DNA of 64,000 nt from Pseudomonas phage Pa_WF01. The DNA lies in the sequence record OQ848593.1; one strand, given 5' to 3'. Every line of letters starts with the position of its first letter. Within the stretch, counting starts at the first letter, position 1. A program made the position numbers and the translations under genes. Below, piece by piece: positions 1 through 64,000 of this stretch. Below the pieces are notes generated by a model. The model was not told where the DNA came from and made no database searches. It saw nothing but the letters and a program-made list of their open reading frames with translations.

Positions 1-1286
1 ACAGCCGTCTGCACCTTGTTCTTGGTGCTCGCCGGACCCTTGTGCACCACGATGCTGGAGCCACGGTGACCGGTGATCTCCACATGGTAGGCCGGTTCGC
101 TGTGCTGACCCGACAGAGCAGCTCCCAGCATGCGGGAAGCTTCCTTGATGTCGGTCATGCTGCGGTTGGCCTTCAGTGCACGCATGGCTTCGTCCGGCAG
201 TTCGAAGAGGATGTGGTAGGCGCGGACACGCATCTTGTTCGCGTCGTAGGACGGGACGGCGATCACGTCTTCCGGGGCCACCTTGGCCAGCACACACACG
301 TTGCCGCTGAAGCTGCCCAGGTACTGACGGCGAGCCACATGCAAGCCATTAGAGCACTCGTTGCGGCGATCCGGGTCCACGAGGGACTCGTTCATGCACA
401 CCAGAGTACTGACGCCTTGCGGCACCTTCTGCGAGTGGATGTCACGGTAGGAGAACTCCTTGTGGTCATCCGGGCCGCCTTTCAACAGCAGCTTGTAGAT
501 CACGATGCAACCATCATCGGCGATGGGGAGATCCCCACGTTCGATGAAGCGCATCAGATCTTGCACGCTGTGGCTGCGCTTGGCAGATACGGCACCAGCC
601 CGGCGAAGGAAGTTCTCGATGCCGACAGTGCTGCCCTTGGCTTTCGACTGAACAGCTGCGGTAAGCTGGGTCTTGAGCTTCTGAGCATCCGGCACGATGG
701 TTCCCTGGTCGGTCACGGCGATGATGGTGTCACCTTCGCCCACGTCATCATCCGGGTCTTCCGACTCTACGCCGTCTTCGCTGAGGTTCTCCAGGTCTGC
801 GGAACTGAACTGCGGGGCAGATGCCGGTACAGCGTGGGCCAGGATGTCATCCACAGCCTTGGCCAGTGCGGGATCCTTGATGGTGACCTTTTCGACCACC
901 TCTTCCACTACACCCTGCCCAGCATCCGCGTCCGGTGCGCAGTCGCCAGGAACCGCGCCAGCGGTGACGGGAGCGACGGGAGCAGCTGGCTCGGATGCGG
1001 AAGCTGCCGAGAAGAACTCTGCGACCTTCTTCTTCGCCACGCGGAAGAACCGCATGATGCCGCCGGACTTCTTCTCGGCGGCTTCGTAGACGTTGTTGAT
1101 GACCAGCAGGTCTTCGGAGTAGTCCACTTCACCACCCTGGCTCAGGATGGGGACGTACTTCTCGACGAAGATGGCGACACGGGGATCGCCTTGGGGGATA
1201 CGGATCTGCTCGGCAGACCCTTTCACGTACAACGTCAGGTACCTTTCGTCAAGGACAGCACCTACGACAGTTACTTTGTTGCTCAT
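1..1286 (-). CDS. rIIB-like protein (putative); the gene's 3-prime end lies beyond the window start
   Basis: Minus-strand reading frame open to the window edge. ATG at 1284-1286 is preceded by AAGGAGAAACCA. It lies immediately downstream of the rIIA-like gene, matching the T4/N4 rIIA-rIIB order. The call rests on synteny only; no diagnostic motif was seen. Confidence 0.4.
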   Translation of the reverse strand, partial: MSNKVTVVGAVLDERYLTLYVKGSAEQIRIPQGDPRVAIFVEKYVPILSQGGEVDYSEDLLVINNVYEAAEKKSGGIMRFFRVAKKKVAEFFSAASASEPAAPVAPVTAGAVPGDCAPDADAGQGVVEEVVEKVTIKDPALAKAVDDILAHAVPASAPQFSSADLENLSEDGVESEDPDDDVGEGDTIIAVTDQGTIVPDAQKLKTQLTAAVQSKAKGSTVGIENFLRRAGAVSAKRSHSVQDLMRFIERGDLPIADDGCIVIYKLLLKGGPDDHKEFSYRDIHSQKVPQGVSTLVCMNESLVDPDRRNECSNGLHVARRQYLGSFSGNVCVLAKVAPEDVIAVPSYDANKMRVRAYHILFELPDEAMRALKANRSMTDIKEASRMLGAALSGQHSEPAYHVEITGHRGSSIVVHKGPASTKNKVQTA

Positions 1287-1297
1287 TGGTTTCTCCT

Positions 1298-3814
1298 TCA
1301 GCCACGAATAGCTGTTTTCAGTAGTTTGACTGCCGTGGTGACAGTCTTCTTATCGCCGAGTGCACGCCGCACTTCCGAGGTATTCAGAAGAGCTACTATG
1401 GGTGCTTCAGAGATCTTCTTCAGCATTTCCAGCACTTTCTTGTCGCCCGGAATTGCCTTGATCTTCTTGCCCAGTGCCTCCAAGGATTCCTTCTGCTCCT
1501 GTGTGAAGAAGCGGGAGTCCATGGAGTAGACCGTGGTGAGCAATTCTTCAGCCGCAGGATCTTCAGGCTCCGGCAGTTTGAATACCTTACGGCACTCTTC
1601 CACCTGCATCATCTTCCTGATGAGATCAACGTATTCCGGGTCTTTCGCAGCATCCAACAACAAGGTGTAGCGAAGAGAGCAAGCCTTGCTGAACTCAGGT
1701 TTTTCAACCTCTTCCAGGAGCTTTACCAGCAGGAAGTCACGGGCACTTTTGACGCCCTTCTTCTCCATGTTGGCTTCTTGGGTTTCGGTGTACACAACTG
1801 CGCCCACATCGCCGAAATTCTTCAGCAGGTAGGCCGAGCACACCTTGTCCAAACCACGTACACACTTGCGGGTGTAGTAGTCGCTCTTGGTGGGGAGACG
1901 CACGTAGTAGGAGGGATTCTCCACCCGAGCTACAGATTCCGTCCTTGCCATCTCCAGGGAGAAGATGCCGCTGCTATGGCAAGCCGAGAGCATCGGATAT
2001 CCCTTCTTCCTTGGCTTGGACACGACTGGGGCAGCACCGGTCTTCGAGTCGTACTCGATTACCTCAGCTTCCTTGGTCAGGTCCAGTACTTCCCAGCCCT
2101 TCAGAGTACTCAGGGCTTTCCTGGCTTCCTCCACCTTCTTCATGCTACGCGGAACCACGTAAGCGATGAGGGCGTCGTCTGCACTGTAACCGCCTACCCA
2201 CTCGTCGAGATCCTCCACACGGCTATGGATGTCACGACGGCTGTGCGTCAGGACAATACAGCGGCGGAACAGCGGCACATAGGACATCGGATTCTTCGAC
2301 CAGTACGAAACCAACGGATACCCATTGTGGTTGTTGTAGTTCCGAACAGAATCCCCGTTGTGCAGGTGACGCCCAGCGCCGTACCAGATCAGCCTAGTGG
2401 GGCACAGCCCTTCTTCGTGGATCAGCGGCAACAGCTTGGATACCAGGTGCTTCTGCCCCCACTTGCGTACTGCCAGTGCCTGCCAGGAATCCTTGCGGAA
2501 CTTCGTGAGGTTCTCGAAGGTGGCACTAACGTAGTGATGGTGGGCAGATGCCATCCCAACCTTCTTCATCAGCCGGATGAGTGAAGGGTACAGGGTGTTT
2601 CCTTGGTTTCGCGGCTGCTTTCCTATGAGGGAAAGCTGTTGCAGCAGGGTCTTGAAGTTCTCCTTTTCATCCCGGCTATTCGAATGGTACAGCTGGCTCA
2701 AGCCAACCTCTTCCATGGTAGACATGAGTCCCTTGGTGGCCAGCCTGGACCCCTTCATGGAACTTACGAGCACGCGGTTAGCCGTTACTTCTTCAGGCCG
2801 CATCATACTGCCTGCCCTGGCTTGCACCAGTTCTTCACAGGACTTCGCCAGGATGTCGCTGCGTTCCTTGTTGATGTTCCGCGTTTCACGGAGGAACTTG
2901 TTGAGCAGCTGAAGAAGAGTCTTGCGGGTGTGGTCTTCCATGGACAGCGCTTCCCGAGACGGTGTGATCGACACCGAGTTCGGTTTGGCCTGGAGCACCA
3001 GCACGTTGACGTTGCCCGGCAGAGAGTTCACGAACTTGTGCACAGGATCGTACACCTCGGCGATGAACTCATCCCGCTCTACGGGGTAGATGACATCGCC
3101 ATAGCGGACACAGATGATGTGGCCGTTGTATTCGAGCACCTGCTCGGTAGCGATGGACCAGTCCTTGGTTACCTGGGAGAAGGGCAGAGTGGGCAGCTTC
3201 ACCCCGTTGAAGTTGGCCAGCATTTCGGCGTTGGCCACGATACGGCGAATCAGCGTACCGAATCGACGTACGTCTTCGTTCTTGATATTGATCCGTACTT
3301 CCAGACCGGTCTGGTCGGTAGGGATATCGGTCACCACCGGGGTGATGGCAGGACGGCCACCGTTCTGGATGGAAGCCTTCTGCATGCGGTAGACGTTGGT
3401 CTTTCCTTCGTGGTGAATGGTCACCTGGAAGTTGTCCACGTAGGCGAAGGGGGACTTGCACCCCAAACCAAAGCCGCCAGTCTGGGAACCGTCGTGCTTC
3501 TTGGTGGAGCCGCCGTAGACACCGTAAATGGTGCCCACGTCGTCGGGATGGATACCAGGTCCGAAGTCACGGATGACGAATTCGTCGTCCTTGAGGGTGA
3601 TCTCGACTGGGGTCTCTTTCTCGATGCCTACCATCTTGTGGGCATCGTAGGCGTTGCAGAGAGTTTCCCGGACGACGGCAAGAATCTTGTCCGTGTACAG
3701 GGAACTCGACAGAACTTGGAAGAAGGCCGGGTCATCACTGATGCCCATGGAAATTGCTTGCTTGCCGCCGATCACAACGTGAGTGGCGTAGTCTTTCTGA
3801 TGAGTTACCTGCAT
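1298..3814 (-). CDS. rIIA: rIIA-like protein with N-terminal GHKL/histidine-kinase-like ATPase fold
   Basis: 838 aa. An HATPase-like glycine-rich block is present (DFGPGIHPDDVG..GGFGLGCKSPFA). Size and domain order match T4 rIIA and N4 rIIA-like proteins. Confidence 0.6.
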   Translation of the reverse strand: MQVTHQKDYATHVVIGGKQAISMGISDDPAFFQVLSSSLYTDKILAVVRETLCNAYDAHKMVGIEKETPVEITLKDDEFVIRDFGPGIHPDDVGTIYGVYGGSTKKHDGSQTGGFGLGCKSPFAYVDNFQVTIHHEGKTNVYRMQKASIQNGGRPAITPVVTDIPTDQTGLEVRINIKNEDVRRFGTLIRRIVANAEMLANFNGVKLPTLPFSQVTKDWSIATEQVLEYNGHIICVRYGDVIYPVERDEFIAEVYDPVHKFVNSLPGNVNVLVLQAKPNSVSITPSREALSMEDHTRKTLLQLLNKFLRETRNINKERSDILAKSCEELVQARAGSMMRPEEVTANRVLVSSMKGSRLATKGLMSTMEEVGLSQLYHSNSRDEKENFKTLLQQLSLIGKQPRNQGNTLYPSLIRLMKKVGMASAHHHYVSATFENLTKFRKDSWQALAVRKWGQKHLVSKLLPLIHEEGLCPTRLIWYGAGRHLHNGDSVRNYNNHNGYPLVSYWSKNPMSYVPLFRRCIVLTHSRRDIHSRVEDLDEWVGGYSADDALIAYVVPRSMKKVEEARKALSTLKGWEVLDLTKEAEVIEYDSKTGAAPVVSKPRKKGYPMLSACHSSGIFSLEMARTESVARVENPSYYVRLPTKSDYYTRKCVRGLDKVCSAYLLKNFGDVGAVVYTETQEANMEKKGVKSARDFLLVKLLEEVEKPEFSKACSLRYTLLLDAAKDPEYVDLIRKMMQVEECRKVFKLPEPEDPAAEELLTTVYSMDSRFFTQEQKESLEALGKKIKAIPGDKKVLEMLKKISEAPIVALLNTSEVRRALGDKKTVTTAVKLLKTAIRG

Positions 3815-3817
3815 GGA

Positions 3818-4162
3818 TTACTCCTTGGACTTGGCGCGTTTAGCGCGACGTTTCTGATTGGTGAGGTGAGTGACCATCTCCAGATGAGCGGGGTTGCAGC
3901 ACAACCGTTGTCCGCAGAGATGGTCGATCTGTTTCTTACCCGGCACGTAGCCGAAGTAGTTGGTGAACATGACGATGTGGACGGCCACTGTCTGGCCGTC
4001 CAGGCTCATTCGCCCGTAACCACCGCCCCTGCCCGTACCCGAATCCGGGCCTTGCCAGAGGTGGCAGGGGCTGGGTTTTCCGTCGAGGATGAAGCCCGTG
4101 TCTTCGACTTTGCAGCGGGCTTCGATTCTCTCCCGGATTTCTTTCCTGCGTCCTTCGAACAC
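3818..4162 (-). CDS. HNH homing endonuclease (HNH_3 type)
   Basis: 114 aa with the pattern CHLWQG..GYGRMS..G..AH..IDHLCGQRLCCNPAHLE. GTG start preceded by AAGGAGTAGCTCC. Confidence 0.8.
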   Translation of the reverse strand: MFEGRRKEIRERIEARCKVEDTGFILDGKPSPCHLWQGPDSGTGRGGGYGRMSLDGQTVAVHIVMFTNYFGYVPGKKQIDHLCGQRLCCNPAHLEMVTHLTNQKRRAKRAKSKE

Positions 4163-4404
4163 GGAGCTACTCCTTTGATGTGGGACATCAGTTTCTTCTT
4201 CGGCATCATCCGGTTCTCTGCCCGGAAGATGTCGTACTCTTTTTCGGACACCTGCTCATACCCTTCGGGCACAGGCAGTTGTCCCATGGTCCAGGTGTGG
4301 GTCATGCGAGTCACACGGTTGACGAAGAAATACCGTCCGTTGACAGGCGCATGACCCAACTTTCCTGGAGTCCAATCAGCTTTCAGTTTGGCTTTCTTCG
4401 CCAT
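4006..4404 (-). CDS. hypothetical protein whose 3-prime 156 nt overlap the HNH gene in another frame
   Basis: ATG at 4404 is preceded by AAGGAGTAATC. The first ~80 aa look protein-like. The C-terminal third is low-complexity read-through across the HNH gene. Confidence 0.35.
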   Translation of the reverse strand: MAKKAKLKADWTPGKLGHAPVNGRYFFVNRVTRMTHTWTMGQLPVPEGYEQVSEKEYDIFRAENRMMPKKKLMSHIKGVAPCSKDAGKKSGRESKPAAKSKTRASSSTENPAPATSGKARIRVRAGAVVTGE

Positions 4405-4406
4405 GA

Positions 4407-4607
4407 TTACTCCTTATGCAGCACGTACATGCCTTTGATGTCGGTGCCCAAGATGTAACCCTTGGGCACTGTTGGTTTCCCATAGACAGCCTTGCCGGAA
4501 GCGATAGCAGCCTCAGCTTCTTCGATACCTCCGAAGTGCTTGATCATATGGTTGAAGGAAGCCCAGTAGGACTTCCGGTCAGTTAGCGAGCAGGGTTTTC
4601 GAGACAA
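4407..4607 (-). CDS. hypothetical protein
   Basis: 66-aa ORF co-directional with its neighbours and tightly packed between them. Confidence 0.4.
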   Translation of the reverse strand: MSRKPCSLTDRKSYWASFNHMIKHFGGIEEAEAAIASGKAVYGKPTVPKGYILGTDIKGMYVLHKE

Positions 4608-5049
4608 CGTAGTGACCCCCGTGTTCGGTGATAAGGGAGTCCAGGGTGCTCCAACTCATGGCTTTCACATTGCCCATGGCCAGCACTGTCATCCCCTCGG
4701 GTTCATCGTGATCATCCCGGTACATCACGAGATGAACACCATGAGTTGCGATCATTTCTGCACAGCGTACGCAAGGTGCCCGAGTGATCCATAGGACAGA
4801 ATTGTCCAGGGGTACACCAGAGCGGGATGCCCAAGCCAAGATGTTGTGCTCGGCGTGGATAACCCCGTAGGGAGTGGTTTTGAAGCGGGTCTCTTCCCGA
4901 AGGTACTCGCCGTTCTCGCAACAGTTGTCGGTTCCAGGCATGGTGCCGTTCCACCCAGTGAAGAGGGCACCGGTCGTAGTGACCAGCACCCCTCCAACTT
5001 GATGGCGTTCAGCTACACTCTGCTTGGCCGCATTCGTCGCTATCGACAT
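4579..5049 (-). CDS. dCMP deaminase (cytidine/deoxycytidylate deaminase family)
   Basis: Zinc-binding motifs HAEHNIL and PCVRCAEMI are present. Start set at MSIATN, preceded by CAGGAGACTGTAC. The longer ORF-track start lacks an RBS. Confidence 0.8.
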   Translation of the reverse strand: MSIATNAAKQSVAERHQVGGVLVTTTGALFTGWNGTMPGTDNCCENGEYLREETRFKTTPYGVIHAEHNILAWASRSGVPLDNSVLWITRAPCVRCAEMIATHGVHLVMYRDDHDEPEGMTVLAMGNVKAMSWSTLDSLITEHGGHYVVSKTLLAN

Positions 5050-5074
5050 GTACAGTCTCCTGTACTTCATCGAC

Positions 5075-5233
5075 CTAGGGTCCGGGGCTTTCAGCACTGT
5101 TGATACCTCTCGCAAAGTCGCAGGCAGCCCAAAGGCCGCCGCATTCATGGACGAGCACACCGTCCTTACGCACGGCTATTACGCCTTGCGACACGGTGAT
5201 CTCGTGGTCGTTTACCCAGCAGGTACTTGTCAC
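5075..5233 (-). CDS. possible small ORF (52 aa) with GTG start overlapping the DNA polymerase stop (GTGA)
   Basis: AAGGAGAAATCTGC sits immediately 5-prime of the GTG. The ORF is below the ORF-track size cutoff and there is no similarity evidence. Confidence 0.25.
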   Translation of the reverse strand: MTSTCWVNDHEITVSQGVIAVRKDGVLVHECGGLWAACDFARGINSAESPGP

Positions 5234-7848
5234 GCAGATTTCTCCTTCAGTGCAGCAGCATGCTCACGGCACTGTTCAATGAGACGTTCCTTGGTGATGG
5301 GATAGTCCAGGGTGCAGGCTTCACGCCAGCTGGGCCAGAAAATGTCCAGGTTGGCACCCAGAGGAACCCGCTTGTCATTGATCTTGGGGTCTTCCTGCCA
5401 CGCCATGCACTTGCAGAGCGTGTTGTTGACCCACACAGTGACATCAGGATCGTCCGGCCACATCACGTAGATCGCATCGTGGATCAGAGAGATAATCTCT
5501 ACCTTCAGCTTGTAGGGACTGGCCAGTAGCAGCTTGCGGAATTCCACAGCAGCACGGTTGGTCAGTAGACCCCAGGATTGGCCGGACACTGCGTTACCCG
5601 CACTACGGGATTCAGCAGCGGCCTCCTTGGGAGTCGCCTTCAAGCCAAGCATGGTGGACCCCAATAGCGGCGTTCTCAGCCGCAGGTTGAAGGCCAGTTC
5701 CACGTAGCCCGTCTTGGTTGCTTTGTCGATCTCACCAGCCACCCACTCATTGCTTACGCGATAGAGCTTGTTGTAGTTGGTTTCGATCTCCTGGGCTTCT
5801 TCATCCGAGAAACCTACCTGCCGCACCAGACCCATCCAACTGCCCCCATACTGGAGCAGGAAGTGTGGAGTCTTGGCTTTGCTTCGCAGGTCTGGGTAGA
5901 CCTTCTGGATCGAGTTGATGGAGTCAACCGTGTCTACGATCCCCTCGCACTTGTCCGGCCAGAACGCAAAGGTACGCATCGAGTGGCCATCGTAGCCATC
6001 GGTGTACACCTTGATTTTGTTCGGGTCTTGAGTGAGCAGGGCGTTGATCCGGTCTTCTAGTGCAGCGAAGTCCGCCCCTCCGAAGAGGAAGCCGGGCGGT
6101 GCACAGAAGAGAGACTTCACCAGCTTGCCGTAGGTCGAGCCAGCCGGAAGGTTTTGCAGGTTGGGATCAGACGAGGACAGCCGTCCAGAGATGGTTCCCC
6201 CAAGGTTGAAGGAGCCATGCAGGTACATCATTCCGTCCGCCTTCATTCGACCCGCCTTGAAGGCTGGCATGAAAGCAGAGATGACCTTCTCTACGGCACC
6301 CAAGTCCATCAGAGCCTGGATGAGATCCTTGTACGGTTCCGCCTTGATGTGGTTCAGCAGCTTCTTCAGCGTACCCCCACTGGTGGAGGGTTGCTTGGTC
6401 GCCGTCACGTCCAGTACAGGAAGGTATAGGACTTCATGCAGCAGACGAGCCACTTGTGGACCAGAGTTGGGGTTGAACCGAATGTGCGAAAACTTGCTCA
6501 GCGGATGCTGGATAGTCTTCAGCTTGGCATTGGCCTTTTCCATCTCACTGGTTTGGATCAGTACCTCTACCCTGGCGACTGCGGGATGGCTCATCACAGT
6601 GTTGTGGTACCCGTCCCGCAGGCTATTCAGTTCAGTATTGACCTCTGCGATCTTCTTCGGATCCATGGGCATGCCCACGAGTTCCATCTGAATAATCAGG
6701 TCCAAGCTGTCCTTGAACAGGCCGTGGTAGAGAGCTTCCTGCTGGTCTTGCACCATGATGGGGTAATACTTGTTCTTCACCCATACGGTCGTCACCGCAT
6801 CCACCGCGTTGTACTTCATGAGATCTTCCAGCTGAATCAGCCGGATGTCCTTGATCTCGTCCTGAGCCCAGTTACCCGCATGCTCCTGCCCCAGGTCTTT
6901 CAGGGAGTAGCTGACATCAGCGGTTGAGTTCAGTGCGAGGTACGCGATGATCTTGGTGTCGTCCATCCGTGGAGTCATGATCTCCAAGCCACGGTGCATG
7001 CCCTCTTTGTCGAGGTCATGCTCCATGAATAGGGTGTAGATCAGAACCTTCACGTCATGGTTTGCACGGTGGTAGATGATTCGCCCAGGGTACTCGGTGA
7101 AGAACCACTTGAGCACTTCCCGCATCTCTGCGTTCGGCTCGTAGTAACCGTGGTGCTTGTTCTCGTCCTGGATCATCTCCCTGTAGTCACACTGGATCTG
7201 CACAGCATCGTGCTCGTTCCAGGCGAAGCCAATGGTGGCAATGCCGGAGTCGAACATGCTGAGACTGAAGCCTTCGATGTCACAGGATATCTCCGGCTTG
7301 TCCATGAGCCTGGACAGAGCTTCCCTGGCTTGACTGACATGGCCCCGGTAGATGTACGTGACATTGTGCAGCAGGTCAGATCCGACAGGCCGATACACGC
7401 CATTGGCATGGTCAACGATGGCTTTGAAGCCACGGCTTAGCTTGTGCATCTGCCCTGGATCGAACAACAGCACCTGATGGTTTACGCCCGGAGTCACCAG
7501 GTACCCAGGATCGTAGCCAGCAGGGGGCGACAGGTTGCCGAAGTCGGCGTCCGTCTTCCGCTTGGTCCACTCCTTGAAGTACTTGGAGTCAGCCACGTAG
7601 GCATACTGGACTCCGAGATCCCGCAGTAGCTGGTCGCGATCCTTGATGCACTCCTTGATCGCCTTGGCAGATACCTTCTTGCCCTCGTAATCCAGTGAGA
7701 TCACGATGACATTCTTGCGGGGAACACCAAGCCCTTCCAGCTGCTTGATGTAGGTGGATTCAGCGGCTGACCGACTCACCGCTGCCTCCTTGATCAGGAT
7801 AGCCACAGGGTAGCTATCCTGTTCTTCCCAGGTGATGTACTTCATCAC
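5230..7848 (-). CDS. DNA polymerase, family A, with 3-5 exonuclease domain
   Basis: 872 aa. Exo I motif DIEGFSL. Pol motif A ADFAALEDRI, motif B KTPHFLLQYGG, motif C HDAIYV. Confidence 0.9.
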   Translation of the reverse strand: MMKYITWEEQDSYPVAILIKEAAVSRSAAESTYIKQLEGLGVPRKNVIVISLDYEGKKVSAKAIKECIKDRDQLLRDLGVQYAYVADSKYFKEWTKRKTDADFGNLSPPAGYDPGYLVTPGVNHQVLLFDPGQMHKLSRGFKAIVDHANGVYRPVGSDLLHNVTYIYRGHVSQAREALSRLMDKPEISCDIEGFSLSMFDSGIATIGFAWNEHDAVQIQCDYREMIQDENKHHGYYEPNAEMREVLKWFFTEYPGRIIYHRANHDVKVLIYTLFMEHDLDKEGMHRGLEIMTPRMDDTKIIAYLALNSTADVSYSLKDLGQEHAGNWAQDEIKDIRLIQLEDLMKYNAVDAVTTVWVKNKYYPIMVQDQQEALYHGLFKDSLDLIIQMELVGMPMDPKKIAEVNTELNSLRDGYHNTVMSHPAVARVEVLIQTSEMEKANAKLKTIQHPLSKFSHIRFNPNSGPQVARLLHEVLYLPVLDVTATKQPSTSGGTLKKLLNHIKAEPYKDLIQALMDLGAVEKVISAFMPAFKAGRMKADGMMYLHGSFNLGGTISGRLSSSDPNLQNLPAGSTYGKLVKSLFCAPPGFLFGGADFAALEDRINALLTQDPNKIKVYTDGYDGHSMRTFAFWPDKCEGIVDTVDSINSIQKVYPDLRSKAKTPHFLLQYGGSWMGLVRQVGFSDEEAQEIETNYNKLYRVSNEWVAGEIDKATKTGYVELAFNLRLRTPLLGSTMLGLKATPKEAAAESRSAGNAVSGQSWGLLTNRAAVEFRKLLLASPYKLKVEIISLIHDAIYVMWPDDPDVTVWVNNTLCKCMAWQEDPKINDKRVPLGANLDIFWPSWREACTLDYPITKERLIEQCREHAAALKEKSA

Positions 7849-8375
7849 AGTCCTCCTAGTACAAGGTTAATCCCAACACGGGTGCAGAGCTTATCCCAAC
7901 CCGCTTGGTTTGAACCTATGGGACTTTCGGTCGGGAATTCCACCCCTTCCACCGGCAAGCCAAAGTGCTCATAGACCCTCTTCAGAGGCTCCCGTAAACC
8001 ACTTGGGAACATCTTGAGGTACTCCGACGGTTCGTCAGATTTGTTGAGCACTTGGCTGATGAACGTGAGCACAGAGTCACGCTCGTCGGATAACACCGGG
8101 TCGTACTCTGCCAACAGACTGTCAACGAGTACTCGGTTGCTACGACTCAGCCTGGGAAAGTAGCGGAAGTTGGGCTTCTCTCCAGGGATCATGAAGTTGC
8201 GTCCACGATGGCAGAACGCCCGGATGCCATCACCTCGGGCTACAGCATCCGCGATGATCAGTTCGTTCATCCGCTCCTGGAAAGCCTTCCTCACCGGAGC
8301 ATAGAGGAAGTGATCCAAGCAGTCCTTCACTGCCCTCTTGAAGATCAGGAACTCCGGGGTTCTCGCTTGCATCAC
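7845..8375 (-). CDS. hypothetical protein
   Basis: 176-aa ORF between the helicase and polymerase genes, overlapping its neighbours by 4 nt on each side. Confidence 0.5.
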   Translation of the reverse strand: MMQARTPEFLIFKRAVKDCLDHFLYAPVRKAFQERMNELIIADAVARGDGIRAFCHRGRNFMIPGEKPNFRYFPRLSRSNRVLVDSLLAEYDPVLSDERDSVLTFISQVLNKSDEPSEYLKMFPSGLREPLKRVYEHFGLPVEGVEFPTESPIGSNQAGWDKLCTRVGINLVLGGL

Positions 8376-9709
8376 ATGTCTCCTGTCATGACCACCCGTC
8401 TACGTGCTCGGCTGAAGCCAACATAAAGAAGGCGTGCCAGGGCGTTCGGGCGGTGTACCTTGCCACAGATGTTGTCCAGGTCGATGAACACCGTATCGTA
8501 GGTGGAGCCCTGCGACTTGTTCACGGTGCACGAGAAGGCAGGCCGAAGGTCTACCCAGTTCTGGTCGATCAGCTGAAGGATCTTGTAATCCTCTTCTTTC
8601 CGAGCCAGCTTCTCCCGGTCCTTGCGGTCCTTGAGGGACTTGGGCAGGAAGAAGCTGCTGTTGTGGTGCATCAGCTTCACGAGGTAGCCGTCCACGTCAA
8701 ACTCTCTGGTTGGACGAATGTCTTCGATCACCACCTCGGATCCGTTGGACAGCTGGGCATGCTTGTTGATGACGGCTTCGTTCACCAGCATCTTCTGACC
8801 TACCTGCGGATCGCTGGAGCCAAGCAGCAGTTGGGAGAAGTGCTTGTTGTACTCGGTCACACAGGCATTGGTGTAAGCCAATACCTTGGTGCTGCCGTGC
8901 ACCTGGGGGTTCTGGAAGGCTTCTTCCGCCATCTCTACGAACTTGTCCCGTGGTACATGGATCAGCTGGTCACCGTCCAACTGGATCTTCGGCCACTCAC
9001 CCGTCTTCACCGTGTGGCGGAAAGCGTTGCAGAGGTCCAACAGGGGACCACTGTTCTGCCGCTTGACCTCGGTCAGTTCCACCACGATGTCCTTCATGGC
9101 GAAGGCAGGCATGATGTTGGTACCGACCGGAGTCAGCTGGCAATCGTCGCCGACGAAGATGAATTTGCAGCAGTCCGTTCTGTCGAAGCAGAACTGGAGC
9201 AGCGCAGGGTCGATGTAGCTGGCTTCGTCCACCACGATCAGGCAACGGAACGGAATGTCGAAGTTGCGGATGGGCATCAGTTCGCTCTTGCCCGTCTTGT
9301 AGTCGGTGCGGAGACGAAGGCCCAATGCCCGGTGGATGGTCTTGACCTCGTGGTTGAACTCCTTCATGGCCACCGCCAGAGCATCACATGCTTGGTTTGT
9401 GGTGGCTGTCAGCAGGGGTTCGAACGGCTCGAAGTTGTCGTCCAGGGTAGACAGGGCGCGATCCAGAGTCTCCATCTCGTCTAGGATTCGACGAATCAGA
9501 GTGGACTTGCCAGTTCCTGACCAGCCCTTGAGGACCATAACCTGGGCGTCGGGGTTGGTGTAGAAGTTGATGAAGGTCTGAAACCCGGCTTCCTGGCCGG
9601 GCGTCAGCACGAAGGGAGCAGGCTTGTCTACTCCTTCGGATCGAACAGGATCACTTGCCCGTACGGGGCTGTCCAGTTCGATTTCCTGTTGTACGGGTGT
9701 ATCAACCAT
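8372..9709 (-). CDS. Dda/RecD-like SF1 DNA helicase
   Basis: Walker A GWSGTGKST, Walker B VVDEASYI, motifs KSQGSTYDTVFIDL and VGFSRAR. AGGAG lies 10 nt upstream of the ATG. Confidence 0.8.
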   Translation of the reverse strand: MVDTPVQQEIELDSPVRASDPVRSEGVDKPAPFVLTPGQEAGFQTFINFYTNPDAQVMVLKGWSGTGKSTLIRRILDEMETLDRALSTLDDNFEPFEPLLTATTNQACDALAVAMKEFNHEVKTIHRALGLRLRTDYKTGKSELMPIRNFDIPFRCLIVVDEASYIDPALLQFCFDRTDCCKFIFVGDDCQLTPVGTNIMPAFAMKDIVVELTEVKRQNSGPLLDLCNAFRHTVKTGEWPKIQLDGDQLIHVPRDKFVEMAEEAFQNPQVHGSTKVLAYTNACVTEYNKHFSQLLLGSSDPQVGQKMLVNEAVINKHAQLSNGSEVVIEDIRPTREFDVDGYLVKLMHHNSSFFLPKSLKDRKDREKLARKEEDYKILQLIDQNWVDLRPAFSCTVNKSQGSTYDTVFIDLDNICGKVHRPNALARLLYVGFSRARRRVVMTGDM

Positions 9710-10857
9710 AGAATTGGTACTCCTGGGTTGTCGTTGTAGTGGTGAAACTCCCCATCAGAGAACACCACCAATGCATGGGGTTTGTTCTCTGCGGCCCACT
9801 TCATCACCGGGGCGATGGAGGTGCCACCTCGCCCCCTCAACTCTATGTTCATGAGGGCATTGAGGTTGGGGACCGTATCCACCGAACGGATGGAAGCGTC
9901 GAACTGGATGATATCCAGTTGTGTTGGTTTCAGCGTGACGAAGATGTTGGCGATCTCCGACAGGTAACGACGGATCTCTTCGTTGCTGACCGATGCCGAC
10001 AGGTCCATTGCGATGGCAATCCGAAGGAGTGCCTTACCGCGACGAGACGGCAGGTAGTACCGGTTGATCAACCGGCGGTTGGGACGTGCCCAAGTGAAGC
10101 CACCACGCTTGACCACCTGGAAGAACTGACGCAGCAGGTGAGGCAGGGGCAGCTTCGGGAACATCAGGCTGTCGATGAACACCTGCACTTCCCCTGGGAT
10201 GGAGCCAGGGTTGCCATTGGCACGGGCAGCAGTAGCAGCACTGAGGATCAGATCGTTGATGGCTCCCTGGATCTCCGTCTCGGACATGGGGGTACCATCG
10301 TCCTTGGTCGGTGCAGGCCGGGAGATGTCATCGAACGGCACCGGGTTACCACTGCCGCTATTTCCCTGCATTGGTGAAGACAAGCCACCACCACCTTGGG
10401 TCTGCTGCTCCTGATAGAGGGCAGCGTAGACATCCTCGGTGGACATGTCGGCGAACTTCGGATCGCACACCCAGTTGCACTTGGCACCAGTCCTGTAGTC
10501 CGTCCAGGAAATGGGACCGTACCCACAAGCCAACAAGTTGTTGTTGATCACGTGGTCCCCTGCGATGTTGTACATCTTGGGGTCACGGTCACCCATACGG
10601 ACTTTACCGATGTGATGCCGCCAGACGTGTTCGATCTCGTGGAGGATCACGGCCTTTCGGCTCGTTTCATCCAGGGACATGAAGAACTTGGGATCGATGA
10701 ACATGGTCACGCCGTCAATGGCAGCAGTACCCATGCCCTCTTCCCACACGTACTTCAGACCCATCATGATGTTGGCGTAGAAACTCACCTTGGAGTCTCC
10801 GATGATGCGAATCTTCGCCTTGGAAAGGGCGATGTCTTCAGCAGAACGATCACTCAT
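9628..10857 (-). CDS. VWA-domain protein with N-terminal HExxH putative metallopeptidase-like domain (DUF2201-type MoxR partner)
   Basis: 409 aa. HEIEHVWRHH motif in the N-terminal half. The C-terminal half has a VWA-like layout (DLSASVS..SDGEF). It sits downstream of the MoxR ATPase. Confidence 0.65.
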   Translation of the reverse strand: MSDRSAEDIALSKAKIRIIGDSKVSFYANIMMGLKYVWEEGMGTAAIDGVTMFIDPKFFMSLDETSRKAVILHEIEHVWRHHIGKVRMGDRDPKMYNIAGDHVINNNLLACGYGPISWTDYRTGAKCNWVCDPKFADMSTEDVYAALYQEQQTQGGGGLSSPMQGNSGSGNPVPFDDISRPAPTKDDGTPMSETEIQGAINDLILSAATAARANGNPGSIPGEVQVFIDSLMFPKLPLPHLLRQFFQVVKRGGFTWARPNRRLINRYYLPSRRGKALLRIAIAMDLSASVSNEEIRRYLSEIANIFVTLKPTQLDIIQFDASIRSVDTVPNLNALMNIELRGRGGTSIAPVMKWAAENKPHALVVFSDGEFHHYNDNPGVPILWLIHPYNRKSNWTAPYGQVILFDPKE

Positions 10858-11375
10858 TACTCACCTCCGATGATGGCCATCGCCTTAGCGAACTTGCACC
10901 ACTCAACTTGATTGTGGGTTTCAGGTATTAAGGAAACAACAGCCAGAGACTGGGCCACGAAAACTTCTTCTTCGTCAAAAATCCAGTGACCATTTAGTGG
11001 ATTGGTTATTCTTATTAGCTCCACCACTTCATTAATTGAAGCTGCGGTACCACCTAGTCGAGAGTAACTCAGGTTGTATTGGCTTTCACTATTACGGCAG
11101 TGACCCACATAAAGACCAGGTGTTACATATGAGCCGTCTGGGGGCTTAACGGTAACTACGTACGGACAAAATTCAGATGCTAGTTTTTCTAGTACTGATT
11201 TAGTACCGAGCTTGATCCCGTTCTGGATATCTTTTTCATAAATGCTAACTCTCCAGCCTTCGAATTCTCCAGTGAGTAGTCGATTGGGGGAGTCGCTGTT
11301 TGCATACTCGTCAACTATTGCTTGACCTGTGAGGTCTTCTTGACGAACCATAAAAAGTTCCCATCGACCACTCAC
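10857..11375 (-). CDS. hypothetical protein encoded on a low-GC insert between the MoxR ATPase and the VWA gene
   Basis: GTG start with AGGAGAATCCA upstream, directly after the MoxR stop. Roughly 42 % GC against about 57 % flanks. No recognisable motif. Confidence 0.5.
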   Translation of the reverse strand: MSGRWELFMVRQEDLTGQAIVDEYANSDSPNRLLTGEFEGWRVSIYEKDIQNGIKLGTKSVLEKLASEFCPYVVTVKPPDGSYVTPGLYVGHCRNSESQYNLSYSRLGGTAASINEVVELIRITNPLNGHWIFDEEEVFVAQSLAVVSLIPETHNQVEWCKFAKAMAIIGGE

Positions 11376-11386
11376 TGGATTCTCCT

Positions 11387-12457
11387 TTAGAACATGTTCA
11401 GGTTCTTCTTCACCCACTCCGAGATACGCGGATTCTGGATGAGACCCTTGTTGCGCTGGCAAGCCATACGCAGGGTGATCACCATGTGGTCCGGGTTGAA
11501 CCGGTCGAGGAAGATCAGGATCTTCTCGATGTTGTCCACCTTGGCGTTCTCGGCCAGCATCGAACACATGGCGAACATCAGACCCGGTTCATCCTTCGGC
11601 ACATGGATAGTGCTCGGGGAAGTCAGGATCTCTTCCAGGCTCGGCAAGCGACCGAAGTAGGCCAGGAACGACTTGAAGTCGGTGGCCACGGTACCGATGA
11701 TGCCCATGGCAGCGGCGAGGTTCAGCATGTCGTCCAGAGCGCGGGGATTCTGCTCCGGGGACATCTTCAGGAACCACTTCGAGAAGTCTTCCCAGGTACG
11801 CGGACACGCATAGACCCGACCGCTGTTCTGCGGATCGAAGGTGTAGAACGCACGGGGACTGAACTCCAGGAATGCCTGCACCTTGGTGGCGATGCCCAAC
11901 TTGGGGGCCACGATTTGAAGCCAGCGCTTCAGGTCATTACGGACCACGATGTGGTGCAGACGACTGATGAGAGCCGACGACATCGGGTTGACGATGGCAC
12001 CGTCGGTTTCCAGGTTACCAGCACCCATGACCAGGCACTTCGGATGGAGATCCTCGTTACCGATCTGACGATCCAGGATCAGCTTGTAAGCCGCCGCCTG
12101 GCGGTCATCGTCGGCACTGGTCAACTCGTCGAGGAACAGGAGCCAACCAGCGAAGGGTTCCCTGGTTTCGGGGTTGATGGGCAACTCGTCGCCGACCAGG
12201 GGGAACTGCTCGAATACCTGGAACTTGGCACGATCACCGGAGAGGTTCGGCAGGCCGTTGAGGTCAGCCGGGTCCATCTGGGTGAGGCGCAGGTCGATGA
12301 GCTTCAGGTTGTTTTCCTTGGCGATCTGCCGGGCCACCGCCGACTTACCGATGCCCGGCGAACCGTGGATCATCGGCTTGAGGCCGGCTCGCAGGAAGCT
12401 TTCGGCGATGAACTTGGCGTCGAAAATGGATACTTCTTGTTCCTGGGGGAAGTACAT
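11387..12457 (-). CDS. MoxR-like AAA+ ATPase
   Basis: 356 aa. Walker A GSPGIGKS, Walker B LLFLDELT. Architecture is MoxR-like, with the VWA partner downstream. Confidence 0.8.
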   Translation of the reverse strand: MYFPQEQEVSIFDAKFIAESFLRAGLKPMIHGSPGIGKSAVARQIAKENNLKLIDLRLTQMDPADLNGLPNLSGDRAKFQVFEQFPLVGDELPINPETREPFAGWLLFLDELTSADDDRQAAAYKLILDRQIGNEDLHPKCLVMGAGNLETDGAIVNPMSSALISRLHHIVVRNDLKRWLQIVAPKLGIATKVQAFLEFSPRAFYTFDPQNSGRVYACPRTWEDFSKWFLKMSPEQNPRALDDMLNLAAAMGIIGTVATDFKSFLAYFGRLPSLEEILTSPSTIHVPKDEPGLMFAMCSMLAENAKVDNIEKILIFLDRFNPDHMVITLRMACQRNKGLIQNPRISEWVKKNLNMF

Positions 12458-12488
12458 GGTGAACTCCTAAACAGTTGATTTGATTGGT

Positions 12489-12731
12489 TTAAGCCTTGGC
12501 TACTACGTCTTTCGGGTGTTCCCGGAAAGCGTGCAGCCGACCGCTGATGTGCCAGCATTCGGGCTTGGCGGTGTTGTTGACCCTGGTGTAGCTGCCACGA
12601 GCGTCGAAGGTCAGCATGGAGTAGCCTTCGGGACGCTCGGTGACAGTGAAGATCACCACGCGGGAACCATCACGAGTGACGTAGTTCCCAGGGCGGTCGA
12701 TGAGAACAGGTAGGTCTTGCAGCTTGCTCAT
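12489..12731 (-). CDS. hypothetical protein (80 aa)
   Basis: ATG overlaps the upstream TGA (ATGA) and is preceded by GGGAGG. The longer ORF-track start overlaps the ClpX-like gene. Confidence 0.45.
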   Translation of the reverse strand: MSKLQDLPVLIDRPGNYVTRDGSRVVIFTVTERPEGYSMLTFDARGSYTRVNNTAKPECWHISGRLHAFREHPKDVVAKA

Positions 12732-13561
12732 TTCAGCCTCCCGGTGCTGAAGTCGAGGGTACGGGCGAATTCCTTCTTGCCCGCTTGGGGCTTGGAGTCT
12801 TCGCCGGCGTTGATGTAGTACTGGTGGATCAAGGTGTTGATCAAGCGGACGCCAATGTTGCTGTCGGGATACTGGCGGCCGATCTCCTTGATCAGCCATT
12901 TCTCGGCCTTCTTGTGGTCTTCCTTCGGGAAGAGAGAGCGGTAGTTCGCCCACAGTTCCGACTCCTTGAGGTACTGGACCATCGCCTCCAGAGTCGGTTT
13001 CTCCAGGTTGTAGACCAATCCAGTACGACCGATGAACTCGGTCTTGACGCCGCACTTCAGCAGTTCGGTGGCGTCCATGTTCTCCTGGCCGTTGAACGCA
13101 CCGGCGAAGATGAACAGGGATCGCTCGACGCTGACCGTGTTGTACTTGCCGTAGTCGCCGAAGGTCTGGGTGGTACTGCCCTCCAGCACACGCAGGAACT
13201 CGTTCTGCACGCCGATGCTGATCTCGTTGGCATGGCTGTCGTTGGAATTACCAGAGAGGAACAGCTTGTCCATCTCGTCGCAGAATACGACGTTGGGGAC
13301 ATTGCCGAGGGTAGCCAGTGGGGCCAGTGCCTTACTCAGGCTCAGGCCGGAGTAGCCTTCCTTGGTCAGCGATGCACAGTTGACCTCGGTCATGGGCAGC
13401 ATGATGTCCAGGCGATTGCACTGGTCCATGATGTTGAAGGACTTGCCCGAACCAGAAGGGCCGGTCAACCAGAAGTGAGGACGAATCTCGCCTTCGGACG
13501 CTTTGAAGATGAGCAGGATCTTGCCGATCCGCTCGATTGTTTTTTCATTGGCTTGGGACAC
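12728..13561 (-). CDS. ClpX-like AAA+ unfoldase ATPase module lacking the zinc-binding N-domain and the IGF loop region
   Basis: 277 aa. Aligns by eye to ClpX blocks: GPSGSGKS.., LTKEGYSG versus LTEAGYVG, VVFCDEMDKL versus VYIDEIDKI, VQNEFLRVLEGS, LFIFAGAF, TEFIGR. Confidence 0.65.
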   Translation of the reverse strand: MSQANEKTIERIGKILLIFKASEGEIRPHFWLTGPSGSGKSFNIMDQCNRLDIMLPMTEVNCASLTKEGYSGLSLSKALAPLATLGNVPNVVFCDEMDKLFLSGNSNDSHANEISIGVQNEFLRVLEGSTTQTFGDYGKYNTVSVERSLFIFAGAFNGQENMDATELLKCGVKTEFIGRTGLVYNLEKPTLEAMVQYLKESELWANYRSLFPKEDHKKAEKWLIKEIGRQYPDSNIGVRLINTLIHQYYINAGEDSKPQAGKKEFARTLDFSTGRLK

Positions 13562-13619
13562 TGGTTAGTCTCCTTTAAACGGGAAGATTAATAAATCTGG
13601 GAATGCATAACCCCAAATA

Positions 13620-13805
13620 TTACTCGGAAGGGGTCCACTCACCTACAAAGAGTAGAAGGGTATTGTGATACCCCATCATGGCTCGCATGAAGTCATGATG
13701 ACTGCCCCCAGGAAGCAGATGTCTTGCTTCTTCGAGGGCTTCTTTTAAGGAACTGTGGGTTGGGTAGAGCTTCTGCTCTACCGGACTGAAATCACTGAAA
13801 TACAT
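13620..13805 (-). CDS. hypothetical protein (61 aa) on a low-GC island
   Basis: ORF co-oriented with neighbours in an AT-richer stretch. Confidence 0.35.
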   Translation of the reverse strand: MYFSDFSPVEQKLYPTHSSLKEALEEARHLLPGGSHHDFMRAMMGYHNTLLLFVGEWTPSE

Positions 13806-13813
13806 TTAAACTC

Positions 13814-14044
13814 CTAGTAAAAAAAGCCATACTTGAGGAGGTCTTTAATACCCCTCCAAACTGACTTGGTAATCCTAAAAACCACAACCAGAAAAATAAG
13901 AGGCAATCCGATAGGCCATAAAATTCCTAACGCTGCTGAGCGGTCATCCTCAAGGCCACCGAAAAGTGCGTAATCCACGATTACAGCTGTTATGATAGCT
14001 GCCGCAAAGTAGGACGCTATCAATACCGCAATGGTACCTAACAT
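13814..14044 (-). CDS. small membrane protein (2 predicted TM helices)
   Basis: Start at MLGTIAV, preceded by AAGGAGACAACTT. Hydrophobic segments are evident. Confidence 0.45.
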   Translation of the reverse strand: MLGTIAVLIASYFAAAIITAVIVDYALFGGLEDDRSAALGILWPIGLPLIFLVVVFRITKSVWRGIKDLLKYGFFY

Positions 14045-14264
14045 AAGTTGTCTCCTTGGTTTAATACACACAGTAGAATGCCGACAGTTACTCAGTGACT
14101 GCATCCTGTGCAGTTTGGAAACTCGGCATTCTCTTTATGTACTAATAGTCTGACTAGACTGTCTCGCCTTATGCGACGCTATGCGCAGGGAGTCGTTTAA
14201 AGGATTAACGCTAATGCATGTCTCTTGCTCCTAAACCAATAAAAGAATGAACAAACAGGACAAG

Positions 14265-14281
14265 AGCGTACGGAGTACGCT
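14265..14281. repeat. perfect hairpin AGCGTAC-GGA-GTACGCT, copy 1
   Basis: Identical 17-mer at 17038-17054. Overlaps the stop codon of the - strand gene 14280..14504. Confidence 0.7.
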
Positions 14282-14504
14282 AATGAATAACCTGTTCTCC
14301 TGTGAGGTACATCATCCCATCTGTACCGAAGCGGCCCGCCAGCCAACCTCGGAAGAACCCATGAATCAAAGGGTTGTCAGCGTAGTCTCCGAGACGGCTA
14401 CGCTTACTCGCCAGTTCTTCAGGGGTGATGATTACCCCGGCGAAGGACCACACACAGTGGCGGTACTCTTCTTCAAATTCCTTTCGCAGTTCGTCGCTGA
14501 TCAC
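14280..14504 (-). CDS. hypothetical protein (74 aa) with GTG start overlapping the upstream stop (GTGA)
   Basis: The ORF-track version starts 66 nt earlier inside the upstream gene. GTGA coupling recurs elsewhere in this genome. Confidence 0.4.
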   Translation of the reverse strand: MISDELRKEFEEEYRHCVWSFAGVIITPEELASKRSRLGDYADNPLIHGFFRGWLAGRFGTDGMMYLTGEQVIH

Positions 14505-15016
14505 TTCAGCATAGAACGCAGGTTGTTCAGCAGTGCCTCGCCACCCTTCAGGGACTGGACGTACAAGCACGCATCGTAGACGGTTTCGTCCAGGCCATGC
14601 TTCTGAACATGCTCCTTGCCGAAGCCGAGGGCATCCAGTAGTTCAGCCAGCTTGTTGCTCATCTGGGTGACCACCGCATCTTTCAGGATGGTGGTGGTCT
14701 GGTCGTCTCCCTTCTTCACCTCGAATTGGGCGACAGCTTCCCCAGAGTCCATCATACCCTGGATGTTCTGGCCGGTGAGCAGTACGTCGCTCTGGTGTAG
14801 ACGACCCGGTTGCATGACCGGACACTTGACCTTGTTGGCTTCCCGTAACAGCGTTTCAACCTGACCGCTGAGGTTTTCCACCATCTTGTTGGTTGCATCG
14901 ATATCTTCGAGGAGGATATCTCGCTTGTTGTTGAGAACTTCTACCCGACGACGCAATCTCTGCATCTTGCCCTTCATGGCAGAGATCTCGTATTGAAACT
15001 TGTCTTCGCTCATCAT
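14501..15016 (-). CDS. coiled-coil hypothetical protein
   Basis: Start MMSEDK overlaps the upstream stop. Heptad-rich sequence. Confidence 0.5.
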   Translation of the reverse strand: MMSEDKFQYEISAMKGKMQRLRRRVEVLNNKRDILLEDIDATNKMVENLSGQVETLLREANKVKCPVMQPGRLHQSDVLLTGQNIQGMMDSGEAVAQFEVKKGDDQTTTILKDAVVTQMSNKLAELLDALGFGKEHVQKHGLDETVYDACLYVQSLKGGEALLNNLRSMLK

Positions 15017-15576
15017 CACTTGTTCACCCCGTAGAGTTGGAAATGGTCGTTCAGTTCGGTGTAGCGGCGGCCATGCTTGTCGATCACAGCGATCTCGAAG
15101 CAGGCATTGCCACACCAGTTGCGGTGGATGGCGGTACCGAGCTCTTCGATTGTGACCTTCTTCCTGACACGTTCACCCGGCTCCCCTGGAAGCATTACCA
15201 GGGTGCCGCCGATGTTCTGCTTGGTGCAGAACTTCACATGGTCGTGCGTTACCTGGGCATGGATCAACTGCCATGCACCGGCAGTTAAGGGATGACGTAC
15301 CCACTCCATGCCTTTCACGTACACCACATGGTTGACCACATTGACGCCGACACGATCATTGCGCACGATGAAGCCATGACGCACATAGAAGAAGGAGCCC
15401 TTCAGGGCGCTGTACAGCTTTCCTACAGACAAGCCAGTGATGTAACCGGTCTGCTGGTGTCCCCAATTGTCGTGGTAGGTGAACTCCACCAGCTTGCCGT
15501 CAGCCAGGAAGTACAGGCAGCGCTCGATGGGAACTTCTATGGGTTTACCGCGCTGAAACCAGGTGATCTTTTCCAT
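15016..15576 (-). CDS. hypothetical protein
   Basis: 186-aa ORF packed head-to-tail with neighbours. Confidence 0.5.
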   Translation of the reverse strand: MEKITWFQRGKPIEVPIERCLYFLADGKLVEFTYHDNWGHQQTGYITGLSVGKLYSALKGSFFYVRHGFIVRNDRVGVNVVNHVVYVKGMEWVRHPLTAGAWQLIHAQVTHDHVKFCTKQNIGGTLVMLPGEPGERVRKKVTIEELGTAIHRNWCGNACFEIAVIDKHGRRYTELNDHFQLYGVNK

Positions 15577-16130
15577 CAGCGCTTACCCTTGACCAGACGA
15601 CGATGAGCCTTCGTCAGGTTCTCGCAGGAACGCAGCAGCAGATGGGGATTGTTGCTCCGCTGGAAGTTGGTGTACTCACGCATGACAGCATGTACTAGGG
15701 TGTCCATGGTCAGTTCGGCATCGCTACGGCGCTGCTTGCGAACCTTGTCCTTGAGGATCTCGATCTCCTTCTTGGCTTCAGCCAGCTGCTTTTCCAGGCC
15801 GGTGTCCACAGGCTCGAAGACTGTCTCTTCCACGACGAGTACGGGAACTGTTTCCTGGTCTCCATGGAATGGCTTGGCGAGTTCAGAGATCTTCTTGTCA
15901 CGGGCCTCTACCGCCTTCTTCAGATCCTTGATCTGGTTCTGGAGACGGTAGTTGTCGCTCTGGGTACGCGCATATAGACGACGGTTAACACGCGCTTCTT
16001 CCCGCGCTTCCCGAATTTTGTTATCCATTACATCTATGATTTGATCTTTTCGCTGTACTACCGTCTCATGGTTTTCAATCAGGCTGGTCACTTTTTCATC
16101 GAAACGCTTGCGGGAAACGAATGGGATCAT
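15576..16130 (-). CDS. coiled-coil hypothetical protein
   Basis: 184 aa, rich in K/E/R heptads. Confidence 0.5.
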   Translation of the reverse strand: MIPFVSRKRFDEKVTSLIENHETVVQRKDQIIDVMDNKIREAREEARVNRRLYARTQSDNYRLQNQIKDLKKAVEARDKKISELAKPFHGDQETVPVLVVEETVFEPVDTGLEKQLAEAKKEIEILKDKVRKQRRSDAELTMDTLVHAVMREYTNFQRSNNPHLLLRSCENLTKAHRRLVKGKR

Positions 16131-16753
16131 TGGAGTTCTCCATCTAGATATACCTGAAGGAACTTTCCATTCAGGGTGTATTTGAGTTGAAGTGTGCTGC
16201 CCTCGTAAGCACGTACATGAAGATTCCGTACACGCATATAGATGTCGTACATGAGGTCAGCAACAGCGAAGTTGTCAGGGTATTTTCTACGGGCTGCCCT
16301 GTACCCAACACGAAGCCAATCCATAGCGGTACTTGCCGCTTCCTGGATCACCTTCCTTGCCACTGGTTTAGAGAGATACTGAACTTCTCTTTCTATGGCT
16401 TCTTCGACAAGCTTACGAAGAAGCGAGAGGAACTCTTCCTCTTCATCTCCCAGCTTGAAACGCTTGCCTACGTTGTCGATGAGAAAGTCATTCTCGATGA
16501 TGAACATGGTGATGTCGTAGTACATCACCTGCTCAGGACGGGGTTCTGAGCCTGGGAAGCGACTCCACCAAGCAGTTTCACCACGAAGCCACCACATAGC
16601 ACCGAAGGCCCGCAACTCCGCTTCTAGACCTTCAGTACTGTCGATGTGCTCGAACGAGTCATGGATGACTGTCAATGGATCTCCTGGCTCGAAGGTATGC
16701 ATATCCTCCATGAGCCAGCCGCCATCCTCGAAGACGAAGTTACGGACTTGCAT
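16127..16753 (-). CDS. hypothetical protein
   Basis: 208-aa ORF. Confidence 0.5.
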   Translation of the reverse strand: MQVRNFVFEDGGWLMEDMHTFEPGDPLTVIHDSFEHIDSTEGLEAELRAFGAMWWLRGETAWWSRFPGSEPRPEQVMYYDITMFIIENDFLIDNVGKRFKLGDEEEEFLSLLRKLVEEAIEREVQYLSKPVARKVIQEAASTAMDWLRVGYRAARRKYPDNFAVADLMYDIYMRVRNLHVRAYEGSTLQLKYTLNGKFLQVYLDGELQ

Positions 16754-16756
16754 GGC

Positions 16757-16981
16757 TTAGCTCCCGACGTGAGCGTTCAACTTCTGGAGTTCCTCGTAGA
16801 TGCCGTAGCCCAGGAACCAGAAACCGAAGGTCATACCGATGCCGACAGCAGCGCCCAGCATTACCAGCAGGGCCACGAGGCCGTTGTAGACTGTCAAGGC
16901 GGCGACTGCCACGACTACGAAGACCAGGACAGCAGCGATCCAAGCCATGGTGTCCAGGAATTTCAGGTACGATTTGCGCAT
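16757..16981 (-). CDS. small membrane protein (2 TM)
   Basis: 74 aa, strongly hydrophobic. Follows the hairpin at 17038-17054. Confidence 0.5.
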   Translation of the reverse strand: MRKSYLKFLDTMAWIAAVLVFVVVAVAALTVYNGLVALLVMLGAAVGIGMTFGFWFLGYGIYEELQKLNAHVGS

Positions 16982-17037
16982 GGTGTTACTCCTTCTTCAA
17001 TTGAATGAACTCACTGGAAATCAGCGAAAATGCAAAA

Positions 17038-17054
17038 AGCGTACGGAGTACGCT
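17038..17054 (-). terminator. hairpin AGCGTAC-GGA-GTACGCT followed on the - strand by TTTTTGCATTTT, copy 2
   Basis: Lies directly after the stop of 17054..17206. Looks like an intrinsic terminator, but the GGA loop also resembles an N4 vRNAP promoter hairpin. Confidence 0.55.
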
Positions 17055-17206
17055 CAACCCCTGTTCTTCACAATGCACTCTCCATGGGCATAGAAGAGAT
17101 TGAGGTAGAACTTGGGAGACTCTCCGAACTTCTTGGACCTCTCTTCTGCACTGGGGACCAGTACTATTGGCTTACCACAGTACTTGCATAGCCTGTGTTT
17201 ACTCAT
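17054..17206 (-). CDS. small zinc-ribbon-like protein (CxxC..HGEC)
   Basis: Start MSKHRL, preceded by GAGGGGAGCTTAGAAACC. Stop is followed by a hairpin plus T-run on the - strand. Confidence 0.4.
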   Translation of the reverse strand: MSKHRLCKYCGKPIVLVPSAEERSKKFGESPKFYLNLFYAHGECIVKNRG

Positions 17207-17220
17207 GGTTTCTAAGCTCC

Positions 17221-17258
17221 CCTCAAAAAAATAAGCGCCCGATCCCATTTCTGGGATC
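17221..17258 (-). terminator. GATCCCA-GAAA-TGGGATC hairpin, then GGGCGCTTA and T7 on the - strand
   Basis: Stem-loop with GNRA-type loop. The 9-nt spacer before the T-run is atypical. Confidence 0.35.
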
Positions 17259-17279
17259 AGGCAAATTCAGGTTCATGGA

Positions 17280-17294
17280 GCGTCTGGAAGACGC
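17280..17294. promoter_or_regulatory. hairpin GCGTCT-GGA-AGACGC (6-bp stem, GGA loop) immediately downstream of the RNAP II gene
   Basis: Perfect inverted repeat with the same loop triplet as the 17-mer hairpins. Confidence 0.4.
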
Positions 17295-17303
17295 CCACTC
17301 ACC

Positions 17304-18305
17304 TCAAGACAGCGCATACTCGCTTTCACGGATCAGTTCAGACAGGTTGTGGATCGACCGGTCGTAGCTGACATGGCTTCCAGTGATCTGGTGAACGATG
17401 TCGTCGAGGACGTTGCTGTCGGCCAGTTCGGCGAAGATGTTGATGTAGTGCTGGCGCATCTCGTTGCAGAAGTTCGGGTGGCACTTGAACTCATCGTGCA
17501 CGGTGACCAGTTCGAAGGGTTCGTGGACCCGCATGGTGTCCCACAGGGCACACAGAGCTTCCAGGTGGTCAGTCTCCAGCTGACGCACGTTGACAGCGTT
17601 GATGTGGTTGAAGATCACTGCATCGACCATGTTGGTGCGGTCGTACAGGTCTTCGTAGACAGCCAGCTTGGCGTCCCTGGCGACCTCGGCTTCGCACTTG
17701 CCAGAGTGACGGTCCATCAGTTCACCCCAAACCAACTGCATTACCTTGGTGATGGCTTCACGATCGTAGTTGCAACGACGGTGCATGGAACGAAGCACGT
17801 AGGCGTCGATGGAGTGGATGATGTTGGCAGCGTTCTTCACAGCACGCTCTACACCGCAGTCCTGCTTGTAGATGTACTCGAAGCTTGCACCATCCATCTC
17901 GTCCACTTCCACCCGAGTCTCGAACACGTCTACCGACTTGACTATGGAGTGGAAGTTGTCCGGCAGCACCCAGGAGTGCTTCATGGCGTAGGGCTGCCAA
18001 GTGTTGATCAGGTCATCCCGCATCTCGTTGGCGATGGGAGCTACCATCTCCACGCCTTGGTAGAAGGCTTCCAGTTCAGGAGTGTCCTCACCGAACAGGT
18101 TCTTCGGCTCAGCCTTCGAGCCATAGAAGTGAGTCATGGTTGCAGTCTTGATGTCCGACCGCTTGATCTCCCCTACCGACTCACCCAGGTGGGTGGAGGC
18201 AGCAGTGGTGACCAGGCTGTAGGCATCCTGACGGAAGCCAGTGTTGATGAGGTTGGTGGCTTGGGCACCAGATTCACAGCCACCCAGGGCCGACATTATC
18301 TGCAT
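17304..18305 (-). CDS. phage RNA polymerase II, C-terminal (catalytic palm) subunit, T7-like, N4 gp16-like
   Basis: Motif B-like MTHFYGSK and motif C VHDEF. 333 aa fits the N4 heterodimeric RNAP II. Confidence 0.7.
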   Translation of the reverse strand: MQIMSALGGCESGAQATNLINTGFRQDAYSLVTTAASTHLGESVGEIKRSDIKTATMTHFYGSKAEPKNLFGEDTPELEAFYQGVEMVAPIANEMRDDLINTWQPYAMKHSWVLPDNFHSIVKSVDVFETRVEVDEMDGASFEYIYKQDCGVERAVKNAANIIHSIDAYVLRSMHRRCNYDREAITKVMQLVWGELMDRHSGKCEAEVARDAKLAVYEDLYDRTNMVDAVIFNHINAVNVRQLETDHLEALCALWDTMRVHEPFELVTVHDEFKCHPNFCNEMRQHYINIFAELADSNVLDDIVHQITGSHVSYDRSIHNLSELIRESEYALS

Positions 18306-18327
18306 CGCTTGTTTTCACAGAAGGTCG

Positions 18328-18996
18328 TTAATCTTCTGCCGTGTCAGCAGGACGTGGGAGATTTCCAAATATCCAACCTTTCAAAGGTTTCGTCGGTGCA
18401 GGTTTGTGCTGATTGCACTCCCGCATGCGATTGGCTATTTGATGTTCCTTAAGTCCCAAAGTAGGTGCTACATCTTTCTTGGTTTGATCGTGGATTTCTA
18501 CGTAAACCCCTTCTGGGGTCACGTAGTACCAAGGCTGGAATGCTGTATTTGAGGTACCAGCATGGCCCTTGTCTTTGCACTTAGTTCCACGAATCTTTTC
18601 AGCCGTCGCTGCATGAGCAACAATCATCGCTGGGGTGCGATTACCACTATAGCGACGGCTGAAAGTTTTACCTGCTTCAGTACGATCCACACTGATGCCT
18701 TTGTTCCAGCTGACGGAACCATGGCAGTCATGCGTTGCAACACGCTGGTTGTACCAGTTGGGTGACGCAACACAGTTGTGTTCTTCGATGTAACTCCGTT
18801 CGAAGTCCATCAACTCTTGGCGAGTATTGAAGGTTCTCAAGATGGTTTTCACAGGCGGGTTGTCTTTTCGGTCCACCGGTAAGCCCCTACCAGATCCGAG
18901 ATACGTGGTATCTAATTCTGGCGGTAGCTTGCACGAGCGGGCACCTATGTAGTACATCCCGTCTGCGAAAGTAAGCAAGTAAGCGTAGTGGTTCAT
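18328..18996 (-). CDS. GIY-YIG homing endonuclease
   Basis: YAYLLTFADGMYYIGARS..YLGSG with a downstream R/E/N set. ATG preceded by AGGAGGTCAC. Located in a low-GC stretch. Confidence 0.7.
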   Translation of the reverse strand: MNHYAYLLTFADGMYYIGARSCKLPPELDTTYLGSGRGLPVDRKDNPPVKTILRTFNTRQELMDFERSYIEEHNCVASPNWYNQRVATHDCHGSVSWNKGISVDRTEAGKTFSRRYSGNRTPAMIVAHAATAEKIRGTKCKDKGHAGTSNTAFQPWYYVTPEGVYVEIHDQTKKDVAPTLGLKEHQIANRMRECNQHKPAPTKPLKGWIFGNLPRPADTAED

Positions 18997-19302
18997 GTGA
19001 CCTCCTAGTTGTTCTGGAGTGCATATGTTACCACGCCCTACTGACACTGCTGTGAATTTCTCCACAGGCAAGACTATATCTTCACCCCAGAAGGGTGCTT
19101 CCCATTTCCACCCACTTGGGTGTACGGCCTAAGCCTAGTCGTTGAACCTTCTCCCATACGGAGCTTGGCTGCTGATTGCCCAATCCACACACTTTTCAAA
19201 CCTTCGCTTTGCCTTTCGGCTCGCAGTGGTAGCGTGGCTCTAAGGGGTTCCCAGCAATTAAGGAAGTGATCGACATGGATTGCTCCATGAAGGGGCTAGA
19301 AA

Positions 19303-19545
19303 TCAACCCGAGCAGCAGGCATCCAGCCCTACGAGGTGGCCAACAGGCTCACCACGCTGAGCAGCACGGATGGCCATGACAGCCTTGAGGTACTGCGGTC
19401 GAGTCTTCTCGTTGCACTCCAGATTCTCCAGGTTGTCGAAGTTGTCGTAGCACCATTGGATGCGCTGTTCGAAGAGCCATTTGTCATGGCCCATTTGGTT
19501 TGCAGCGTCGATCAGAAGGTATTCGAAAGCGGTGTAAGGGGTCAT
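19303..19545 (-). CDS. hypothetical protein
   Basis: 80-aa ORF on the low-GC island. Confidence 0.4.
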   Translation of the reverse strand: MTPYTAFEYLLIDAANQMGHDKWLFEQRIQWCYDNFDNLENLECNEKTRPQYLKAVMAIRAAQRGEPVGHLVGLDACCSG

Positions 19546-19579
19546 GGTTGAGTTCCCATTAAACGAAGGTTGGTTATTA

Positions 19580-19864
19580 CTAGAGGCCGTATACGGTCAA
19601 CAGTGCTTGAAGTTCTTTAGGTATATCTTGGGTATACACCACAGGTGTAAGGTTCCCGGAATTGTCATCAGGTCCAAAGTAGAACCAGTAAGTAGTACTT
19701 CCATACTGCACAGACAGTCTGAGTAACACTAATTCACGCTTCAATTCTCCTTTCAGGTTGGCTTGATAGTGTGCTTGGTCTGACACTAGCCTGCTGTTTT
19801 CATCCGCGAACAGCTGCCACTCACCTTCCACGGTCCAAGCTGCTATGTTCAATGGTTTGCTCAT
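19580..19864 (-). CDS. hypothetical protein
   Basis: 94-aa ORF on the low-GC island. Confidence 0.4.
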   Translation of the reverse strand: MSKPLNIAAWTVEGEWQLFADENSRLVSDQAHYQANLKGELKRELVLLRLSVQYGSTTYWFYFGPDDNSGNLTPVVYTQDIPKELQALLTVYGL

Positions 19865-20138
19865 CGAGATCTATACCCCATATAACAGCCATGCCTATTA
19901 ATACAGCCGGCGGTTTGGTTAGCCTACTCCAGTCACTGATGTAAGTACCACCGCCTTTTACTTTGGTGGCCCACTTATACCTGAAAGAGCCTTTGTCACT
20001 GATGTAGCGGACTACCTTATTACCCTTTTCTATGTGCTGTATGGTTGCTTTCTCCCATGCTTGTTCTTTGTATCTTGAATCTGAGTACTCTTCGTAGTTC
20101 CAGCAATCACCGTCATGAATGAACAGGTACACAGCCAT
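19821..20138 (-). CDS. hypothetical protein, shares a C-terminal IIWG(I/L)D motif with the next gene
   Basis: 105-aa ORF. Shared C-terminal motif suggests paralogy with 20144..20419. Confidence 0.4.
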   Translation of the reverse strand: MAVYLFIHDGDCWNYEEYSDSRYKEQAWEKATIQHIEKGNKVVRYISDKGSFRYKWATKVKGGGTYISDWSRLTKPPAVLIGMAVIWGIDLDEQTIEHSSLDRGR

Positions 20139-20143
20139 CGGTT

Positions 20144-20419
20144 TTACCTCAGTAGTCTATCGAGTCCCCAGATTATTATCATTGCCTTGAGTTCTTCTGG
20201 TAGTTCATGGAAGCTTTCAAGCTTGTTCCTTTCAGTCATCGTAACCTTGTACCAGCTATTAGAAGCCAAGTAATTGAAGGTTATACAGTTATATCTTCGA
20301 TCTTCTTTGGTTGGATCAATGAAATCCCCAACCAGATCCAATATCGAACTGTGAACCGTGTAGGCCCAAATACCGTCCTTCTCCTGAAACGAATAGTGTG
20401 ACATTAATAACTCCTTCAT
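20144..20419 (-). CDS. hypothetical protein, paralog-like of 19821..20138
   Basis: 91-aa ORF whose C-terminus reads AMIIIWGLD. Confidence 0.4.
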   Translation of the reverse strand: MKELLMSHYSFQEKDGIWAYTVHSSILDLVGDFIDPTKEDRRYNCITFNYLASNSWYKVTMTERNKLESFHELPEELKAMIIIWGLDRLLR

Positions 20420-21348
20420 TTGATCTTCAAGTGTTCGGGTACACCAGTGACTACCTTCTTGTTGGCCAAGTCGAGCATGGCTTTCTTGTAAGGAGACCCC
20501 TGGGTACTGATGTGGTAGCCCTGTGCATACACACGACCGCGCTTGTCGTACTTGTGCAGGAGATAGAACCGATTACCTTGCTGAACCATAAGCTTGTACA
20601 TCTCATGCGACTCAGAGACGAACCTGTACCAGTCGTCTTTCTTGTCCTGCGTATCCAAGTACTTGTGGGACTCTTCTTCTACGGTGCTCAAGAACTCAGT
20701 GTTCAGGCACAACTCAACAGCGTTCATCTTGTCCAGCACATCGAGACAGATGTCTTCGTTGTGGTGGTTGTTGTTCAGGATAAGGGATTCCTTCTCCAGA
20801 GTAAGATGAAGTTTCGACTTGTTCCCAGTGAGCTTGGATGGTTTGCACACCATAGGAGGAAGGTACATAGCTCGCTCAACAGCATGTTGAAGCTTCTCCG
20901 GTAGTTGAATGTTAGAGATGACCTTGTATGTACCATACTTGGACACCTGCTCAATGTCGTACACGTCAAGCTCAGCCAGCACTGCAACCATCTCAGCGAT
21001 GGTCTTGATGCTGTCAGCCTTGTCGTCGAAGCCAAGTACACCAGCTAGCTTGGCTGTGAAGCTGATGAACATGTCCGGTACCTGACAGTACGCAGACGCT
21101 ACGATAATCTCGAACACAATGTGCTCAAGGTCCAGGTTACGAACAGTCTCCATACGAAGGTTCTTGGAGGCATAGCTGTACTCAGTGGTGCGATACTTCT
21201 CCAACAGTGCTATTCCCTGCTCCATCAGTGCAGGAAGGTCTTCGTCACCGCGAATGAACTCACGGATGTACCCGTCAATGTGCGCCCGAGCAAAGCGGTA
21301 CTCATTGGCGCGTTGCATATCTTCGGGCAGCATGTGGGTAATGGTCAT
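20416..21348 (-). CDS. phage RNA polymerase II, N-terminal subunit, T7-like, N4 gp15-like
   Basis: Block DKRGRVYAQGYHISTQGSPYKKAMLDLA matches T7 RNAP DWRGRVYAVSMFNPQGNDMTKGLLTLA. ATG at MTITHM, preceded by AAGGAATCGTTCC. Confidence 0.7.
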   Translation of the reverse strand: MTITHMLPEDMQRANEYRFARAHIDGYIREFIRGDEDLPALMEQGIALLEKYRTTEYSYASKNLRMETVRNLDLEHIVFEIIVASAYCQVPDMFISFTAKLAGVLGFDDKADSIKTIAEMVAVLAELDVYDIEQVSKYGTYKVISNIQLPEKLQHAVERAMYLPPMVCKPSKLTGNKSKLHLTLEKESLILNNNHHNEDICLDVLDKMNAVELCLNTEFLSTVEEESHKYLDTQDKKDDWYRFVSESHEMYKLMVQQGNRFYLLHKYDKRGRVYAQGYHISTQGSPYKKAMLDLANKKVVTGVPEHLKIK

Positions 21349-21359
21349 GGAACGATTCC

Positions 21360-21710
21360 TTAATCGAACAGAAGTGATTGGGCGATGATCTCTCGTGGCA
21401 CTAGCTTCTCTGAAATAGGTGAGAAGAGTCCGTTGTAGCCGTGCCACTGGCCTTTGTACTTGACGTAGACCTGGGTGAACGGATCAATGTAGCTCCTGAT
21501 ACGGGTATGTATGATCCCAGTAGCCACATTGATCATCTCTTTACGGGTCACCTTCTCTGTCAGACCATCAAAGATGTACAGGAAGGTCTCTCCCTTCTGT
21601 AGGGACAATTGCACCGACATGGTTCTGTAGTTGTCCGCTAGTTTTTGCTCCATCTTCTGCATGTCGATGGTGACTTTCTGCGATCCTCGTAGACCCTTCT
21701 CTACTCTCAT
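21360..21710 (-). CDS. hypothetical protein
   Basis: Start MRVEKG, preceded by GAAGGAGTTCTACGC. Confidence 0.4.
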   Translation of the reverse strand: MRVEKGLRGSQKVTIDMQKMEQKLADNYRTMSVQLSLQKGETFLYIFDGLTEKVTRKEMINVATGIIHTRIRSYIDPFTQVYVKYKGQWHGYNGLFSPISEKLVPREIIAQSLLFD

Positions 21711-21742
21711 GCGTAGAACTCCTTCGATGTGAAGCCATCCCT

Positions 21743-22183
21743 TTAGGGACGGCTCCAGATGGTTACGTTGTCCGGCAGACGGGCAAGGATGTCCTTGATC
21801 AGCCACCAGGGTTCACCTTGTCCAGGCTGCTCCAGATGGTACTGACGGGTTGGGTTCTCCTGTGCACGCCACATCAGCTGGGTGGTGCTGGTGCTGACAC
21901 ACCCCAGGTCAGTCGGATCACGGTAGTGACGCCTGTCCTGGAACACACCTACCTTGGATTGGCAGCGGCACCCGAAGATGCCACCAGCCCCTCCATTCTC
22001 AGCGATGTACTGCCCCACGCTGGTCTGAATACCAGCATCGGGGAAGCGGGCTACCAGTTCAGCAGCCATACCAGCAGTCATGACTACTGCCCCGGTGGAG
22101 GTGATGGTGCTGTTGCTCAGCACGATGAAGTGATCAGCCTTGTCGAAGGCTTCCCACATGTTCCCTACTACGAACTGTGGCAT
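21743..22183 (-). CDS. macro-domain-like protein (putative ADP-ribose binding/processing)
   Basis: GNMWEAFDKADHFIVLSNSTITSTGAVVMTAGMAAEL parallels the macro block GDIT..DAIVNAAN..L..GGGV..AI..AG. Divergent; not searched against a database. Confidence 0.4.
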   Translation of the reverse strand: MPQFVVGNMWEAFDKADHFIVLSNSTITSTGAVVMTAGMAAELVARFPDAGIQTSVGQYIAENGGAGGIFGCRCQSKVGVFQDRRHYRDPTDLGCVSTSTTQLMWRAQENPTRQYHLEQPGQGEPWWLIKDILARLPDNVTIWSRP

Positions 22184-22434
22184 TACAGGAGATCCCCCAT
22201 GCGGATGATTCCATCACAGCAGTCAGGGGACTGCTTGGTCAGGACGATGTGGTTGTTGACGTGGCTGTACTGGAACATCCAGCGGTGACCCTCATCTTGG
22301 TCGAGTACGGTCAGCTGCTTGAGCAGATGCTTCAGCTGCACTTCACGCAGTGCGTCGATGAGAGTATCCCCGTCGGCAACGAACAGTCCGTTCTCATCAC
22401 GGATCACTACACGCTTCAGATAGGTACGAGTCAT
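22183..22434 (-). CDS. hypothetical protein
   Basis: Start overlaps the upstream stop. 83 aa. Confidence 0.4.
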   Translation of the reverse strand: MTRTYLKRVVIRDENGLFVADGDTLIDALREVQLKHLLKQLTVLDQDEGHRWMFQYSHVNNHIVLTKQSPDCCDGIIRMGDLL

Positions 22435-22835
22435 TACATAGTCCCCCAGTACTTGGTGGTTGGTTTGAGCCAGGAAGTCCAAGCAGTGTCGAAGTAGCAG
22501 TTGTCGGGTGCATCCCTGAACAGCGGAGCTATCTCGCTGTCCTTGAAGCCAGCAAGCCCACAGCCAATGCGTGTCACCTGGAAGCGCATGTAGAAGTGCT
22601 CCCTGGCGAAGTCCATGAACCGTTGTGCGGCCTGGGCTACGTCACTGATGGGGCAGGTGACCAACAGCCCCTTCTGTCCACGGTGCTTGGTGGGCAGGGC
22701 ATAAGCCATACCAGTCGGCCCCTCACCCACGCCAAGCTCAGCACCCTTGTTTAAGCGAGCGTACTTGGCTGCACCTGCCCCATGGATGCCAGCGGTGTTA
22801 CTGCCAAACACGAAGATCATTTGGTTGGTGTCCAT
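22434..22835 (-). CDS. SLOG/DprA-LOG-like Rossmann-fold nucleotide-binding protein (putative)
   Basis: N-terminal IFVFGSNTAGIHGAGAAKYA resembles the beta-strand/Gly-loop/helix signature of DprA/LOG/SLOG families. Confidence 0.35.
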   Translation of the reverse strand: MDTNQMIFVFGSNTAGIHGAGAAKYARLNKGAELGVGEGPTGMAYALPTKHRGQKGLLVTCPISDVAQAAQRFMDFAREHFYMRFQVTRIGCGLAGFKDSEIAPLFRDAPDNCYFDTAWTSWLKPTTKYWGTM

Positions 22836-23128
22836 CAGTTGAAGCCTCCGAACTTGTTACGTGGGCCTTTGCCCAGGTGGTTGGTTTCATGGTTTCGCAG
22901 CGGCATCTCCCACTTGGGACAACGCTTGGACTTCTTCACCGGCTTGGGCAGTTGGTCCATAATGTGGGCCATCACCCGTTCTTCCAGCACGGTCATGTCT
23001 ATGTACACCGTGTCTATCCTTCTGCCGGAATACTTGCGTACTTCCAGGTGCTTGGTCAGGTACTCACGGTCCATGACCAGACGACCAGTTGGAGTACCCC
23101 CACAGGGTGTTTTAGGGTCAGTTGGCAT
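22835..23128 (-). CDS. hypothetical protein with basic Cys-containing C-terminus
   Basis: GGAGAAACTAT precedes the ATG. Confidence 0.4.
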   Translation of the reverse strand: MPTDPKTPCGGTPTGRLVMDREYLTKHLEVRKYSGRRIDTVYIDMTVLEERVMAHIMDQLPKPVKKSKRCPKWEMPLRNHETNHLGKGPRNKFGGFN

Positions 23129-23201
23129 ATAGTTTCTCCAGCCGAAAAGTGCCGATTCCAGACTTTTACTTCATCGTCAGGAAACCAGATGAGTTTCATT
23201 G

Positions 23202-23213
23202 GTTTGATCAAAC
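23202..23213. promoter_or_regulatory. perfect 12-bp palindrome GTTTGATCAAAC (contains GATC) in the intergenic region upstream of 22835..23128
   Basis: Direct reading. Confidence 0.4.
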
Positions 23214-23258
23214 TGACCAGCTTGGGCGGTCCTCTCGACTGACCCAAACCGATAGTCT

Positions 23259-23304
23259 AAAAAAGCAGCCCACACCCTACTCAGGATCGAGTGAGGGTGT
23301 GGGC
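23259..23304 (-). terminator. intrinsic terminator: 11-bp stem GCCCACACCCT/AGGGTGTGGGC plus T6 on the - strand
   Basis: Lies directly after the stop of 23313..23603. Confidence 0.6.
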
Positions 23305-23312
23305 GGACGCTC

Positions 23313-23603
23313 TTACAGGTCCAGCTGAAGCTCGGACTTGTCACGCACGACGCGGAAGGACAGGATCAGGCGCGAGCGCAGGTTCTCGATGCGCTTGACC
23401 AGATCCTTGTCGTCCTTGGCTTCGGCCAGGTACTCGTGCAGCTGTGCTTCGACGGCTTCGCTCAGGCGCAGCGGAATGCCATTGCCCAGGCGAACCGGAT
23501 CACCGCCACGGGTGCCGATGGAGATGTTGATGAAGCTGGCAGCACGGGTGTCGTCGGACTGAGCAGCGGTGTTGGTACGAGCGTTGGATTTCTTGAGTGC
23601 CAT
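23313..23603 (-). CDS. hypothetical early protein in an isolated transcription unit
   Basis: 96-aa ORF bracketed by a hairpin upstream and a strong terminator downstream. Confidence 0.45.
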   Translation of the reverse strand: MALKKSNARTNTAAQSDDTRAASFINISIGTRGGDPVRLGNGIPLRLSEAVEAQLHEYLAEAKDDKDLVKRIENLRSRLILSFRVVRDKSELQLDL

Positions 23604-23694
23604 GATTCAGGTTCCTTGTAGGGAGAGGTAGTAGATTCAGATCAGAAGTGGTTCAGCCAGAAGGCCATTACACAGGCGTAGCCTGCTCTTGCTC

Positions 23695-23880
23695 TTACAC
23701 CCAATGGGGTTCGTCGGACAGATCTTTGTCCCAGTCAGCCCAGTGGTTCAGCACGTCTTCTTCAGTCACCGCAGACATGCCAATGGCATGCAGTTCGCGT
23801 GCAACGCTCTCGGCGTCCAGGCATTCACGATAGCCACGGTCGAGGATGGAGGTAGCTTTGCGGGTGTTCAGAACGATCAT
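23695..23880 (-). CDS. hypothetical protein (61 aa)
   Basis: Start MIVLN, preceded by TTAGGAATTTCATC. Confidence 0.35.
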   Translation of the reverse strand: MIVLNTRKATSILDRGYRECLDAESVARELHAIGMSAVTEEDVLNHWADWDKDLSDEPHWV

Positions 23881-23952
23881 GATGAAATTCCTAAGTAAAC
23901 AGTGAGTTGAGATGGTTTGGATTACCACCCCATGGCCGTAGGCCATGAGTAC

Positions 23953-24174
23953 TTACAGCAGACCAACCAAGTTGAAGAAGATGCACACTGCCCCAATCAG
24001 GGCGAACATCCCAGAGAAGGTCAGTACGTGCATCACAAGGATGTCGATCACCAGACCCATCCAGGTCTGTTGCATGGTGTAGTTGTTGCTGGACCACTTC
24101 ATGTAGCCGTTCAGGACGGCCACAGACGAAGCTATGTACAGGCACAACAGGATGAGGATTTCTACGTCAGTCAC
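23953..24174 (-). CDS. small membrane protein
   Basis: GTG start overlaps the upstream TGA (GTGA) and is preceded by GGAGGTTTGCT. Confidence 0.45.
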   Translation of the reverse strand: MTDVEILILLCLYIASSVAVLNGYMKWSSNNYTMQQTWMGLVIDILVMHVLTFSGMFALIGAVCIFFNLVGLL

Positions 24175-24404
24175 AGCAAACCTCCAGCGAAGAAGATGAA
24201 GAGGGGACCACAGCCTGCGAACAGCAGGCCCAGGCCACAGATAGCAATGATCCAGGCATGGGTTCTCTGTATGCACAGGTCATGGCGACGGGAGACACTC
24301 AGGGGAAACCTGAGCATCTCGTTGATCACCCACTGCCTGTGCAGGCCGATCACCAGCATGGACAGACCAACAGCGAACAGCAGGAACATGATGAGTACGA
24401 TCAC
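24171..24404 (-). CDS. small membrane protein
   Basis: GTG start overlaps the upstream TGA and is preceded by GGGGGAATACCT. Confidence 0.45.
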   Translation of the reverse strand: MIVLIMFLLFAVGLSMLVIGLHRQWVINEMLRFPLSVSRRHDLCIQRTHAWIIAICGLGLLFAGCGPLFIFFAGGLL

Positions 24405-24619
24405 AGGTATTCCCCCACGAGGAAGAAGAGGTAGGCACACACCCAGGTAGCCACTCCGTACAGGACGGTAGCTACCGCAGCGGTACCACGGTTACCACGA
24501 CCGGTCTCACAGCGTACCCAGGTCTCCGCAGCCCATACGAGCATGCGGAGGAAGGACAACACAGTGGGAACGACCAGCAGCAGTACGGCGATGACGGCCA
24601 ACAGTTGAACGATGGTCAT
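24401..24619 (-). CDS. small membrane protein
   Basis: Start MTIVQLLAV, preceded by AAGGAGTCCATC. Confidence 0.45.
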   Translation of the reverse strand: MTIVQLLAVIAVLLLVVPTVLSFLRMLVWAAETWVRCETGRGNRGTAAVATVLYGVATWVCAYLFFLVGEYL

Positions 24620-24638
24620 GATGGACTCCTTGGTTTTA

Positions 24639-24842
24639 CTAGGCGACGTGGAAGAGGAAGTTGATTGCAGTGACCCAGACAGCTGCCCAGAACACGTTCC
24701 AGACAAGACCTACTACGGCAGCTACCTTCTCTGCCCCTGGCAGTAGGAACAGTGCACCGAAGGAGGCCAGAGAGGCCAGGCACTTGACCATGAAGAAGTA
24801 GGCACAGATGGCGATGAGGACGAAGCAAGCGATAGCTACCAT
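24639..24842 (-). CDS. small membrane protein
   Basis: 67 aa, almost entirely hydrophobic. Confidence 0.45.
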   Translation of the reverse strand: MVAIACFVLIAICAYFFMVKCLASLASFGALFLLPGAEKVAAVVGLVWNVFWAAVWVTAINFLFHVA

Positions 24843-24845
24843 GAG

Positions 24846-25142
24846 TTAGATCTCCAGGGTTGTTGGTTTGGTTTTGAGACGGTTGGTGCAGGCACCAGGA
24901 AGGTCTTTGTTGACCTCTGTCCAATGCCAGTGCTTGAGGTTGAGCCGACGACGCTGAAGGATCGCAGTCTTCAGGCTCTTGGCGGTGTACTCATCACCAC
25001 ACATGACTACGTGGGTGAGTACAGTGTTCGGGCAGTCCATGTTGATCAAGGTCACCCGTACACGGAAGCCAGTCAGCTTTCCAGTAGTAGGGATGATCTT
25101 GATGTCGAATAGACGGCCAGTGAGATTAAGGTTGGTGCTCAT
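24846..25142 (-). CDS. hypothetical protein (98 aa)
   Basis: Start MSTNLNL, preceded by AAAAGGAACACCC. The longer ORF-track N-terminus is low-complexity and lacks an RBS. Confidence 0.45.
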   Translation of the reverse strand: MSTNLNLTGRLFDIKIIPTTGKLTGFRVRVTLINMDCPNTVLTHVVMCGDEYTAKSLKTAILQRRRLNLKHWHWTEVNKDLPGACTNRLKTKPTTLEI

Positions 25143-25434
25143 GGGTGTTCCTTTTGATGAGGTCGTAGTAGGCCCAGGCATAGAACTGAACCCAGTTCTC
25201 TTCTGAGTCGTCCAAGCCCGCTCGTTCCAGTAGGCCGAGTACAGAGTCAGATCCGCGGAAGTGCAGTTTCTCCCACAACCAGTTCTTGAAGGACCGGTAC
25301 TCATCCCAAGTGATTGGAGGGCCAACTACCACTCCATTTGCCAGGTCACTCAGGACGAAACACATGTAAGTTTCCCCTCTGTTGGCTTGTTGCCATTCCA
25401 GGCCAATCTTGATCAGTTCAGCAATGGTTCTCAT
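25126..25434 (-). CDS. hypothetical protein
   Basis: 102-aa ORF. Confidence 0.45.
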   Translation of the reverse strand: MRTIAELIKIGLEWQQANRGETYMCFVLSDLANGVVVGPPITWDEYRSFKNWLWEKLHFRGSDSVLGLLERAGLDDSEENWVQFYAWAYYDLIKRNTHEHQP

Positions 25435-25437
25435 GGA

Positions 25438-25686
25438 TCAGATCCTCACGTCAGCAAAGCCAATTGGGTCAGCGGGACAGCCCCGCTCATTGCAGAAGTC
25501 TGCGTACTCTTGGTCCAGTTTGTTCCAGACACGCTGGAACTCTTCCATGGATTGGATGGGACTGAAGCCATGCTGGATCAACAGGAACAGACACTGGTCA
25601 TACTGGAAATCCCTTGCCCAGCACTGGCACGCGATGTCATAAACGGTGATATTACGGACACGTTTGATACGAGCGTACTTGTACAT
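25438..25686 (-). CDS. hypothetical Cys-rich small protein
   Basis: 82 aa with several CxxC-like pairs. Confidence 0.4.
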   Translation of the reverse strand: MYKYARIKRVRNITVYDIACQCWARDFQYDQCLFLLIQHGFSPIQSMEEFQRVWNKLDQEYADFCNERGCPADPIGFADVRI

Positions 25687-25928
25687 CAGTTGTTCTCCTT
25701 GGTTTCGGTGAGGTCCAGACGAGCAATGACTACTTCCACATCCTCTGCCCCTTCATAGGGAATGCGGTAGAAGATGCGGATGTCCTTGTCACTGGGACTA
25801 CAGTTGAAGGTGATGAAGTGCTTGGCTTCACCGAAGGTATGGACACGGTTGGTTTGATAGTTGACACCATCACGAGTGAAGCCTACGAAGCAGACTTCCT
25901 CTGCCATCTTACGGTCTAGCGGAGTCAT
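25686..25928 (-). CDS. hypothetical protein
   Basis: 80-aa ORF. Confidence 0.4.
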   Translation of the reverse strand: MTPLDRKMAEEVCFVGFTRDGVNYQTNRVHTFGEAKHFITFNCSPSDKDIRIFYRIPYEGAEDVEVVIARLDLTETKENN

Positions 25929-26167
25929 ACAATGATGTTCCCGTAGTGGTTGAAGTAAGCGAGGATCACCTCACAGCCTTCTGTCTCAGACATGTAGGAG
26001 AGACGGATGCCAGTGTCAGTGAGCTTGCAGTGGATGCGGATGTAGTCACGCATCTCTTCCAAGCTGTTGATGACAGGTGACTTGACCAGTTCACCATTGG
26101 TCATCTTCAGCACGTGACAGCTGTTGGTACGGATTACGTTCTTGAGGGTCAGCGTAATGAGGGACAT
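25925..26167 (-). CDS. hypothetical protein
   Basis: 80-aa ORF. Confidence 0.4.
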   Translation of the reverse strand: MSLITLTLKNVIRTNSCHVLKMTNGELVKSPVINSLEEMRDYIRIHCKLTDTGIRLSYMSETEGCEVILAYFNHYGNIIV

Positions 26168-26181
26168 GGTAATGCTTCCTG

Positions 26182-26373
26182 TCAGAAGGGTTCGAAGGTG
26201 ATTACATCGCCATCAGGGTTGAACAGGAGGATGCTAGACCACAGACCCTCATCTCCTTTGCACATGGCAGTTGCCTTGATACGAGCATGGTCATCAGAGT
26301 CAGCATGGAACTCATGCTCGACGGAGTTAATGCCTCTGTTGATGTACATCAGGGTGTAGATGTTCTGGTCCAT
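26182..26373 (-). CDS. hypothetical protein; first gene after a ~400-nt non-coding region
   Basis: 63-aa ORF. Confidence 0.4.
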   Translation of the reverse strand: MDQNIYTLMYINRGINSVEHEFHADSDDHARIKATAMCKGDEGLWSSILLFNPDGDVITFEPF

Positions 26374-26540
26374 GGTTGATACCTATAGAGGACTATGAAG
26401 TAAGTACAGAATCGAATACCACTCCATCACCGAAGGTGTAGAGGAACATCAGACACTACCCAAGTAGAGATAGGGATACGGTGTGTATCGTGTAGATGGG
26501 AAAGTGATGACAAGGTATAGGGTTGAGAAAGGTAGAGATG

Positions 26541-26600
26541 ATGAGGATAGACAATGTAGTTGAATGCACTGCACCACCCCACTATCTCCCCTATCCTCAT
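26541..26600. repeat. 10-bp inverted repeat ATGAGGATAG...CTATCCTCAT separated by 40 nt
   Basis: Direct reading, inside a non-coding region. Confidence 0.5.
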
Positions 26601-26688
26601 ACACACGAGAGACGAGTTACTGTCAGGTGAAGAGTAATCTCACAGAGAGTATCCCTTCCTTCCTACAACCTACTGTCCCTGAGAGAGA

Positions 26689-26727
26689 TGTGTGCTTTGT
26701 GTGTGCTCTTGATCTTATGTGTGCTCT
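26689..26727. repeat. three direct copies of TGTGTGCT(T/C)T spaced 11 and 18 nt apart
   Basis: Direct reading, inside the 400-nt non-coding region. Confidence 0.55.
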
Positions 26728-26765
26728 GAAAAGGTAAGCCCCCACTCCGTGTTAGGGAGTGAGGG
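26727..26765 (-). terminator. imperfect 10-bp stem hairpin with CTTACCTTTTC tail after gene 26779..27033
   Basis: Inverted repeat CCCCCACTCC...GGAGTGAGGG with one mismatch. Confidence 0.4.
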
Positions 26766-26778
26766 ACTTGGGGTAGGG

Positions 26779-27033
26779 TTAAGCCTTGGCCTTGGTACGT
26801 TCCTTGCGGACAGACTCGACAGCTTCGGTGAGACCCTTCTCCTGAAGTTCCTGAGCGTTCTCGATGTTGAGCAGTGCGATGGCTTGTTCGCGTTGCAGAC
26901 GAGCCTTGTTGTTGAAGTGAGCAGACTCTTCTTCAGCCCACTCGGTTACGTTCTCGGCAGCCTTGGTCAGGTTAGTGACAGCACGGAACATGGATTCCAG
27001 CATAGCGAAGAATTGGTTGAGAGCTTTGAACAT
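26779..27033 (-). CDS. hypothetical protein flanked by two large non-coding regions
   Basis: 84 aa. Stop is followed on the - strand by an imperfect 10-bp-stem hairpin. Confidence 0.45.
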   Translation of the reverse strand: MFKALNQFFAMLESMFRAVTNLTKAAENVTEWAEEESAHFNNKARLQREQAIALLNIENAQELQEKGLTEAVESVRKERTKAKA

Positions 27034-27364
27034 GGTAGTACTCCAGAGTAGTGAGATGTTGATGTGAGGACAGGATTAATCCACAGCACAGCCGAAGGCT
27101 TCTCTTGTTCTAGAAGTACAGACAGTTGATTGGGTAGAAGGAGAGTTAAACAAGGTGGGGTAGGTAGCGCGGGAATTCCAAAACTCAAGAGGTACCGGGG
27201 GGGATAACCGGATTTGGAGAGCCGCAGACTGAAGTACTGAATCCGTACTTAGCTAAACGAAAATCCCTCAGATCCGCGATAGCTGAATCCAGACTTCTAT
27301 GATGAAAATCCCTACAACCCAAATCACTTCCATCTCCCCAAACCAATCCCTTTCCCCCTAGCTC

Positions 27365-27449
27365 CCATAACCCATAGCTGAGGTTAAGTCGCCAAGCACC
27401 GAGCGCAGCGAGGTGGGCAGGATGACTGGTCCGAAGCTATGGGTTATGG
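27365..27449. promoter_or_regulatory. element A: 15-bp inverted repeat CCATAACCCATAGCT/AGCTATGGGTTATGG enclosing a 55-nt loop that carries GAGCGCAGCGAGG (27401..27413)
   Basis: Direct reading. The same 13-mer recurs at B and C in the same orientation, also inside inverted repeats. Confidence 0.55.
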
Positions 27450-27496
27450 ATACCTGTGGATATCTATAGCCAAGTTATCCACAGGATATACACACT

Positions 27497-28147
27497 CTAC
27501 TCCTTACCTTGGATGTAGAAGTGGATGTCCTTCCAGGAATCCTTGAAGGTCTTGAACTTGACTGGTGCTACGAAGGTCAAGCCAGTGGTCAGGTTGGTAG
27601 TAACACCGGTGAACAAACCAGTAGCCTCAGCCCAATAGACCTCCAGTCTGAAGTTCCTTACCTGATCACGTTGGGTCAGTACTCCAAGGTTCTCCTTCAG
27701 TAGCAGAGGAGCCTTGACCCAATCCCTTGCATCACGGAAGACAGGATCGAAGTCTGCATCCATGAAGGTACTCTCCATTCTGAGTGTCGTACCTCGGATG
27801 GTACCTACCCAGTAGAACAAGCCATCCTTCTTAACGATATCAGCCTGCTTACGAGAACCACGACTGGCAACCCTGCACAGGAAACTCTCCCTGTTCTCTT
27901 CAGTAGAGGTAGCCTTAAGCTTGTCCTCCAGTTCTTTTACCTTGGCTTCCAGTTCAGCTATCTTCTTCTCTGCTGGGTTGTTAGGTACTACATCAAACAG
28001 TTCAGCGTACTCAGCCAGCTTGACGTAAACCAAGCCAGTGTTGTCATCTCCTGCATTGTTGATGTACTCATGCCAGGAGATACCAAGGTCGATCTCTACC
28101 AGTTCTTGCCCTGGTAGTTTGATGTTCAGTACTGCTTTGTTGTTCAT
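27497..28147 (-). CDS. hypothetical coiled-coil protein (216 aa)
   Basis: Start MNNKAV, preceded by GCGAGGCTTAGACTCA. Confidence 0.5.
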   Translation of the reverse strand: MNNKAVLNIKLPGQELVEIDLGISWHEYINNAGDDNTGLVYVKLAEYAELFDVVPNNPAEKKIAELEAKVKELEDKLKATSTEENRESFLCRVASRGSRKQADIVKKDGLFYWVGTIRGTTLRMESTFMDADFDPVFRDARDWVKAPLLLKENLGVLTQRDQVRNFRLEVYWAEATGLFTGVTTNLTTGLTFVAPVKFKTFKDSWKDIHFYIQGKE

Positions 28148-28200
28148 TGAGTCTAAGCCTCGCGCGCGTTGAGGTGGGGAGTAGGGAAGCCTCGCGCCTG

Positions 28201-28229
28201 CGGCCCGAGTCAACCCCGAGCGGAGCGAG
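28201..28229. promoter_or_regulatory. element B: GTCAACCCC-GAGCGGAGCGA-GGGGTTGAC (9-bp stem) carrying GAGCGGAGCGAGG, followed by CGAGG-GTAATT-CCTCG
   Basis: Lies ~55-80 nt upstream of the start of 27497..28147. Direct repeat AAGCCTCGCGC x2 sits just downstream (lower coordinates, 28148-28187). Confidence 0.55.
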
Positions 28230-28290
28230 GGGTTGACGAGGGTAATTCCTCGTGGTACCCTTGGTATTACTCACCCACGGGGGATTACCT

Positions 28291-28311
28291 ATATATTATA
28301 TAGGGGGGAGA
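28291..28311 (-). promoter_or_regulatory. AT-rich TATATATTATATA-GGGGGG motif (reads CCCCCCTATATAATATATA on the - strand)
   Basis: Contains TATAAT-like hexamers. A similar motif is at 63748..63762, also upstream of - strand genes. Confidence 0.4.
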
Positions 28312-28313
28312 AG

Positions 28314-28337
28314 GAGGCTTACGGGCCTCCTTTTTTG
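28314..28337 (+). terminator. GGAGGC-TTACGG-GCCTCC hairpin plus T6; may act in both directions because an A-run precedes it on the other strand
   Basis: Stem-loop with T-run. Lies after - strand gene 28349..28657 and before the TATATATTATATA element. Confidence 0.5.
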
Positions 28338-28348
28338 TGCCTGGAATA

Positions 28349-28657
28349 CTACCGTTGGTCGGGAAGATGACCGATGGTTACACCCGGTGGGTACCGGAAG
28401 GTAGGGGTGCTTTGCTTCTTCAACCGGGCTACCTCCTGCTCCAGATCGTGGATCTTCTTCTTGAGGATGGCTTCCTCGGTGGCAGGAAACTGGGCAGTGA
28501 TGGACACCTGTGCCGCGAGCAACTCCTGTAGGTAGCTGTACTGGGCTGACGATGCCATCGCCTGCCAGAGTTCAGGTGCCAAGGAAGAGTCGATGTAGAA
28601 GGTCTGTCCCTGGATGGTCAAGACGAACCGCATCATCCCAGTAGTGTTGAGTTCCAT
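28349..28657 (-). CDS. hypothetical protein
   Basis: Start MELNTTG, preceded by TGGAGGTTCT. Confidence 0.4.
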   Translation of the reverse strand: MELNTTGMMRFVLTIQGQTFYIDSSLAPELWQAMASSAQYSYLQELLAAQVSITAQFPATEEAILKKKIHDLEQEVARLKKQSTPTFRYPPGVTIGHLPDQR

Positions 28658-28908
28658 AGAACCTCCAATGCAAGCATGGCTCCGTACAGGTTCATCGGTA
28701 CCATGGGTGCGAAGATGATGAAGGCGAAGACAGGCTTGTCCCGCCATTCGGGTGAGTACCTGGTCACGTCGATCGCCGTCCATAGCAGGAGGGCGAAGAG
28801 GAAGTGCAACAGGTGGAAGAGCCAGAGGTGTTCCTCGCTTGCTGGCTTGGGTACATACAAGGACCAGACCAGAGCGAAGATCAGGTTGGACACCCAGTCT
28901 GCTTTCAT
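28633..28908 (-). CDS. small membrane protein
   Basis: 91 aa with hydrophobic segments. Confidence 0.4.
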   Translation of the reverse strand: MKADWVSNLIFALVWSLYVPKPASEEHLWLFHLLHFLFALLLWTAIDVTRYSPEWRDKPVFAFIIFAPMVPMNLYGAMLALEVLWNSTLLG

Positions 28909-29117
28909 TGGTTTGGCCCCGCAGTGAAGAGTACTCGTGAGTGAGTGACGTTCAGAACAGAGATGCCAGTCTCCCTTCGTATCAGATTGAGGATCTGAGC
29001 TACAGTAGAGGAGAAGTCATCCTGTACTTCACTGAGTGAGTAGGGGATCTCCACCTTGTGAAGGGAAGTCTTCCCGTTCTTCAGCTTCATCTGTACATGT
29101 GCATAGCTGATGTCCAT
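28905..29117 (-). CDS. hypothetical protein
   Basis: 70-aa ORF with stop-start overlaps on both sides. Confidence 0.4.
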   Translation of the reverse strand: MDISYAHVQMKLKNGKTSLHKVEIPYSLSEVQDDFSSTVAQILNLIRRETGISVLNVTHSRVLFTAGPNQ

Positions 29118-29548
29118 TACAGCTTACCTTCCTGGAGTTGGTGGATGCCGTAGCTGTAGAGAAGCTCAGCTACTTTCTCCGACTGCTCGTATCCCTTGTT
29201 ACGGAGCATCACTGTCATCTCTTCTACCTGCACCAGCTTGAGTACACGATCAACCGGGCACTCTGCATAGCAGAGATGGTTGGGGTCTACCAGGGCATGG
29301 AAGAGGTCGCCGTCTTCATTGATACTGTGGACTGCGATCAGAGGGATGTTCCCCTTCTCGGTGTACTGGATGCACAGACCCATGACGATCACTTGGCTTC
29401 CTGCACCGAGGGCCAGTTTTCTTCCAGTGTCCGGGTTGTGAGTGAGGGTGTCCCTCAAAAGGAATACCTTGGTGCCACACTCCACTCGTGCGTTACGGGA
29501 CATGAGTTCCCCGTTCACGATGTGGCGGGCATAGGGTTCTAGTTGCAT
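29117..29548 (-). CDS. hypothetical protein, first gene of the - strand block and divergent from the late operon
   Basis: AAGGAGTAAACC precedes the ATG. Confidence 0.5.
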   Translation of the reverse strand: MQLEPYARHIVNGELMSRNARVECGTKVFLLRDTLTHNPDTGRKLALGAGSQVIVMGLCIQYTEKGNIPLIAVHSINEDGDLFHALVDPNHLCYAECPVDRVLKLVQVEEMTVMLRNKGYEQSEKVAELLYSYGIHQLQEGKL

Positions 29549-29614
29549 GGTTTACTCCTTGGTTTGTACGTTGTGTTATCCTCGGCACAACCTATAGACA
29601 ACCGAGGTACTAAG

Positions 29615-30339
29615 ATGACTACCACCCCCGCCACTACTGCTCAGCCTGGGATGTTGACGGTAGATGAGTTCCGCTCTGTGCTACCTGACAAGATGAAGAA
29701 GTCCATCTCCCCGGAAGTACTGAAGACACTCAATGACATGCTGTCCGATCCTGACATGGCGGAAGCCTTCAGGGACAACATCATTGGGTACACCCATGTG
29801 ATGAAGGAAGGTAAGTTCAAGCTGGACAACTACCTCCATGCTTCGAAGTACGTGACCTATAAGCTGATGGGGTTGAACAACACCGAGGCTTACACCCGTA
29901 CCTTCCCCACCAAGATCCAGCGGTGGACCCAACAGGGTGTGGCCAACAAGGACATGGCCAGCTACATCACCAGCTACAACAAGTCCAAGCTGGTGAACCT
30001 CATCCTGGAGCAGGCGCTGATCCCATGCCATGTGCTCAACGCTGACATCAAGCAGAAGGCAATCAACCATCTGTTTCACCTGATGCAGAACGCACAGTCG
30101 GAGAAGGTCCAGCAGGAATCGGCCAACAGTCTGCTCACTCACCTGAAGTCGCCGGAGAAGACTGAACTGAAGATCGATGTCTCTGACCGTGCAGCTGATG
30201 CCATCGACATCATGCGGCAGAACGCTGAAGCACTGGCCCGTCTCCAGCAGGAGATGATCGCAGGCAAGCAGATGTCGGCGAAGGATGTGGCTGAACGCAG
30301 CATGGACTTCGGTGAAGTCATCGAAGGGGAGCTTGCCTA

Positions 30340-30340
<1 letters not shown>
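29615..30340 (+). CDS. putative terminase small subunit
   Basis: Lies immediately upstream of the large terminase. Start MTTTPA, preceded by GAGGTACTAAG. Call rests on position only. Confidence 0.4.
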
Positions 30341-32723
<2,383 letters not shown>

Positions 32724-32727
32724 GGGT

Positions 32728-32757
32728 GAGGGGACCAGGACGGTCCCCTCTTTTTTT
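32728..32757 (+). terminator. GAGGGGACC-AGGAC-GGTCCCCTC plus T7 at the convergent junction terminase-module / dUTPase-module
   Basis: 9-bp stem with T-run. The stop of the - strand gene lies within the T-run. Confidence 0.65.
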
Positions 32758-33055
32758 ATGCCTGGATTTCCTTGAAGCGGACAGCGCCGAAGTCGGCAGA
32801 CCAGCCTTCGATGGAACCTTCTTCGTTGACGAAGATCCATTCGCCGGCCTTCACGTCCAGGGTGGCACCCTCGTTGAAGTTGCTGAGGGAGTAGACACGT
32901 TCGCCATCAGCGTTGTCGCCGAAGGCTGCCGTGATGAAGGGGAAGGTGCTGAGCATTTCTTGCAGAGCCTGGACGTTCTGCTCGTGGTCTTCACTTACCT
33001 GCCAGCCCTTGAACTTGAGGGGCTTGGCGTGTTCGTACTCTTTGATCAGTTGCAT
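32756..33055 (-). CDS. hypothetical protein
   Basis: 99-aa ORF co-transcribed with dUTPase, antisense to the late operon. Confidence 0.45.
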   Translation of the reverse strand: MQLIKEYEHAKPLKFKGWQVSEDHEQNVQALQEMLSTFPFITAAFGDNADGERVYSLSNFNEGATLDVKAGEWIFVNEEGSIEGWSADFGAVRFKEIQA

Positions 33056-33058
33056 GGG

Positions 33059-33478
33059 TTATTCCCCAGTAGAGCCGAAGCCGCCTTCACCACGATTGGT
33101 TTCGGACAGTTCTTCGACGAGTTGAAGTTCGGGTGTAGCCACCGGAACGATGAGCATCTGAAGCACACGGTTACCGGCTTCCCAGTGGAATGGTTCGCGG
33201 TCGGTGGAGACTACAGCTACCCACTCCCCACGATAGTCGGAGTCGATCACTCCGCAGGTGTTACGCAGGCGAAGACCTGCTTTACTTCCCGTACCCGAGC
33301 GAGGCAGCAGTAAGGCTACATGCCCTTCCGGTACAGCAGCAGAGAAGCCCAGCTTTACCTTGGTTGGTTGGTTTGGGTAAGCCACACCACCTTCCGGCAT
33401 GAAGATGTCGTACCCGCCTGCGGTATCACTGGCACGCACGGGCATGGTAAAGTTCGGACTCAGTTGTTTAATTTCCAA
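33059..33478 (-). CDS. dut: dUTP diphosphatase
   Basis: dUTPase motifs GYDIF, RSG..GVIDSDYRGE and RGEGGFGSTG. Confidence 0.85.
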   Translation of the reverse strand: MEIKQLSPNFTMPVRASDTAGGYDIFMPEGGVAYPNQPTKVKLGFSAAVPEGHVALLLPRSGTGSKAGLRLRNTCGVIDSDYRGEWVAVVSTDREPFHWEAGNRVLQMLIVPVATPELQLVEELSETNRGEGGFGSTGE

Positions 33479-33500
33479 GATTCTTACCTCATTGGTTTGA

Positions 33501-35693
<2,193 letters not shown>

Positions 35694-35708
35694 TTAACTT
35701 CTCTATAG

Positions 35709-35733
35709 TTGGTTCACCTTTACGGTGAACCAA
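35709..35733 (+). terminator. TTGGTTCACC-TTTAC-GGTGAACCAA hairpin after the portal gene
   Basis: 10-bp perfect stem. No clean T-run follows (CACCCCTTTAC). Confidence 0.4.
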
Positions 35734-35762
35734 CACCCCTTTACTTGACAGGATTTGCAAAG

Positions 35763-36101
35763 ATGAACGAAGAACACGCTATTCAGATCACCCGGAAGAA
35801 CGCTGAGAAGTTCGTCCGGTTGCGTGACGCAATGCTGCGTTTGCACAAGAACCGGGACTTCCAGGCGCTGATCCTCAACGACTTCCTCAAGGACAACGCT
35901 GCACGTCTGGTCCTGCTCAAGGCGGACAAGAACATGGAATCCCCCGAGATGCAGGCTCGCATCATCCGTGAGATCGATGCGGTCGGCGCTCTGCACACCT
36001 ACTTCCAGCTGATCGGCGTACGTGGCGACGAAGCTGAACAGGCCATCAAGGACTGTGACGCTGAACTCGAACGTGTCCGTGAAGAGGAGGATGAAGAGTA
36101 A
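35763..36101 (+). CDS. hypothetical head-module protein
   Basis: Start MNEEHA. The ORF-track N-terminus reads through a terminator hairpin. Confidence 0.4.
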   Translation: MNEEHAIQITRKNAEKFVRLRDAMLRLHKNRDFQALILNDFLKDNAARLVLLKADKNMESPEMQARIIREIDAVGALHTYFQLIGVRGDEAEQAIKDCDAELERVREEEDEE

Positions 36102-37291
36102 TGGCTGACTTCCTCGAAATGAGTGACGACGATCTGCCCGAGTTCTACGAAGTAGAAGAGCAGACTCGCTCCGAGCAAGAAGAACCCGAGCAGGAACAAC
36201 TGGACGACGAGCAAGTTGAAGACGCCGGCCAGGAAGAAGAGCCTGCTGACGAAGAGCAGGAAGAAGAACAGAAGGAGGAACAAGATCCTCTCAACTCGCC
36301 GGACGATGAACTCGGCGATCTTCCTGCGGAAGAGAAACCGACTGAAGAAAAGTCGGGGCAGGAAGAAGAAGACGGCGACAAGGAAGAGTCGGAAGATACT
36401 CCGGCTGAAGAAGAACCTGAATCCAAGAAGTCCGAGGCTACCAAGCAAGAGGTAGATCCTGCTGACTTCATGGCGAAGATCACTGCACCGTTCAAAGCGA
36501 ATGGCCGTGATCTCCAGGTCAAGACGCCGGAAGAGGCTATCCGTCTGATGCAGATGGGTGCCAACTACAACCACAAGATGTCCGCGCTCAAGCCTAACTT
36601 GCACATGATGCGTCAACTGGATGAAGCTGGTTTGCTGAACCCGGAGACTATCGCCAATGTGGTTGATCTTCTCAAACACAAGAAACCTGAAGCCATCGCT
36701 AAGTTGGCTAAAGATGCCGGTGTAGATCCGCTCGACTTGGATGAGAAGAGTGTTGCGGATTACAAACCGACTGCTGTACCATTCAACCAAGTTCGTGAGG
36801 CACTGGACGAACAACTCGATTCCATCGAGCACAGTCCATCCTACAACCGAGTGGTTACTACGCTGGGCAAGTTGGATAAAACTTCTCAGAAGTTGGTTTC
36901 CGAACATCCTCAAGTCATCGGCTACTTCGAACAGCACATGACCAATGGGGTATTCGACCGAATCGACTCCGAGATCCAGCGCCGTAAGGCATTCGGCACG
37001 ATCACTGATAGTACCCCGTACCTGCACGCATATAAGGCGGTTGGGGATGAGCTTCAGGCTCAAGGTGCATTCGACGATTTGGCTCAAGCCTCGGCCACTG
37101 AAAGCCAACGTAAAGCACCCGCTGAACCGGTGAAGCGAGTCACCACCCGCACCAAGGCACAGGAAGCGGCTGTGAAAGAAAAACGTCGGGCTGCTGCTCC
37201 GACCAAAACTGTAGCTGGAAAGGCTAAGCCCGCCCAGTTCGATCCCCTAGCGATGTCGGACGAAGAGTTCGAGAAGCTGGGCTTCAACTAA
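36101..37291 (+). CDS. scaffolding protein (putative)
   Basis: Extremely acidic N-terminal 120 aa (E/D/Q-rich). Lies immediately upstream of the capsid gene. Confidence 0.55.
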   Translation: MADFLEMSDDDLPEFYEVEEQTRSEQEEPEQEQLDDEQVEDAGQEEEPADEEQEEEQKEEQDPLNSPDDELGDLPAEEKPTEEKSGQEEEDGDKEESEDTPAEEEPESKKSEATKQEVDPADFMAKITAPFKANGRDLQVKTPEEAIRLMQMGANYNHKMSALKPNLHMMRQLDEAGLLNPETIANVVDLLKHKKPEAIAKLAKDAGVDPLDLDEKSVADYKPTAVPFNQVREALDEQLDSIEHSPSYNRVVTTLGKLDKTSQKLVSEHPQVIGYFEQHMTNGVFDRIDSEIQRRKAFGTITDSTPYLHAYKAVGDELQAQGAFDDLAQASATESQRKAPAEPVKRVTTRTKAQEAAVKEKRRAAAPTKTVAGKAKPAQFDPLAMSDEEFEKLGFN

Positions 37292-37325
37292 GCAATCCCT
37301 GAAACTGGAATAAGGAAAACATCTC

Positions 37326-38525
37326 ATGGCCGGTCCTGTAGATAACATCAAGCCGATGAAGTACAACGACCCCGCGAACGGGGTAGAGTCTTCCATCGGT
37401 CCTCAGATCCATACTCGCTACTGGTACAAGCGTGCGCTCATCGACGCCGCCAAGGAAGCCTACTTCGGTCAGCTGGCCGATACCTTCTCGATGCCGAAGA
37501 ACTACGGCAAAGAGATCGTGCGACTGCACTACATCCCGCTGCTCGACGACCGCAACGTGAACGACCAGGGCATCGACGCTTCCGGCGCTACCATCGCCAA
37601 CGGCAACCTCTACGGTTCGAGCCGTGACGTGGGCAACATCACTGCGAAAATGCCGACCCTCACCGAGATCGGCGGTCGTGTGAACCGTGTTGGTTTCAAG
37701 CGTGTCGAGATCAAGGGCAAGCTGGAGAAGTACGGCTTCTTCCGCGAGTACACCCAAGAGCAACTCGACTTCGACAGCGACCCGGCGATGGAAGGTCACG
37801 TCACCACCGAAATGGTGAAGGGCGCGAACGAGATCACCGAAGACCTGCTCCAGATCGACCTGCTCAACTCGGCCGGCACCGTCCGTTATCCGGGCGCTGC
37901 AACCTCCGACGCTGAAGTCGACTCCACCACCGAGGTCACCTACGACTCGCTGATGCGTCTGCGTCTGGACCTGGACAACGCGCGTGCTCCGACCAAGATC
38001 AAGATGATCACCGGTACCCGCATGATCGACACCCGCACCGTGGGTAACGCTCGTGCTCTGTACGTGGGTTCGGATCTGGTTCCGACCATCGAAGCCATGA
38101 AGGACAACCACGGCAACCCGGCCTTCATCCCCATCGAGAAGTACGCTGCCGGTGGTGCCACTATGCACGGCGAAGTCGGCCAGCTGGGTCGCTTCCGTGT
38201 CATCGTCAACCCGCAGATGATGCACTGGGCCGGCGTCGGCAAAGCCGTGGACCCGAACGACCAGGTTCCGATGCACGAGTCGGGCGGCAAGTACAGCGTC
38301 TTCCCGATGCTGTGTGTGGCTTCCGAGGCGTTCACCACTGTCGGTTTCGCTACCGATGGCAAGAACGTCAAGTTCAAGATCATCACCAAGCGTCCTGGCG
38401 AAGCCACTGCCGACCGCAGTGACCCGTACGGCGAGATGGGCTTCATGTCCATCAAGTGGTACTACGGCTTCATGGTGTTCCGCCCCGAGTGGATCGCCCT
38501 GCTGAAGACCGTGGCACGCCTGTAA
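37326..38525 (+). CDS. major capsid protein
   Basis: 399 aa. Followed by a strong hairpin terminator. Size and position match N4 gp56. Confidence 0.7.
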   Translation: MAGPVDNIKPMKYNDPANGVESSIGPQIHTRYWYKRALIDAAKEAYFGQLADTFSMPKNYGKEIVRLHYIPLLDDRNVNDQGIDASGATIANGNLYGSSRDVGNITAKMPTLTEIGGRVNRVGFKRVEIKGKLEKYGFFREYTQEQLDFDSDPAMEGHVTTEMVKGANEITEDLLQIDLLNSAGTVRYPGAATSDAEVDSTTEVTYDSLMRLRLDLDNARAPTKIKMITGTRMIDTRTVGNARALYVGSDLVPTIEAMKDNHGNPAFIPIEKYAAGGATMHGEVGQLGRFRVIVNPQMMHWAGVGKAVDPNDQVPMHESGGKYSVFPMLCVASEAFTTVGFATDGKNVKFKIITKRPGEATADRSDPYGEMGFMSIKWYYGFMVFRPEWIALLKTVARL

Positions 38526-38533
38526 CTAGGCAT

Positions 38534-38560
38534 GGGGGAGGGTAACCTCCCCCTCTTAAC
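38534..38560 (+). terminator. GGGGGAGG-GTAA-CCTCCCCC hairpin after the major capsid gene
   Basis: 8-bp GC stem with pyrimidine/T-rich tail. Confidence 0.55.
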
Positions 38561-38581
38561 TCTTACCCTGGAGAATCACCC

Positions 38582-39247
38582 ATGTCCCTCGACGAACTGC
38601 AAAACCTGAGTGAAGCACCGCTGGAATCCCCGGATACCCGTTCCGAGTTGGAAGTCCTGCAAGAAAAAGCTACTGCCCTGGGCATCTCTTTCCGCTCCAA
38701 TACCGGCGTGGAAAAGCTGCGTGAAAAGATCAATGCCGTCCTGAACGACGAAGCTGTCGGCGACGAGGAAGAAGACGAAGCCACCGAAGCTACCTCGTCC
38801 ATCCCGAAGCCGTCCGCCGAAGCTGGTGCAGCTGCCCTCAAGGCCGCCGAAGCACCGCGTCCGAAGACCGAAGGTGAACTGCGTCGTGATCGCCGGCTGG
38901 CTGCGCATCGTCTGATCCGCTGCCGCATCACCTGCCACAACCCGAACAAGAACGACTGGGATGCCGAGTACTTCAGCATCGGCAACGACGAGATCGGTAC
39001 GATCCGCCGTCTGGTTCCGTACGAGGTGGACTGGCATGTGCCGGAAGCCCTGCTGAACTTCATCAAGTCCAAGCAGTACCAGCACTTCTACACGGTTACC
39101 GAGCAGACCCCGATGGGTCCGCAGAAGGTACGCCGGTCGAAGTCGGTACGTGAATTCTCCGTGGAGATCCTGCCGCAGCTGAGCGAGGATGAACTCGAAT
39201 CCCTCCGCAAGCAGCAGGCAGTCAACGGTTCCTTCAAGGAGGACTAA
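38582..39247 (+). CDS. virion structural protein (putative)
   Basis: Follows the major capsid protein in the late operon. Confidence 0.35.
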   Translation: MSLDELQNLSEAPLESPDTRSELEVLQEKATALGISFRSNTGVEKLREKINAVLNDEAVGDEEEDEATEATSSIPKPSAEAGAAALKAAEAPRPKTEGELRRDRRLAAHRLIRCRITCHNPNKNDWDAEYFSIGNDEIGTIRRLVPYEVDWHVPEALLNFIKSKQYQHFYTVTEQTPMGPQKVRRSKSVREFSVEILPQLSEDELESLRKQQAVNGSFKED

Positions 39248-42942
<3,695 letters not shown>

Positions 42943-42943
<1 letters not shown>

Positions 42944-44508
42944 TGGCCCAAGAGATCACTTGGCGTAATATTGGTGCAACGGTAAGTCCTGGCAGTGCAT
43001 CTTCGATGTCTGCTGGGACTACCGGTGTCCAACAAGCACTTGGTGCACTGGGTGACATCATCTCCCGTCAACAGGAGATGAACGTCAACAATGCCAAGTT
43101 GCAGCGTGAAGCCAACACGCAAAGCTATCTGGACCAGGTGGCAGCATCCACCCTGGAACAACTCAGCAACGCAGACTATCGCAGTGGCTTGGAGGCCCAA
43201 CGTGATGCGATGGGGATGAACCTGGATCGTGCTGCTACCCGAGATGCGATCACCAAGCAGATCAGTGCTCAGCAGAACCAAGCGGCTGCTACTCAGAAGT
43301 TCGACGATATGCAGGCTGAAGTAGGTCAACGTGGCATCGTAGACCAGCTTCGTACCCTGGCAGCTGAAGGTCGTGCTGGCGAAGTCAACCAGATCTTGGC
43401 TGAGCAACAGCTGATCAACGAGGGCGAGATCCGCAAGGAACTCACCGGTGTGCAGGATGCTATCCAGAATCGGCAGTACCGGGCAGCTGGTGAACAGCGT
43501 GCACAGGCAGCGGCCAACCGGGCAGCTGAAGCACACTCCCTCTCCATGGCTGCTGGTCGGGAGAACCTGGCTTTCACTCGTGAGCAGCGTGATGAACTAC
43601 GCCGTGATCGAGATGAGGCGAAGCTGGTTTCGGGAACCATCGCTACTACCTTCCAGGACTACGACGAGTCTCGGCAGGCACAGAGCGAGATCATGCGGAT
43701 CGTGGGCAAGGAAGTCGGTATGCCTACCGATGACCAGGGCATGCCCGACATGAGCCGTGCTTCGCAAGACCAACTTGATGCCTTCAGCAATGCGCTGAAC
43801 GAAGCTGGTGTGCAAGCCAATACCTCTGCTACCGAGCGGCGGAATGCTGCACTCAAGTCTCTCGTGGATGCCGGGGTAAGTTCGAAGGGTATCGCTCAGG
43901 CCAAGCAAGAGATGGAACTCCGAGAATCCCTGGAGGGTCTGGCTCCGCAAGATCGCACGAAGGTTGAAGCAACCATCGGTGCGGTTAACGCAGAACTGGA
44001 TACCCTGCAACGGACGGCTACCGAGGACTACGAACGGGAAGTTGCACGCAACCCGTTTGTCGAGCCTGACAAGGATCCGCTGGGTTCGGTCAACAAGATC
44101 GTAGACAAGGCTGTGAAGTCTGGTTTCGGCTGGGAAGGTGACCGCCAGGATCTGAACAACATGCTCGTGGACTTCGCCACCAACGGCATCAAGCTACCGG
44201 ACGGACGTACTGCTGTGGTTCCGTCGAAGCTGTTGGAACAGGCGTTCAATACCACGAACACTTGGCTGTTCAAGAATGCCAGTGACGTGGAGAAACGGAT
44301 CATCGAACTCATGACCACTGATGGCATGACTCAGATGCGAGAAGACGCTCCGACCATTCGGGAAAACTTCCTGAAAACCGTGTCGGACATCGCCAACCAA
44401 AAACGGTCGAATGCCGTTAAGGTAACTCGCTCGGCAGAACGGGAAAAGGGTGTTACCATGGACCCGACCGATGATCTAACTTTTGCACTACGAGGGAGGA
44501 AACGATAG
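42943..44508 (+). CDS. coiled-coil virion protein (N4 gp51-like position)
   Basis: 521 aa, Q/A/E-rich. Lies immediately upstream of the vRNAP gene. Confidence 0.4.
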
Positions 44509-47500
44509 ATGGCTGATTTCGACTTGGATCAATTCCTGTCGGATCGTCAAGAGGCGAATGCCGGGGCTACCCCGGCATTCGACGCTCTGGACTTTGCCAG
44601 TGCGGGCCTGGACATGAAGGGTTCGCAGAAGGCTTACGACCTCGACGGCATCCGCGAGCGCAAAAAGCGCAACGTGGAAGAATCCCTCATCGGCAAGATG
44701 GGTATCACCCCTGGTGCTGCTGGCACTGAGATCCTCAACGCTGCTGCTTCCTTCGTATCCGGTACTGGCCGTGCTCTCGGCGACGTGATTGCTCTGCCGA
44801 TCAACGCTGCTGCTGACATGGGTCAGGCTGGCGTAACCAACGAAGCCATCGAAGCCTACAACCGCTACGTCTCCGGCCAGATGCAGGAAGGCGATGAAGC
44901 CATCCTGAGCCAGACTGCTGCCGGTGACGACGGTGTTCCCCAGACCATGCTGCAACGTATGCAAGGTGTGGACGAACTCCGCAAGCTTTCTACCAACGTG
45001 GACAAGTTCTTCGATTGGTCGAGCATCGTAGACACTACTCGCCGTGACCAACTGAGCGACGACATCGCTGATGCGACTGCTGGTGGCGTAGAACGTCTCC
45101 GCAATGCAGGTGAGTCCTTCAGCCGTGGCGAGATTCTGGATGGCTTGGTGCAAGGTGCACTCGGTGTTGGCCAGACCGCTGCTACCGCTATCGGTGCATC
45201 GGCAACCAACCCGCTGGCAGTCGGCGAGTACACTGTGGAAAACGCTCCGCAGATGCTGGCCTATGCCGCTAACCCTGTGCTGGGTGCTGCTACCAACGTG
45301 GGCTACGCCTCGGATGAATACCGTGAAGGCATCACCGAGTACCAGGCTGAGAACCAAGGCCAGCTGCCGGATGCTGACGATCGTCTGAAGATGGGTCTTG
45401 CTGCTGCTTCTCTGGCAGTAGCTGAGCAGGTAGCCGATGCTGGCATCCTGCGTGGTATCCGTGGTGAAGGTGGTGGTTTGATCCGCTCTACTCTTGGTTC
45501 CAGCGCTCGTGAAGGCGTGACCGAGGGTTACCAAACCTGGGGTGAGAACGTTGCTCACCTGAAAGACACCAGCCTGGAAGAGATCGTCGAAGCTGCAACC
45601 ATCGGTGCTGCTGTCGGCGGAACCATGAACATCGGTGGCCGTGCTGCTGTAGGTGCCCGCTCTGGTGCTACCCGTGCTGAGGCTGCTTTGGCTTCGCGTG
45701 AAGCTGTGAATGCTGCCCGTGAAACCGGCGACATCTCTGCCCTGACCGATGTGACCTCGGAGTCCTATAACCCTGCTGGTGCAGTGGTAGTTCTCCAGGA
45801 ACAAGTCATGGCTGACGGTGTGACCCAAGAGGTCAAGGACCGTGCCCTGGAGCAGGCTGACACCATCGAGCAGGAAGCTGCCCAGCGTGTATCTCAGCTG
45901 GAGCAGGAACAAGTACTGTTCAGCGAAGAAGGTCTGGCCAAGGTAGAGCAAGCCATCGAACAACGTGAGCAGGCCAAGCAAGGTGCTGATGAAGCTACCG
46001 TTGCTCGCCTGGACGAAGAACTGGCCAACCTGAGCGGCGTACGTGAGCAGATCCTCAACGTCACCCCCGAGCAACGCCAAGCTCAAGCCAAGGAACTGAA
46101 GGATGCCCAGCAGGTACTGACCGCTACCCGTGACGCCATCAAGCGTTTCCAAGTGGAAGCCGCTCCGAAGGCTGCCGAGGTAGAGACCTTGGTTCAGGAA
46201 GCTGCTGTACAACCGGAAGCCTCCGAGCGTCTGGTCACCCTGACCATGATCAACCCGGATGCACTGAGCCTGGAGCAGGTGGATGCTCTGGTAGCTGACA
46301 CCAGCAATACTCTGACCACTGAGCAGCGTGCATCCCTGCGTAGCTTCAGCGAAGCACAGGTTGCACTCAACGAACTCAAGGGTCTGAGCGGTGTTCGCAC
46401 TGACATCGAGACTGGTGGTGATGGCTTCAAAGGTCTGTCCCAGTACCGTAACGCTGTGCGTATGGCCCTGATGAACGGCAACGAAGAAGCTGCTGCTGGT
46501 CAGGTAGACCAACTGCGTGCTTTTGCTGACAGTCGTGTGGCGAAGTTCAACGCCATTGATGCTGCGTACCAGCAAGTCAAAGGTACCGATAACTCCATCC
46601 GTATCGTACGTGATGAAGCCGGTAACTGGACCGAGGCACCGGAGTCCATGACTGCACGCCAACTGAAGTCGGCTGGTGGTCTGGAGATCTCAGCCCGTTC
46701 CTTCAAGCTGCGTGATGCTGTAGCACTGGAAGCCACTGCACTGTCCCGCTCGGCTGAGTCTCTGGGTGAACTGGTCAAGGCCGGTCCTATTGCTCGTCCG
46801 GCCCCTGTGGTACAAGAAGCTGCCCCCGTACAGGAAGCGCCTGTACAGGTGGCTGAAGAGGTGGCCCCGGTAGAGGCGCCTATCGCTCAGGTCACTGAAG
46901 ATGTCCCAGTCAGTGAAGCCGAGTCGATCCAGGCAGAACCTTCTACCGAGGCCGAAACTGGTGAACTCACGGCTGTCCGTGAGGGTGAAGCTGTGCGTGG
47001 TCAGGAAGTTGCCGCCGAGAACTACCAGACTACCAACCTGGTTTCCGCCTTCTTCCAGCAGTCCCCGGCTCGCAATGACGGTGACACTCAGAAGCCTCTG
47101 GTAGCAGTCAAAGACTTCGCTACCAAGATCCGCACTGGTGAAGGTCGCATGGCTGAGTTCGCTGGTGTGAAGAGCTTCACCGGCCAGCAACAGTCCGCCA
47201 TCAAGCAGTTCATGAAGTTCCAGCGTGCTGCCAAGCCGATCATCGAGCGTACGCTGAAGCCATACACCTCGAAGACCAGCGATGCCAGCCGCTACTACTT
47301 CCGTGACTACGCTCAGTTCCTGGTGAACGCTGACGGTACTCTGGACGAGAACCTGGCCACTGCCATTGCCTACGGTGCGTACGACTGGGCTATCGATGCG
47401 GCCAACAACCTGGTCAACACCGATGCCGGTATCAATGCCATCCTGGGCAAGGACTCCGATGATGAAGTCTCCCCTGCTGCCTATGCAGTCCTGGGCAACG

Positions 47501-50500
47501 TAGGTACTCGACAGGCCACCGCAGCTTCCCAGCTGGGTGCCAAGATCGTTGATGTCCTTGGTTTGGAAGTCCTGCCGAATGCTCCTGTGAACGAGCGTGC
47601 ACGTCTGGAAGCTTCCCTGGGTGAGCATGCCTTGGCTCTTCTGGTGAAGATGGGCGTGGCGAAGATCACCACTGTCAGCGACGCCAAGCTGAAGTCCCTG
47701 ATGGACTCCAATGAACCGGCCAACCCCCGCGTCAAGCACTACTTCCTGACCCCGGTCAGTGAGCGTGTAGACGGCAAGCTGGTTCCGGGTGCAGTTGCTC
47801 GCCAGATCCGTGAAGCCAATACCGGTAGCCAGTCCATCCTGGCCAAGCTGTTCGGTTCGACTGAAGGTCAGACTGAGCCGAGCTTCACTCCTGTGCCCTT
47901 CACCCAGAAGAACGCCAAGCGTACTCAGCAGCCTGTTCCCAAGGAACTGGCCAAGATCCTGGACGACGCAGGTAAGCGTCCCATGCGTCTTCGCCAGGAC
48001 ATGTACCAAGTGTGGGGCAACCTGTCCGAGAACGCATTGGCCACCATCGCTGGTGCTGTAGACATCGAAGGCGGGTTCGTACACAAGGCCAACCGTGCTG
48101 GCACTCAAGCCAAGAACGATGGTCTGGTACGTCAGATCGACAACTTCAACGAGTTCTTCGGCCGCATCCAAGAGGTTTCTGACCTTGGTTTGGAGCAGCC
48201 GCTGTACTTCGACCGGAGCGTGTGGAAGCCTCAGCGTGTTGGTTTGACTGCCAACATGATCAACCCGCAGACCAGCAAAGTGCATCGTCACATGCTGGCA
48301 ATGGAAGGCTGGGAGAACACCATCAATCTGTCCAACAAGGCAGAGATGGATAGCTTCAAGCTTCGCGTACTGGAGTCCTTCGGTGTGAAGACCGAGGGCA
48401 ACAACACTTCGAAAGTGCTGGCCAAGTACGACAGCAAGGTGAACACCCCGGCGATCCAGGCTGGTGTATCTGCCCTGGCTGAGATCCTCCGTGGTGAGGC
48501 CCAAGACACTGTGGCCAACGAGTCCGCAATCCTGGCAGCCGTAGCCGAAGCTGGTGAGAAGTTCTTCAGCTTGGATGGCTTGGTAGCACTGGCTCAAGAG
48601 AAGATCGCCCGTGATAACGGTGCTGAGTCCTTCACTACCCAGCTGCTCGGCGAAGTGGACGGTGTGACCAACGGTCCTATGCTGTCCCTGCTGATGTCTG
48701 GTGCCAAGGGTTTTGACACTCTGAACCAGGGTGGTTTCTTCAGCCTGGAAGATCCGTACACCCAGTTCAACGACTACAAGGCACAGGGCAACCTGGACCT
48801 GTACGAGGGCACCATCAAGGCTGTGCTGGACCGTCTGGGCAATGAACCGCTGCTGTCCTCTGTGGAAGTCATCACTGGTGTGCTGACCAACGAGGAAGGC
48901 GGTGTATCGTCCAAGGGCCGTAACGTCATCAAGAAGCCCCTGACCGCAATGATGTTTGGTTCCAACACCAAGACTGCTGTCAGCGGTATGGCTGATGCCT
49001 TCATCGAAACCATCTACTCCAAGATGGAAGACGCTGCCAATGCTGGTGACCAAGCTGCCCTGTCCAAGGTGATCTCTGCTGTAAACAGCCTGATCGCCTC
49101 GAAGAACAGAGACAAGCGTCAGCTGTGGCCTACCGACATGGGCTTCGAGCAAGCACTGAATACCGTCTACTCTCCGGTCCAGCAGACTGCCATCAAGGCA
49201 GCCTTCTACGACCTGCTGGGTAGCAAGGTAGAGAGTGCCCTGAACGACACCTACGAGGTATTCATCGCTCGCCGGGACACCATCAACAAGACTGCGAACA
49301 TGGCTTTCCAGATGTACGAAGCTGTCTTCCAGGCTCGTCGTGATGAGCTATTGGCTTCGGCCAACCTGCCTCGTGGCAATGATGGCCAGCCTTTCGCTGA
49401 CCTCACTCGTGCCCAGATCGACCAGATCCGTAACGAGTTGAAGGACATGGAGCCGATCCTGCACACCGCTTTCTCGAAAGCCAGCGGTGACTTGGATTCT
49501 GGGATGCTGATGGCGAAGACCCGCCGTGAACTGAACGACTCTCCCCTGTACCGCTCGGAAGTCCACTTCGCTGAACCTCTGGAGTTCACCGATGAGGAAG
49601 GCCGCAAGCAGTCTGTGAAGAGCTTCCGTGCCAGTGGCATGACCACCGTCAACGAAGGTCCGGGTGTAGCTCCGTTCATCACTGCTACTCACGCAGGTGA
49701 CTCGTTCATCTCCCACAATGCACTGATGGGCGAAGATGTCCTGAACATCCACGATGCTCACGGTGTGGGCGTACTGGGTATGGATGCTGCTGGTCAGCGT
49801 CTGAACGAACAGACCTTCAAGCTGATGCTGAATTACTCGGCAGCCAGTGAGATGGTTTCGACCTTCGAGCGTACCCTCGCTGGCTTCAGCAAGTGGGTAC
49901 AGGATCCGCAGGTTGCACGTCAGTTCGGCAAGTACCTGGAAAGCCAGAAGACTACCGTCTCCACTCAGCTGGCCAGCATCCGTCACGTCGCTGAACAGGC
50001 TGACACCGACAAGCTGAACATGCTGGCCAACATGCGTGCAGTGGGTCAGTACGCCACTGATGGCGGTAGTTACATCGTCACCGATGCTGACCGTGCTGCT
50101 GCTGTGAAGGCCCGTGAAGAGATCGGTAGCACCTTCAACCCTGAAGCGGAAACGATGGCTGATGCTATCGACGCTCAGCTGAAGGCTACTCCGCGTGAAG
50201 CCAAGCCCGCTGCTCGTAAGCCTCTGCGCAATGACTCGGTACAGTCCCTGGCTCCGGCTACTACGCTGAACACCATGGACCGCACCAAGGCTGAAGGTCA
50301 GCTGCAACAGGACATTCAGCAGGTAGCCCAGGTGATGAAGAAGTCCAACCTGAGCTTGGAGTCTGCCAAGGAAGTCCTGCCGGAAGATCGTGCTGCTGAA
50401 GTGGTCCAGGCCGTTCAACAGAACAGCCGTGCCAAGACCTCGGTATGGGGTGAACTGGGTCAGCCGGTAATTCCGTCTGACCAAGCACTGGTGGATCTAC

Positions 50501-53500
50501 TTACCGAAACCAATGACCTGACCACTCGTGGTCTGGCTGAGGCTCTGATAGCCCGCACCAACGATCCTTTCCGTAAGCAGGTGCTTCGTGCTGCTCTACG
50601 GTCCATCCGTGAAGATGTACCGGTCAAGCTGGTCACCTCTACCACTGGCCCTGACGGTGCAGTTGGTGAGGGTGTGAGCAAGGCTCGTGGTTGGTACGCA
50701 ACCCGTGGCAACTTCGAGGCTCTCTACGTGAAGAGTCCTGAGTTCGTAGAGTCTGGCATCACTGAAGAGATGCTGACCCATGAACTGCTGCACGTTAGCC
50801 TGGGTCGTACCATCCAGCGCGAACTGGACAAGAAACAATCCAATGCCAACTACGACTCTGCTACTTGGCGTATGGTCAATGACCTGGAGATGATCCGTGC
50901 TCGTGCCAGCGACATGCTGAGCAAGAACGGTGGCTTGTCTTCCAAATACGCCAACGCTGTCTCGAACGTGCATGAGCTTGTCAGCTGGGGCATGACCAAC
51001 CAAGGCTTCCAGGAAGAAGTCCTGAAGAAGTTGGAGATGCCTGCTGGTAAGCGTGACGCTGGTTTCACTGACGGGCTGCTGCGGTTCATTCGTAACCTGA
51101 CTGCCCTGCTGTTCCGTGACACCAAGCCGTCCGATACCAATGCCATGGCTTTGGTGATCAGCAATACCTCTGGCTTGTTCGCCGAAGCTGCTGCACAGAT
51201 GGCCAAGCGTAGCGACCTGACCTTGAAGTACGAGGACGCTGTAGATCAGGTCAACGCGATGAGCAGTGAACAGATCTTCAATGCCCTGGAGAGCGAGAAG
51301 ACCCCGCTTACCGAGGCTCATAGCAACAAGCTGAAGTCTGTCCTGAACAGCATCGTCACCGAACTTTACGGTCCCATGGGTGCATTCCGCAACGAGGTTG
51401 CTCGTGGTCAAGCACTGACCACCACTGATGCTGTCCTGAAGGCTCTGGACACTGGCCGCCTGCCCTTCGCCTCTCAGGCATTGGCTTCGGCGTTCATTAT
51501 CAGCCCGCAGGAAGCCTACGTGCTGGAACAGGTTGAGGCTACTGTGGCCACCACCCTGAACAGCAACGATGGAATCTTCATCCGCAGTAGCCTGGAGAAC
51601 CTCTGGCGTGAAGCCAAGGATCGCCTGACTGCTAAGGACTTCTTCGCTGGTGATTGGGACCAAGCCACCCAAGCAGAGAAGGATGTGGCACAGGAGAAGT
51701 ACAACTTCCTGTTCCGTCCTGAGCGTGTTGGTTCCCGTAGTGACTACCTGAGCCGCTTTGCTGCCCTGGGTGTAGCGAGCCAAGAAGTAGCGAACCTGCT
51801 TCAGTTCACTACCCGTAGCAGCGAGAAGTCCTTGGCTGGTATGCCACTGGCTACTCGTCTGGTTGAGATGTTCCGCCGTCTGCTTACCCGCCTGGGTCAG
51901 CTGCACGACAAGACTCGTCCTGGTGAGGTGGCTGAGAGCCGACTGTTCACCCTGGTGGATCGTCTGGTGGATATCGAAGCCAAGCGTCGTGGCCGTCTGG
52001 CTGACCAGAAAGTGGGTGCCCTGGACCAGGTGGAAACTGCCCTGGCGAACACTGGTGAAGCCATCAAGGACAACCTGAACCGGATCGCTGAATCTACCTT
52101 CTTCACTCAGTCGAGCAGCCCCTTTGTTCGGGTAGCTGGCAAGACCATAAGCACCATCACCAATGAGCGTGTTGGCTTGGTCCTGGACGGTATCACTCGC
52201 ATCCGTGACAACGCTTTCAAGAGCCAACACGGCATGGCTATGCAGGTAGTGAACGAGATGCGTGGTGCACACGAGGGTAATCTCGCTGCACACACTCTGT
52301 TCAAGCAAGCCAAGTCCAACGAGATGGCTCGTAAACAGCACATCGAGTACACCGCTGCGATGATCAATGAAGGCTTCAAGGACAATGGCCAGTACCTGAG
52401 CACTGAAGACCGTGCTGCTCTGACCAAAGGTTTCCTGCGTACCAACATGGGTAACCTTCGTGAAGCCCTGGGTATGGATCGGTTGAAGGAAGTCCTTCTG
52501 GACAATGGCGAATTCGCCAATCTCCGCAAAGACCTCGAAGACCAACTGCTGGCATTGCCGAACGGTCAATATTTCCTGGGTGCTGTGAAGGATCTGGCTT
52601 ACCACCGTGTGATTGGTGGCAACGTAAGCCCGAACCTGATGCTGAACAGTGCGAACATCGCAGACATGCTCGGTACCAAGCGTGTGCTCCAGTCCTCCAA
52701 GGCAGATCGTGCGAAAGCCATCGAACTGCTGGACCAGCTGCAAGCTGTCTATGGGTGGGAGTACTCTGGTTCCCAGGTGAAGAGCCGCGCCCGTGAAGTG
52801 CTGAAGACCGAATCCAACCGTACCGATGGCAACGGTGTGGATCTGATCCTGGCCATGCACCATGGCTTGGGTAAGCGCTCCAAGGATGCCCTGTTCCAAG
52901 GCACCGAACGTCTGTACACCGATGGTTATGTACCGGACATCTTCGACTCCAAGATCGAAGTGCTGGCCGTAGACCGCAGTGACCTGCCCTACTTCCAGAA
53001 GCGTGGCTACGCTGTTGCTGGTGACGTGCAGGTAGACCAACGTGCTGGTCTGGAATCCGACAAGGTTCTGGTGACCCGTCGTGGTAGTGGTCAGGTTGGC
53101 TTGCTGACTGGTGCGATGAGCTACACCGGTGTGCATGCTCGTGGTACCAAGGTGGACCGTCAGGCTACCAACATGCTGTCGTCCGCTCCGGGAACTGCGA
53201 AGAACGCCATCACTACCATCAAGCGCAACATTGCACAGGATGTGAGTGACATGTTCCTGCGTGATCGTTCCTACGATCCTCGCCAGCAGAAGCCTGGCCG
53301 AGTATCTCCTGTGGTGAACCCGAATGGAGCCATCGTGGACTACCGCTATACCATGACTGAACACAACCGTGACAGTCTGCTGGATCGTGATAACTCCATG
53401 GAACAGGTGCTTGGTACTCTTGCAGGTCAGATCGTGGACAAGGTTGACTCCGCAATCCAGAACGCTGACGTTGTTCGTGCTATGTACGACCAGTTCCGCG

Positions 53501-54705
53501 AGGATTACGCCAACCGTCCCAGCAGCTACCTGGTAGTAGGCAAGGACAGCACTGATCCGCAACTGCTTGAGTTGTACCAACTGCTGCCGGAGAGCACTAA
53601 ACGTGAGATCCGTAAGACTTGGGGTAGCGACAACATGCAGATCCCTGCTGATCAGCTGAACATGATCATGGGTTACCGCAAGTACAGTCTGACTACTCCG
53701 TTTGGTTTGGCAGAAGACGAACGCAACATTGCCGAGAAGGTACTAGTTCGTGTTGCTGAAGCCATCCTGGGAGAGAAAGCTGCACTTCGCATTGGTCGTG
53801 CTGAGGATGTGATGCAGGAACTGGTCCGTGAAGCCAAGGACATCCTGGTAATCAAGAACATCACCACTCTAGTAGGCAACATTGTGTCGAACATGACTCT
53901 GTTGGCTTGGGAAGGTGTTGGCTTGACTGAGGGTGTACGTGCTCATGCTACCGGCATCAAGGCTGCTCTCCAGTATCGTCAGGACAACAAGAAGCTTATC
54001 CAGCTTCAGCGTGCACTCGACGTTGGTTATCTGCCCTCCGGTGAGCAAGCTGTTCGTGATGAGATCGCTGTGCTGATGGATCGCCTGAGTCGCAACCCGA
54101 TCAAGCCGCTGGTAGATGCTGGACTGATGCCGACCATCGTAGAAGATGTGGAAGCTAATGACTCGCAGTACAGCTACAAGTCTCTGCTCCAGAAGAAGGC
54201 TGAGAAGTACACCAGTAAGCTGCCGAAGTTGGTTCGGGACATTGGTCGTCAGGTCTACATGACTCACGACACTGCTGTGTACAAGTTCCTGAGCCAAACC
54301 ACTCAGCTGAGTGACCTGGTTGCTCGTTACGCTCTGTATGAGCACCTGACTACTCGTGCGAAGGATCCGCTGAGTAAAGCTGATGCACTGCGTCAGGCTG
54401 AAGAATCGTTCATCAACTACGACTTGCCTTCTGGCCGTGGTCTTCAGTTCATGAACGACATGGGTCTGGTGATGTTCACCAAGTACTATCTGCGTGTGCA
54501 GAAGGTGATCGCTCGCTTGATCCGTCAGAAGCCTGCTCGTGCACTGGCTCTGGTTGCTGCCAACTACTTTGTGAGTGGCTTGCAGTCGGTAATGGATAGC
54601 TCTTGGATCAACCGGATTGGGCACAACCCGTTCCAGTCTGGTCCGTGGTCCTGGCCATCCAGCTTGAGCGAACTACCAGGTATCAAAGGTCTGATGAACC
54701 TGTAA
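44509..54705 (+). CDS. virion-encapsidated RNA polymerase (vRNAP), N4 gp50-like
   Basis: Single 3398-aa ORF. A central T7-like RNAP region carries a motif-C-like NIHDAHGVG and a motif-B-like K..MMFGSNTK. A giant single gene of this size is diagnostic of N4-like phages. Confidence 0.9.
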   Translation: MADFDLDQFLSDRQEANAGATPAFDALDFASAGLDMKGSQKAYDLDGIRERKKRNVEESLIGKMGITPGAAGTEILNAAASFVSGTGRALGDVIALPINAAADMGQAGVTNEAIEAYNRYVSGQMQEGDEAILSQTAAGDDGVPQTMLQRMQGVDELRKLSTNVDKFFDWSSIVDTTRRDQLSDDIADATAGGVERLRNAGESFSRGEILDGLVQGALGVGQTAATAIGASATNPLAVGEYTVENAPQMLAYAANPVLGAATNVGYASDEYREGITEYQAENQGQLPDADDRLKMGLAAASLAVAEQVADAGILRGIRGEGGGLIRSTLGSSAREGVTEGYQTWGENVAHLKDTSLEEIVEAATIGAAVGGTMNIGGRAAVGARSGATRAEAALASREAVNAARETGDISALTDVTSESYNPAGAVVVLQEQVMADGVTQEVKDRALEQADTIEQEAAQRVSQLEQEQVLFSEEGLAKVEQAIEQREQAKQGADEATVARLDEELANLSGVREQILNVTPEQRQAQAKELKDAQQVLTATRDAIKRFQVEAAPKAAEVETLVQEAAVQPEASERLVTLTMINPDALSLEQVDALVADTSNTLTTEQRASLRSFSEAQVALNELKGLSGVRTDIETGGDGFKGLSQYRNAVRMALMNGNEEAAAGQVDQLRAFADSRVAKFNAIDAAYQQVKGTDNSIRIVRDEAGNWTEAPESMTARQLKSAGGLEISARSFKLRDAVALEATALSRSAESLGELVKAGPIARPAPVVQEAAPVQEAPVQVAEEVAPVEAPIAQVTEDVPVSEAESIQAEPSTEAETGELTAVREGEAVRGQEVAAENYQTTNLVSAFFQQSPARNDGDTQKPLVAVKDFATKIRTGEGRMAEFAGVKSFTGQQQSAIKQFMKFQRAAKPIIERTLKPYTSKTSDASRYYFRDYAQFLVNADGTLDENLATAIAYGAYDWAIDAANNLVNTDAGINAILGKDSDDEVSPAAYAVLGNVGTRQATAASQLGAKIVDVLGLEVLPNAPVNERARLEASLGEHALALLVKMGVAKITTVSDAKLKSLMDSNEPANPRVKHYFLTPVSERVDGKLVPGAVARQIREANTGSQSILAKLFGSTEGQTEPSFTPVPFTQKNAKRTQQPVPKELAKILDDAGKRPMRLRQDMYQVWGNLSENALATIAGAVDIEGGFVHKANRAGTQAKNDGLVRQIDNFNEFFGRIQEVSDLGLEQPLYFDRSVWKPQRVGLTANMINPQTSKVHRHMLAMEGWENTINLSNKAEMDSFKLRVLESFGVKTEGNNTSKVLAKYDSKVNTPAIQAGVSALAEILRGEAQDTVANESAILAAVAEAGEKFFSLDGLVALAQEKIARDNGAESFTTQLLGEVDGVTNGPMLSLLMSGAKGFDTLNQGGFFSLEDPYTQFNDYKAQGNLDLYEGTIKAVLDRLGNEPLLSSVEVITGVLTNEEGGVSSKGRNVIKKPLTAMMFGSNTKTAVSGMADAFIETIYSKMEDAANAGDQAALSKVISAVNSLIASKNRDKRQLWPTDMGFEQALNTVYSPVQQTAIKAAFYDLLGSKVESALNDTYEVFIARRDTINKTANMAFQMYEAVFQARRDELLASANLPRGNDGQPFADLTRAQIDQIRNELKDMEPILHTAFSKASGDLDSGMLMAKTRRELNDSPLYRSEVHFAEPLEFTDEEGRKQSVKSFRASGMTTVNEGPGVAPFITATHAGDSFISHNALMGEDVLNIHDAHGVGVLGMDAAGQRLNEQTFKLMLNYSAASEMVSTFERTLAGFSKWVQDPQVARQFGKYLESQKTTVSTQLASIRHVAEQADTDKLNMLANMRAVGQYATDGGSYIVTDADRAAAVKAREEIGSTFNPEAETMADAIDAQLKATPREAKPAARKPLRNDSVQSLAPATTLNTMDRTKAEGQLQQDIQQVAQVMKKSNLSLESAKEVLPEDRAAEVVQAVQQNSRAKTSVWGELGQPVIPSDQALVDLLTETNDLTTRGLAEALIARTNDPFRKQVLRAALRSIREDVPVKLVTSTTGPDGAVGEGVSKARGWYATRGNFEALYVKSPEFVESGITEEMLTHELLHVSLGRTIQRELDKKQSNANYDSATWRMVNDLEMIRARASDMLSKNGGLSSKYANAVSNVHELVSWGMTNQGFQEEVLKKLEMPAGKRDAGFTDGLLRFIRNLTALLFRDTKPSDTNAMALVISNTSGLFAEAAAQMAKRSDLTLKYEDAVDQVNAMSSEQIFNALESEKTPLTEAHSNKLKSVLNSIVTELYGPMGAFRNEVARGQALTTTDAVLKALDTGRLPFASQALASAFIISPQEAYVLEQVEATVATTLNSNDGIFIRSSLENLWREAKDRLTAKDFFAGDWDQATQAEKDVAQEKYNFLFRPERVGSRSDYLSRFAALGVASQEVANLLQFTTRSSEKSLAGMPLATRLVEMFRRLLTRLGQLHDKTRPGEVAESRLFTLVDRLVDIEAKRRGRLADQKVGALDQVETALANTGEAIKDNLNRIAESTFFTQSSSPFVRVAGKTISTITNERVGLVLDGITRIRDNAFKSQHGMAMQVVNEMRGAHEGNLAAHTLFKQAKSNEMARKQHIEYTAAMINEGFKDNGQYLSTEDRAALTKGFLRTNMGNLREALGMDRLKEVLLDNGEFANLRKDLEDQLLALPNGQYFLGAVKDLAYHRVIGGNVSPNLMLNSANIADMLGTKRVLQSSKADRAKAIELLDQLQAVYGWEYSGSQVKSRAREVLKTESNRTDGNGVDLILAMHHGLGKRSKDALFQGTERLYTDGYVPDIFDSKIEVLAVDRSDLPYFQKRGYAVAGDVQVDQRAGLESDKVLVTRRGSGQVGLLTGAMSYTGVHARGTKVDRQATNMLSSAPGTAKNAITTIKRNIAQDVSDMFLRDRSYDPRQQKPGRVSPVVNPNGAIVDYRYTMTEHNRDSLLDRDNSMEQVLGTLAGQIVDKVDSAIQNADVVRAMYDQFREDYANRPSSYLVVGKDSTDPQLLELYQLLPESTKREIRKTWGSDNMQIPADQLNMIMGYRKYSLTTPFGLAEDERNIAEKVLVRVAEAILGEKAALRIGRAEDVMQELVREAKDILVIKNITTLVGNIVSNMTLLAWEGVGLTEGVRAHATGIKAALQYRQDNKKLIQLQRALDVGYLPSGEQAVRDEIAVLMDRLSRNPIKPLVDAGLMPTIVEDVEANDSQYSYKSLLQKKAEKYTSKLPKLVRDIGRQVYMTHDTAVYKFLSQTTQLSDLVARYALYEHLTTRAKDPLSKADALRQAEESFINYDLPSGRGLQFMNDMGLVMFTKYYLRVQKVIARLIRQKPARALALVAANYFVSGLQSVMDSSWINRIGHNPFQSGPWSWPSSLSELPGIKGLMNL

Positions 54706-54713
54706 TGAAGAAA

Positions 54714-54733
54714 GGGGGAGCTATTGCTCCCCC
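54714..54733. terminator. GGGGGAGC-TATT-GCTCCCCC hairpin at the convergent junction vRNAP / - strand block
   Basis: 8-bp stem 9 nt after the vRNAP stop. It contains the stop codon of the - strand gene. Confidence 0.5.
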
Positions 54734-54924
54734 TCCTTCTTCCTGCTGAAGCAATACTTCAGCCATTCCCATCCTACCCAGCAGAGGATGAGTAGCACGA
54801 TGAACAGTGCTACTACCACGCCGAGTATTCTGAAGATCCAGCTGAATACGAAGCCAATGAACAGAATGCCAATCACGGCTCCTGCTAGTGCTCCAGCGCC
54901 GAACAATCCTTTCAGGACTCCCAT
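54721..54924 (-). CDS. small membrane protein, possibly holin-like
   Basis: Two TM helices plus a charged C-terminus. TAAGGAGTCCGT precedes the ATG. No endolysin was recognised nearby. Confidence 0.35.
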   Translation of the reverse strand: MGVLKGLFGAGALAGAVIGILFIGFVFSWIFRILGVVVALFIVLLILCWVGWEWLKYCFSRKKEGEQ

Positions 54925-54933
54925 ACGGACTCC

Positions 54934-55251
54934 TTACTTCTTGTCGAGGAAGGCCATACCTTTCTGCACAACTTCTTGTGCCAGGGCAGGATCTTGTACC
55001 GCAGCCGCATAGGACATGAGGTACTGGATGTGGATGTTCTCGCCCTTCTCGCCGAGAGCAGCGCGAGTCATCACACCGTTGGGCAAGCTGGCAGACCAGT
55101 ACAGCGGGATGCTGTGCTCGTTGGCCAGTCGCAGGGCTTCATCCAGGAGAGCCTTCAGGCTCGGCGGGATGTCGGATTCGTAGTTGCTACCACGAAGGCT
55201 GTGCTGTACGCCCTGGCGCTTGGCTTCTACTACCGCATCTACCAAGCTCAT
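54934..55251 (-). CDS. hypothetical protein
   Basis: AAGAAGGCGGCCGA precedes the ATG, and the ATG overlaps the upstream stop (ATGA). Confidence 0.45.
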   Translation of the reverse strand: MSLVDAVVEAKRQGVQHSLRGSNYESDIPPSLKALLDEALRLANEHSIPLYWSASLPNGVMTRAALGEKGENIHIQYLMSYAAAVQDPALAQEVVQKGMAFLDKK

Positions 55252-55484
55252 TCGGCCGCCTTCTTGATCTCGTTGATGTTCTCGTTACCTACCGCACGGA
55301 AAGCGCGGAGGAAGCGGTCGGTTTCCTGCTTCAGGGCAGCGTCGAACATTTCCAGGGTAGCCATACCGTCGTCGGTGGCATTGTCCCGGAGGGTGTTCGT
55401 CAGCTTGTTGCGCATTTCGATGAGGGATAGCACACGGGTGACGTGCATGTTTTTCAGCATGCACGCTTTGCTCAAATCGCCCAT
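55248..55484 (-). CDS. hypothetical protein (78 aa)
   Basis: Start MGDLSKA, preceded by AGAAGGAACTTCACT. Confidence 0.4.
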   Translation of the reverse strand: MGDLSKACMLKNMHVTRVLSLIEMRNKLTNTLRDNATDDGMATLEMFDAALKQETDRFLRAFRAVGNENINEIKKAAE

Positions 55485-55614
55485 AGTGAAGTTCCTTCTG
55501 GTTGGGTGTAAGGGATGGAGTGCTCTGGTCTGGACCCCATTGCGGGGTGGTGGGTGTACCCGTTGCAACGGGCCAGAGCACTCCCTTATGCCTACTGGTT
55601 CAATAGACATAAGA

Positions 55615-55637
55615 AAGCCAGCTGGGGTAGCTGGCTT
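55615..55637. other. hairpin AAGCCAGCT-GGGGT-AGCTGGCTT in a 280-nt gap
   Basis: 9-bp perfect stem. Confidence 0.4.
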
Positions 55638-55784
55638 GGTCTACAGTGGCATCAGTTAAGGGAGGTGGTAAACGGCCCCTTGGATCGAGGGGGGACAAGG
55701 GGGACTTGGTAGTGGTATCCAGGGGCCGATGAGGTGGTAAGAGGTTGTCTCCACTTCATGGTTCTCAACTTACAGGAGGCTGAC

Positions 55785-55940
55785 ATGGCAGTCAACACTA
55801 AAAAGAGTCCGCCTACCCGTAACCATTACGAGAACTTCAGAAAAGGAATGAAGGTAGTGACGTATCAGCGGACAAAAGGGAATGCTCTTTTTACTGTGGA
55901 CTGTGATCCTGCGGAGGCTGTTGGCCTTCACGCATGCTGA
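55785..55940 (+). CDS. possible small antisense-oriented ORF (51 aa)
   Basis: CAGGAGGCTGAC precedes the ATG. Lies in a 280-nt gap between - strand genes. Confidence 0.3.
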   Translation: MAVNTKKSPPTRNHYENFRKGMKVVTYQRTKGNALFTVDCDPAEAVGLHAC

Positions 55941-56295
55941 AGCCAGAGATCCGACCGTTACGGTAGTCTGCTGCTTCCACCGAACCAGTGGGGTACGGGT
56001 TGTCTTTCTCGGAGTTCTCCAAGCCAGCACGCACACCTTCGAGGTATGCAACGGTGGCATCCATTCCGGGACGGAACGGCGGGTTGAACTCTGCTTCGGT
56101 CATGGTTCCCAGGAAGGAGACGCTGAGCATGATCGAGTTGGCACCGATACCGCTACGCTCCTTGATCTGAGCGATGAGGGGTACGGTGAAGTCGTGGCTC
56201 TTGCCCTGCTCGAAAGCATGGATGGCCGACTGAAATACGGTGCCTACGCCTGTGGGTGCAGCGAAGGCCAGGAGGTAGTACGACTTGGCTTTCAT
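55891..56295 (-). CDS. hypothetical protein
   Basis: GGAGTAAACC precedes the ATG. Confidence 0.45.
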   Translation of the reverse strand: MKAKSYYLLAFAAPTGVGTVFQSAIHAFEQGKSHDFTVPLIAQIKERSGIGANSIMLSVSFLGTMTEAEFNPPFRPGMDATVAYLEGVRAGLENSEKDNPYPTGSVEAADYRNGRISGFSMREGQQPPQDHSPQ

Positions 56296-56352
56296 GGTTT
56301 ACTCCGGTAGAGACAGCCCCCTGTTACGGGGGCTATCGGCCTGGAAGAGGTG

Positions 56353-56790
56353 TTAGCTGAAGAGGCTACCACCGGTGCTGGCCGGGGCTGCTTGTTCGGC
56401 TGCCGGCTCTTCTTCCTTGGCTTCCACCTCGGTAGCCGGTTCCGGCTCTTCGGTGGCTACTTCGACCGGCGCTTCTTCGCTTGCCTTGGATTCGGCAACG
56501 GCAGCTGCCAGGCCGGCGGCCGCTTCGGTGTTGACGACTTTCTTCTCGGCCTTCTTCGGCTTCTCGGCCACTTCCGCAACCTGCGGTTCGGTAGCGACCG
56601 GTGCCTTGGTGCCGACCAGGCTGGCTACGGCCAGTTCCGGTACTTCGACGAAGGCCACGATGCCGCCGTCGCCCTTGCGGGTGGTCTGGAAGGAGATGGT
56701 CAGCTGGGAAGCGTCGGCTTTCAGGCCGTTGGCGGTCAGGTAGGTAGCGATGCCAGCGGCGACTTCGGCTTGTTGCAGTTCGATTTTCAT
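56353..56790 (-). CDS. hypothetical protein: structured N-terminus plus long A/E/P/K-rich linker ending in SLFS
   Basis: AAAGGAACCAAG precedes the ATG. Its C-terminal ..GGSLFS matches the tail of the SSB-like protein. Confidence 0.5.
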   Translation of the reverse strand: MKIELQQAEVAAGIATYLTANGLKADASQLTISFQTTRKGDGGIVAFVEVPELAVASLVGTKAPVATEPQVAEVAEKPKKAEKKVVNTEAAAGLAAAVAESKASEEAPVEVATEEPEPATEVEAKEEEPAAEQAAPASTGGSLFS

Positions 56791-56801
56791 CTTGGTTCCT
56801 T

Positions 56802-57362
56802 TTAAGTGAGCATGGCCAGGGCCAGCTTGAAATCATTGTGATGGAAGACCCCATACTCGGCTGCTGCACAGGCATCCGCCATGTGCTCAGCCCGACTGGC
56901 GATCACTTCCCCTTTCGGGGTCATGGGCCAATTGAGATGGGGGTATTTCTTGACTGCCCATTCGATCATGGCCTCCTTCGAAGCGGTCTTCGAATTACAA
57001 GCCATGACCTTCAGGTCAGTTGGAGTGAGCAGGTGGAAGGGCTTGCCGCTTGCTCTCACGGCAGAGAGGATCCCAATGCACATGCCGTAGCTTTTCATGG
57101 CTGCGGCAGACTGGGATCCTACAGGCACTTCCACGAATATTACGTTGGCTTCCTTGATCACCTCCATGACTCTGGTGGTGATCTCGGTAGACCGGTTCAA
57201 GTCATCGCTGTTGACGCGAATCTGCTTGTCCTTGGTCTTGGAAGTCTTGATGACTTCGATATGCCGTAGGCTGAGGGTGTTGGAGGTTGTGTCGTACTGA
57301 CCGCAGGCTAGACCCCAGTTGCTCATGCTGGGGTCCATGCCGACTACGTTCAGTCTTGCCAT
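56802..57362 (-). CDS. RuvC-like Holliday junction resolvase
   Basis: RuvC-like blocks MARLNVVGMDPS.., EVPVGSQSAAAMKSYG and AEHMADACAAAEYG. Confidence 0.65.
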   Translation of the reverse strand: MARLNVVGMDPSMSNWGLACGQYDTTSNTLSLRHIEVIKTSKTKDKQIRVNSDDLNRSTEITTRVMEVIKEANVIFVEVPVGSQSAAAMKSYGMCIGILSAVRASGKPFHLLTPTDLKVMACNSKTASKEAMIEWAVKKYPHLNWPMTPKGEVIASRAEHMADACAAAEYGVFHHNDFKLALAMLT

Positions 57363-57793
57363 TGCTTCAGCCGCTCTTCGAGGATCTCGATGAGGTTACG
57401 CTGAGCAGTCTCCTGCTGTTCCAGGAGGCTGTAGGCGTACTCCGGGATGTCCACGGCAGCATCAGTATGCAGCAGGTTGGACAACCTTTCTTGCCGCTCA
57501 CGAAGCTCCTGGAGTTCCAGTTTCAGCCGTTCCCGTGCACCCATTCTCCGCTTGTGCAGCTTCTGCATGAGTTCGTAGCCGGCGAACTTCCACACCTCGT
57601 CTTCAGCGTTACGACGAGCGATCTCGATTCCGATCTCGGCATCGAATTCATCGGGGTCCACACAGGATGACTGCCCGGTGACCGTCCAGCCGTTGACCAG
57701 GGTAAGCTGGCATACGGTGGTCAGGCCGCTGGGAAGGATCGTGAAAGACTCTTCCACGATCATGTTCTTCACGTCTTGCGGGTTGACTTTCAT
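57350..57793 (-). CDS. hypothetical protein
   Basis: 147-aa ORF. Confidence 0.45.
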   Translation of the reverse strand: MKVNPQDVKNMIVEESFTILPSGLTTVCQLTLVNGWTVTGQSSCVDPDEFDAEIGIEIARRNAEDEVWKFAGYELMQKLHKRRMGARERLKLELQELRERQERLSNLLHTDAAVDIPEYAYSLLEQQETAQRNLIEILEERLKQWQD

Positions 57794-58155
57794 TCGCTAC
57801 CTCCAAGTAGCTCCAGCTGTTTTCTCAGCCGGGTGATCTCTTCCCGTAGCTTCTTGGTTTCCTGGTAGGCAAACCAAGATGTCCCCTTGCTATAGCTTGC
57901 CATGATGGTCTTCACTTCTTCGGGGGTCAGTACGGTGAGCTTGATGTCGGAATTGGGTTCACAGAACATCGAACCGTCATCCCAATCGAAGCCAGGAACC
58001 ACACTTAGCACATCCACAGATGGCCTCGCCCCGACAGTTCCGGGGCGAAGGACAGGGATGCGTAAGGTGTGGTCCAGCAACCGTTCGCGTTGTTGCGGGT
58101 TCGTGCAGTAGCTCAACTGCCGCTTCAACGAATCGAGCAGTTCCCGGACCTTCAT
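57790..58155 (-). CDS. hypothetical protein
   Basis: 121-aa ORF. Confidence 0.45.
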   Translation of the reverse strand: MKVRELLDSLKRQLSYCTNPQQRERLLDHTLRIPVLRPGTVGARPSVDVLSVVPGFDWDDGSMFCEPNSDIKLTVLTPEEVKTIMASYSKGTSWFAYQETKKLREEITRLRKQLELLGGSE

Positions 58156-58158
58156 GGC

Positions 58159-58905
58159 TTAGCTGAACAGGCTTGCGGGCTTACCGCCACCTGCTTGGCC
58201 GCCAGCCGGTGCAGGACGACCGGAGGCTGCGCCGCCACCAGCGACCTTCTTGGACTTGTCGCGGACGGTGCCAGCCTTGGCTTCTTTCCACTTGTCGAAG
58301 AACTCGGGTTCAGCCTTGGCACGGGCTTCGTTCAGGGTCTTCTTGGTGCCGAAGTGGAAGACCGCCGCCACGTCGTTGGATTCGCGGGTTTCCGACGAAT
58401 CTTCGTACTGGCCGGTGGCTTCGTTCTTGACGCGCTTGTTCTCGATGATCTTCTCCAGGGCCAGGTAGATGTCCTTGCCGGTCAGGTCGGTGAGGACCGG
58501 AACCTGCTTGGGTACTTCGGCCTTGGCGTCGAAGTCGTAGATCTTCAGGGTGCGCTGTTCCGGCACACAGGCCGCCAGTTCTTTTTCGGCGGTCATGAGG
58601 CAGATGGCGTTGACGATGTTGAAGCCCGGTAGATAGTGCTTCTCGCCTTCGGCGTTCACGTAGTAGTTGTTCTGGCCTTTTTCCTTGTTGCTGGTCACGT
58701 ACTGCTGAATCTTCAGCTTGCGACCGGTGCCGTGCTCTTCGAACTCGAAGTTCACTGCCAGTGCGCCCCCGGAGGATTCGGAGCCGTAGGCGGCCAGGAT
58801 CTTGAAGGCGTAGATGTCGGTGTCGAAGATGCGGCTGCCGCCACCGATGCTGTCCTTGGCTTCCTTGATGTCGCTGTTGTTGCTGGTGCTGAGGTTACCG
58901 AACAT
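58159..58905 (-). CDS. single-stranded DNA-binding protein (N4 gp45-like, putative)
   Basis: 248 aa with a Gly-rich disordered tail ending in PASLFS. AAAGGAAACAGCACT precedes the ATG. Position next to the AAA_24-like and primase genes matches N4. Confidence 0.5.
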   Translation of the reverse strand: MFGNLSTSNNSDIKEAKDSIGGGSRIFDTDIYAFKILAAYGSESSGGALAVNFEFEEHGTGRKLKIQQYVTSNKEKGQNNYYVNAEGEKHYLPGFNIVNAICLMTAEKELAACVPEQRTLKIYDFDAKAEVPKQVPVLTDLTGKDIYLALEKIIENKRVKNEATGQYEDSSETRESNDVAAVFHFGTKKTLNEARAKAEPEFFDKWKEAKAGTVRDKSKKVAGGGAASGRPAPAGGQAGGGKPASLFS

Positions 58906-58931
58906 AGTGCTGTTTCCTTTCGATGCGTGAA

Positions 58932-59666
58932 TCAGTTGTAGTACCAGTCCAGATGGTCAAGAACCTTCTGGATGTCGTTGTCGATGTAGGTCTGCTCGTG
59001 CGTCCACATACCCATGGGACCACGAATGCGCTCACCGACAGTTTCCTTGGTGATCTGCGTCTGGAAGACGTGCTTGTAGCCAAGCATTTCCTCCTGCGGC
59101 GTGATCTCCAAGAGCTTGTTGTTCTCCTTGAACGGCTCCAGCTTCCCGAGTTCTACCTTCTTGGTGGAGATCACCGTGGAGAAGTAGGACTCAATGCCGT
59201 TGTTCTTCAAGGCGCCCTTGACCGGAACGCACACGTCCATGGCCATGGTTGCCTTGTTGTACTCTTCCTTGGTGTGAGCCAGGAAGATCACCTTGCAGGG
59301 ACTGCTGGCAACCTTCTGTTGCATCAGATCCTTGAAGAACTGCTGGAAATCCATCCACGCAGCTTGCCCGTTGGCAGCCCGGTAGATGTACTGGGACTCG
59401 TACATGTCCAGCAGGTAGGTGAGGGTGTCGATGATGATGGTGTGGGCTTCTACCTTTCCCTCCACCACTGCATCGAAGACAGTGGGGATCTGGTAGGGAT
59501 CGGTCACCGTCCGCTCGATGAAGCGAGACTTGAACGGCAGCCGCTTACCGGCTTCGCAGTTCAGGTAGATGACCTTCTCCGGCTCCCGGAGATTCCGCAG
59601 ACAAGCAGACTTGCCAGTAGCGGACAGACCGGAAACCAAGACCAGATGGTCGTTCACTTGCGTCAT
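58932..59666 (-). CDS. AAA_24/Sak4-like P-loop ATPase
   Basis: Walker A GLSATGKS and Walker B IIIDTL. Start at MTQVND, preceded by GGAGTCAATC; the ORF-track start lies 12 nt upstream. Confidence 0.55.
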   Translation of the reverse strand: MTQVNDHLVLVSGLSATGKSACLRNLREPEKVIYLNCEAGKRLPFKSRFIERTVTDPYQIPTVFDAVVEGKVEAHTIIIDTLTYLLDMYESQYIYRAANGQAAWMDFQQFFKDLMQQKVASSPCKVIFLAHTKEEYNKATMAMDVCVPVKGALKNNGIESYFSTVISTKKVELGKLEPFKENNKLLEITPQEEMLGYKHVFQTQITKETVGERIRGPMGMWTHEQTYIDNDIQKVLDHLDWYYN

Positions 59667-59714
59667 GATTGACTCCATGTTGGAAGCGAAAGGGTGCCGG
59701 AGGCACCCCTAAGC

Positions 59715-61886
59715 TCAGTTGCCGTTGGCCCCGGCTTTCTTGGCTACAGAGACCATGATGGTGGAAGCGATCTCGATCTCCGTCAGCTTGTCAGCCATCT
59801 TCGAGTTGAGTTCGTTCACCTTGCCGTGGATTGCGTTGACGCTGAAGCCAGCATCCAGAAGGATCATCGCGTAGCGGAGCAACATGTTGTTCCTGTTGCC
59901 GTCGCCGGTGTTGTTGATTACCCAACGCTCCAGCTTGTCCATGGACGCTTGGTCCTTCAGGTTACGCCGACGTTCTTCATCCTTGGTGGTCTTCGGAATG
60001 AAGGGCAGTGCGTCGAACAACTCACCGTCCAGATACTCGTAGTGACCGGCGTGAGACAGCCACTTGCGAGCACGCTGACCGACGCCATCGTCCACCTCGA
60101 AAGGCAGGGATTCGATGACGGCGTTGTAGAACTCCTTGTACTCCTTGGCGTCCATCTTCAGGGTGTAGTTCAGCGGCAGGATGATACGGAAGCGATCACC
60201 GTTGCCGTCCGTCTGATGGCGTTTCGTGGTGTACAGAAGAGCCTTGTAGCCCTTCAGGAATTCCTTGGCCGTGGACAGCTTGCACCCATGGTCAATGTCG
60301 ATCACCAGCAGGTTGAAACCAACCCGGCAGTTCTCTTCATTGCGGTGACCCTTACGCTCTTCTCCACCATTGAGGTGGTGGTTGATCCAGTGGATGCCAT
60401 TGGCTTGGGTCATCTTCCACAGGTCATCCCAAGTAGCGAGATCGTTGAAGTAGCCGTACGCGATGTCCTGCGAGTAGGCCACGATCATGCTCTTGTCATG
60501 GATGTCGGTGGCTTGGAGTGCTTCCCCACGGAGGAACATGATGTCCTGCTCGTAGGTCTTCTTGATGATGATGTTGTTCTTGTAGCCCCAGGCAGTAGCC
60601 ATCACCAGCATGTCGTCTTTCTGCTGACGTGAGCCACGGTAGAACGGGAGATCTTCATCCAGTTCAGCCACGGTGGTTTCCGCGTTGGTGGCAGCCAGGT
60701 ACTTCGCCAGCTTCACGTAGGGACGATCCCTGGTCATGAGCATGTCGAAGCACTCACCCGATTCCTCGGCAACCTTGATGGCCGCATAGAGGTGATCCAT
60801 GGTGAGTACCGGCGAGTCGTCCACGAAAGCATAGGCACCTGCCAGCTTGAGAGCCTTGAAGTACCGGTGCGTCACTTCTGCTTTCTTGGCTTCCTGGTGT
60901 TCCGGTAAGCCTGCTGCGATCTTCTCGCACTTGAGCTTGTACTCGATGGACAGCAGAGCGGTGTCCTTGTCCATGGTGAGCACGCGACGCATGTTGCTTG
61001 CGTCTGCCAGACGTTCCAGATCATCGCAGAGATCTTCGATGAAGGTAGAGGTGGAGTTCTTCGTCATGAGGTCGTAGACCTCTTCTGGAGTCATGTCCAC
61101 CTTCTTGCCTTCACCAGCCATACCGAAGAAACAGCGTCGAGCATAGCCAGTCTCCAACAACTCCATCAGCTGGTCCTCGGTCTTGCCGCCGTCCAGCAGC
61201 TTACCGGGAGTACCGAAAGCCATGAGGTTGGTGGGAGTGCGGCCGATGATCTCTTCGCCTCTAAGGTTGTCGTTGGTGTTCTTGACCAGTTTCTGCTTGA
61301 CCGAACCCACGTCGAACAGTTCAAGGAACGTCGGCATGATCTCGGTCATGGCAGGCAGGTTCAAGCCAATCTCATCGACGACGAGGTTGACTGCACCAGC
61401 ATTGGCCATCAGCAGCTTGTGACGCATCTGCTTGACGGCTGGGCCAGTGCCCGAGTCGAAGTCGTACAGCAGGGGGCCGAGAGACTTGAACTCCTTACGG
61501 ACAGCTTCCTGCTCGTCGGGCAGTTCGGACCCCTTTCGGATGTGGCGCTTGAACGCCAGATCGTCGAGGTGCTTCTCGGCTGCGGTGTCGAAGGTTTCCA
61601 TGAACCGATGGCGGAAGCCATAGGTAATCTGGTCCTCCATCACCTTCGTGGAGAAACCCTTACCTGCACCCGAAGGCATCAGGTTGAGGGCGTACATGTT
61701 GACCGGAATCTCGCCGCGTTCGTGAGTCTTGATGTGGCAACGCATGTGCGCTGCCATCATCGAGAACTGGAAGCCAACCAAGATCCTGAAGAACTTGTGG
61801 TTCTTGGATTGGGTCTTCTCGCACAGAATTTCGACGATGCGTTCCGAGGTCGGGTGGTGTTGCATTTCCTCGTACTTGAGCATCAC
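59715..61886 (-). CDS. DNA primase with N-terminal P-loop ATPase domain
   Basis: 723 aa. N-terminal Walker A LMPSGAGKG and Walker B LVVDEIG. C-terminal primase-like LLVIDIDHG..ALLYTTKRHQ..DRFRIILPLN. Confidence 0.6.
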   Translation of the reverse strand: MMLKYEEMQHHPTSERIVEILCEKTQSKNHKFFRILVGFQFSMMAAHMRCHIKTHERGEIPVNMYALNLMPSGAGKGFSTKVMEDQITYGFRHRFMETFDTAAEKHLDDLAFKRHIRKGSELPDEQEAVRKEFKSLGPLLYDFDSGTGPAVKQMRHKLLMANAGAVNLVVDEIGLNLPAMTEIMPTFLELFDVGSVKQKLVKNTNDNLRGEEIIGRTPTNLMAFGTPGKLLDGGKTEDQLMELLETGYARRCFFGMAGEGKKVDMTPEEVYDLMTKNSTSTFIEDLCDDLERLADASNMRRVLTMDKDTALLSIEYKLKCEKIAAGLPEHQEAKKAEVTHRYFKALKLAGAYAFVDDSPVLTMDHLYAAIKVAEESGECFDMLMTRDRPYVKLAKYLAATNAETTVAELDEDLPFYRGSRQQKDDMLVMATAWGYKNNIIIKKTYEQDIMFLRGEALQATDIHDKSMIVAYSQDIAYGYFNDLATWDDLWKMTQANGIHWINHHLNGGEERKGHRNEENCRVGFNLLVIDIDHGCKLSTAKEFLKGYKALLYTTKRHQTDGNGDRFRIILPLNYTLKMDAKEYKEFYNAVIESLPFEVDDGVGQRARKWLSHAGHYEYLDGELFDALPFIPKTTKDEERRRNLKDQASMDKLERWVINNTGDGNRNNMLLRYAMILLDAGFSVNAIHGKVNELNSKMADKLTEIEIASTIMVSVAKKAGANGN

Positions 61887-61897
61887 TTACTCCAGGT

Positions 61898-62908
61898 TTA
61901 TACGATGAGGTCGCCCTTGGCGATGAGCATGTCCTTCTGCGTACACAGTAGGTATGCCGGGCAGTAGAGACAGGCTTTCACTTGGCCAGGGATGGTCTTC
62001 ACTACGCCAACGTTCCCGTCCTTGGCACGGTGAGCCATGGCTTCCGACAGGCTGTCGAAGTTCTTGGTGCTGCGAGCACCCTTCTGGTCAGCCTTGGCGG
62101 GGTCACGATAGTACTTGTACACCGGCTGGCTACGCCATAGCTCTTCGTCGCTGCACAGGGGCAGATCCGATTCAGGGGTATCCTTGAGGGACATCAACCA
62201 CTTCACCCTGTTGGTGATCCACTCTTCCGTCTCGGCGATGGGCATCAGGTTGAATACCTTCGAAGCCACACGGCTCTGAGGGTAGTCCTTGTTCTGCTTC
62301 GCCATGAACTTCTGCCAATCCGTGAAGATGAAGTGGATTCGCATGGTGTCCTTGGTGATCAGCCCAGGATTGAGCGCACGGTAGATCGATCCTTGCAGGA
62401 TGTAGTCGTTGTCCTTCGAGTCCTTGATGTAGCTGAAGGTGGTAGTGGACTTGAAGTCTTCCACCTGGCCGTCTGCTACGAAGTCGTACTTGCCGGATAC
62501 CATTACTCCTGCGTACTCCTTCTTGGATCTCTGCTCCATGTAGACGGTGATAGCAGGCTGCTCGTTGGCTTCGTTGAACGCCTTGAGTTCCGCCTCGGTG
62601 GGATTCACCAGCACACGTTTAGCAACGCTTGCAGGGATGCCTAGGGCATCCAGTGCCCGGTCCTTGTTCACGGTCCAAGCCTTCTCGATGGAGTCGTGAA
62701 TCGCCGCTCCCATGCGGTTGGCGATCATGCCCTCGATATCGGCCATGGAGTCGGATGGCTTGATCCGACGAGCCAGTACAACCTGCCTGATTGGTTTCAG
62801 CAGGGTGGTGGCCGACAGCCCTGCTTCGCTGTAGTCGTAGTAGTCCGAAGCCAGCCATAAAGCCATGGCCATCGGGATACCCGTCTGGTTGGTGTAGATC
62901 TGGCCCAT
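61898..62908 (-). CDS. PD-(D/E)XK / Cas4-like exonuclease with C-terminal Cys cluster
   Basis: C-terminal CLYCPAYLLC. Start MGQIYT, preceded by GGAGAGGACGACTGAC; the ORF-track start is a TTG 30 nt upstream. Confidence 0.5.
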   Translation of the reverse strand: MGQIYTNQTGIPMAMALWLASDYYDYSEAGLSATTLLKPIRQVVLARRIKPSDSMADIEGMIANRMGAAIHDSIEKAWTVNKDRALDALGIPASVAKRVLVNPTEAELKAFNEANEQPAITVYMEQRSKKEYAGVMVSGKYDFVADGQVEDFKSTTTFSYIKDSKDNDYILQGSIYRALNPGLITKDTMRIHFIFTDWQKFMAKQNKDYPQSRVASKVFNLMPIAETEEWITNRVKWLMSLKDTPESDLPLCSDEELWRSQPVYKYYRDPAKADQKGARSTKNFDSLSEAMAHRAKDGNVGVVKTIPGQVKACLYCPAYLLCTQKDMLIAKGDLIV

Positions 62909-62909
62909 G

Positions 62910-63284
62910 TCAGTCGTCCTCTCCTGCGTTGTCTTCAAGCCAACGGTTGAGGGTATCCCTGGCTTCTTTCACGTCTTGCCAGAGGCTCTTGCCACCACTG
63001 CGTTGGCCGGGTGCCATCAGCTTCTTGCGAGCATGGTCCAGGGCACCGGACGGATCCAGTTCACCCAGGGGGAACAGCATGTTGATCCGGTACACGTCGA
63101 GGTACTTCCAGGTACGGGGGATCGGACGCTGGTAGCGGTTCAGGGGTGCAGCATCAAACTTAGCCACCCTTCCTTTGACCTTCATCGGCATCATCTGATG
63201 AAGCTTCTTGCAGTCCACGCAGGGCTGTCCCTGTGGGTGTTGTGCATTGCACACGGGATGAGGCGAGTCGAAAAAATCACTCAT
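62910..63284 (-). CDS. hypothetical zinc-binding protein
   Basis: Start MSDFFD overlaps the upstream stop (ATGA). Contains CNAQHPQGQPCVDC. Confidence 0.4.
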   Translation of the reverse strand: MSDFFDSPHPVCNAQHPQGQPCVDCKKLHQMMPMKVKGRVAKFDAAPLNRYQRPIPRTWKYLDVYRINMLFPLGELDPSGALDHARKKLMAPGQRSGGKSLWQDVKEARDTLNRWLEDNAGEDD

Positions 63285-63709
63285 TGGCTTGCTCCAAAGT
63301 ATCGGTTGAGGTGGAACACGGCTAGCTTGACTGCTGCCATGTAGCGAAGCGCTTGTCGCTTCTCCAAAGCCATGCCACCCATGAGCAGGTCGTAGCACAG
63401 CTGAGGTTCTTGTAGCAGGACGAACAGACGTGCAGCCGACAACGGCCTCTGGGAGCCCTCTGTGGCCGATGCGATGCCCGAGAGGATGTCCTCTACCCCT
63501 CGATCCGAAAACGCATCAGGAAGCCCCTGCAAGCGTTTTGCGTGGGGGTTGGTAAACCAACGAGTCCGTGGTCCTCCTATCGATCTACGATCCAAGCCAT
63601 GAAACCGGATGGTGTCAGTACGAGCCTTGCCCAGCTGAGCCAGGAGATTCGGCATGGAGTCGATGGGGAAGTCATTGAAGGGTACGTCCTCAGCGGTGAG
63701 TTTTTCCAT
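63281..63709 (-). CDS. hypothetical protein, first gene of this - strand transcription unit
   Basis: AACCAGGAGGTTTTC precedes the ATG. Confidence 0.5.
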   Translation of the reverse strand: MEKLTAEDVPFNDFPIDSMPNLLAQLGKARTDTIRFHGLDRRSIGGPRTRWFTNPHAKRLQGLPDAFSDRGVEDILSGIASATEGSQRPLSAARLFVLLQEPQLCYDLLMGGMALEKRQALRYMAAVKLAVFHLNRYFGASQ

Positions 63710-63747
63710 GAAAACCTCCTGGTTAAAAAATGACCACGAAAGTGTCT

Positions 63748-63762
63748 TATATATAATAGGGG
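63748..63762 (-). promoter_or_regulatory. TATATATAATA-GGGG motif ~40 nt upstream of the gene starting at 63709
   Basis: Related to the 28291 motif, with the same orientation relative to downstream genes. Confidence 0.4.
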
Positions 63763-63858
63763 ACTCTCACCCCTCTTCTTTCGAAGGGGTTCGCCCCTGG
63801 AAGGGGCCGTCCCAGGGCGACCACTAGCGCTCACCCTCCCCCTTCTCCATCCAGGGAA

Positions 63859-63931
63859 GGGGTCAGGTGAAGTGGTCGCCCGAGGAGCGAGCGCAGCGAG
63901 GCCCGCAAGGGATGACCCGTAACCTGACCCC
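63859..63931. promoter_or_regulatory. element C: 10-bp inverted repeat GGGGTCAGGT/ACCTGACCCC enclosing a 53-nt loop with GAGCGCAGCGAGG (63889..63901)
   Basis: Same architecture and orientation as element A. Lies upstream of the - strand unit starting at 63709. Confidence 0.55.
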
Positions 63932-63942
63932 TGACCGGGGGA

Positions 63943-63958
63943 AATTGAATATTCAATT
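63943..63958. repeat. perfect 16-bp AT-rich palindrome AATTGAATATTCAATT
   Basis: Direct reading; operator-like dyad. Confidence 0.6.
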
Positions 63959-64000
63959 ATTCCTTCCGCCTATCCACGCATCCACTCCCGTCTCGCTCTG

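Follow-up and report, generated by a model that had tools for sequence, protein, structure and literature searches.

Which signals are carried by the non-coding region that heads the replication genes of Pseudomonas phage Pa_WF01, and what is the role of Element C, a large imperfect hairpin close to the end of the 64,000-nt stretch of DNA analysed here (the window)? Element C is a real, conserved and strand-specific hairpin located between the replication and the tail-fibre genes; its GCGNAGC tip is the mini-hairpin that N4-type phage RNA polymerases recognise on the template strand of their extruded promoter hairpins. The window is ~97 % identical to VL1, MAG4 and PA26, which belong to the Pseudomonas phage genus Litunavirus (N4-like Schitoviridae); it is oriented as the reverse complement of their usual map and is also circularly permuted. 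N4-like phages serve as models of transcription from hairpin promoters and are candidates for phage therapy against Pseudomonas; their middle promoters were found only recently. The gene blocks and the structural features of the window are compiled in Table 1.

The region 63710..64000 harbours only short mechanical ORFs and carries no annotation in MAG4, Pae575P-3, LIT1 and LUZ7, in agreement with its previous description as non-coding. The first gene of the replication operon is preceded by an AGGAGG Shine-Dalgarno sequence at 63715-63720, and its 142-aa product matches phrog_3360 (2.5e-49), next to a Pfam search that yielded no match; in annotated relatives, the exonuclease and primase genes come after its homolog. 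Since the plus-strand tail-fibre gene of the relatives begins ~100 nt beyond position 64000 (~64102), 63710 to ~64102 represents a true divergent intergenic region with the replication operon to its left and the tail-fibre genes to its right. Extension of the contig by means of these close relatives hence leads to a divergent gene and not to the end of an upstream gene, which the preliminary description had named as the outcome that would speak against a control region. The order of tail-fibre genes, a gap of 390-490 bp and the replication operon is kept in LIT1, LUZ7, Littlefix and phCDa. Neither tRNAs nor a tmRNA were found in the search performed, and the sole Rfam family reached at the gathering threshold is a group I intron located outside the control region. 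A connection to the anti-defence hotspot was rejected, as this hotspot sits between the primase and virion RNA polymerase (vRNAP) genes and is unrelated.

Table 1. Gene blocks and structural features of the window
Feature	Position	Strand	Basis or remark
Early and middle genes	~29.5 kb down to 1	minus	
Late genes, including the 3398-aa virion RNA polymerase	29.5-54.7 kb	plus	
Replication module: SSB, annealing protein, primase, exonuclease, two small ORFs	63709 to ~55 kb	minus	
First replication-operon gene, 142 aa (LIT1 gp57 / LUZ7 gp60 homolog)	63281..63709	minus	ORF list
Weak terminator/attenuator in the 5' leader, T37 type (putative)	63746..63774	minus	homology to LUZ7 T37
GGGG-TTCG-CCCC hairpin	63786-63797		overlaps the PM2-type hairpin at 63793-63807
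Small N4-type hairpin GCCCCT-GGA-AGGGGC, PM2 homolog	63793..63807	+ (template strand)	homology to LUZ7 PM2
Hairpin H1, 11-bp perfect arms GGGCGACCACT/AGTGGTCGCCC	63815..63881	unstranded	inverted-repeat search
Element C, three-helix imperfect hairpin	63858..63932	+ (template for leftward transcription)	
Perfect 16-bp AT-rich palindrome AATTGAATATTCAATT	63943..63958	unstranded	between C and D
Element D, left part of the mirror-image copy	63968..64000	minus	cut by the window end
Element A, architecture of C with 15-bp P1	27365..27449	+	
Element B, short form consisting of the P3 helix alone, GTCAACCCC-GA-GC-GGA-GC-GA-GGGGTTGAC	28209..28239	+	

Functional assignment of the smaller features is based on LUZ7, a member of the same subfamily, for which a genome-wide map of transcript 5' and 3' ends is available (ONT-cappable-seq, Putzeys et al. 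2022). Three of the mapped sites (PM2, T37 and PL8) lie inside the gap homologous to the control region of the window, which bears out the earlier proposal of a promoter/operator region heading the replication operon. PM2 is the middle promoter of the first replication-operon gene (TSS 35273+, validated by primer extension) and possesses an upstream hairpin, GCCCCC-TCC-GGGGGC, 14-15 nt before the start, with which the hairpin GCCCCT-GGA-AGGGGC of the window aligns column by column. The stem of this type covaries (GCCCCC/GGGGGC, GCCCCT/AGGGGC and, in more distant relatives, GCTACC/GGTAGC and GCTCCC/GGGAGC). By homology to the mapped LUZ7 site, the hairpin at 63793-63807 is assigned as the middle promoter of the replication operon (PM2 type), with a predicted leftward start at ~63784-63787. 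The features of LUZ7-type middle promoters (a GC-rich hairpin, its stem 6 bp or longer and its loop 3-4 nt, located ~15 nt before a G start on the strand of early and middle genes) are found in this hairpin and not in Element C. Element C as the replication-operon promoter was rejected, because LUZ7 PM2 aligns to the hairpin at 63793-63807.

T37 of LUZ7 is a weak terminator (TTS 35304+), whose efficiency of 0.02 at 10 min rises to 0.35 at 20 min; it is composed of the hairpin GGGGGAGGGTGGACCCC plus TTTATATATAAG. Its counterpart in the window consists of the hairpin AGGGG-TGAGAGT-CCCCT (63758-63774) followed by AUUAUAUAUAAG; the block is conserved in LIT1, LUZ7, Littlefix and phCDa, and the MAG4 copy was flagged as terminator-like by a scan. 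Judged by this homology, the TATATATAATAGGGG motif (63748-63762) is the A/U-rich tail of a T37-type weak attenuator, an assignment that was preferred over an AT-rich promoter of the N4 RNAPII type, which was rejected. PL8 (34978) is the late sigma70-type promoter of the tail fibre in LUZ7, with a TATACT -10 element, and its homolog lies just beyond the window end. All of the features that had been listed for the region (TATATATAATAGGGG, GGGG-TTCG-CCCC, Element C and the 16-bp palindrome) are present in the sequence, and its interpretation as a control region holds; the assignment of the individual parts does not, since the promoter corresponds to the hairpin at 63793-63807 and the TATATA motif to the attenuator tail. 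The resulting homology-based functional map of the Litunavirus control region (promoter, attenuator and late promoter) should be useful in phage engineering.

Element C is built from three helices. Helix P1 is formed by perfect 11-bp arms (AGGGGTCAGGT, 63858-63868, with ACCTGACCCCT, 63922-63932), and helix P2 by GTCG-CCC (63875-81) pairing with GGG-A-TGAC (63909-16), where one pair is G·T and the A at 63912 is bulged. In the P3 tip, CGAGC-GCA-GCGAG (63888-63900), two G-C pairs and tandem G·A pairs are combined with a GNA triloop that has its centre at 63894; the motif GAGCGCAGCGAGG locates at 63889-63901. Four copies of this hairpin family (A, B, C and D) were detected in the genome. The family is characterized by imperfect hairpins of 75-90 nt with helices P1, P2 and P3: the sequence of P1 is different in every copy, the stem P2 combines a conserved G·T pair with a bulged A, and the P3 tip reads CGAGC-GNA-GCGAG. 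Elements A and D share the plan of Element C, their P1 sequences being unrelated. The full Element D would span 63968 to ~64052 (MAG4 locus L001 9969-10053); its P1 is formed by GCCTATCCACGCA/TGCGTGGATAGGC, and its minus-strand tip, CGAGC-GCA-GCGAG, points at the tail-fibre gene. In MAG4, the minus strand of Element D reads GCCTATCCACGCA...GATCGAGCGCAGCGAGC...TGCGTGGATAGGC. Elements C and D are mirror images of each other and flank the AATTGAATATTCAATT palindrome.

Elements A and B are remote from this pair. Element A precedes the terminal repeat at the right end of the genome, at a distance of ~92 nt in LIT1 and, by window coordinates, of ~140 nt, and Element B, with its tip helix extended to 13 tiers and identical in four further Litunaviruses, lies ~60 nt upstream of a 216-aa minus-strand gene (28147 to 27500). 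The gene between Elements A and B is variable; the 216-aa gene at this place was checked as a Drc candidate and had no PDB or Pfam match. Elements A and B do not represent the early promoters predicted by Ceyssens et al., which map to 27079-27103, 23925-23947 and 23665-23689. Copies of the 13-mer motif within the window locate at 27401 (exact), 28218 (one mismatch) and 63889 (exact), a number that on its own is not above chance (3 found versus 2.3 expected at up to two mismatches). The single-strand folds of the large elements beat those of shuffled sequences (z = -2.8 for C, -3.8 for A and -3.3 for D).

D-type copies occur at the equivalent position in LIT1, LUZ7, KPP21, Littlefix, phCDa and five metagenomic relatives, and C-type copies in Litunavirus and three metagenomic relatives. 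The element at the C position of LUZ7 is homologous, but its tip differs (CGGC-GCCA-GCCG). The D element lies 45-52 nt from the start codon of the tail-fibre gene, a distance that is conserved, and in LUZ7 it covers -33 to -120 of PL8, abutting the -35 position of this promoter. Fifteen elements were aligned structurally by hand and padded with N so that MAFFT left the alignment intact; it replaced a plain MAFFT alignment, which was structurally wrong. As the alignment was fitted by hand to the model, the pair counts lean toward it: 88 % of the cells are paired, compared to 57 % in shuffles (0 of 500 as high) and 27-37 % in slid registers, with both sides changed at 18 of 27 pairs and with P2 and P1 paired to 100 % and 95 %, respectively. 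Compensatory changes are likewise seen in the raw sequences. The A copy of FBPa1 displays an A-T to C-G swap and symmetric 2-nt deletions within P1, along with a GTA loop, and P2 occurs in a CCC/GGG as well as in a CGC/GCG version. C-G and T-A take the place of the tandem G·A pairs in one relative. The helices are real, and the hairpin family is conserved across several genera.

Could the family represent a selfish or recombinogenic palindromic repeat of the REP/MITE type, which multiplies inside phage genomes, passes from one to another and lies at the borders of modules, but plays no dedicated part in initiation? Such an origin appears very unlikely. It would agree with the four copies per genome and their unrelated outer stems, with the variable gene flanked by A and B, with the resemblance of the inverted C/D pair around an AT-rich spacer to MITE-like pairs in L194, L224 and L174, and with repeats on other contigs that, among the matches listed, contain a similar core. 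The position of the D type and its distance from the tail-fibre gene are, however, constant across genera and accompanied by compensatory changes, which indicates vertical inheritance under selection; moreover, there are neither target-site duplications nor a transposase.

The motif strand is the folding strand, because P2 contains the conserved G·T pair (in 9 of the 15 elements), A-to-G changes preserve pairing on this strand only, and the G·A pairs correspond to C·T on the complement. The middle base of the loop is free among the family (C, T, A or G), and according to a review GCGNAGC forms an extraordinarily stable DNA mini-hairpin for any N, which is known from N4 promoters and from the priming sites of phages. 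Rfam was searched both with gathering thresholds and with E-values of up to 10, and no credible family emerged over the Element C region, the best match being mir-885 with 25 bits versus a threshold of 66, which was taken as chance. A T-run following Element C is absent on both strands, so that it does not qualify as an intrinsic terminator. In LUZ7, the 5'/3' end map, in which TSSs down to 15 RPM were called, shows no TSS or TTS within the D element (35011-35098) or the element at the C position (35119-35203). On account of its stable-DNA GCGNAGC tip, the absence of an Rfam family and the absence of RNA ends in the LUZ7 copies, Element C is regarded as a DNA-level signal and neither as a gene nor as an RNA gene.

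An element acting at the RNA level, where motif-sense RNA from antisense read-through into the gap from either side would fold into the three-tier hairpin and serve as insulator, as processing site or as small RNA, is accordingly considered improbable. The triloop, the bulged A and the G·U and tandem G·A pairs are typical of RNA as well, antisense transcription proceeds genome-wide in LUZ7 and LIT1, and L040, a distant copy with the full architecture (31 % GC), carries the motif in the sense orientation relative to its flanking genes. The stability of GCGNAGC with any N is, on the other hand, a hallmark of DNA and not of RNA, and any single transcript would carry C and D in opposite senses. 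The lack of mapped 3' or 5' ends in the LUZ7 elements, of an Rfam family at E up to 10 and of a U-tract also argues against a function as RNA.

As a DNA signal, Element C is tentatively interpreted as an initiation signal of the N4 hairpin type, forming with D a divergent pair and possibly a replication origin; this reading is possible rather than probable. The promoter hairpins of N4 vRNAP need a 5' G and a 3' A in the loop, a C·G closing pair, a G at -8 and a purine at -11. The tip of Element C presents the GC-GNA-GC heptamer with a loop of 5' G and 3' A, the C·G closing pair and the G at -8. The corresponding heptamers of the N4 promoters P1, P2 and P3 are GCGAAGC, GCGGAGC and GCGGAGC, and each of them is carried by the strand that templates the early genes running rightward, as was checked in N4. 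Mapped LUZ7 promoters have the template loops GAA, GTA and GGA, the tips of PE3 and PE5 being GC-GTA-GC. For every copy in this phage and in the relatives from Pseudomonas, the adjoining downstream genes have the motif strand as their template (leftward at A, B and C, rightward at D). In A, C and D as well as in LUZ7 D, template C residues are separated from the loop centre by 13-15 nt, equal to the spacing of LUZ7 promoters with G starts. The loop centre itself is C in A, C and D, G only in B, and C or T in most family copies; the rule of a purine at -11 may not hold in the subfamily, since mapped LUZ7 and predicted LIT1 promoters tolerate T.

With the N4 early promoters P1-P3, the element shares the template-strand hairpin, the 3-nt G-N-A loop, the C·G closure and the GC-GNA-GC heptamer, as well as the orientation rule and a template strand that folds more stably than the non-template strand. 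The N4 stems, however, consist of 5-7 ordinary Watson-Crick pairs, after which come a single-stranded A4 spacer and the +1 C at 11 nt, whereas in Element C a tip with tandem G·A pairs is clamped in two more helices and the loop centre of the family is mostly a pyrimidine. Unlike the N4 promoters, the elements are located in mid-genome and at the right end and are absent from the first-injected left end, where vRNAP promoters are expected; no comparable large elements were detected in the first 45 kb of N4. The PE and PM promoters of LUZ7, from the same subfamily, have the G-N-A template loops and the 13-15-nt spacing in common with Element C, and PM2 resides in the homologous gap, but its counterpart is the hairpin at 63793-63807 and the large elements have no reported TSS. 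In overall character, Element C comes closest to the hairpin promoters of N4 and LUZ7 or to a single-strand initiation signal. Due to its complex stem, the missing purine at -11 and the missing mapped start, it is not filed as a member of the N4 promoters.

In the favoured reading of an N4-type initiation signal, negative supercoiling between the divergent operons would lead to extrusion of the Element C palindrome, the motif strand would remain folded by virtue of its G·T and G·A pairs and its GNA loop, and the complementary strand would fold less well. A phage-encoded hairpin-dependent polymerase (virion RNAP, or RNAPII with Drc) would use the element as initiation site and begin at the CCC 63879-63881, 13-15 nt from the loop centre, proceeding leftward to the replication operon, and the mirror copy D would direct the equivalent initiation rightward. 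The two extra clamping helices could allow extrusion and persistence on replicating DNA, beyond injection. Element C would act in addition to the main replication-operon promoter at 63793-63807, its product probably being short or rare, and if this product serves as a primer, C, the AT-rich palindrome and D may together constitute a bidirectional origin. The hairpin H1 (DNA fold of -24.4 kcal/mol) was found only in Litunavirus. It overlaps the 5' half of Element C by 24 nt, which renders H1 and C mutually exclusive, and its arm starts exactly 13 nt from the centre of the Element C tip; on the minus strand, it could form a 5'-terminal stem-loop capping an RNA started at 63879-63881.

The start predicted for Element C is positioned inside helix P2, which would need melting, and P1 encloses all. 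This buried start, the lack of a TSS in LUZ7, the absence of such elements from the first 45 kb of N4, the location of the copies outside the first-injected end and the motif orientation in L040 would be easier to reconcile with a short primer as product or with hairpins read by a primase, and in both cases C, the palindrome and D would be an origin. D faces the late genes, which in LUZ7 use host RNAP from a sigma70-like promoter just downstream. Clamped hairpins of this kind are not described in the literature on LIT1/LUZ7 genomics, Drc, LUZ7 transcript mapping and N4 RNAPs. New is a conserved, covarying and strand-specific hairpin class with a polymerase-recognition tip, located outside every mapped promoter, which could represent a promoter class missed by current 5'-end maps, could signal an origin or could regulate the two divergent operons through its structure. 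These hairpins would gain in interest if they turned out to form the replication origin or to be promoters of a class that escapes the maps available so far.

The last of these possibilities, an architectural or regulatory DNA structure, would involve cruciforms that absorb supercoils or sites for proteins (nucleation of SSB or Drc, or a repressor on TTGAAT/ATTCAA) and would tune or insulate the flanking promoters with no initiation of its own. The 14-bp core of the palindrome, ATTGAATATTCAAT, is conserved in LIT1, MAG4 and L011, and its half-sites, TTGAAT and ATTCAA, are seen again in LUZ7, where CTTGAAT-GTGA-ATTCAAG straddles the start of PM2, in line with a regulatory role. Perfect 16-bp palindromes as such are not unusual (2 found versus 0.77 expected per 64 kb); the AATTGAATATTCAATT palindrome is a candidate operator or DNA-unwinding spot. 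An architectural role would furthermore suit the location of the elements in between two promoters mapped in LUZ7 (PM2 and PL8), with D abutting the -35 position of PL8, the absence of TSS and TTS from the LUZ7 elements, and the negative supercoiling that hairpin promoters require. It explains neither the polymerase-recognition tip nor the favoured strand, though, and a DNA-binding domain was looked for and not found in the two adjacent small proteins. Further validated late promoters function without such elements. This role is judged to be rather improbable.

The preliminary description had also proposed a replication origin. In the form considered here, C, the AT-rich palindrome and D would constitute the replication origin of the Pseudomonas N4-like phages, with extruded hairpins recruiting a phage RNAP that makes divergent primers, and the motif would be widespread; this extended proposal is unlikely, albeit not negligible. 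It would explain the need for vRNAP, which is reported to be necessary for genome replication in N4, and would make the tandem-G·A/GNA hairpin a widespread initiation signal in unrelated phages. The divergent C/D pair around an AT-rich palindrome, beside the genes for primase, exonuclease, annealing protein and SSB, has an origin-like geometry. No replication origin is described in the N4 literature covered by the search. An inflection of the GC skew, suggested beforehand as a check, is indeed present, the cumulative skew of MAG4 peaking at the control region; as an origin signature it is uninformative, because the peak coincides with the switch of the coding strand and its sign is opposite to that of a classical origin. 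DnaA boxes are not enriched within the window.

Alternatively, C and D could be single-strand initiation (ssi) hairpins of a primase-type origin, read by the phage primase-helicase or another replisome loader after unwinding of the palindrome and without participation of an RNA polymerase. As in an origin with ssi hairpins, C (+) and D (-) are on opposite strands and flank the palindrome at 63943-63958, and this mirror-image arrangement around an AT-rich core next to replication genes counts in favour of such an origin, as does the conservation of the D type in every relative examined. Mini-hairpins of the GNA type are known from the priming sites of G4, St-1 and alpha3 and from ssiA of RSF1010 (review), and the absence of a TSS from the LUZ7 equivalents would be expected for primers. 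Similar inverted motif pairs flanking AT-rich spacers were detected, among the matches listed, on unrelated phage contigs; as scans of the collection with short motifs were swamped by chance matches in GC-rich contigs, post-filtered matches alone were used. The AT-rich core, however, measures just ~16-24 bp and iterons were not seen, the GC-skew inflection has the wrong sign and is explained by the coding-strand switch, and the tip at the C position of LUZ7 is different. Elements A and B at the right genome end, including the short form of B, would be left unexplained, and the Pfam match of the primase is limited to a sub-threshold PriCT_1, from which no mode of recognition can be derived. Taken together, a primase-read origin is somewhat unlikely.

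RSF1010 oriV (ssiA/ssiB) and the complementary-strand origins of G4, St-1 and alpha3 employ strand-specific hairpins with a GNA or GNNA mini-hairpin, as here, and RSF1010 carries its two signals on opposite strands of one origin, like C and D. These ssi systems are read by primases (RepB', DnaG), and RSF1010 has iterons and a larger AT-rich region. Their sequence similarity to the elements is limited to the mini-hairpin. A different parallel is offered by the primary origin of T7, where promoters for the T7-family RNAP adjoin an AT-rich segment upstream of the replication genes. Promoter-like sites for a T7-family RNAP next to an AT-rich stretch would be shared with the control region studied here, but the T7 promoters are double-stranded and arranged in tandem, being neither hairpins nor a mirror pair, unlike C and D. 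Across the window, inverted repeats with arms of at least 10 bp and spacers of 30-75 nt are enriched, 12 being present versus 2.5 ± 1.7 expected.

In total, eight small N4-type template-strand hairpins with GGA loops were detected in the window, against 2.5 expected. Three of these, two of which are identical in sequence, are listed in the table below; all three lie on the template strand and are likely to represent additional early or middle promoters. The hairpin at 59700 is similar to PM3/T41 of the relative LUZ7, for which transcript ends have been mapped.

Features in the window and motif-bearing IMG/VR viral contigs
Feature	Position	Strand	Remarks
Small hairpin AGCGTAC-GGA-GTACGCT	14273	+	identical to copy at 17046
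Small hairpin AGCGTAC-GGA-GTACGCT	17046	+	identical to copy at 14273
Small hairpin GGGTGCC-GGA-GGCACCC	59700	+	
AT-rich block CCTATATATTATATAGGGGGG + GC hairpin GGAGGC...GCCTCC, then T6	28289-28340		upstream of element B
Inverted repeat, 10-bp, CCTGTGGATA...TATCCACAGG	27453-27485		directly adjoins element A
Inverted repeat, 10-bp arms	26541-26600		inner boundary of terminal repeat
Hairpin, 12-bp arms, GGAGTGCTCTGG...CCAGAGCACTCC	55517-55584		
Clamped hairpin	1006-1079		inside coding region
Clamped hairpin	4298-4358		inside coding region
Clamped hairpin	49970-50029		inside coding region
Clamped hairpin	52168-52231		inside coding region
Clamped hairpin	59101-59174		inside coding region
Group I catalytic intron	19050-19315	-	Rfam RF00028, 82.5 bits, full-length model match
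Motif AGTGAGCGNAGCGAAC	IMG/VR L224, L174, L194, L193, L242		
Repeat CATCCTGAGGAGCGAGCGAAGCGAGCGTCTCGAAGGATG	IMG/VR L070, L142		

The complete architecture of element C, a three-helix hairpin, was found at 1200-1280 (-) of L040, a 68-kb IMG/VR contig of 31% GC, comprising a 17-bp outer stem (P1), a second helix GTACG-CC/GG-A-TGTAC in which the A is bulged, and TGAGC-GAA-GCGAA as its tip. In this contig, the motif lies on the sense strand of the small genes on either side. The repeat of L070 and L142 matches the core of element C in its helix plan and over about 20 nt. A related motif (AGTGAGCGNAGCGAAC) is present in many low-GC IMG/VR viral contigs (48 of the 121 matches listed fall in loci of <42% GC) and frequently forms inverted pairs around AT-rich spacers of 100-250 bp; in the T7-like contig L224, such a pair has the thymidylate synthase/terminase genes on one side and the early genes together with RNAP on the other. 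This motif may define a far broader family.

The block upstream of element B, the short form of the hairpin family, displays the same hairpin-plus-TATATA arrangement as the weak attenuator hairpin at 63746-63774, and the hairpin with 12-bp arms is similar to sequence at the LUZ7 terminator T48, a site within the orf69-70 intergenic region from which small RNAs have been reported. The terminal repeat was located at ~26578-27224 by homology to the 647-bp repeat of LIT1. The virion RNA polymerase gene is among the coding regions harbouring the five clamped hairpins, which have perfect arms of 10-11 bp around interiors of 39-54 nt and account for part of the window-wide enrichment of long inverted repeats.

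DnaA boxes were not enriched across the whole window (10 found versus 9.9 expected). The arms of the inverted repeat adjoining element A, another copy of the hairpin family, resemble DnaA boxes and include a perfect TTATCCACA at 27475-27483. The group I intron sits in the middle-gene region.
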